DNA from: Diploschistes diacapsis
Lineage: Eukaryota
Reading direction: 5' to 3'
DNA length: 44,453 nucleotides
Assembly (NCBI GenBank): GCA_023645945.1
Contig: JALAIB010000031.1
Span: 1-44,453, forward strand
Numbering within the stretch: position 1 is the first letter of the stretch; each line of letters opens with the position of its first letter. The position numbers and the translations under genes are program-made. This document shows positions 1 through 44,453 of this stretch, in pieces. The notes below the pieces were generated by a model that made no database searches, was not told the DNA's origin, and worked only from the letters and a program-made list of their open reading frames with translations.

Positions 1-393
1 CTCTTCCTCCCCCCCGACGATCCGCGCCGCTCGACCCTCGCCCAAGCCCACGCGCACGCGAACCCCTACCTCTCCTCGTCCGAGTCATCGCGGGCGCGCC
101 TCCCGCCGCCCGTCAAAGAGCCGCGGGAGAAACAGTACAACCTGGGCCCGGAGCAGATCCGGGAGATCCGCGCGCTGCGGTCGAGCGACCCGTTTGCGTG
201 GACGAAGAAGAAGCTGGCGGAGAAGTTCGGGTGCACGGAGTTTTTCGTCAGCATGTGTTCGCCCGCGCCGAAGGAGCGGCTGGACTGGGCGAGGAGGAAG
301 GAGGAGGCGGTCAAGAGCCAGTGGGGGAGGAAGAGGAGGGGCGCGCGGGAGGAGAGGGAGAAGAGGAAGGTTCTGTTGCAGAGGGATTTGTAA
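1..393 (+). CDS. MRPL20: Mitochondrial large ribosomal subunit protein L20 (mL58), C-terminal part; 5' end lies outside the window
   Basis: Frame 1 is open from base 1 to TAA at 391-393 (not in the ORF track): LFLPPDDPRR...LPPPVKEPREKQYNLGPEQIREIRALRSSDPFAWTKKKLAEKFGCTEFFVSM...WGRKRRGAREEREKRK. This matches the fungal MRP-L20 pattern YxLxxEQIxEIRxLRxxDPxxWTxxxLAxKFxC. Confidence 0.85.
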   Translation, partial: LFLPPDDPRRSTLAQAHAHANPYLSSSESSRARLPPPVKEPREKQYNLGPEQIREIRALRSSDPFAWTKKKLAEKFGCTEFFVSMCSPAPKERLDWARRKEEAVKSQWGRKRRGAREEREKRKVLLQRDL

Positions 394-1120
394 GTCGAGG
401 CTGGAATCGGGTGGTGGCTGGCTTTGGGTTGTGTCTTGTGGAGGGGAGGGGCTGGATGGAGGAGTGTACGCTATTGTGGCTTGCTTTGCGAGCTGGGTTT
501 GGGAAGCAGTGGGGAGACGGTGGGCGATTCTGTTAATAGAGGAGGATTACAAGAGCTGTTGCGCGGCCTTTGGTGTGTGGCATCTGTAGTATAGCAAGGC
601 TCACAGAGCTTTCGAGTGGGTTGTATATTGCCGTGGAAGGGGTACAGGGGGTTTGATGTTCGAGAGCCGGGGAGAGAAGGCATTGCTTTTTGGAAAAAGT
701 ACAAAGGATTTCCCCATCTTTCGTTGATCTGAACATTAGCTACTGTGAGGGAGAGTCGCTGGACATTATACATCTTCTCCAAATCGCCCACTATCCTTTA
801 TGCTCAACAAATGCAACCGATATCCTGGCTGCAGGCCCGCATCGGTATATTGCTCCCATCACAAACCGACTCGCCATCCATACAACCACCGCTCATATCT
901 CACCCACGTCTTTGAAGCACTTGAGAAGACCCCATATCTTCCAAGGTCCTCCCGGATTCGTAAACGGAGAAAAAAGCAAAGTCCTTGAACCTCGAGAACC
1001 CCTACGTACGTATCGATGCTCCAGATCTCCCCGCCTTCTTACACACCTAAATACCCCCCAAACGACGTCGCCAGTAAAAGCCGCCCAGCTACTGTACTTA
1101 TATAGCCCACAAACAAACAA

Positions 1121-1144
1121 ACACACACACACACACACACACAC
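1121..1144. repeat. (AC)12 microsatellite preceded by short AAAC repeats
   Basis: Read directly: aaacaaacaa acacacacac acacacacac acac. Confidence 0.95.
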
Positions 1145-1585
1145 GGAACGCTGTCTCAGGGATGGATCGGGACAAAACGTAGACAAAGTCGAATACTAAT
1201 TAATTCCCGTGACCGCTCCCCGGAATTTGCGGAAAGAGAGGGGGGAAATAAAGCAAATGAGGATTGCAACCAATCGAAACAAAGATACTGGCAGCGATTA
1301 CGTTTCCAGAGGATTTTAGGACTGGCAGGTTTTTGCGTCCCTGTAAGGCGCAGAGAGGGGCGAGAAACTGTATCAAGAACTGTGACTGATCATATAGGCA
1401 AGTCGTGGGAAGAAAGGGCCGAAGAGCCTGTTGAGCTCAGGTTGTAAAATATATCGAGATCTCAATTCTGGAACGCTCGGCCCCATGGAACTCTGTGAGG
1501 TATTCGACCACCTATGTATAGCATTCGCACTACAAATACAGCCATCATCCACTCATGAAATCATTAGCACCACATACATGGCCAG

Positions 1586-3329
1586 CTATATATCCAGCAT
1601 GCTCCGCACCCTCTGCGGCCCCGCGGCACTAACAGCCGTCGTCCCGCTCCCGAAGCTCGCCATACTATTTTCCCTTTCAAGTACCCCCCTCTGCATCTGC
1701 CCTTGCGACTGAGGTGCCATTGGACTCGTCAGATCCCTGAACGGATCAGACATGCCCGATACCCCACTCCCAGTCAACGTAGCGATCTCAGGCTCCTCGT
1801 CCCTAAACGGCCTCGACAACGGGTCTCCACCAAAAGACCTCTCCTCCGCTAACCCAGCCCCCGCACCGTACTGGCGATCGCGACCTTCTTCCTCTCGCTC
1901 TGCCGTCAATGCCCTAAGCTCGATCTGCCGGTCTATTCTCCCACCTGTGGCCGGTCCGCCACCCACCTCGCCCGCCAAAGCCCTTAGCTTGGCGTCGTTG
2001 TCCAGCCCGATCTCGTTTGCGACGCGGGTCCACCACCAGGGCTTGCGCGTGCGGCGGTCGAGACCCAGTTCCGCGTCGACGGCCCGGCCTCGCACGACGC
2101 GCTGCCGGATCAGCTCGAGATCTTCGTTCGGGTAATGTAGACCTGCGAAGGCATTCAGATACAGAATTAGCACTGCGGGGCCGTAGCCCAGACCGTACAC
2201 CCAGCCGTCGTTGACGGCATCGTTGGCGTTATTGATGGTCCAGAGCCAACCCTGGGCCTCAGCATAGCCGATTGTTGCAAGAGCTAGGGGGATAGTGAGG
2301 AGAAAATGCAGGGGTATTGTGCGCAGGCGGCCGAGGAAACGGTTGCGAGCGTGAGAACGGTAGTGTTTAACACTGTGCCAGAGGGAGATGCAGATGCAGA
2401 GCCAGGCAAGGAAGGCGAGGATGGCGCCGGCACGAAAGCGTGGGTCTGTGGCGGTGGGCTTGGCAATGGTGACGGTTTGGATTGGGTCCGCTTGGGCTTG
2501 GAATCCAAGCCAGTTACGAGGAATAATCATGAAGAAGTTCTGTGACAGCGAATTTTAGAAGAGTCGAATGAAGGAAGGCGAGAGCTTACTAGCCAGGCGA
2601 AGAGGTAAAAGATCAGCGGTAGGTAGAATTCGACTTTGGATCTGCTGTCGTCTTGTGGTAGGGCAAACGGATCTACATCGTGGAGTTGACGTTCCGACCA
2701 CGAACCCCTGGTATAATGTCAGCACACATCTGAAGGAGAGAGCCTGATCTAACGAACCAATGCCGCACATTTTCCCACACACAAGCGAGCAAGCCCGGCA
2801 CCATTAGGTACCAAAACAGGGTCTGAATAATGAGTGGCGAGCTTTGTAGATAATAACGGTCTACATCGATGGCCGATATCGTGCTAATAATCCCGCAGCC
2901 TGCAACAAATAGCGCCCAGTACCACGACCATCTTCTCCCAATAGCTCGGAATCTCTTCTCCTGCGGCAAGAATAGCTGCCCGTGTTTCCTCAGGCACACT
3001 AGCGTGAGCATTATAGAGAAGCCAAACAAGACCGCAAACGCGATTCCCATACCTCCACTCTGTCCAATCGGGTAATATGGAATGTAGCACGATGTTCCGT
3101 TCGTTATGCTACCGTTTGGATAGATGACAGGCATGTAGTCGGAGAACTGAGGGAAGGTAAGATAGCAATAGGAGCCATTTGAGATGGTGGAGTTTGAGTA
3201 TAGAGCGAAATTGTAGGTATTGAGAGTCGTCCGATTGTAATGCATGCCGTTGATGACAACATCGGTGGTGTTTGTGCCGGTCACGAAGGGCTCGAGAGCC
3301 CTCCGGTAGGGTATTGAGGGCGCGAGCAT
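1586..3329 (-). CDS. DUF2434-like multi-pass fungal membrane protein, 3 exons (3329-2758, 2707-2590, 2539-1586)
   Basis: Introns 2708-2757 (GTTCGT..GCTGAC..CAG) and 2540-2589 (GTAAGC..CAG) join the ORFs in frame: ..VRHW|GSWSERQLHDVDPFALPQDDSRSKVEFYLPLIFYLFAWL|NFFMIIPRNW. The N-terminus is rich in N-glycosylation sites (NRT, NST, NGS, NGT) and several TM segments follow. Confidence 0.75.
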
Positions 3330-4082
3330 CTTGATTCTTGTAGCTTCAAACTCTCATCATAGATAGTTGTGTCATCTGAACGGGGTTGTAGTCAGTGTTC
3401 CAATGTACTACTGTAGAGCGTCCGACTTCAATTTGCGTTAGCTACAGTACGGTACCGCAATCTGGGACGAGGCAGTGAAACGCAGAAACCAACAAGAAGG
3501 ATATGTCGATGTAAGTTAAGAAAGCCCGAGAACTTCCTCAGGTGATTTGGTTCCGGACGGAAGTATGTACAGATCAAAGTGGAGTGAGACTGAGAACTGA
3601 GAGATGAAGCTGTCATATTTTGCCCATAACATACAAAACAGCGGGTCCCCCGAAAAAGTCCCGCAGTTAAGTTAGTTGAGCCGACTTCCGACATTTTCTT
3701 GGCATCGAAGGGCGTTCTCACAAATTACATCCAGATGGGGAAATAGATTCTTTTCAACAATCGATAGATCTTGGTGGTCTCTCAAAAAGGGGTGAAAACA
3801 TAGGACTGATGATATAGTACACAGGGAGGCATTATTTATTGCGAGCGAATGTATATGTAACATGTGTCCAAACATGTGTCCAACGGAGGCAGCAGTCAAC
3901 AGAGCAAGTATCGAAACGAACGAGCGCAGAAGAGATAGATGTCTCGAGCTCAAGTCCAACCAGACAGTTTTCTCAGGACCACGCCGTAGGACAGAGTCGG
4001 TAAACGACTTCTGCAGCATGGACCTCCTCGCTGGAGGCCGTCTGTGGTTAGCAATCAGAACAAAATTCTCCCAAGCGACGGG

Positions 4083-6789
4083 TCACCTTGCCTGTCTGGG
4101 ATACTCCCCTGGAATATGTAAATCGCTGATTGTCTGCACACTATTCTGGCTTCTCGCAAATGGCGCTTTGGTGAGTACAGGCTCTGGCGACACTGGTGGC
4201 GAGTCCGTCATTCCTGTAGCTGTTGTTGCCGGAGTAGCAGCTCCTGAAACACGAGACTCTTGGATAGCATGAGAGGATGCAATAGGGATGGCTAGCGTGG
4301 CTGGTGGATTGGCCGTCTCGTGCTGCATGGGAACAGGGGGAGGGACACTTCTGAACTCTGTGGGGCCGTCACCTTGATGGGTGAGTATTTTGGTGCTCAT
4401 GGGCAAGATTGGCTGCGGTGATTGAATAGGCACGGAAATGGGTGCGGCGCTTGGGGCTGCTGCACGTTGTTCTGTTAGAGCAGACTGGTTGTGAAGCTGG
4501 GTAGTTTCTGTTCTGGATGGTTCGGGTTTTCGTTGTAAAGCCTGTGAAGCGGGTTCGGCGAGTGCTGCCAGAGCTGCAACTGCTGTGGTAGCTTGATCGA
4601 TAGTTTGGGCACGCTCCTGTTGATGCGGGGTAGGATTAGAAACCTGCGCAGGCTGTTCGTGCTGGAAGTTGGGCATCGGGCGGCCAATGGTATTCAATGC
4701 TGCTGTTCTGCCTCCCGAACCAGCATTATCCAACGGGCCATGTTCGCCTTCTCGTACCACATGACCAGACTGACCATAAGGGACGCTAGATCCTACTAGC
4801 TCACCGGCAGCTGCTGTCGCTTCATGACCATTGGAGCTTGTTCCACTAGAATGCGAAAGTGGGTTTTGTAAGTTTCGCTGGACATTCAAATCACTCGGGA
4901 AACGCCCACCTGGCTGGGGCCGTTCAGGCGCTTGATCCTGGACCGGATGCTCAACTTGCGAGGCTGCGGCCGAATAAGGAACCTGATCTGCTTCATCTTC
5001 CTCCATACCACCATCACTACTCATTGAACGAGCCGTTACACTTCCACCACTGATACTTCTAGCGTGCTTCCTAACGAATGCATCCCGCTCTATTCCCGTC
5101 TTCTCCGTTAAATCCTTGATGTCGTTGTACCAGGCAAGCATGGTTTCCCGGGTCTCCGCCCTAAATACCCAGCCGTGACCACGATGCAAGCCGCCCGTCT
5201 GGCGCCCCTTGAGCATAAACTTGTGTGACGAGGAGTCAGGGCTGGAGTGGGAGCCAAGCTTCTGTTCATGCAGATACAGGGACATGACTGGAGTCTGCAG
5301 ATTGAGGCGGTCGGCTGATTTGAATTCGTGGAGGTGCGTAGGCGATAAGACATACCTGGTGAATGTTAGCATGTGTGGCATTTTTTGCGATTGTTAGACC
5401 GTACCATCCGGGAGTATAGCTTTTCAAATACTTGCTCTTACGCTCAAGCATGCCGGCTCTGACTTCAGCCGCTGCCGGAGCATCTCTGCCGGGATAAGTG
5501 ATCAAATCGGCGCTACGCACAGGCATTCGTGGATCGACAAAGCTTTCATTGTCCAGTACGAAAGCGTCCCATTCTCGGTCTTTCGCCATGGCAATCGGCC
5601 CTGTCTTGAGTTTTTCCACAGCGTCGTAGCTTTCATCTGCTTCCCGTTTGAGGATGCCGGCATATGCGTTGTAAGCTTTCTGTATTTCACCCACGACAAT
5701 CGACTCAAGCTCACGACCTGAATTTTCAAGATTGAGGAAAGCCTAGGATGCTGTCAGCTTCCTAACGCATCACTTCGCTGCTGTTACGTACCTTGTGTAG
5801 GTAATTCTCTTCGTCGATTTGTCTGTCAATCTGTCGCTCAACACCGAGCTTGATAATGTATGGATCTCCCTTTCCAGATGTCGCACTAGAGTCTATATCT
5901 ACAAGACCTAGCGCTTCTTGAAGACTTCTAACTGCTTTGCGGGTATTCTCTGTCTCCTTGTCTACTGAGTTCTTAAAATCACCAGACAGGTTCTTAATTT
6001 CCTTTATCTTCTGGGATAAATCACTGCGTAGCCCCGTCAGCTGTACCATTATGTCTTCCTCGATGGTCTTCGCTCTGTTACTTTCTGCCAGAGCCTGCTT
6101 GTGGTAATGTGCGAGGACTCCAGTAGCGTCTGCGATTCCACCTTCGCGGAGGAATCCCTGGGGTCCATTGATGTTAGAGACCAGGTTTGATAACGATAAG
6201 AGTTGCTTGGAGCGCGCTTCGTGAGTCTTTTGGACTTCGCGGAAATAGCTAATCAGATCCTTCAGAACCTTCCTCCAGTCTTTTCACTTCGTTAGCAGCA
6301 TATCAGAAAACATTACTAAAGCAGGGTCAACCAACCTTGAAAGCGATTTGCAAGGATCTCAGTGGGGTTGCCTTTTGTCGGAACAGGCGTGAAGAAAGCA
6401 CTATAGAGGTCGGCACCCTCGTACTTCTCCTTATCCCCTAGCGTCAGGCTCTTCACACTTCCAGCCGCCAAGCTTCTCCGGCTGCTGCTCCGTCTCAGAC
6501 TGTTCCCCCGTTTTAGCGAATGTTTCTTCTTCAAAGTCCCGCCACGGGATGGCGTCAATGTCTGGGATTGCGACATGACAGAGTTGGATCTTCGAACGGT
6601 GTTTCCGCCAGCGTCGGCATCCATCAATGGTGATTGGGGACGACTTGCGTCGAACTCTTCATTGAATTTCCCACTAGGGCCTTGCTGCAGGGAGTGTGCC
6701 AGAGGAGAAATATTGGTAAGCGGTCCTTGCGCGTAGTCTGTTGCTGCTGGACCACCTGTAGCAGAGCCTCTGGCCAGGTGCGGATCCAT
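4083..6789 (-). CDS. SLM1: Slm1/Slm2-like BAR-PH domain PI(4,5)P2-binding protein, 4 exons (6789-6336, 6279-5792, 5742-5405, 5355-4083)
   Basis: Introns 6280-6335, 5743-5791 and 5356-5404 are all GT..AG with CTAAC/CTGAC. Motifs: PTEILANRFQ|DWRKVLKDLISYFRE (BAR) and the PH domain GMLERKSKYLKSYTPGW|YVLSPTHLHEFKS...WVFRAETRETMLAWY. Low-complexity C-terminal tail. Confidence 0.85.
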
Positions 6790-7474
6790 CTCTGCTAACG
6801 TTCACACGGTGCAAGTTCGGGGATTCCGACCGAAAGGATCGGTGCGCAACTGTGTGGTCTTCTGGGCGCTTGAGACGTGAACCCACTCTGGAAGACCTTT
6901 GGGGGGGGATAATTGTTGCAATAGAGGGGCTATTCCCAGCAAATTCGGAGGAGCAATAAGGATCTGGAGAGGCAGTATCAGGCCAACATGTAGTAGCTCT
7001 CATTAATCATCGAATTCATGCAGAAAGACTTAAGGGGTCAAGAAGCATGGGCAATCGAAGGCAATGAAGGGGGATGTTGCGGAGTTACCAGGAAGCTGGC
7101 TGTTGAGGTGAAGCAAAAAGCCCAAAACGTCATAGGGAATCAAGCTCGGGTGGCAAGGGCCGACCCTTATTCCGGGCTTGTTCTACAGTCACGTTCCAAA
7201 TTTACAACGTATATCTCTGTATAAGCTGGTTCTTAGTGATATGGCAGCTTCATGAAATGTGCGCATTTGGTGTAATTTGGGAAGGGCTCATTACTTTTGG
7301 ATGCCAATATACTGTACTTGCACGTACCCTTTTCAGTGCCATAAAACCTCTTAAGAGACGGACCAAAGTGGCCAGTGAAACAACCGAATGCTTGTCAAAA
7401 TGGAATTGTTGCTCTACTAGCAAGACAAGTTTTAGCAACGTGGATCCTGGTAGCTGCACCAAGGTACCTGCAAA

Positions 7475-9956
7475 CTACTGATTGCCAGATAATCCTGCCT
7501 CTTTCAGCTTGGCTGTAAGTTCCTCAATCTTCGCTTCAGCCTTCTTCAGGGCATCATTAACAGCAGTCTCATTCGCTGTACCGCCGTTTGCGCTCCGCCT
7601 CTGTACGTCTATCGAGTTCACTAGTCTTCTCTGATCCCGAAGCTCCACAAGTTTGGTGATCGCTTCCTCCAATGGAATCAACTCGCCCTTTGCTTGAGTC
7701 TTCTGATCGTCTCTGTTACGGATATTGACTGTTTGAGACTCTTTCTCCTGGGCGCCAACGACTGCTTGCGGTTAGCGATTTCCATCAACTGTACTTAGCC
7801 TAACTTGCCAAAAACAAAATTATATTGCTGATGCTGTCCTCTCAATATTTTTTTCGGAAGAGTCTGGCCGCTAATATCGACATCCGCATAAAGTTGCCGC
7901 TGCCTGAGTTTGGCTTGTACCTCTTCCACATAGTCATTTAGTGCAGGCATGACCGGTACTACCAATACCTGGCGAGGACTCAACCAAAACGGCCACTTGC
8001 CTGCAAAATGCTCGATCAATATTGCCATAAATCGCTCAAAACTCCCAACAATAGCTCTGTGCAGCATCACAGGCCTCGCTCGGCCTGGACCCGGACCCTT
8101 CGCCTTTGCTGATAAATTTGCCTCTGAACCCCCTCCCTTCGCTTTAGCTGGTCCATTTGTGTCTGACGAAGTCTCCTCCTTCGCTTTGGCCGCCTTTTCG
8201 TGCGTCATGAATTCCAAAGCGAATGCCTCGGGGAGTTGAAAGTCCAGCTGCATAGTAGCGCACTGGAACGATCGCCTCAAGGCATCCGAAATTTCAATAT
8301 CAATTTTGGGACCATAGAACGCCCCATCGCCAGGGTTTAACTCCCACCCTTTTCCCGTTTTCGAAGAGAAATTGTTTAACGCCTGAGTGAGCTTCTCTTC
8401 GGCAGACTTCCATGTCTCAATATCGCCTAGGAACTTTTCTGGCCGAGTGGATAGCCTAAGTGAGAAATCCATATCAAAGGTATTGTACACGTAACTGAGG
8501 AAATCAAAGTATCCTTCTATTTCTTGGGTGATCTAATGAAAGTGAGCAACTTTGATGGCCACTACAAAGTGAACCTACTTGGTCGAATGTACAAAATATA
8601 TGTGCGTCGTCCTGCTGAAACTTACGCACCCTGGTCAGACCGTGGAGGGCTCCACTGGCTTCATTGCGATGTAAGTGGCCAAAATCCGCCATACGAAGCG
8701 GTAATTCGCGGTAGGTTCTCTCTTTGCTTGCAAAAATTTTGCAGTGACCTGGGCAATTCATTGCTTTCATAGCCCAGGTTTTGTTGTCCACTTCCACGCG
8801 GAACATGTTGACCTCGTAGTGAGCCCAGTGTCCAGAAATCTTCCACAATGTAGAATCATACATATTAGGGCTTTGAACCTCGTGGTAACCGCGCAAAAAG
8901 TACTGCTCCCGAAGGAAGCCCTGGATAGCGTTAAATATCCTCGTTCCATGGGGTAGGAAGAATGGGCATCCTGAGGCCAGCTCGTCGAACATGAAAAGTT
9001 CCTGGTCTTTCCCTATCCGCCGATGATCACGCTTTGCAGCTTCCTCAAGGAATTTGAGATGCTCAGCGAGCAACTTCTTATCTGGAAAAGCGACCCCGTA
9101 TATTCGTTGCAGTGAATCACCGTCTTTGTCGCCAAGGAAATAGCATGAGGAGTTCTATTGCAGCTCAAGAAACGATACCAACGAGGAACACCGACTCCTT
9201 ACCTTCATAATCTTAAAACCCTTGATCTTAGATGTATTTTGAATATGTGGACCCCGACATAGATCGACCAAGGTTCCGCATCGATAGACGGTGCTCCCTT
9301 CATCTGGTAGCAATGAATTGATGTAGTGCATTTTGTACTTGCTATAGCCGAACATCTTCTCTAGATTGAGTTTCGAAACCCAAAGACGCTCGAATGGCTG
9401 CTTTTCTTTCATGACCCGATCGGCACCTTTCTGTAAAGGCCCAAGGTCTGTCTCTTTGACTGCTTCTCTAGACTCTACTTGTAAGTGTCAGTGAGAATGT
9501 GCAGGTACCGACTTACCCATCGCCGATGCGCATGTCATAAAAAAACCCTTCTTCCACCGGCGGACCGTGAGACAGGAGACAGGTGTAGTGACATTCACAA
9601 GCTTCACCCAAGACGTGCGCGCTACTGTGCCAGAATACCATGCGACCCTCGGTAGTGGAGAAGAGAACATAGCTGATTTTGCACGCTTTTTCAATAGGTC
9701 TGTCTAGATCCCAGAGCTCGCCTTCAATTTTGGCAACGACTACCTGGGATGCGAAGGCTTTGTCCACATGTCGCAGCAGTTGAGCCGGGGTCGTCTCCCA
9801 AGCCTTGACTTGTGATGACACTGGTTCCTTCCCATCTTCTACGACCTCGACCGCAACTTCTATCTTCTCTTTCTGCTTTTGTTCCGAGATGTGTTTCTGC
9901 CACAATTCCTCAAACAATTCATTGCGCTGTTGTATGTATCCCGGAAGAGAACCCAT
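7475..9956 (-). CDS. THS1: Threonyl-tRNA synthetase, cytosolic type, 5 exons (9956-9517, 9467-9203, 9154-8579, 8532-7809, 7761-7475)
   Basis: TGS domain (WDLDRPIE), editing motifs HSSAH and [72 protein letters not shown] and [12 protein letters not shown]. Introns 9468-9516, 9155-9202, 8533-8578 and 7762-7808 (GC-AG). Confidence 0.95.
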
Positions 9957-10273
9957 GGCGGGCGCTGTTTTGAATAAATCTTAGGCTGTTCAAACGCTAG
10001 AAAACTTGCGTTAGTATCTAATAAGCCTGCGATCGCCCATGAGTTGAGTAAGAGTATTTATTCCTATACAACGCAGTCTTATGCAGTGACTCAAGGGGTA
10101 TCTACTTGGTAAGTTAGCGTAGACCAGGAGGGGTCAAGGGAGGCCGGTGGAGACTCCGATTAGGGCTTGCGTATTGTAGGGCTGACAGGGGTGCATAAGC
10201 TTCCGCGGAGCTTTCGCAAATCATTTAAGACTATACCTAAATTTCACTGCAGTCCTCATTCTACTTCATCATT

Positions 10274-11087
10274 ATGTCTGGAAGGGGCGGTTTTCGGGGC
10301 CGGGGCCCGCCTCGTGGCGGCGGATTTTCAAGTTCTCGAGGTATGGAAGGACTTTCGACTACATTACCATTCTATACAATACTGAAATGGTGGTTCCCCT
10401 AGGTCGTGGCGGGTTTCAGCAATCTTATGGACCACCAGCAGCTGTCATTGGTACCCTTCCTCCTCTGTGATCCGTTGGCTTAGCTGATGGGATTTAGAAA
10501 TGGGAACTTTCCTGCACGCTACGGAAGGTGAAATGGTCTGCGAGTCGTCGAACCCAAAAGTACCATATTTCAACGCGCCGATCTTCCTCGAAAATAAGGT
10601 AATCTCACTCGAACATGTGTCGGGAAAAAGTTTATTAAGACCTATCCAGACAGCAATCGGAAAAGTTGACGAAATACTTGGCCCGATAAATCAGGTCTAC
10701 TTCACAATCAAGCCACAGGAGGGTATCGTTGCTACATCTTTCAAATCTGGCGACAAGTTCTTCATAGCAGGAGATAGACTGTTGCCTATGGAGCGGTAAG
10801 TTCAACTGTCCATATCTAGATTGTTCTCATTGATATGCCGCAGGTTTCTTCCGAAACCGAAGCCGCCGCCTGGCGCTGCGAGACCAAAGAAACCAGTAGG
10901 AGCGAGAGGTGGCCGAGGAGGTTTCGATAGGGGTGGTAGGGCGCGAGGAGGTAGAGGTGCGCCAAGAGGTCGGGGAGGTTTTGGTGACCGTGGAAGAGGC
11001 GGACCGCGAGGTAGTTTCAGGGGTGGCTTCAATTCCAGTCGCGGAGGAGGTCGGGGAGCTTCGCGGGGAGGATTTCGAGGTTACTAG
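10274..11087 (+). CDS. GAR1: H/ACA ribonucleoprotein complex subunit Gar1, 5 exons (10274-10340, 10403-10450, 10498-10598, 10650-10795, 10844-11087)
   Basis: RGG-rich N- and C-termini flank the core [68 protein letters not shown]. All four introns are GT..AG. Confidence 0.95.
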
Positions 11088-11502
11088 GTTTATGCTACCT
11101 ACGGGATCTGCTTATGACAGCAGTGAGCCGATCGCAAGGTACAAGATACAAATGAAGATGTTGCAACGTGCGGGGAGGCGTTCGGAGTAATCTAAGGGCT
11201 CAAGGGGGGTTGAGATGATTGTCTCTGTAAGAGGTGTATAGCAACATTCGTGGTTGTTTTTAAAAACTATGAACATTGGTAAAGACAACATTCTTAAGGG
11301 CGCTGGGGAAAGATACCATAAGCGCAAGGTCTGGGATACAGTACCTAGCGGTTTAAGCGCAGTGTGACGTAGTGGGAGACCCCACTAAAACCCATGAAGT
11401 CCTTATTGTTAACTATCATAACCTACAGCGAGTACGTAGCCGGTTTCTCTGTAGTACTACATCTATCGATCTTACGTTTCGAGTTTGAAGAACCTTTTCA
11501 AT

Positions 11503-12692
11503 ATGGCGGCCCCAACGTTGGAGCTCGACCCCAAGTATGACCATTATGACTATCCTACCACAAGTCCAAACAAGCAAAGTGGTCACCCTGGGCACACAAC
11601 TGCCCAAGAGAATGCAAAAGTTTATCAGCTACGGACAGAGCTAGAGAGGGCAGGATGCAAGGACAGGCTAGATACTCATACGATGGTTAGGAAGGGGATA
11701 ATGCCTCGTTACATAAACTGACCAATGCAGCTGCGGTTTTTGAGAGCAAGGAAGTTTGATGTCCAGGCTTCAAAGAAGATGTGGGATACTCGAAATTGAT
11801 GTAGCACAGCAATTGACTAATGCTGATCAGGTTTCTCGACTGCGAGCAATGGCGAAAACAATTTGGCGGAGGTGTCGAGCACCTAGTTCGGACATTCGAT
11901 TATAAGGAGAAGCCCCAAGTGTTCAAGTATTACCCTCAGTACTATCATAATACAGATAAGGTGTGTAACTTACTCCTATGGCTGGAGATTACTCTTCGTT
12001 AAGGTTTGTGCTGCTAGGATGGTCGGCCGGTCTACATCGAGCAGCTGGGCAACATCGACCTGAATGCTATGTATAAGATCACCACAGCCGAGCGTACACT
12101 GCAAAACCTGGTCTGCGAATATGAGAAAGTTGCTGATCCACGACTCCCTGCTTGCTCCCGGAAAGCCGGGCAACTTCTCGAGACTTGTTGCACGATCATG
12201 GACTTGAAGGGTGTGGGACTGGGTAGCGCTAGGCAGGTTTATGATTATATTGGAAAGGCTTCCGCGATATCGCAAAACTACTACCCCGAGCGACTTGGGA
12301 AGCTATACGTGGTGCATGCGCCATGGGGGTTTTCAACAGTTTGGAGTTTTGTCAAAGGGTTCCTAGACCCAGTCACGGTGTCAAAAATCCATGTCTTGGG
12401 AAGTGGGTACGAAAAAGAGCTCCATGCACAAATACCAAAGGAGAACCTGCCCAAGCGGTTTGGCGGAACATGCGAGTGTCCTGGTGGTTGCGAGTTTGCT
12501 GACCCGGGCCCTTGGAGGGATTCGCAGTACACGAAGCCTGCGTGGTGGGAGAGACCCGCAGATGCCATCGAAAACAAAGGTACAGATATCGAGGGAGCTG
12601 ACGCAAAGGACGCATCAGTTGGCGAGCATGGCTTGAGTTCCGCGGGGAAAGCCGGGGCGGAGGCAGATGCAAAAGCGCCGGCACACGCGTGA
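11503..12692 (+). CDS. SEC14: Sec14 phosphatidylinositol/phosphatidylcholine transfer protein, 4 exons (11503-11685, 11731-11780, 11831-11960, 12018-12692)
   Basis: CRAL-TRIO motifs: [67 protein letters not shown] and [13 protein letters not shown]. Confidence 0.95.
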
Positions 12693-13824
12693 TGAGCTTA
12701 GATTAGCGGGGATGCTCTTTGATTCTGTTATTACGTGCGAAAGTGATTATACGAAGATGCATTCTTTCCCGAAGGCCTCTTCCCTGATAGCAAAGCAAAG
12801 GAGACGCTTCCCTATATGTCAGATGTTTGTCATAACAGGTAAAGTTAGGTGTTTGAGATTCATTTCTTCGCCGAGTTTGTGTGCCCTTACTTTACAGCTT
12901 ATAGTTCATATGCACCTTCCTCCAAAGGAATCCCCTGGCCGTTTCTCGGTCAAAGCGCTTCGACCACCTTATTTTATACTCAAATCAGCGTTCCTGACGC
13001 TTTAGGTTCAACATGTTGATATTTCCTTTTATACCTGTACATTCTTATAACTCGAGTCGATCATTCTCTGTTTGTCTTTTATTCAGGGTCAATAGATTTA
13101 GTGATTATCTATACGAGATGCTTGGATGAACTCAGTTTTCTGGCTCAGCGCATCAACCACATTAGGATAACTGGAGCCCAAAATCAGTCTTCGAGCTCAT
13201 GGGCTCCCTTAGGCGCAATCAAAAATCCTCGCTAGGATTGAACCTTCCTTTCTGAAGGTTAAGCACAACGCTACGACAGTGCGCAACTTGAACTCAATAT
13301 CCATTGGACCTATAGTTCGACGAAGGTGACGCCGTGACGGCCTAGTGAGCGAAGCGATATACTTTATTAATTCTTAAGATGAAGGCTGCGGATATCTGTA
13401 AGACTACCTCTCCTATCCTTAGGTCACGTGGCCACCTGATTTCAATAAGAGCTTGAAGGACAGGGGACGGTAAGTCTGGGAAAGAGCTCAGGCGATGGGT
13501 GGCCTGTGCGAACTAAGGTGAGCAGAGGGGATGAGTTTGAAGCACATCAACTGAGGTTCTGAGCTCCGAAGGCCTACTTTTTCACATGATCACAATAATC
13601 TCGGATCTTGAAGCACTCCATCCAGTTGCATTGATCTCGGGATACTATTTCGACCGAACGCGGCCTTGGTTGGCAGAAACTAGGCGAAGTAAAGGTTCCA
13701 CAGCCCCAATACTCCTTTCCGACTTGTCCGGAAAATTGATTACAGAGCACGCTCGCGAGAACAACCACCCTCCTTCCCGTCCTCTCCAAACCCCTTACCC
13801 CTTTCTCTAAACCCTAGTCTTCAC

Positions 13825-14189
13825 TCAAGGATCACAAGTATATTCATTATCGCTAATGCAGTAACACCCCGCCGCCATCTCCGTGTCTCCGCACGGCCCC
13901 GCCGTGAACGTGCAGCACCTAGGGTCGCCGTTCGGCTGAGTGCCGCAAGTGACTGCTCCGGGTGGGCAGGGAATTACTTGGCGCTTCACGCTGGGCGGTG
14001 GAGAGCAGCATTTGGGCTCGAGCTCGGTGCCGCAGCCTGCTGCTGGTTAGGAGGAAGATATCATGTCTGGGAGGGAGATGTACCGAAGGTGGGTGGGATG
14101 CAAACGGGACCGGGGCCACGCTTCTCGAGCGGAGAGGCGAAGGTGCCGAGGGCGGAGAGGAGGCATGCTAGTGCGATGACTGACTTCAT
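13825..14189 (-). CDS. Small secreted cysteine-rich precursor (105 aa) with two Kex2-type KR sites, 2 exons (14189-14084, 14036-13825)
   Basis: Spliced translation: MKSVIALACLLSALGTFASPLEKRGPGPVCIPPTFGCGTELEPKCCSPPPSVKRQVIPCPPGAVTCGTQPNGDPRCCTFTAGPCGDTEMAAGCYCISDNEYTCDP*. Intron 14037-14083 reads GTACAT..CTAAC..CAG. It has a hydrophobic signal peptide, 12 Cys in the mature region and an upstream TATAAA. Confidence 0.85.
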
Positions 14190-14315
14190 GTTGGCTGATG
14201 GCTCGCGAGGCGAATATTAAGTCTATTTGATGAATTTGAATGAAGGCCTCGATGTCTTGAAGAGAGAGCGAGATGGGCGTGACGGGAGAGGATTGGAGAG
14301 GACGGGTTCCCCATC

Positions 14316-14321
14316 TTTATA
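14316..14321 (-). promoter_or_regulatory. Candidate TATA box of the small secreted peptide gene
   Basis: Minus-strand GAGTATAAAGATGG lies about 127 nt upstream of the ATG at 14189 and is followed by a CT-rich tract typical of fungal core promoters. Confidence 0.5.
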
Positions 14322-15039
14322 CTCGAGCTGCACAGCCCTTGGACGATGAAAGTACGACTTGCGGTAGGATAGGAAAGTCCAGCTCGATGTTCTCGTACGC
14401 TTTGTACGTAATGGCTCAGAGAGTTTTTCGTTTCCACATGAGGCCAAGCAAACGAGCTTCGCTGGATCGCACTCATAACGTGGCAGACGTGGCTAACTGT
14501 AAGCTTCTGCCGCGTCTTCTACCCCGAGCCAATCTCCTCTGAAGCTCTCCTGGCCCAACCGGAATACCCAATTCGTAGACCGATCCGAATTGAAGGTAAC
14601 TCAGCATAAGCTTAGTGTATGAAAAACTTCTTCAAAGCTGGATTGAGTCGTCCCGCGTGCGGCATCTAGCTGTACATTTCCCGTGCCTTTAGATCGCCAC
14701 GTGCGACGGTGCGAGGGGAGCACGAGGCTATGCAGCTAAAGAGCGCAGAGATGGTTGAACGATGTGGCTAAAAGCTGACAACGGCTGGTGACGGCCCCCC
14801 GAACCCAGGATTGCGGTAATGGGCCAAACCCGGTAAGATGTTGCCGAACGGAATGTTCGCCGATTTAGTCACAGAAACTCGAAGGCTCGAAATCTTACTG
14901 TTGGCCCTGGTTCAAACGAGTTGATTGGGAAAGGGATTTAGCTTTTTGCAACCCGTCCGTGCCGTACTGTAGGTTTCTCGGGCTTCTTTCCGTAAGGCTC
15001 TGATAAAGTTTCCGCGAGAGTCCGACATCGTCGTTGGTG

Positions 15040-16450
15040 ATATCAACTTATAGCGTCGAAGAAATTGCAGTTTGTCTGCTGATGATCTCTGATCCAGATC
15101 GGGGTCTTCAACTACAAAAGCGCTGGAGAGTAGTATTCCAAGACGCGGTGTGTTGCTCGTGTATGCCCAAATGAGAGGAGTAACGACAGTATATTCGAAA
15201 TTGCACCTGCCTGGATGGATTAGCCCATATCATTTCCCGTCACTGGGGCTCACGTATGGAACCTGTCTTCCTGCCATGTCCACGAAAATTCGAATATATC
15301 CTCGGTATGTGCGTAGGTTTCCAATGGACTTAATTTTCAACCCCGTCGAGGCACCTTGTCAGATGGGCACGCTAATGGCCTCATCTCGTTCATGCGCTAA
15401 TCCATTCAGAGTTGCCTAGCCTTCAGCTTATTAGCCAAGGCATTGTTCGACTTATTACTTCCTTCTTTATGAATTCGAGCCTCAGACTGCTAATGCACCG
15501 CGTAATATCACGCTCATAGCCCGGCCTCTTCTTTGCCATAATCAGCCGGATCAATATGACGCCGATTGATAGCCCAGTTCAGAATGACTACCATCTCTTT
15601 TCCTCAATGAGTCTGTAGCCACACCTGTACTGTCCATCCACTAGCGTTGCTCAATGATTCGACTGATTGCAATGGAAGGATGCAGAGCTAGTTCGCAGAT
15701 GAAACATTGCCCAGGTAAGCTTGTGGAAGTATGGAGAACTCCTGATCCGCGGTATGTGCCCAAAGAGTCCTCGTGCAGTAGCGAAAGTCAACTGATCATG
15801 TGGATGCATTCATTGCGTTTTGTGAGAATGGCCTGGACATTTCTTAGTCTTCTTGCTTGGAAATATACCGGGCAGTCTGACACCTAGTGCTCAATAGTCT
15901 AAGAAGAAGAAGTCGTGAAAGTGGAAGACTGCGTTACCTAAGTAAGACTCAACATGAGGCCAGAAACCCAGACAGCGGAAGAACAAGAGCAAGCATAAGG
16001 TCCTCGAAGCATTGTTGCAGATGGTCAGCGTATAAGCGCTCTCCGTTCCCGGCATGGATGGTTCCGAGAAGCTCATCCGGCAGGATTTAGTGGACGATCA
16101 ACATAGGTGAATCGAGCGTGGCTCCTTTGCTGCATATACATCAGTTCTACCAAAGATCAGACGTGGATGTCTGGCCGTCAGCTTTGAAATTATCTTTTCT
16201 TGCACATGTCATTGAATCTTTTTGATTAGAATGAGCAGCTCAAGCTATGGTCCATTGCTGGAATCAGCATATGCTTTATCAGGCTGATAGGCGTACCTCG
16301 AAGAAACATTAGCAGCTGCTCAGATATACAGGAGGAACATGAGCACCCATTGTTGATAGAGCGGTGCCAGCCTCAAGAGATCGATCAAGAACGCAACTCA
16401 TCTTCGGTGATACGCAGTTGAGCACGGCTGGTCGAGCATCCCATAGTCCA
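15040..16450 (+). pseudogene. Possible degraded coding remnant with an ankyrin-like fragment
   Basis: Protein-like stretches broken by stops, e.g. KHKVLEALLQMVSV*ALSVPGMDGSEKLIRQDL and, at ~16291-16446, AYLEETLAAAQ..**SGASLKRSIKNATHLR*YAVEHGWSSIP*, which resembles the ankyrin TPLHYAxxxG pattern. No intact model could be built. Confidence 0.25.
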
Positions 16451-16688
16451 CAAGGGCTGCCAAAAGAAAATAAGTCCCGTTCCCACCTCACTAATGGCTT
16501 CGTGTCGTTCACTTATGCTGAAAAGCTGCGAAACGAGTGAATTCGCATTCGCGAGGCTGTTTTTAAGCCTCTCCAGGGGCCCGGTCTTGGGTCTTCAATG
16601 CAAATATTTAAGAGTATGTTCCATTCTCTCCAATGCGAGACTCCGAAGCGATCTAGCACAAAGACAGCGACAGCTATCAACCGGCAGG

Positions 16689-18400
16689 ATGAGAGGGATG
16701 CGTGTCGAAGAGTCCGACACTATTCCCAGGCCCATAGAGGCGCACTTTGAGCGGCTGGGCTGGAGGAGCAAGGCAGATCGAAAGTGGCTATGGCTCGCCA
16801 TGAAAGAATGGGTTCTGAAGCGTGGCCACGCCTACCGAAAGTATCTCGTGGCAGAGAACGTGAAAGAGCATTTCGCGGCATTCTTCACGACGGTGTATGC
16901 AATACGGTTCCTTACGGAGATGAGAAGCAAGCGGAATCCGCAGGTCAATATGGCGAAGCCTTTTGGGAAGGAGATGACCGAAGAGTAAGTTGCTATTTGC
17001 GGTTGATCGTCTGTTGGATGCGGACTGATGGTATGATACAGACTCAGACACATTCATAAACCGCTGGAGAAAGCCCTTCTTTGTTTCACCGCATACTTTC
17101 GGGGACGGAAGGATGGACAGGCTACCATGGCCCGCATGCAATCGCTGATGGTAAGTTTGTTCGCGCGAAGTAGGCTACAAGACTGACATTTGCAGGAGGC
17201 AAGAGAGAAGCCGATATCTGGAGCTTCAACTTCAAGGGCTCAAAGCCAGGGAATTATCCCGGAGGTTAAACCAGGATCCATTGTTATAAACCTTGTCGAT
17301 GACGATAGCGAAAATGAAGAACCATTGATGCACCGTTATCAAGTCAAAAGGTCTAGTGAGAACGGCCGCCTAGAGAGCCCAAGCGCACCGGAATCCAGAG
17401 CATCCAGAGTATCCAACAATATGGAAGACACATTTAGGCCAGAAGAATTGCTGGCCACGTCCCATGGCTCCCAACGGAAGCATAACTTGAGGAAGAGCCC
17501 TGCAACTCGTAAAATAATCTCTGGCGGCGTGGTAAGTTATTCCCATACTTGTTTTACCGGGATATATAATTGAACATATCAGGACCTGTGGAAGAACACA
17601 GGCATGATGGATTCAGACGAGATCGTGTCTGTCAAAGCATTTAGCAGAATAACAACAGAGCCTGGTAAGATATTACTACCTTTAACTATCCTACCCATTC
17701 ACCGAGATCTGAACATGTAATAGCCCTGCAGTCACAGCACAGAGTAGCTCCGAAAGTTTCCCCTTTCGACATCGCAGAATTGAACCGGGCGGCTTCCCTT
17801 CCCACACGAGCTACTGCACCGATGCCGCCTAGCATCCCTGCAGAAATTTGCAACCCAACTGCGCCATTTTCGTCCATAAAGAGTACCTCGACTGCATCAA
17901 CTCCCTCTGCAAAGAACCCCCCCAATACACCAGTCTCCCTCTCTTTCTTACAAGCAAGAGCTAGCATCAAGCCCGAAACCTACAACTCTCAGGCTTGCAA
18001 GACACCCCCAGCGACTCCATTAAGCTTCACTTCGCGCCCCTTGCCCACCCTCCCCGATCCCGAATTCAGCGCAGAGTGCCGCATCTCATACCCCTCAGGT
18101 GCTCAATACACCGGCGTTCTTGACAGCGCTCTCTTCGACGCTATCGCAGCCGACCTCAACCTCGATAGCGAAGACGTCTCAAGAGTCCGAGTCACGCTGC
18201 AGAACCCGCCGCCCGCGCTTCGAGAAGAGTACCACACGCGTGTCATTCTTAGAAGCGAGGCTGGTGAGATGGGTAAGATCTTAAGGGAAATGGTGGAGCG
18301 CGCGGCAAGGAAGTTGTCGCTTCTGACGATCAAAAGGGAAGAGGGTACGAGGATGGTATATGTCATTGAGGACGTGCCGCCAGTTGTGAGGGGTATTTGA
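16689..18400 (+). CDS. Hypothetical protein, 5 exons (16689-16984, 17042-17150, 17196-17531, 17583-17664, 17724-18400); no recognisable domain
   Basis: Four GTAAG-donor introns (16985-17041, 17151-17195, 17532-17582, 17665-17723) splice into one continuous frame ending at TGA 18400. Helical-looking N- and C-terminal parts flank a Ser/Pro/Thr-rich middle. The start codon is uncertain. Confidence 0.7.
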
Positions 18401-18864
18401 AAGGAGGAAATGGAAGGCGAGGAAAGGAGTTGTTGAGCCGAGGGAAGTGAGGGTGATGGGTCGGTGAGTGATATGCATAGGAAAAAGGCAGTGCTGGAAG
18501 GTTGGGGGAAGTCGAAGGCGAAGGCGAAAGCGTAATACTGGTATCGTCAGAACATAGTAGAAAATCTCCGCGGGATAGCTGCCGTAATCATCAACCATGT
18601 GCCTCAAGACACCCTGCGACGCTCATATGCATCCCTTTCCCGAACAAAAGAGTATTTACTTAGAATGGAAGGAAGAAAGCCTTTATGGATATGACCTACG
18701 ATAGCCCCGGCCGTTAGGGCAAGTATAGAGCAACAGGTCAATCAGCCCCAAGGGTAAGATCCGACGTTCCAGCGGAGTACCCTGATGCGTATATGCATAT
18801 ACGTTTCCAGAATTAGCTCACCTCCAAGTTCCCCATCTGCTTAGAATATCCAATCTGTGCTTGA

Positions 18865-21118
18865 TCATTTCGCCGCCGCGGCAGTAGCCCGCCCCTCGCT
18901 GTAAACAGGCAGCGGCTGCCCATCAAGTCAGCCTTGATCGACAGAGCCACGAATCTTGCACAGAACCTCACCAGCCCAATGGGTCCGCGCATGAACCACA
19001 AAGCCTCATCTACCAAAGCCATTAGCCATTCGACCCAAACCCAAAGCACTCATCCCGCCTTCGCACCAAAACTCACGTCCAGAAGGCTTGTAGGCGCCCG
19101 AATCTCGCCCTCGGTATCGATGCCCCAGTAGTCCTCCACCTGTGTGGCAACCTCCTCGCCGCACAGCTCCGCCGTCATCTCCTTGGCATCGTTGCGGAAT
19201 CCCGTGGCGAAGACAACGACGTCGGCCTCGAGCTCGGAGCCGTTATCGAAGAGGAGGCTCTTGGGCGAAAAAGCTACCAGGCCTGCGTCGGGCTTGACCG
19301 CGGCTTTGCCGTCGTAGATGTTGGCCATGTTGGCGACGTCGATGTAGTGCCCGCCGAGCCGTTCGTGCGTGCCGTGGATGTATTCGAGCATGTTGGAGTA
19401 TTGCGCGACTTTGAAGTCTGTGCGCCGGATGGCGTCGTAGTAGGCGTTGTCGCGGGTCGCGATGTCGTCCATGGCGCGCTTGGCGATCTGGCAGATTGCG
19501 GCCTGCGGCTGGGTGAAGCTTAGTCTGTCGGCGGTGGCGGTGGGTATATTCATGTTCCATGGGGCTGGTCGGATGTCAGTTGCGTTGGTGCTGACGTGGC
19601 CTCTCTGCACGTACTTTGAGATGTCTCGAAGACGTGCTGGAGTGGGGAAACGTCCAGCGTAGATTCAGTGATATTGTATGAAGTCTGAGCGGCAAAGAAC
19701 TTACAAGTACTGTTTCGCTGTACCATTGACGGAATCGAGACCTGCTTCTACCATGTCGTTCGCGACGTCGTGCGCTTCGCTAATCAGCAGCGCTTCCCAG
19801 GGTCTAGTAGAGCTTCCATACCCGGTATTTGCTGTCCCAACCACGACACCCTTGAGACCTCCATTCGCTAGCATTTTGTATTCGACAGCGTGCATTGCTC
19901 TTCCCTGGTACGACTCCTAGACCGGTTGGAACAAAACAGCTATTGCGGTAGATGCGGGCAATGCGTACAGAGTTCGAAAGTTTAGGCATTGAAAGCGTTT
20001 GTAGAGCTAATCCATTCGCAAGAACCACGTGTCGAGCCCTGATTTCTGTACATGTGCCTTGGCTCGTGGTTTGAATTGTCCACTCATGCTTGTCCGTATT
20101 CCACGCCATCTTTTCTACTCGTCGATAACCTTACCTTCTGTTCTCACCAAACATCAGTTTTCCAACCATTGAGCATTAAGATCATCTTCGCGTACCATAC
20201 CATACTTTTGGACATATCTTCGGTATGCTGCAGCAAGGTCCTTACTAGTTAGCAACTCGGGGTTTTCCTCTAGGAAAGACCTATCGAAAGGGAGGTGTCC
20301 TGCTGCAATTAGTCCTACTGAGGCAACAGCATAACGCTGTCATGCTTACATAGTTCTTTGCTGTATGCACTACAAGACCATCAGCCTGGACCCTCGGCAA
20401 AAGCTTCGTGAAACCAACATACACTTTGCAGAGTCATAGCGTGGATAGCCAATTATTACCGATCTGTAAGTGAGCCTCGAGAATCACATTTTAAATGCTC
20501 AACGCATCCAGACAACTAGTTGTGGAGAGACCAGCCTGGCAAGTCAAAGAAGCCATCTTGTTCAGTACTGTTGAACCCGTTCGCGTTGCCGTGGCCGTTC
20601 GTGAGATTACTACTCTTTTCTATAGGCCGAAGAACGTTAACGCTCGGAAAGCCTCTAAAGCCCTCTAACATTGTACGAAGGACCCATATCTTCCAATCTC
20701 CGCCTGAATCTGGCACAATAGACAAAAGGACACGGCCTGTTGCCAGCACATCTCCAACCATTCCAAATTCGAATTGGGCTTGGATCCAAGCATGAGAAGC
20801 CGGATTGCCAAATTCGAGCCGTTGGAACGCTCCAGGGACCAGCCTGAAGCTGTGAGGGCTCTTCAAGAGGGATAGCTTTTCTCGCCTTTTCTTTATCGAG
20901 GAGATGCCATAGAAAGTTCGTAGTGTTCCTGTGAAAGCGTAGGTATCGCGCCATATAGCATTGCTCGCCAACACATCACCTTCTGTCAAACCTCCAAGCT
21001 TTTCTCCACATGCCGTTGCAACAGATTCAAGGTCAAGATCTCCTGGTAGATTTGCAGGCGGTAAACTTGCGGGAAGAGATCCATAGTTGCCGGTAGGCGA
21101 CTTACCAACGGTGCTCAT
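18865..21118 (-). pseudogene. Flavin-containing monooxygenase (FMO/YUCCA-like, fungal type) pseudogene
   Basis: Family motifs WRDTYAFTGTLRTF, WKIWVLRTMLE, QAGLST, IGNNW..YDSAK, VVVGTANT, AHDVA, ADVVVFATGF, YWGIDTEGEIR and FVALSIKADL. Lesions: GxGxxG region deleted with a frameshift near 20542, in-frame TAA at 20491-20493, and further frameshifts near 20443, 19098 and 18915. Confidence 0.8.
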
Positions 21119-21767
21119 GACAGCACTATATCCGCAGAAGTTTTGTGACGGAAGACACTAAAGAAAAAAAGCCGTGAAAGTAGGGGTGGATCGCACTAGA
21201 ACAGTATGTTTGATACAGGAATATCCTGAAGTACGAATTGACTTTAACAGACCTCCAAAAAACAGATAGAGCCCGCACAAGATGCATGATCACACTGTTG
21301 TAAAAGCCCTCTAAAGGCACGAAAGCACTCTCGAAGCTCATCACACCAAACATTTCACCAACCGATTCATCATATCAACATCAATGCGGACTTGCTATGA
21401 TCAATCCCTGCAGCGAAATGCGGACGCCTTGCATGCGCTTAAGAAAGCTTAAGATTCGAAGCATAGCAGAGTTAGTCTCTTGTTATGATCAGTAATCGAC
21501 GCCACGATGTGTGCGGGTGTAGATACAGAAATCATTGTGTATACCGAGGAATCTGGTTCACTCGTTCGATCTTATTACGATACTTCTACCTTATGCTATT
21601 GAGAGGCGCCAAAAGCATAGGAGTCAGTAGCATCTACGGTCATGCCACAGCTCTTCTATGCTTCGTTTCCTGTAGAAGCTCTCTCGCACATCAGTAGGCT
21701 CAGTCTCTTTCGTACTGACATCGCTGACCGTCTAGGAAAAGCGATCTAGTTAGTCTTATGTTCCTTC

Positions 21768-23063
21768 CTATCTTTCGGCCACGCCCCTCACGGTTCGGAA
21801 TTGCTCGTCCTCCCTGACCAGAACCGACCGATTTAGATGCTTTTTATCCACACTCGGAATGCCGGCCAGATGTAACGTCAGGTCCAGCTCACCAACCAGT
21901 GCCTTGAGCACATGCTGCACACCCTCTTCGCCTCCCAAAGCAAGGCCATAAACGTACGGTCGGCCAATAAGCACACAATCAGCACCTAGAGCGAGTGCCT
22001 TTGCGATGTCCGCGCCACATCGAATGCCGCTGTCGAAGAAGATTGTGAGCATATCCCCCACTGCATCGACAATATGCGGCAGAACGCCTAAGCTGCTCGT
22101 TCCACCGTCTTGCTGCCTGCCCCCATGATTGCTGACCACAATACCCTGAACCCCAATCTCAACGCATTTCTTTGCATCTTCGACACTTTGAATGCCCTTC
22201 AATACGATTGGACCGTCCCACTCCTGCTGCAGAAACTTCACGTCTTCCCAACCGTGACTAAAACCACAGAATACGGTCCGAGTCCATTCAGCAGCGGCGG
22301 CAGCTTTGTCTTCTTCGAGCTCTTTGCCATGCTTGTCCTTGAACTGCTGACGGAATACTGGGTCCGTGAATCCAGCCTCGACCCCAATATTGTCGGCTCG
22401 GAGGAACGGGTTGTAGCCATTGTCCATGTCCGAAGGTCGCCAACCAAGAATGTACGTGTCTAATGTGACGAAGAGCGTGGTATAACCAGCTGCCTTCGCC
22501 CGCCGCAGCAGAGATGCCGTGATGTGGTCGTTCTCGTTAGCAGGCCAGTACAACTGGAACCAGCGTCGGCCATCGCCATTAGCTTTGGCAACCGTTTCTA
22601 TGCTAGCACTGGCTGCCGTACTCAGAATATACGGTATGCCCTCGCGAGCGGCTGCTCGGGCGACTGCTTCTTCGCCATCCGGATTGAAGATGCGCTGCAC
22701 ACCGACCGGAGCAATGGCAACTGGGGATGCTAGCTCCTCGCCGAAGACACGCATGTCAAGCTTGGGAAAGCTCTCCGTCTTGACCATTCGGCGCGGCACG
22801 ATCGACCAGCGTCTGAAAGCCTCCCGATTCTTGTCCGAGGTCTCACGCATGCCCGCGGACCCATAGACGTAGGCTTTTGACTCTGATGATAGCCGATCCA
22901 GGGCTAACTCCTCCCATTTGCCGGATTGAAAGGTGAATGGAGGGCGCTCGTATCGTAGGCCGTTTTCGAATACCTGCTTCTCATACGCAACACCTTTTGC
23001 GCCGGGGTCTGGATGCTCCGACATCTTGGGCCGCGAGGGCGCATAAGTAATGTTGTCTGACAT
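21768..23063 (-). CDS. FMN-dependent alpha-hydroxy acid oxidase/dehydrogenase (lactate 2-monooxygenase-like), intronless, 431 aa
   Basis: Motifs IAPVGV, WFQLYW, VTLDT, IVLKGIQS, VVSNHGGRQ (catalytic His/Arg), DSGIRCGADIAKALALGA and IGRPYVYGL. Confidence 0.93.
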   Translation of the reverse strand: MSDNITYAPSRPKMSEHPDPGAKGVAYEKQVFENGLRYERPPFTFQSGKWEELALDRLSSESKAYVYGSAGMRETSDKNREAFRRWSIVPRRMVKTESFPKLDMRVFGEELASPVAIAPVGVQRIFNPDGEEAVARAAAREGIPYILSTAASASIETVAKANGDGRRWFQLYWPANENDHITASLLRRAKAAGYTTLFVTLDTYILGWRPSDMDNGYNPFLRADNIGVEAGFTDPVFRQQFKDKHGKELEEDKAAAAAEWTRTVFCGFSHGWEDVKFLQQEWDGPIVLKGIQSVEDAKKCVEIGVQGIVVSNHGGRQQDGGTSSLGVLPHIVDAVGDMLTIFFDSGIRCGADIAKALALGADCVLIGRPYVYGLALGGEEGVQHVLKALVGELDLTLHLAGIPSVDKKHLNRSVLVREDEQFRTVRGVAER

Positions 23064-23774
23064 GGTGAAAAGTGTCCTTTATAACTGACCCAACAGTGTC
23101 CTCGGATTTGACCTGTTTTGCCCTTTCTCTTTCTCGTTGTTGTGCGTAAGGTGCTGCTTCAGTACTCTAAACTGGCTTTGGGATTGAGAAAGACAATGCT
23201 GGTTGGAAGGTCGGATGAAAGGTATGAGCCCGAACTATTGAAACTCTCTTTCCTAGCTTTTAACACAGTTTGACATCCAAGGTCTCAGCATTACCTGGTT
23301 TTCTTATGAGAACTCTATTTCAATGCCCATACCAGTGCGGGGATAGCATGAAGCCGATGATATCATTTTGATGCTTATTATTACAGCTCTACGGGTCAAC
23401 CCTTGAGAGAGAAGACGAGCAATGGGATAGCGCTTAACCAGATCTCCCAGTCTTTGGCTCTGACTCTTGATGTATCGTCTGCTGATTGCTAGTCCCAATG
23501 CCCAGTAGGAATGCAGCAGTAGTAGTAGTGTTGTTGCTACTTTTCATGCGACGTACGGAGGACAGCCACTATTTGGCTCGCTTTAAATGCTGAGGGGTGG
23601 TTGTAATCCGATGGTACAGTACTGAAGTATGGGAACGTTTATATACAACCTTGAACACCCAGCAGCATCCTCAATCGCGCTCACATCAAACAAGACCAAA
23701 CCATCTTTTTTCAAACCGAACTTCCACTCGCTCTCTTAAGCCGCAACCAGCAACTCGCGTCGTCCTCCACCACG

Positions 23775-24761
23775 ATGGATCCCGCACAACTCTACGACTC
23801 GGAGATCCTCCCCACCATAACCGCCATGGCGGCCCAAATGCCCTCGAACCCGATGCCCGTGCACGACACCGCGAGCCGGCGCGTCGGTACTGACTTCGTC
23901 ATGCAGCTCATCGCCACCCGAACGCCGTCCCGCACAGATGTCGCCTCAAAAGACTACCACACCACAACCGCAGACGGACACTCCCTCCTCCTCCGCTGGA
24001 CCCACAGCACCGCCTCCCCTCCGCACCCCAGCCGTCCCGGGCCCGCTGCCCTCTACGTGCACGGCGGCGGCATGATCGCCGGGAGCGTCGCGCTGACCGC
24101 ATGCCTCGTCGAAACCCACGTGTCGCTCAGTGGCGTCCCCATGCTCTCCGTCGAGTACAGACTCGCGCCCGAGCACCCGCATCCGACGCCCGTCAACGAC
24201 GCCTACGCCGGGCTCCTCTGGCTGCACGCGCACGCCTCGGAGCTGGGCGTCGACCCGGCGCGCGTCGCCATCATAGGCGAGAGCGCGGGCGGCGGCATTG
24301 CGGCGGGGACGGCGCTGCTGGCGAGGGACAAGGGGCTGTCGCCGGGCCTGGCGCTGCAGATCCTCGTGTACCCCATGCTGGACGATCGGACGAGGCAGTC
24401 GCTGCCGGAGCACGAGCCGTTTTATCTGTGGAACTCGATGGACAATGTGACGGGGTGGAGCGCGCTGTTGGGGTTCGACGTGAGCGGGCCCCAGGCGGAG
24501 GCGAGGGAGGTCGAGGCCTATGCGGCGCCGGCGAGGGCGAAGAGCCTGAAGGGCTTGCCTCGAGCGCTGATCGACGTGGGGACGTTGGATCTTTTTGTGG
24601 GGGAGGATGTCGAGTATGCGGCCAGGTTGCTGAGGGAGGGGGTGCCGGTTGAACTGCACGTGAGGCCGGGCGTACCGCATGCGTTTGACTGGCTGGTGCC
24701 GGAGATTGGGGCTTCGAAGAGGGCATTCGAGGATCGGGTAAGGGTGTTGAGGTCGCTCTGA
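23775..24761 (+). CDS. Alpha/beta hydrolase, HSL (family IV) esterase/arylesterase, intronless, 328 aa
   Basis: HGGG oxyanion motif, VEYRLAPEHP, GESAGG nucleophile elbow, YPMLDDR, catalytic Asp (LDLF) and His (PHAF). Confidence 0.93.
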   Translation: MDPAQLYDSEILPTITAMAAQMPSNPMPVHDTASRRVGTDFVMQLIATRTPSRTDVASKDYHTTTADGHSLLLRWTHSTASPPHPSRPGPAALYVHGGGMIAGSVALTACLVETHVSLSGVPMLSVEYRLAPEHPHPTPVNDAYAGLLWLHAHASELGVDPARVAIIGESAGGGIAAGTALLARDKGLSPGLALQILVYPMLDDRTRQSLPEHEPFYLWNSMDNVTGWSALLGFDVSGPQAEAREVEAYAAPARAKSLKGLPRALIDVGTLDLFVGEDVEYAARLLREGVPVELHVRPGVPHAFDWLVPEIGASKRAFEDRVRVLRSL

Positions 24762-25068
24762 GCTGGGGGAGGAAGGAAGCCGAGAGGTAAGAGAATCAGC
24801 CTCCTGAAGATGGTAAAGTTTCCCTCGGAGAATTAAGAAGATCACCTATGCAGCGGGTGCGAGACTAGCAATATTCCAGTGACAGTATCAAGACCATAGA
24901 GTAATCAGTTCGTTGCTGGCATTCACGGTGAGTATAAACAGTATTGTACATATATACAGATGTTTTCAGGGACCAATGGCTAGCTCATTGCGTATGAGAA
25001 AGCCTTCCGGACTCATCTTAATCTGGACTTCTCGTCGGCGAACCCTTTCCAATCCCAACACTTTCTTG

Positions 25069-27189
25069 CTACTCTGGTGAATTTTCAACATGCTTGTTCA
25101 ATACTTGCTCGCGCCTCGCTGCGTGCTTGGGTTTCCGTTCCGGAGCTCCAAACCAGCGTACCTTGTATCGCACAGGGATCTGGACAGCTTCTCGAATCTT
25201 CTGTGAAAGTGACATGCTCTGATAGCCATGTTTGCGCCATTCACCGTCCCGTTCAACAGCGTCGGCAAACGCCTGGTGAAAATCGGCGACATACAGTCGG
25301 AACACTTTGAAAGCACTCAAGTCTGCTCGCATTGCATGGTTGGCTAACCCTACCTGGGCGAACCGATCTTCTTCACTTGATGCCCAAGCTGCCAGACCCT
25401 CAATGTTGTGCCTAGTAGAAACATTTTTGTTTTCGCTCATCTTGGATTTTTCATGTGCTCTACCACTCGGCTTTATACCAACAATCACTTTTCCTACCTC
25501 CTTCATCCAGACCTTGGACATGTTCTTTGTCTGTACGGGTGTATTCCGGAGCAGAGACCGCATAGTCAACTCTTGCATGCGATACGTCACCTCGCCCTCG
25601 ATGCAAGCGGCCCACCACACTACGCGGCATAGGTTATACGACCGAATATGCCAACCGATCATGAAGAGTACATGATAGCTGAACCCGCCAGTGCCCACTT
25701 GATACTCGTGCCAAAATAGCTTGAGGAGGCGAAGCGCCCCAGCGTCATCAAGAACCATGAGGCAATGGGTTAAAAGAATGTCCAAAGTACCCCTGTTCGG
25801 GCGACAAGCACGCTTCACCATTGTTTCAAGAAATTGGACTGCTTGCTCTGGGCGGCCTGTCTTGCACAAGTGCTCGCAAATGACGTTACCTGCCTTGGGA
25901 GAGAACCAACTGTCTCCGAATTCAGAATCGAAAACCTGCATTGTGCCTGTCGCATCAGAGTCCACTCCAGCAGGCTGGCCGAGCTGCGAAGATAGCAAGT
26001 CCACAGCAACAGCTTGAATGACATCTGCTCTGCTAAGAAGATCTAATTGACGCATGTTCTCAATGACAGCGACTTTCGCAGCATGCGATTCCAATACTAT
26101 GACCAGACTCACCCACGTGCCTTCGTTCGGCCTCAGACCTTGGTTTATCATTGCTCGCAGTAAGTAGGTGTAATTGTGTAGATCCTTCTTGCCAGCTGCG
26201 GCTCGAAGAGCCATGTTGAATGTCTCTGTTCTGATCGGTATTCTTCGCTCTACCATGATATTAAAAAGAGTCCTGGCGTCCGAGATGAGGGAATGTCGGT
26301 AGAAAAAGCGCAGTGCGTTTTCAAAAGCCAGAGTCGAAACGCAGGGCTGCAATTCCTCGTCACGAAAGAGAAACAATAACGTGTCTTTCACCGCGCTGAC
26401 ATGGGTCGTGCGACCAGTATACAGATGTTTTTGCATCAAACGTGAAACTTGCGACTGCGCTAGGTTGTTGACATATTCTGCGAAGCTACCCTGTGACCAC
26501 GTTGAGGGCTTAAAGACCTCTACATCTGCGAATTGACGATACAGTATGCTCGGAGCCACAAAGGTATCTAGATCTGCAAGCGGCGCAGAGCTTCGTTCGA
26601 AATTTCGCCTCAGTTCCAGTAGCGGGATTCTCCAATCATAGGACCATGAGCCCTTCTCTTTCATAACACTGCTTTTGACTTGACCGAATTTCTGCATGTC
26701 CCGCTTCTCTCTTACCTTCGAAAGCAATCGAGGTAACTGAGCACCTCTGAGCTTGAACGTTTGTTGCACAGACGTGCCGGTCAATCCTTTCAACAACGCT
26801 TTCGGAGACTCTTCCACCACCCCAGAATTTTCAGTCCCTCCCCTTGCCTCATGTCGAGTCGGCACGTGGTGCTTTGTGTCGGTAATACTGAGACTCTGGA
26901 ACAAACCAGCCTCTGCAATCCCTGGCGCTGGTTGTATGTCTTGATTGATGAGGGAGTCGCCATGGCTGCCTTCCCTGGCACAGAGACTGTCTAGCTTGCT
27001 CGGCTGTTTAATGAATTCACATTGACGATTTGTAGTAGAAGTAGTAGTAGCTCCCTGCAGCGCTTTTGGGGTGAAGTGTAAGAACCGGCATCGGTAAAGG
27101 AAGTTCGTAGGCTCAGCAAAGGCTGCCAATGGCGTTATCCAAACCTTGAGAGGAAAACTCGATACCACCAATCGGTACCCAGAGAACAT
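25069..27189 (-). CDS. Pentatricopeptide repeat (PPR) protein, probably mitochondrial, 706 aa
   Basis: Tandem PPR-like units (ARTLFNIMVERRIPIRTETFNMALRAAAGKKD; LLRAMINQGLRPNEGTWVSLV; LCKTGRPEQAVQFLETMVKRACRPNRGTLDILL). The N-terminus is basic and poor in acidic residues. Confidence 0.8.
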   Translation of the reverse strand: MFSGYRLVVSSFPLKVWITPLAAFAEPTNFLYRCRFLHFTPKALQGATTTSTTNRQCEFIKQPSKLDSLCAREGSHGDSLINQDIQPAPGIAEAGLFQSLSITDTKHHVPTRHEARGGTENSGVVEESPKALLKGLTGTSVQQTFKLRGAQLPRLLSKVREKRDMQKFGQVKSSVMKEKGSWSYDWRIPLLELRRNFERSSAPLADLDTFVAPSILYRQFADVEVFKPSTWSQGSFAEYVNNLAQSQVSRLMQKHLYTGRTTHVSAVKDTLLFLFRDEELQPCVSTLAFENALRFFYRHSLISDARTLFNIMVERRIPIRTETFNMALRAAAGKKDLHNYTYLLRAMINQGLRPNEGTWVSLVIVLESHAAKVAVIENMRQLDLLSRADVIQAVAVDLLSSQLGQPAGVDSDATGTMQVFDSEFGDSWFSPKAGNVICEHLCKTGRPEQAVQFLETMVKRACRPNRGTLDILLTHCLMVLDDAGALRLLKLFWHEYQVGTGGFSYHVLFMIGWHIRSYNLCRVVWWAACIEGEVTYRMQELTMRSLLRNTPVQTKNMSKVWMKEVGKVIVGIKPSGRAHEKSKMSENKNVSTRHNIEGLAAWASSEEDRFAQVGLANHAMRADLSAFKVFRLYVADFHQAFADAVERDGEWRKHGYQSMSLSQKIREAVQIPVRYKVRWFGAPERKPKHAARREQVLNKHVENSPE

Positions 27190-27439
27190 CTGCTTTCATT
27201 GTGAGGTGAAAATTTTGGGATTGCATCTGAAAATTCCAAGTCATCGGAGTTCGAAGAGCGAAGTTCGCACAAAGTTTGGGCGGAACAGCTCGGCCCGACA
27301 AGTCTTCACGACAAGTCTTATTCTGCCTACTGTACACATAAATTACATGATAAGTACCATGGTTCTCAAGATACTTTCTCAGTCATACTAATTCGTATGC
27401 AGCCACAAGTATCTATAAAATTAGCGCTCTCTCCAGCCA

Positions 27440-28230
27440 CATTTATTTACTTAACGATCGATTACATGCTTTTTTTCTTATTTTTAATCTTACCATTCTA
27501 ATTTTTTTTTAAATACTATAGAGGCCTCGTTGTCTGCTCGCCCTGCGCGCCCTGCGGCCCTCCCTGCCGCCGCGGCGGCCACGTTCGATATAGTCGCCGA
27601 CAACGATAAGCTGGGTCTTGAAGACCTCATACTTTACGACGCCCCCTCCGCCTCTCTAGGTCGTGGTGTTACCCCCTCGCCCGCCCCGACGCCTATTATC
27701 TCGCCGTCCTCTGGCGAGCCTGCCCTCGCCGAGCCTGCGCGGGCTCGGACACCCTTATCGCCGCTGCCCTGCGGACCTCCCGGCGTGGAGGACGCGTCTT
27801 TTTACCGTCGCGGACATCCTTCGGATAATCGTGGCGGATTTTAACGCGTTTAACCCTACGTGGGCAATTTCTGGACGTCCAATCGGACGTCTGGAAACAC
27901 TACCTAATATCGCTGCCGTCATTAACGAAACGGCGATCGCGATACGACATCTACTACGCGCAATGTCGATATAAAGAGGAAGATAACGCGCGACCGCGTA
28001 ACCTATGGCATAACTATCGCGGTCCGCAGGGGAGCATAATAGGCGGAGAAGAAGCACGGCATAAAAAAGACTATAAAAGATTTAAGAGCACGCTTTTAAA
28101 CTACTTTTGGAGCACTTTAAGCATCTTTTGGTGCTTTAGTATCTATTTTCTATTGCGATATAGTCTCTATGGCCATGATAATAATTAAATTTTATTTATT
28201 ATATATCTAATTCTATATAGTTCTGCGTAT
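27440..28230. mobile_element. Probable RIP-mutated repeat/transposon relic (family not identifiable)
   Basis: A GC- and CpG-rich core (~27520-28060) has excess TpA: by eye about 17 TpA versus 7 CpA in 27841-28020. It sits between very AT-rich flanks, and its ORF-like text is broken between frames. No terminal repeats found. Confidence 0.55.
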
Positions 28231-28568
28231 TTCTGTAAGTGACATACATTTGTACGCAAATTATGTAAAAATCTAAGTACCTGGCAGAGCCACAGCGAAC
28301 TAAGCAGAATGCATCACTAGGGCGCCACTAAATATGTTACACAATTTTACAGTAGGCAGAATAAGACAAGCCGTTTTCACAAGCTTCAGACTCACCACCC
28401 CTTCAGGCAATAGAGTTCTACGCGTCCATATTCACACTTTGCCTCTTTACTTTTCTGCAGATCATTCGCAACTGTTCTCAGCGGTGTTGCCCTCAAATTC
28501 TCAGCCAAAACCTCTACGTCTACCAGAGTACAAGATCCCATTGGTTCCAGTTCTGCCTCATATCCACA

Positions 28569-29618
28569 ATGTCAGGTTAGTTAGTGCCTTCCATTTCCGC
28601 TGCTATCTTCTGGAAGCTTGGGGAGCTGACATCTGATTAGGAAGCGCTGGGTTTGACCGACATATTACTATATTCTCCGACCAGGGCAGGTTATATCAAG
28701 TCGGTAAGTCCCTGTTTCTTCTGGAATATTGCTCTCTTCGGCAATTCATAGTTCTCTTGATGGCCTACCATTTGGTACCTCTGCAACAATCCACCAACCC
28801 AGTCCTAACAGTGTGGTAGAATATGCATTCAAAGCTATTACGGCCGCTAACATCATGTCGATCGGCATCCGAGGGAAGAACTGCGCGGTAGTTTTGTCGC
28901 AGAAAAAGGTGCCAGTGAGTGCAGTCGTTGTTACCGTATGACACCACATCTCAAGAAGATACTTTTTCAGGACAAGTTGATCGATCCTTCCTCCGTGTCA
29001 CACATCTTCAAGCTTTCCCCATCGGTAGGCTGTGTCATGACCGGGTCGATAGCTGATGCGCGAGCATCGGTTTCACGGGCGATAGGCGAAGCCGCCGAGT
29101 TCAGATACAAGAACGGCTACGAGATGCCTTGCGATGTCCTCGCCAAGCGGTTAGCGAACCTCAGTCAAGTGTATACACAAAGGGTTGGTGAAGATGTGCA
29201 GAACCGAGGCAGGTCACGCTAACGGCTCAAGGCATATATGCGACCGCTGGGAGTTGCAACAACGCTCATATCCGTCGACGCTGAATATGGACCCCAGCTG
29301 TACAAGTGCGACCCTGCCGGTTACTTCGTAGGGTACAAGGCGACTGCATCTGGTCCGAAGCAACAGGAAGCGCTCAACCACCTCGAAAAGAAGCTGAAGA
29401 ATAAGGAATATGCAGAGGGTACGTGGGAGGACGTGGTGGAGCTTGCAATCTCGACTCTCAGCACGGTGCTTAGCATGGATTTCAAGAAGGGTGAATTGGA
29501 GGTCGGCCTTGTCGGCGGACCGGACCCAAAGAAGCCAGAGAGCACGACCACAGAGTTTCGTGCACTAACTGAGGAGGAGATTGATGAAAGGCTGCAGTCG
29601 ATAAGTGAGAAGGACTGA
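28569..29618 (+). CDS. SCL1: 20S proteasome subunit alpha1 (alpha type-6), 5 exons (28569-28575, 28641-28703, 28820-28914, 28971-29183, 29232-29618)
   Basis: [113 protein letters not shown]. Confidence 0.95.
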
Positions 29619-30700
29619 TTGGTGAGAGGCCGATTACTACGATGTCGATGCTCCAGAGGAAAGCTCAGCAATGATGGCAGTCCGTTTGAGGAGCGTTCCT
29701 GGCGCATGTTTCTATGTGGTTTCATAGCGGAACAGGACCTTCAAGGCTCTAATTGAAGTCATCCAATGGCAGAAGAAATCTCACGCGCTGCCGGGCACTT
29801 TACAGCTCTGCATGGTTTATTTTCCCCTATGCTTTATGTGGTTCCTGAGTTTCTATGGTGTGGCGCAGTCGCCGTGGCTTAATGTGGCGGCATCGCAATG
29901 TCCCAAAACGGTTGGAACGGTGAGTCTTGAGGTCGGGCGCTCTCTGACGTTCCTGCAGGATAAGGCATGATGAAAATTCAAAAAGCCAATTACGATACAG
30001 GAGTGGTGAACCTTGTAGCACACTAATAGATACTAATTTAGGGCCCGCAAGAGTTTACTTCAGCTGGGGCAATTGGCAATGGGCGGTCGGCCGATAAGAT
30101 GAGGCTGCAGATATCGTGAGAGACAAGAGACACGAGACAAGACACGTTGTCGTCGACAGATGCACCGCTCGCTCCCCCGGGGGACTTGGGAATAGGAAGC
30201 TTTTTACCGGAAACCTGCTGGGGGATAAACTGGGGGAAACTGACCAGTAACAGCGCACAACAAGTGGTCTTGGCAGCACCGCTGAACCCTAGCTCGCCCG
30301 GGTCGCGTGGCGTCCCAAACCAGCCGTACCTGACATGATGTGGGAGCCTCTTGTCTGTATGATTTGACATCTTACGTGCGTCTGAAAGGATGATGCTTCT
30401 GTTTTTATTGCATAGCTCCTTTTATGGAGATGCGACCTCATATCTGCTCTTGCTCGTACAGTTGGTATTTCCAGCCAGCCACAGGAACTTTGGCTCAACG
30501 TCGGCGGTCGAGGAGGTTAATGTTTCGTTGTCATCTCGAAGTCGTGTATCCCTTGATGGAGCTATATATGCTCTGGTGTTTGCTGAATATGGTTCGCCAT
30601 CGAGACGGAAGACCAGTTTCACTCGTGCTTGCTACGTTGAGAACTTTTGGTCACCAGATTGTTCATGCAGCCCACTGAACGGAGAATTCTCGATACTAGA

Positions 30701-31413
30701 ATGACCGACGGACGTATGTCAACCGCCCCTCGCCGTGGCCCCAGCTCTTTCCTTGGTGTATCCTATGCTAATACGATACAGTTAACGACGCAAGGGCCAT
30801 GAGGGTAGCTGAAGTGATGACCCACTTCCGGACTATATCGCAACAGATAGCTCAGTACCGAGTGATACCCCCTGCTGGCCAAGCTCAAGCTCGTGGATTC
30901 GTTCTTCTCAACCAGTGCCATGTTGAAGCCCAGGCCGTGCTCGCTTTGGTCTTTGACGCTGGTCCAGCGCCTGGCAACTTCAACGCTGAAGAGCAAACCA
31001 AGAAACAGCTGCAAAGGTACGGGGATGCGTTTCGAGAGGCGGAACATGACTCAATGAAGTATATTAGGATCCTTCTGGATGCGGCATGTCGACGATTCAG
31101 AGTACAAAAGATCTACCTGCGGACGGTAGCTTGCATGAGATGGGTACAGCGACGGACCCAGGTCTTGCAGGGCCAAGTCCCCAACGCAAGTAATGCAGCA
31201 GCTCTGGCACAACTGGACAATACACTCAACTCGGTAGGATGCGGAGCATTATCAGCCCGGCAGCATTTACTAAACCTATAGCAGGAGCTTGCTGCTGTTA
31301 CTGATCAGCGGGTATTCTATGAGCTCAATGGCCGAGACATTGCCGCTGGAAACTGGACCGCCGAAATGCCCAGCCTTGAAACAATCCTCAGCTACTTGCA
31401 AACATGGTTTTAA
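30701..31413 (+). CDS. Conserved-looking fungal hypothetical protein, all-helical, 4 exons (30701-30713, 30782-31016, 31068-31233, 31285-31413)
   Basis: Introns 30714-30781, 31017-31067 and 31234-31284 give MTDGLNDARAMRVAEVMTHFR...KKQLQR|ILLDAACRRFRVQKIYLR...LNS|ELAAVTDQRVFYELNGRDIAAGNWTAEMPSLETILSYLQTWF*. From memory it resembles an uncharacterised Pezizomycotina family (not searched). Confidence 0.8.
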
Positions 31414-32060
31414 AGCTACGAAGGTTTTATGTGGATCTCCCAGCCAAAGTGCCTCAGTGTCGCGAGTACACGCGCTAGGAGGCTTGGGAATATGTGAACT
31501 ACTTGTGGGGGGAAAGAACAGCATATTCACGGCATTTTGCATGGTATTAGGCCAAAATGGACGGGAAACAAGCATGAATTGGTGGTTTACTTCTTGCGGC
31601 ACAACAGTTTTAATTTGAAAACCGGACATGTTTGATTAACGTCACCAAGACGAGTATTATATTTACGCTATGGCTTGCTGAGCGAGCTCAAGAAAGTGGG
31701 AACGAGCGGATACGTTTTTTGAGATAAAGCTGCTACTTATTCGATAATGCTACTATTACGGAAAGCTAACTCTCCGATTTTCCAGGCTTGACATCAATCA
31801 ATTCTTCATCGTGAACTCTCAAACTGATAGGTGTCATGACCGCGAAATAAAATCGGGTTCCTAACACTCGAAAAGGCTCTATGCATAGCCAAATTCCCTT
31901 CTATTCAGCTCTATGGCAATGTCCACATCATCCAACAGGCTGCGGAGACTGACTAGGAAAGCGCATAATCTAACCAAAGCGGCAGGTCCACACCTCTCGG
32001 ATCTCTCCCCTCCATCTCCTCCAACAGCAAAACGACCGATCGTCAGATCTACCGCCAGCC

Positions 32061-32402
32061 ATGTATCGAAGCACAAGCCAGGCAGCAGAAGACCATAGTC
32101 GACGTCATTCCCACCCCGTCCTCATAAAAGAACATAGAGCTCCATCAAGCGCCGGAAATCATTTAAGCTCTCAACCCAAAGCCAGCAACTCCTCCTCCTC
32201 CTCGTCGCCTCGGAACCAACCATTCCCTCCCCTTCCTACATTCTCCTCCAACAACAACAACAGCAGCAGCGACGCTACGAAAACCATGCTCGTGGAGAGC
32301 CACTCACCTCCTCGCACAGGCTCTCCTTGCTTGCCTCCCACTGATTCACGGAAACAAAGCTCATCTACCAGCACACATAGATCTAGCTCGTTCACATGGT
32401 AG
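32061..32402 (+). CDS. Possible small Ser/Pro-rich disordered protein (113 aa)
   Basis: ATG in good context (gccagccATG) and a C-rich coding-like composition followed by a G/T-rich 3'UTR-like stretch. No domain evidence. Confidence 0.35.
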   Translation: MYRSTSQAAEDHSRRHSHPVLIKEHRAPSSAGNHLSSQPKASNSSSSSSPRNQPFPPLPTFSSNNNNSSSDATKTMLVESHSPPRTGSPCLPPTDSRKQSSSTSTHRSSSFTW

Positions 32403-33425
32403 ATCGGTAGCGTGTTCTCAGCTCTCGTACCTGCATGCGAGGCACTTTCAGTCCTGGAGGGTTTCTCACTAGCCGTTACCTCTGTTCTGTGTGCGTTTGA
32501 GGTAGCTTTAGGTTGTTTTGACGTCTGGTTGCTAGCACGGGATGAGTTGTAGTGTAGTGCCTGGGTAGTTCGGTCTATTTCGGGATTTAAAGTTGTGGCG
32601 TCAAGGAGGCTGGTGAGAGGGCTCGGCGTTTCCCTTGCGGTGGGAAGTTGTAAGCCATGCATTGACGACTAAGATGATTGGTTGGGATTGATTGAATAAT
32701 GCTTGCATAATTTTCATAAAATTATGAAGGCATTATATTTTTCCTCCTATTTCCGGCATTATCTTCACCATTTGTTAGAAACTGTTTTTTTTTCGAGATT
32801 TGAGTTTTCGTTGATTGGATATTAATTAATGTATGGGGTCGTTAATGCTTAATTGATTTTTAAATCAGTTATGTTAATTAATTATACATAGGTTGACATT
32901 TCTCAGAAGACCGACTCTGCAAGATGATTCAGTGGCTTGGCCTTAACTTTGCGCCACCGGGTCATTAGGTGATCATGACATCACCCTACCTGCATACTAT
33001 CATCACCATCTCAAGGAAACTTCAGGGCTGGTCAACTCCCACCTAGTTGGTATTTCGGGATGTAGTTATGTTCGTAAGAAACTTTGTAGGCAATCTTTAA
33101 GCGGGGAAGCTTGTGTTTCTGCGCCACTGGATGCCTCCCGATTGTCTGCTCATTGACTTTTCGACTTTGGACAAGATTTGCACCCTAGATTGGGTAGCCC
33201 CATGCCACTGGCCACAATCGCACACGCCCGTTTTGCTGCTCCTACTGTTTCTGCTGCAACTTGCTGTGAGCGGGACAGAGAACATCTTTGAGTTATTGCA
33301 GCCTTCACCGAGAGAGATTACTACCAAAGAAACGACTGCTACTGCTTTGGGCTGCCCGCTGGATGAGATGCTCGTCTAATCTCCAGAACACTTCCGACCT
33401 ATGACCGGGAAGTGTGGCGAGAAAA

Positions 33426-36400
33426 ATGGTTGACGGTACCGGCGCCGACAGCCAGAGTTCTCTTCCCACACCAGTTACCACTAGCATTACAGACTTTGCC
33501 TTGCCTACTTCATCAGAACCCCAGCAGTCTTCGTGGGATACAGGTGGCGATGTTGCCGCAGCTTCCAAGGATTCGGGACGGTTATCCTCCTCTCCCACCG
33601 ACACCGGCTTCGGTCCTCTCAGGCCCAGCACTCAAGACCGAGTCTTCCCCATACGATCCGTTGTCTCCGTCGACGCAAACCTCACCCCTTCTCTTCCTTC
33701 CGACGATGGCGACAGTTTCCCGGGCGTGTCAGCGTCGAAGGAAACGGTACAGGCGCTAAAAAGGAGGTCTGATACAAGGAAGTACTCCAACGCCAGCATT
33801 CCTTCGGCAAGGTGTGCTTCTGAATCCAGTTATGGAGACACTAGCTCAAGGCATTCGAGGGTCACATCAAGGGAAAATTCCGTTATGGGGGATTTATCGA
33901 CCGACCGCACTTCACCTCTTCACTCCACAGCGCAAGACAACACAGCCTATGCCTCGGGCGACGATGACGATAGAAGAAGCAGAGACAGGCAAATGAACAT
34001 CGTGAGCGACGACCTCGGATCAGAAAGTGAGGTCGCGCCTTCGACGAAGAACGCCAGCGCATCTGTCAGGAGCGGTAGACCAGCGTCAATCAGGAGCTAT
34101 GCAGAAGACGGAGCGTTTGTGACTGCAAGGTTCAAGCACATCGTAACCGAGGAGGGTCATTTGGTAGTCACAGGACGTGGCGGTGATACTTTGCAGAGGT
34201 GTGAAGACGAACCCATACATATACCCGGCGCCATACAGAGCTTTGGTCTCTTAGTCGTACTGAGGGAAGAAGGTGATGGCAAGTTGAGCGTCCGCGTTGT
34301 GAGTGAAAATTCGAAGAGGATCATCGGCTATGCGCCCAAGCAGCTGTTCGCCTTGGAAAGCTTTTGCGACATCTTCTCCGATGATCAAGCGGATAACTTA
34401 CTCGACCATCTGGAATTTATCAAAGACGCAGATTCTGACCCTGCTTCCGACGGTCCCGCGGTTTTTACTCTGTCGGTGAGGTCTCCAGCCTCCAAAAGGT
34501 CGCTCAAGATGTGGTGTGCTATGCACATCAATCCCAAGAGCCCGGACATGATCATATGCGAATTCGAGCTGGAGAATGATCCTGAATTCCCTCTGATACC
34601 TCACGATGAGTTTGTCCCAGACAATCCGGAAAGCACTTTGCAGAGCAATCCAACAGCGGACGAACTTGCCGAGAGCACGAGCAACCTCAGCAAACCTTTA
34701 CGCGTATTACGAAGTGCCCGAAGGAAGAATGGTGATGCCGCTGCGATGGAAGTTTTCAATATCCTGTCTCAGGTCCAGGAGCAGCTCGCTGCAGCCCCGA
34801 GTCTTGAAGCCTTTCTCAAGATACTGGTCGGCGTCGTCAAGGAGCTAACGGGGTTCCATCGTGTGATGGTATACCAGTTCGACACGGAATGGAATGGCAG
34901 AGTGGTCACAGAGCTGGTGGATCCACGCGCCACCAAGGATCTTTATAAGGGCCTTAATTTTCCCGCCTCCGACATCCCGAAGCAAGCCCGAGATCTGTAC
35001 AAGATTAACAAGGTGCGCTTGCTATATGACAGGGACCATGAGACCGCCAGGCTCGTATGCAGAACCATGGAAGACCTTGAGGACCCAATCGATATGTCAT
35101 ATGCTTACCTTCGAGCCATGTCACCCATACACATCAAATATCTCGCCAACATGGCCGTCCGATCTTCGATGTCCATATCTATCAATGCGTTCAGCGAGCT
35201 CTGGGGGCTGATTTCCTGCCACTCGTACGGTCCCAAAGGCATGCGGGTATCGTTTCCCATACGAAAGATGTGCAGATTAATTGGGGACTCGGCGTCTAGG
35301 AACATTGAAAGATTATCCTACGCATCGAGGTTGCAGGCTAGGAAGCTCATTAACACACTACCCACAGCTAAAAATTCCTCCGGCTACATCATCGCTTCGT
35401 CCGAAGACCTGCTTGCTTTATTCAGCGCCGATTACGGACTATTATCGATTCGAGACGAGATCAAAATACTCGGAAACCTCGGTCCAACCCAGGAAGCGCT
35501 AGCGCTAGTCGAGTACCTCCGTCTACGGAAACCAATATCCGTATTTACCTCTCAGGATATCCGCTTTGACTTCCCAGATTTGCGGTATGAGCCAGGATTC
35601 AGGGTCATCGCAGGCCTTTTGCTCGTACCGTTGTCTGCGGGTGGAGACGACTTTATCGTAAGGTTATTACCGCAACCCTTTACGCCAATACTAACCTTGC
35701 TCAGGTATTTTTTCGCAAGGGTCAACTTCGTGAAGTTAAGTGGGCGGGCAATCCACACGAAAAATTTATCAAGGAAGGTACCGAGGGCTACCTCGAGCCG
35801 AGGAAGAGCTTCAAGACGTGGAGCGAGACGGTCGTCGGTAAATGCAAGGAATGGACAGAAGAGCAGATCGAGACCGCGGCGGTCCTGTGTTTGGTTTATG
35901 GAAAGTTCATCGATGTATGGCGCCAGAAGGAGGCGGCGCTGCAGAGCACCCAACTCACCCGCTTGCTTCTTGCGAACTCGGCCCACGAGGTCAGGACGCC
36001 GCTGAATGCCATTATCAACTATCTTGAAATAGCGATGGAAGGTGTGCTCGACCCGGAGATGCGAGAAAACCTATCCAAGTCCCACTCTGCCTCAAAGTCC
36101 CTGATCTACGTAATAAACGATCTGCTCGATTTGACAAAGACAGAGCAAGGAAACGAGTTGGTCAGAGACGATGTCTTCGATCTTCCCGCCACCGTCAAAG
36201 AAGCTACCGACATGTTTGCCAACGACGCCAAACGCAAGAAACTAACGTACGATGTAATTGTCAACCAGGGAGTTCCACAGAACGTGGTTGGCGATCAGAG
36301 GAGGGTACGGCAGGTCATATCGAACGTCACGGCCAACGCGATCCAGCACACGTCAACAGGCTTTGTCAGAATCGAGCTGTGGCTCGCCCGCAGCGAAGGA

Positions 36401-37990
36401 CAGCATGCCGACATAGACATTGTGATCCAGGATACCGGAGTCGGCATGTCAACCAAAAAGTTGGATGAGCTCTTCATGCAGCTTGAGCAGGTGCAAAGTG
36501 AGGAGGTAGAAGATTTGCTCGAGAAATCAAGTTCATCAATCAAAGCCATTGGTCCTACGAGAACCGAAAGTAGTACGCTCGGTCTTGGGCTTGCTGTGGT
36601 CAGCCGCATCATACGAAACATGAACGGTCAGCTTCGTCTCAAGTCGGAAGAAGGCGTGGGATCGCGCTTCGTTATCCAACTGGGGTTTGATCTGCCTTCT
36701 GCGGGCGAGAAGGGCGAGCTGACCGAGGCCCCCGCTGCAGGGACGACGACAGCGTTGTCTCATCCCACGACGCCACCAGCGACCGAGGACGAGGTTATGC
36801 TGGTAGCTAAAACGAACGAGATGGTTGAGAAGCTCCATCCCAACGCCACCTGTCGAGGCAGTCGCGGAAGCATGAACAGCATGAAAAGCACGGCCAGCCT
36901 ACAGAGCTTCAAAAGTACTTCCAGCGGCAGGAGCGATGTCGATCGTCTCATCGAGGCCATTCAGGAGCCGCACATGGTGAGCTCCGCTTCGGTCAAGTCC
37001 CCCTCTGGAAGCATGCGACGGAAGTCGAGCCACGGGTCATTGTCAAGGCCTTCTTTCAAGCGGAACAATTCTTATACGCTTGAACCCACAAGGTTCAATC
37101 CACCCGCGCCGGGCGAAGCTCTCGTAGCAGATCAAGGCACTCCCATCAAGCCCATCCGTATCCAGGAAGACGACGAAGAGATGCCGGCGCCCCCCTCGGA
37201 TAGCCGGTCAAAGGCTCGGGTGTCGTTTGAAGTAGCCGCGGAAAAGGCCCGAAAGCCGAAAGCTCTGAGTGGCGATCATCTGAACGTCCTTGTGGCCGAA
37301 GACGACCCCATTAACAGCAAGATCATCACCAAGCGTCTCGAAAAGTTTGGTCACAAGGTCTACTGCACGGTCAACGGCGAGGAGTGCTCTTCTGCCTATG
37401 GAGAAAGGCACGGCTTTTACGACGTCGTGCTCATGGACATGCAGGTAAGTTTGCTTCGCAATGCATTTGGCCGTTTTCTAATGCCTATTCAGATGCCTAT
37501 AGTAGACGGCCTGACATCCACCAAGATGATACGCTCCTACGAGAAAACCCATCCACGAGAAATCCTATCCGAGCGCGCCGCAAAGAACGGACGCATTCCC
37601 ATCGTCGCGGTATCGGCATCTCTGGTGGAGAAGGAGCGGCAAAAGTACGTCGACAGCGGCTTCGACGGCTGGATCCTCAAGCCCATCGACTTCAAGCGGC
37701 TCAGCGTGCTGTTGAACGCCATCGTCGACGACGCCGTGCGCGAGAGCTGCCTGTACGAGCCCGGGCAGTGGGAGAGCGGCGGGTGGTTTGCGCCGAGGCA
37801 GCCCGACCTCTTCGCTCCCTCGGCCACGAAGCCCGACTCGGAGAACAGGGTCGGTAGCGGTGCCCCCGTGCGGTCTTTCCCGGTTCATGGCGGGGAGGAT
37901 CCGCTTGATGACGAGATCTCGAGGGAGCAGAGGCGGTTGGGCGGGCTGGAGAAGACGGCGACGAAGGATGCGTCTAGGCCGGAACGATGA
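33426..37990 (+). CDS. fphA: Fungal phytochrome (PAS-GAF-PHY-histidine kinase-receiver), ~1489 aa, 3 exons (33426-35657, 35705-37444, 37493-37990)
   Basis: Bilin-attachment RCEDEPIHIPGAIQ, GFHRVMVYQF, PASDIPKQAR, AMSPIHIKYLANM, WAGNP, PRKSF, H-box SAHEVRTPLN, ATPase NAIQHT/DTGVG/GLGLA, and receiver VAEDD..VLMDMQMP..LKP. Introns 35658-35704 and 37445-37492. Confidence 0.96.
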
Positions 37991-39225
37991 GGGGACGATT
38001 TTCTGGGAGGTTTTGCATGTCGGTTCTTTTTACGTGGCTTAGATGGGTGCTCTGTAGCGAGGCGTTGGGATGCGCTGTGCATCGGGCTCGCCTTTTCAGT
38101 GGGGCCACACTAGGCTTTTCCGCTCGGGGGTATACATAGCATGGATTGGCAAGATTTCACGTCTGGACTCTATGGTCTTGGGCATGCCTTAGTGAGCGGG
38201 TGTAGCGAGGAAGCACAGTTTCACAGTGAGGGAGAGCTATGGAAGGAGGTAAAGAAAGAGAGGTGGGAAGGGGAGACCGGGACCATCACGGCTCGATTGC
38301 AAAGAGAGGAACAAGTTGGCGCGGCGGCCCGTTCATGTACATATTCAGGAAGGCCGGGGAGGCTGGGGCGTGACGACGACTACCGCTATAGTATTAAAGT
38401 AAGAACACGAATGAAGAATCAGAATAAGAACGAAAACAATGCTGGTCCAGAGGCAAAATGTGCTTTTATAAAAGATTTTTTTCGCTTTAACAACTCATTA
38501 GTTGGGGTGGTGCATACTAAATCTATTAGACTATACTAACCCGGGTAATCGAATAGCAATTAATTACCGAGTAGCAGCAAGTCATGTTTGCAGCAGTTGA
38601 TCCGGATTCACCACAACTCCTTGCTGTCCGACGACTTCAAAGCGAAAAGATGCTAGACATGCATGCTGGTTAGTACTGATAGCTAGCTGTTGGCAATTCC
38701 CACTGACAGTACTTCCTTGTTCCCGGTATCGGGTATCGGGTAGCCTCGCGGTTCCAAAGTCACCCATATACCTTTTCGTGCCTATAGCATGAAGGATCAC
38801 TAAGCACCATCATCTCCAACCAGCTCGAGGCCACCTCGGACTCTCGTACCTACATTGTACCCGCCATAGGTTGCATCAGGCATGGATGGCTGGCTGGCCC
38901 GGCCCCGCTTGGGCTTGGGCTTCGGGTATGTTAGCGGGATTTGCCTGCTTTGACGTGAATTCATCCGGCAGAGCACTGGCTGCTGCTGCTGCTGTTGCGT
39001 ATGCAAGTACTCGGATGGCTTCGCTCTTCCAGAAACATCGACATCTTTTCCCCGTGTAGCGACATGGCTGCCACCAGCAGCATGGTAAGGGCAGGATAAA
39101 GCACTGTAGGTATATAGTCTTCTCGTTACGTCTTCTCTATCGCTCCGTTCTCTCCAGATCCTCATTCCCTTATTTCTGTTGTTGTTTCATCTTCCAAAGA
39201 CCCCATTCAAAGAAATATTGCCAAT

Positions 39226-41020
39226 ATGTTGGACTACAGATTTGACTTTTCTGCTGCCGCCCCTCAACTCAAACGGTTCCCGCCGTCAGGCATCAATGTC
39301 TTGATTTGCGGCGGAGGACTTGGTGGCATGTTTGCTGCCATCCAATGCTACCGCAAGGGTCACAACGTCAAGGTCGTCGAATCAGCCAAGGGCTTCGACA
39401 ATAACGGTATGTTGCTCCTGGCGAATTCCTCGCCGCGAGTTGCTAATCGCACCTAGGCGGTATCATCCGCCTCGGTAGCTCGATCGTCGATCATGTCCAT
39501 GTTTTCCCTGGCCTTTACGAAGCTTTCGAGCTCATGGACCATGACAGTGTCTACACAATATTCGCCTCCGATGGTGATGTTATCATAGACCCGATGGTTT
39601 TACCCAAGCAAGGAGGAAAGGGCGGTTCTGGAGTAAACGTCCATCGAGCCTGGCTCAACCGGTGTCTTTACGAGTACGCGCGAGCATTGGGCATCGAAGT
39701 CGCGTTCGATACTCGAATCGTTTCCTACTTCGATGACGGCGAGAAAGGTGGCTGTGTCTCCAAAACCGGCGAGAAGTTCGAGGCGGATATCGTCGTAGCA
39801 GCCGATGGCATTGCCTCTCGTTCAGGCGACCTGATCATGAACGAAGGGACGGATGTTGTTACAAAGAGCAGCGGCTATGCTGTTTTCAGGTCCACCTATC
39901 CTGCTAGTAAGGTTTTCAACGTCTTATTTCGCGACTTCACTCACAATCTCCTCTGCAGAGGAAGCTTACAAGATCGAGAACAGTAAGCCTCCCTAAGAGA
40001 AGCTGAAATTTGAAATGTTGATCACCCCATGCCAGTCGAGAAGGGCTTCTCCCCAAAGACACCTGGAACGGGCGTCATGCAACGCTGGTTAGCCAAAGAC
40101 GGTTACGCTATGATCTTGACCAACGACGAGGTCATTAACTTTCACATGTAAGCTTTGCTCTTGCGGGGCTCTCCGCACACCCCTAATCATCTCGAAGCAT
40201 TCATCCCGATGAAGGCGGCGCTACAGAGCGATGGGACCAGAAGTAGGTTTTGTCTGCAACTTCCGCCTACTTTCGTGCTAAGGAAGCATACAGAACTACC
40301 AAAGACAAGATTCTACTCTATCTGGACGCCGGATCCTGGTCGCAGGACATTCGAAACTTGGTCCTGGCGGCACCCGACGACGCCATATTCGACTGGCGCC
40401 TCATGTTCCGCAACCCCAAGCCCAACTGGGTCTCCGAACACGGACACGTAGTGCAGCTCGGCGACGCGGCCCATACTTTCCTACCCAGCAGCGTGAACGG
40501 CGCGACGCAGGCCCTGGAGGATGGCGTGTACCTTGCAGCTTGCTTGCAGCTCGCGAGTAAATCCCAAATAGCGCTCGGGGCGAGGGTGTACAACAAACTT
40601 CGGTAATTTGGCTCCATCCTCCCAAAGGGCTCAATCAGCTGCTAACACAGACGCAGGTTCGAGCGCACGTCCTGCGCCCAGAAATTCGGCTTTAAGAATA
40701 GGGATGTATGGATCGGCCTGCCGAGAGAGGAAGTGAAGGGGAAACTCAAGGCCACTGAAGGGACCTGGATCTATAAGCATAATCCCGAGGCATATACGTA
40801 CGAAAAGTACGGATCGTGCGTTAACCACTTGATTGCGGGGACTCCGTTCAAGAACGAGTGAGTCGCGTCGCGCTCGCTTGCGTAAGAAGATGTGAGAAGG
40901 CAGTTAAGAGCTGACCGGTCAAAGCAACCTTCCTCCAGGACACAAATACGTACCATGGACGATGGAGACTTTCATGAGCGGCAAGGGACGTGACGAGCCT
41001 GAGACTGGGGACTGGAATTG
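39226..41020 (+). CDS. FAD-dependent aromatic monooxygenase (salicylate hydroxylase/MAK1-like), 8 exons (39226-39406, 39457-39906, 39959-39982, 40036-40147, 40198-40242, 40294-40602, 40657-40857, 40925-41020)
   Basis: GGGLGG Rossmann motif, VAADGIAS, LGDAAHTFLPSSVNGATQALEDG, LRFERTSCAQK and NLPPGHKYVPWT. Seven GT..AG introns splice to a continuous frame ending at TGA 41018-41020. Confidence 0.9.
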
Positions 41021-41990
41021 ATTTGGTGTTTCGGCTCAGAGGGTAAGGAAGGCTGGACTGCCACCCGATGGACCGTTGTAATGACTGACGAAAGGCTAGA
41101 CTAGGAAGCAGTGTATCATTCATTGTAGGGGGCTTTGACTAGACCGTGTTGCATATTGGTCTCTTTGCATGGGCGATCTCGGTGCTTTTTGGCAAACCTT
41201 GAAACGCTCGTTCGTGTTGCAGCCTTTTTTGGGTGCTTATTCAACTGTGTAAGTCCATACATAGCCTGTTGTATTAGATAGATAGATACCTACTCTTTCT
41301 CCTTGATGGTATGACCATCAAGCGCATTCCCCTTTGTTTACCCATTTCGCGGCGTTAGTAGGAAGGGCAGGTATTGACAGTATCACGTCCACAACACGTT
41401 GCTATCACTTATCTTGCCACGTAGTCACGTGGTGGGTGGCTCCAAAAGTCCCCATGTTTTCATTCCCACTTCAACCTTTTTTTCATCATCTTCTTACCTA
41501 TCACGCTCATTTGTTCCCAACGACAAGAAGCAATGGCTCACGAGCAGGAAAAGGAGGCTTCGTTCATTAAGCAGCACCACTATACTATATGAAATACCTT
41601 GCAGCATGAAAACATCACAACCGGCGCGCCGTCGACGGCATCTCCTTTTTTCAGCTATGCTATATACTTCCGCTCTATTTTGCGGATAGTTTTGTGTTTT
41701 CTTTCCCATAATATTTCGAGATGTGATGCATGTTACTGTTATAATGGCGTTTAAGTCCCTTCGTGTAGAGGACTTAAAGCTAAGCTATCCGAGTTCCATT
41801 GTTTGCGAGGACGGACAAGGCCTTTGTCCGAGTTCTGAGCGCTTTATGTATACATACATACAAGATGCATTCTTCTAAACATCTCGAACACAATTACAAG
41901 TTCTTGTTTCCATATCTACTATTTATCCTCCCACTGTCCTGCCTCCCAACCTTCTCTATCTCTCCACATGCTCATCAACCGCCGACCTCC

Positions 41991-43376
41991 ATGCCAGCCC
42001 TTCGGACTAGGGACACGCGAAACCAGCGCAGGCCTGGGATTCGTGATACTGTAAGCGCACTTTCCCCCTGTTACCTAAGAGAACACTGAATGCTAACACA
42101 GTTCCGCCAGATTGCCAACTGGCTAAGATCCTTCCATGTTAGAAGACAGCCCACGCAACAAGAAACCATGTCCGATAGCGACAACGACAACGACAACGAC
42201 AACAACGGCAGCGGCAGCGGCAGCGGCAGCGCAACCACCGTCGTGGTTCGCCCTCCCCCTTCTCATAACTCCCATGTTCCTACCCGTAACCACCGCGGAG
42301 CTTTTGCGGTACCACCACCAACCCGCCGCACGCCCCGCACTTCACAGATACTAACCGTCCTTGCCAGCATCGACGCCAGCGAATCCGACCATCACGAAAT
42401 CGACGGAGGCGAAGGAAAGCATGTTGATGTCGTTGTCCACAACGGCACTCTCACCGAATGTGCGGTCCTCAATCTCCTATCGGATAACGTGTGGTTTCCT
42501 CTCATGCAGTCCTTTCCCAGGTCATTACTACATTGGGTAAACGAGATCGCGGTACGGGATTTGCTCGGCGTGCAGCGAGCAATGTGGCAGACCAAGCAGC
42601 AGGGACTCCTGTCCATCTTACCTTCTTATTCTTCCTCATTATCCTCTCCCTCCTGCCCGTTTTCACCCTTTCCGCCCTCATCCTTCTCTGGCTCTAGCAC
42701 CGATCGAAAAGAAGAAGCAAGAGACGATTGCTACATTTGCCTGGAACCCCTATTTTCTCTGCACCCTTGCAAGAACTGCAAGAACGGCCATACCTCCCAT
42801 AGCTCACCACGAAGCATCGTCGAGACTCCTTGCGCTCACATGTTTCACCGCGCGTGCTTGAAGCAGTGGCTGTTAATGAAGGGCAATGCGGCGACGTGTC
42901 CGACCTGCCGTGCCGGGCCCATACGGGGCGTTTACTATCCGCTTTGGAGGAAGGTCGGTGACGGACCGGTGCAGAAACAGAAGAAGAAGACGGAGCAGGG
43001 TGGTGGCAACAGCAAAAAAGTGGGAAAGGAAGATGATGGTGGTTTGGAGAACGTGGACGAAGATAGCAACGACGAGCGCCACGCCAGCGCCCTCGGCGCC
43101 TCTGGCGCGGGGATGGATTCGGGCGAGGGTAAGTACGCGGGCGGCATGCTGCTCTTCGCATACTATACCCCGCGCGGTTGGAACGTCTTGACGCTGCGGT
43201 TTTTGACGCCGGCTGGCGATTATGGCAGCGGCGGCGGTGGAGGAGGAGGAGGAGGAGGAGGAAAGTGGAGTATCGTGCACGTGCAGCTGGGGACTGCGGT
43301 GTACGAGGGTGTTGTGAGCACTTTGGGGGTTAGACGAATCAGCGAAGTGGCGTGGAGGACGGGGAATGTCGTTTAG
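41991..43376 (+). CDS. RING-H2 zinc finger protein (putative E3 ubiquitin ligase), 2 exons (41991-42050, 42102 or 42111-43376)
   Basis: CYIC...PCAHMFHRACLKQWL...CPTC fits C3H2C3. The intron reads GTAAGC..GCTAAC..CAG, with two in-frame acceptor options. Low-complexity DN, GS and poly-G tracts. Confidence 0.8.
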
Positions 43377-44055
43377 GTGCAAGATGAGTAGAGTCCCTTT
43401 GTTCGGGGTGTTTGGTCGGTTGAGGACATCCGGGTGGTGTGGCTTTCATGCATGCGCAAAGAAGAGAATTGTTCAGATGTCGGAATTCGATGGGCTTATA
43501 TTGACTTCTCCCAGATGGGAGGAAGGTCTTGCACAGATGGCGGGAGTATATTCACGTTGCGCGCATCACCGGCAGAAGAAGAGGGTGGGAAGACTGAGCC
43601 GAGTCCAATCAATCCATACTTTTTCAGCATGCTTGACGGTCTGCACTGGCTGCGTATGCTCGAAGCTTGACGCCTGTGTTTTGCGTCATGATTGTGAGCA
43701 GAGCCCCGGCACTACTTTCCTGGACGACGTTTCTCCAAAGGTTATGGTGCTAAACGCTAGCAGCAACGGGTCGAAGAAACTGTGCTTACGGAGCGGCAGA
43801 TGCTTGTGCACGTAAAGGCATCACGGGCTGTTCGTGACTTGGGTAGGTAATGTGCAAACGACTCTATTTATTCAAGCAAACTTTCACGAATCAAGCATCC
43901 GGTCGATCGACAACTGCATTCTCCCGCATCCCATCTCTCGAACGGCAGATCAGACACCCTCAAAAAAAATTTCAATTCCATAACTTGCCCAAGCCTCTTT
44001 GTTCGATCGCCGCGCCAGCCCCTCAACCGCAACCCACCATTCACCACGCCCTCCC

Positions 44056-44076
44056 AAAAAAAAAAAAAAAAAAAAA
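44056..44076. repeat. Poly(A)/poly(T) tract (~21 nt) immediately 3' of the last gene
   Basis: Read directly from the sequence. Confidence 0.9.
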
Positions 44077-44084
44077 GAAACCCC

Positions 44085-44429
44085 TCACAAGAGCGCCGCC
44101 GCGCCCGCCAACCCCGCCAGCGCGCCCGCCAGCACCGGGCCCTTGGTGACGAGCGCGGGGGCCGCGCCAGCCTTGCTGGCCGCGTTGGTGCTCAGGCCCA
44201 TGACGCTCGAGTAGTCGGTCTGGGTGAGCGGGACGACGGTGGCGCAGCTGCCCAGCGGGATCGAGACGAGGTCGCTGGCCGTGCCGAAGGGGAAGCCGGA
44301 CGGCTGGCTCAGCGTGAAGGACCCGCCCTTGCAGCACGCGTCGGACCCGTCCGACGCCGTGGTCTGCGTGCCCAGGCAGCAGACGCCGTTGATCATGGCC
44401 ACGGCGCCGCCGTTGGGGGCGCTGCATTG
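44085..44429 (-). CDS. Last exon of a Cys-rich, probably GPI-anchored extracellular protein; 5' part lies outside the window
   Basis: After GCTAAC-polyC-CAG the exon reads QCSAPNGGAVAMINGVCCLGTQTTASDGSDACCKGG...SCATVV...STNAASKAGAAPALVTKGPVLAGALAGLAGAAALL*. It has CC doublets, a small-residue omega region and a hydrophobic tail. Confidence 0.75.
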   Translation of the reverse strand, partial: QCSAPNGGAVAMINGVCCLGTQTTASDGSDACCKGGSFTLSQPSGFPFGTASDLVSIPLGSCATVVPLTQTDYSSVMGLSTNAASKAGAAPALVTKGPVLAGALAGLAGAAALL

Positions 44430-44453
44430 CTGCGTGGGGGGGGGGGGTTAGCG

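Follow-up and report, generated by a model that had tools for sequence, protein, structure and literature searches.

A two-exon fungal gene predicted to encode a small secreted, cysteine-rich precursor with two candidate Kex2 sites

A two-exon gene was identified on the minus strand of the window (the whole stretch of DNA that was analysed, 44,453 nucleotides), at positions 13825..14189. From its sequence, it is very likely a real, intact, protein-coding gene of a filamentous fungus, and its product is probably a small secreted cysteine-rich precursor, orphan-like in character. The best overall explanation, which we consider moderately probable, is that the gene encodes a pre-pro-protein of a rare family of disulfide-rich modules, which would be secreted and cut by Kex2 at both of its Lys-Arg (KR) pairs. 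The credibility of the gene rests on its homology to one database protein (P0004), on the uniqueness of the gene model and on the fit of the intron to its local counterparts.

Coding exon 1 (14084..14189, minus strand, as all the features of the gene) starts with the ATG at 14189 and contributes 35 codons and one base more, the first of a Gly codon. It is followed by a phase 1 intron of 47 nt (14037..14083), with donor GTACAT, branch site CTAAC and acceptor CAG, and by coding exon 2 (13825..14036), which includes the stop codon TGA (13825-13827) and whose product, read from 14034, is the 69-aa sequence P0002. Joining the two exons by script gives 318 nt, corresponding to a 105-aa protein plus stop, identical in all residues to the protein given in the earlier note that had proposed the gene. 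A TATAAA motif, a candidate TATA box by motif only, is found on the same strand at 14316..14321, 127-132 nt upstream of the ATG. Counted from the ATG, the exon 1 ORF has 42 aa, its first 35 codons being referred to as P0001, and the exon 2 frame, which is open between 14046 and the TGA, spans 73 aa between stops; the gene is absent from simple ORF lists because neither exon is long enough.

Alternative gene models were listed by considering every GT..AG join of 35-400 nt, leading without stops from an ATG-started frame into the exon 2 frame. Out of 37 open models, only the combination 14189 / 14083 / 14037 (ATG, donor and acceptor) produces at the same time the C-x6-C-G-T motif, an even number of Cys in the first module and a signal peptide. 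Two further in-frame AGs are located inside the intron (14044-14043 and 14041-14040); the acceptor at 14037 is preferred over those at 14040 and 14043, because intron length, CTAAC spacing (the motif ends 10 nt before the intron 3' end) and CAG match those of putative neighbouring introns. A putative 47-nt intron of the phytochrome gene (35658-35704), located where the Pfam PHY profile crosses from one ORF into the next, has donor GTAAGG, CTAAC 10 nt from its 3' end and CAG, and two putative 49-nt introns in another gene (5404-5356 and 5791-5743) show a similar layout. All these neighbouring introns are 47-49 nt long, with CTRAC 10-11 nt from the end and CAG or TAG as acceptor, and the proposed intron fits this architecture in length, branch site and acceptor.

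The encoded protein starts with 18 signal-peptide-like residues (14136..14189; translation, context CAACATGAAG), composed, by inspection, of an M-K n-region, a 13-residue hydrophobic core with a GRAVY value of 2.29, and T-F-A at positions -3 to -1. The six residues of the pro-part, SPLEKR (14118..14135), follow, ending in a candidate Kex2 site with Leu at P4 and the first KR at residues 23-24; both elements had been read in the same way by the earlier note and are present in the sequence. Module 1 (residues 25-52, 13987..14117), which spans the intron, is an unpaired 4-Cys "N-half" of the form C-x6-C-G-T-x5-C-C. The second KR (residues 53-54, 13981..13986) is found in the context S-V-K-R-Q-V, within a 12-residue inter-module linker, and is followed by module 2 (residues 55-105, 13828..13980), a full 8-Cys module starting with Gln, in which an N-half, C-x6-C-G-T-x7-C-C, is combined with a "C-half", C-x8-C-x-C-x7-C.

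Of the 13 Cys overall, module 1 holds 4, module 2 holds 8 and the signal peptide the remaining one. The motif C-x6-C-G-T-x(3 or 5)-P-[KR]-C-C is shared by both modules, confirming the modular Cys architecture originally described. The alignment score between module 1 and module 2 was matched by 57/2000 full shuffles, and by 262/2000 when Cys were kept fixed: their pairwise similarity is no better than chance, and the internal duplication claimed by the earlier note finds its basis in the family pattern instead. Because of the signal peptide and of the even Cys counts, the protein is predicted to be secreted and oxidatively folded. The modules are acidic, with a pI of 4.5 and a charge of -1.3 for module 1, and a pI of 4.05 and a charge of -5.3 for module 2, and both are rich in Pro and Gly. 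Since the products would be acidic and Pro/Gly-rich, a role as extracellular ligand, inhibitor or effector is favoured over that of a cationic membrane-active peptide, and the antimicrobial option becomes the least likely of the three functions offered by the earlier note.

Relatives were searched by using HMMER phmmer, with P0002 as a query against 1,835,955,588 representative proteins and a cut-off of E <= 0.001. Two matches were obtained, P0003 and P0004, and only the latter was accepted as a relative. P0003 has the better score (E 3.9e-5), but is a spurious match, as it contains no Cys and is aligned only within a repeated PNGDP stretch; E-values of such size can therefore mislead for this query. 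P0004 is 366 aa long, contains 43 Cys and was retrieved with E 3.3e-4. BLASTP aligns it to P0002 without gaps, with 23/42 identities (55%) and E 6e-12, and tblastn of P0004 against the window finds exon 2 with E 2.9e-13. Both sequences have exactly the Cys spacing x7-CC-x12-C-x6-C-x9-CC, and the 8 Cys of module 2 are all aligned within residues 294-340 of P0004. The local alignment score of 141 was reached by none of 2000 shuffles (z 11.8), nor by any of 2000 shuffles in which Cys were held fixed (z 8.5); as judged from these sequence comparisons, the similarity goes beyond the Cys framework.

P0004 is a tandem array of the same two kinds of 4-Cys half-modules, described in it by C-x6-C-G-x(6-9)-CC for the N-half and C-x8-C-x-C-x6-C for the C-half, the latter widening to C-x8-C-x-C-x(6-7)-C when both proteins are considered. 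Four exact N-halves, in addition to variants, and 4 C-halves are present, for about 6 modules, against 1.5 in the window protein. Half-modules are paired as 8-Cys modules three times; unpaired ones are an N-half between two KR and a C-half that closes the protein. Four linkers read V-S-K-R-Q, I-S-K-R-E, V-S-K-R-Q and V-C-K-R-E, P4 being aliphatic and the residue behind the cut Gln or Glu in every case, and a fifth reads V-S-N-R-E. The window protein, ordered as N-half, linker, N-half plus C-half (2 N-halves and 1 C-half), shows the same pattern of half-modules and Pro-rich linkers, often with K-R-[QE]. The first ~31 residues of P0004 do not contain a signal peptide and align with the read-through of the intron at this locus (tblastn match extending to 14043), suggesting that the P0004 protein model starts inside an intron. 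The module family rests on a single relative, P0004.

A Kex2 precursor is a reasonable reading of the gene because P0004 is a tandem array of the same half-modules with KR linkers. In the first site, L-E-K-R, the P4 Leu, the P2 Lys and the P1 Arg all match the preferences of Kex2, including an aliphatic P4, given in the available text of PMC8528282, and removal of the pro-part by Kex2 is likely on this basis. The KR is directly followed by GP-GP, that is two X-Pro dipeptides of the Ste13 type (the XA/XP trimming signature is described in the available part of PMC6339444), a feature that had previously gone unmentioned. At the second site P4 is Ser, which is not aliphatic, and the equivalent P0004 linker is without KR; for these two reasons, cutting at the second KR and separate release of the two modules are put close to an even chance, with a slight lean towards cleavage. 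The release of two peptides, as originally proposed, is plausible: the KR linkers of P0004 fit it, the Ser at P4 and the KR-less linker do not.

Should only the short pro-part be removed, the mature product would be one 12-Cys chain of 81 aa (or 77 aa), with the second KR incidental or shielded, a reading which we regard as rather unlikely, although several observations speak for it. The P0004 linker equivalent to the second KR has the same length of 12 residues between CC and the next Cys, with 4/12 residues in common. It retains a P-P close to its start and a P immediately ahead of the Cys, but E-T-D-L stands in the place of V-K-R-Q; this hints at a structural linker rather than a processing site. 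The non-aliphatic P4 departs from the preference of Kex2 (PMC8528282, available text). In addition, only 4 of the 6 KR sites of P0004 are located in linkers, the other 2 being found inside half-modules, and KR is therefore not a constant module boundary. Against a single chain, K-R-Q-[VL] equals the tetrapeptide of two inter-module linkers of P0004, and Gln or Glu follows KR in 4/4 of its linker sites, as here; an unpaired half-module seems able to stand alone, since one N-half of P0004 has KR at either end; and the prediction leaves the linker unstructured.

It is quite improbable that no working gene exists at this locus, the two short ORFs being paired by chance or representing an unexpressed remnant of a longer P0004-like gene. 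Some of the tests performed on the locus leave room for this explanation. A stop-free stretch of 51 aa with 9 Cys was found in 3/100 shuffled windows, and one with at least 8 Cys in 24/100, so that the richness in Cys, taken by itself, does not exceed chance. By codon usage, the coding frame (log-odds of 0.026 bits/codon) cannot be told from two antisense frames (0.020 and 0.031), in a test weakened by its training set of 10 neighbouring-gene segments, 2 of which were out of frame. The donor GTACAT has A at +5, where G is the usual consensus and is found in 3/3 of the neighbouring putative donors, and the protein contains 1.5 modules where P0004 has about 6. The alignment score between module 1 and module 2 was matched by 57/2000 full shuffles, and by 262/2000 when Cys were kept fixed: their pairwise similarity is no better than chance, and the internal duplication claimed by the earlier note finds its basis in the family pattern instead.

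Against a non-functional locus, the similarity to P0004 beyond the Cys framework persists with Cys fixed, and the frame is intact from ATG to stop, ending 2 residues past the last Cys of a complete module. The splice exactly restores the family motif, the intron architecture equals that of neighbouring introns, and a signal peptide and a canonical LEKR follow each other in the correct order. Furthermore, no other significant module was found in the window by tblastn with P0004: two downstream matches, at 13705-13667 (E 2.8) and 13501-13445 (E 3.7), are weak, stop-interrupted and wrongly spaced, and were rejected as a decayed copy.

The window is fungal in content and includes, among others, a phytochrome histidine kinase, an FMN-dependent dehydrogenase, a PPR protein and a CRAL/TRIO protein. 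Between 12700 and 16420, no other ORF of at least 120 aa is listed. A 175-aa plus-strand frame at 13693-14220 was considered as a possible antisense gene and rejected: together with 8 other flanking ORFs, it makes up a set of nine ORFs of 79-175 aa within 12700-16420, none of which has a Pfam match above cut-off. GC content, 0.47-0.54, is like that of the rest of the window. The stretch around the gene is somewhat sparse and shows no sign of decay, contrary to its earlier description as decaying, since its GC is ordinary and no significant relic was found in it.

Searches for further relatives were extended to other collections. Word-indexed protein searches, performed for P0002 and P0004 among proteins of near length and for P0004 also against shorter proteins, returned nothing beyond P0004. 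Two metagenome scans produced 235 and 43 pattern matches, none of which was confirmed by tblastn, and ESM Atlas gave no usable match to either query. In Pfam, no family was found at E <= 10 for P0002 and P0001, and P0004 only produced a chance match to SMRP1 (E 3.7); among PDB sequences, only chance-level rows were obtained, such as alphavirus E1 (E 1.8-2.2) and urokinase (E 0.51). Pfam, PDB-sequence and fold searches matched no described family, in line with the suggestion that the family is possibly undescribed. Hydrophobins have 8 Cys in the pattern C-CC-C-C-CC-C; with one CC pair per module and no Pfam match, a hydrophobin identity was rejected, in agreement with what had been noted from the spacing.

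The fold was modelled by using AlphaFold2 with a two-row alignment, and the models are of low confidence, with a mean pLDDT of 60.0 for P0002 and 68.3 for module 2. Module 2 is modelled as two beta-hairpins, one per half-module (residues 9-14/20-24 and 39-43/46-49), and in the P0002 model the linker, with pLDDT block means of 53-54, has no secondary structure. Foldseek against PDB produced no match at E <= 0.001, all rows having E >= 1.9 and probability <= 0.14; granulins come first in both lists of these non-significant rows, with various small disulfide-rich domains and a few toxins of the knot type behind them. No chain out of 48,161 reached Z >= 2 with VIA-align. For these low-confidence models, a "granulin-like" fold is a lead only.

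In principle, the modules might have diverged far from a disulfide-rich fold that is already described, with granulin-like stacked beta-hairpins and the inhibitor cystine knot as the two options, and the novelty of the family would then not extend to its fold: the model is made of two beta-hairpins, granulins (1g26, 2jyt, 2jye, 1qgm) and knot toxins (7rz3, 1qk6, 2n8k) are among the Foldseek matches, and knot and granulin motifs begin in a way similar to C-x6-C-x(7-9)-CC. Progranulin, according to the available part of PMC4527844, likewise has N- and C-half modules, unpaired halves and protease-released units of ~6 kDa. This explanation is very improbable, given that neither Foldseek nor VIA-align reached significance, that the structure models are of low confidence, that Pfam gave nothing for P0002 and only a chance match for P0004, that the pattern C-C-CC-C-C-C-C differs from the 12-Cys granulin pattern C-C-CC-CC-CC-CC-C-C, that the Cys loop lengths are unlike those of Fungi1 knottins in the available text of 10.1101/2025.05.13.653811, and that granulin genes are reported absent from fungi in the available text of PMC4527844; granulin and knottin readings were both rejected on the Cys pattern and on the null Pfam, PDB and fold results.

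According to the preferred reading, a secreted pre-pro-protein cut at both KR, the 18-residue signal peptide would direct the chain to the ER, where the 12 remaining Cys would form 6 disulfides, each 4-Cys half-module probably folding as a disulfide-stapled beta-hairpin. In the Golgi, Kex2 would cut after L-E-K-R (residue 24), removing the short pro-part, and the exposed G-P-G-P might be trimmed by a dipeptidyl aminopeptidase of the Ste13 type. Kex2 would probably also cut after the second K-R (residue 54), in the flexible Pro-rich linker, with Kex1 trimming the basic residues. The expected products are a peptide of ~24-28 aa with 2 disulfides and one of 51 aa with 4 disulfides, the N-terminal Gln of which could cyclise to pyroglutamate. 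Being acidic, they would most likely act as extracellular, protease-resistant ligands, inhibitors or effectors, and not as membrane-active cationic peptides.

In practical terms, the gene would add one more predicted orphan secreted peptide, and it illustrates how two-exon peptide genes escape ORF-based annotation. It is tempting to propose, with a little less than an even chance of being right, that this gene and P0004 give a first sight of an undescribed fungal family, namely "cysteine-rich" Kex2-processed repeat proteins (KEPs). Such precursors would be made of interchangeable 4-Cys half-modules, each a beta-hairpin stapled by disulfides, which Kex2 would release as stable peptides with a pyroglutamate cap. 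If so, the family would be the fungal counterpart of progranulin or of plant multi-knottin precursors, and would be largely invisible in protein databases, because its genes are short, intron-split and unannotated. Small secreted Cys-rich proteins and Kex2-released peptides are both numerous in fungi, and the two features are rarely described together; the KEP surveys PMC6339444 and PMC7329392, in their available text, deal with short linear or cyclised peptides. If cleavage is real, Kex2 precursors could also deliver folded, disulfide-stabilised mini-domains, including half-domains.

Disulfide-stabilised mini-domains are stable scaffolds, often found as inhibitors, toxins or signals, and several known systems share part of the organisation described here. 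The killer preprotoxins of yeast and Ustilago (K1 and KP6) belong to the secreted precursors that Kex2 splits into two polypeptides with disulfides; in toxins of this type a spacer peptide separates the subunits, and their folds are not known to be related to that of the window protein. No sequence similarity to killer toxins was detected in any of the searches run.

K2PP effectors, named after their Kex2-processed pro-domain (Outram et al., bioRxiv 10.1101/2020.05.27.120113; PMC8528282), are also alike, as far as their available text describes them, being Cys-rich secreted proteins in which the signal peptide is followed by a pro-part ending in L-x-K-R and rich in disorder-promoting residues. 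The corresponding motif is present here as LEKR, at residues 21-24 of 105. The screen published for them requires more than 4 aa before the motif, and the window protein falls short of this, with 4 residues before KR and 2 before LxxR, in a pro-part of 6. A K2PP protein gives rise to a single mature domain; here, two modules are separated by a second KR. K2PP proteins are effectors, which is one of the candidate roles of the present protein.

Fungi1 knottins (Avr9 and the Histoplasma KNOT genes; bioRxiv 10.1101/2025.05.13.653811) are described in the available text as small secreted Cys-rich fungal peptides, encoded by two-exon genes that are often missed by gene callers, with a propeptide removed before or during secretion, all of which recalls the gene reported here. 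Their six Cys are separated by loops of 3-4, 8, 3-6, 2 and 6-12 residues, against 6, 9, 0, 6, 8, 1 and 7 in module 2, which does not conform to the knottin motif as given there. The knottin intron, in the same source, precedes the whole Cys motif, while here it splits module 1 and leaves module 2 entirely within exon 2. No sequence or fold match links these knottins to the window protein.

Progranulin is not known to be cut by Kex2, differs in Cys motif as detailed above, and no Pfam Granulin match was found here. It is alike in layout, since the available part of PMC4527844 describes tandem Cys-rich modules with N- and C-halves, joined by short linkers that are cut by proteases.

The closest parallel in organisation is with KEPs (Le Marquer et al. 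2019, PMC6339444; Umemura 2020, PMC7329392), which, in the available text of these surveys, share with the window protein a signal peptide, related units separated by KR and an X-Pro signature of the Ste13 type after the first KR. Le Marquer 2019 (PMC6339444) defines KEPs, in the part available, by a signal peptide, by no fewer than 4 fragments when the chain is cut at KR/RR and by 3 or more similar repeats; the window protein has a signal peptide by inspection and gives 3 fragments, 2 of them related, which is below both numbers. The definition found in the available text of Umemura 2020 (PMC7329392), three or more tandem repeats flanked by Kex2 sites, with a minimum length of 8 aa and none above 100 aa, likewise leaves out a protein with just 2 units, of 28 and 51 aa. 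KEP units are short linear or RiPP core peptides, while those considered here are disulfide-rich modules of 28-51 aa; the terms "cysteine", "disulfide" and "Cys" do not occur in the main text of Umemura 2020 (PMC7329392), and six short strings of the family are absent from the supplement text, possibly partial, of PMC6339444 and PMC7329392. According to the available part of Umemura 2020 (PMC7329392), 2560 of 7878 KEPs are without homologue, and as a rule KEPs are restricted to a lineage. P0004 resembles a KEP in having many modules and KR linkers.

No signal peptide was found in residues 1-32 of P0004, the 366-aa tandem array of four-cysteine half-modules accepted as the only relative of the secreted cysteine-rich precursor. 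These residues align with the read-through of the 47-nt intron of the precursor gene (A-P-G versus A-A-G, directly before the C-G-T of the family motif). The database model of P0004 probably starts within an intron, and lacks its true first exon.

In the phmmer search with the 69-aa exon 2 product, a higher score than that of the true relative P0004 was obtained by P0003 (E = 3.9e-5), a spurious match to a 724-aa repeat protein devoid of cysteines. Its score is due to a repeat containing PNGDP, which is present in four copies, each of them matching one loop of module 2; as this case shows, scores of short phmmer queries are inflated by repeat targets.

Downstream of the stop codon of the gene, tblastn reported two weak matches to P0004 on the minus strand, both in one frame, at 13705-13667 (a G-C-G-T...C stretch) and 13501-13445 (E = 2.8 and 3.7, respectively). 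A decayed second copy of the gene was considered and rejected: since the matches are interrupted by stops and wrongly spaced, they are most likely due to chance. The 2.2 kb or so upstream (14190-16420) contain no ORF of at least 120 aa, and the ORFs of 80-110 aa found there have no Pfam match; further short multi-exon genes could be hidden in this region.

Short putative introns are also found in other genes of the window. The coding sequence of a fungal phytochrome-type histidine kinase (33405-37990, plus strand; PAS_2, GAF, PHY, HisKA, HATPase_c and Response_reg domains) extends across two frames, and a putative 47-nt intron (35658-35704) is placed where the PHY profile crosses between ORFs. 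Within the PH domain gene, on the minus strand, two 49-nt introns (5404-5356 and 5791-5743) are predicted, with donors GTACGG and GTACGT and branch sites CTAAC and CTGAC, respectively, located 10-11 nt before the 3' end. The Diploschistes diacapsis genome thus seems to be characterised by introns that are very short and uniform in layout.
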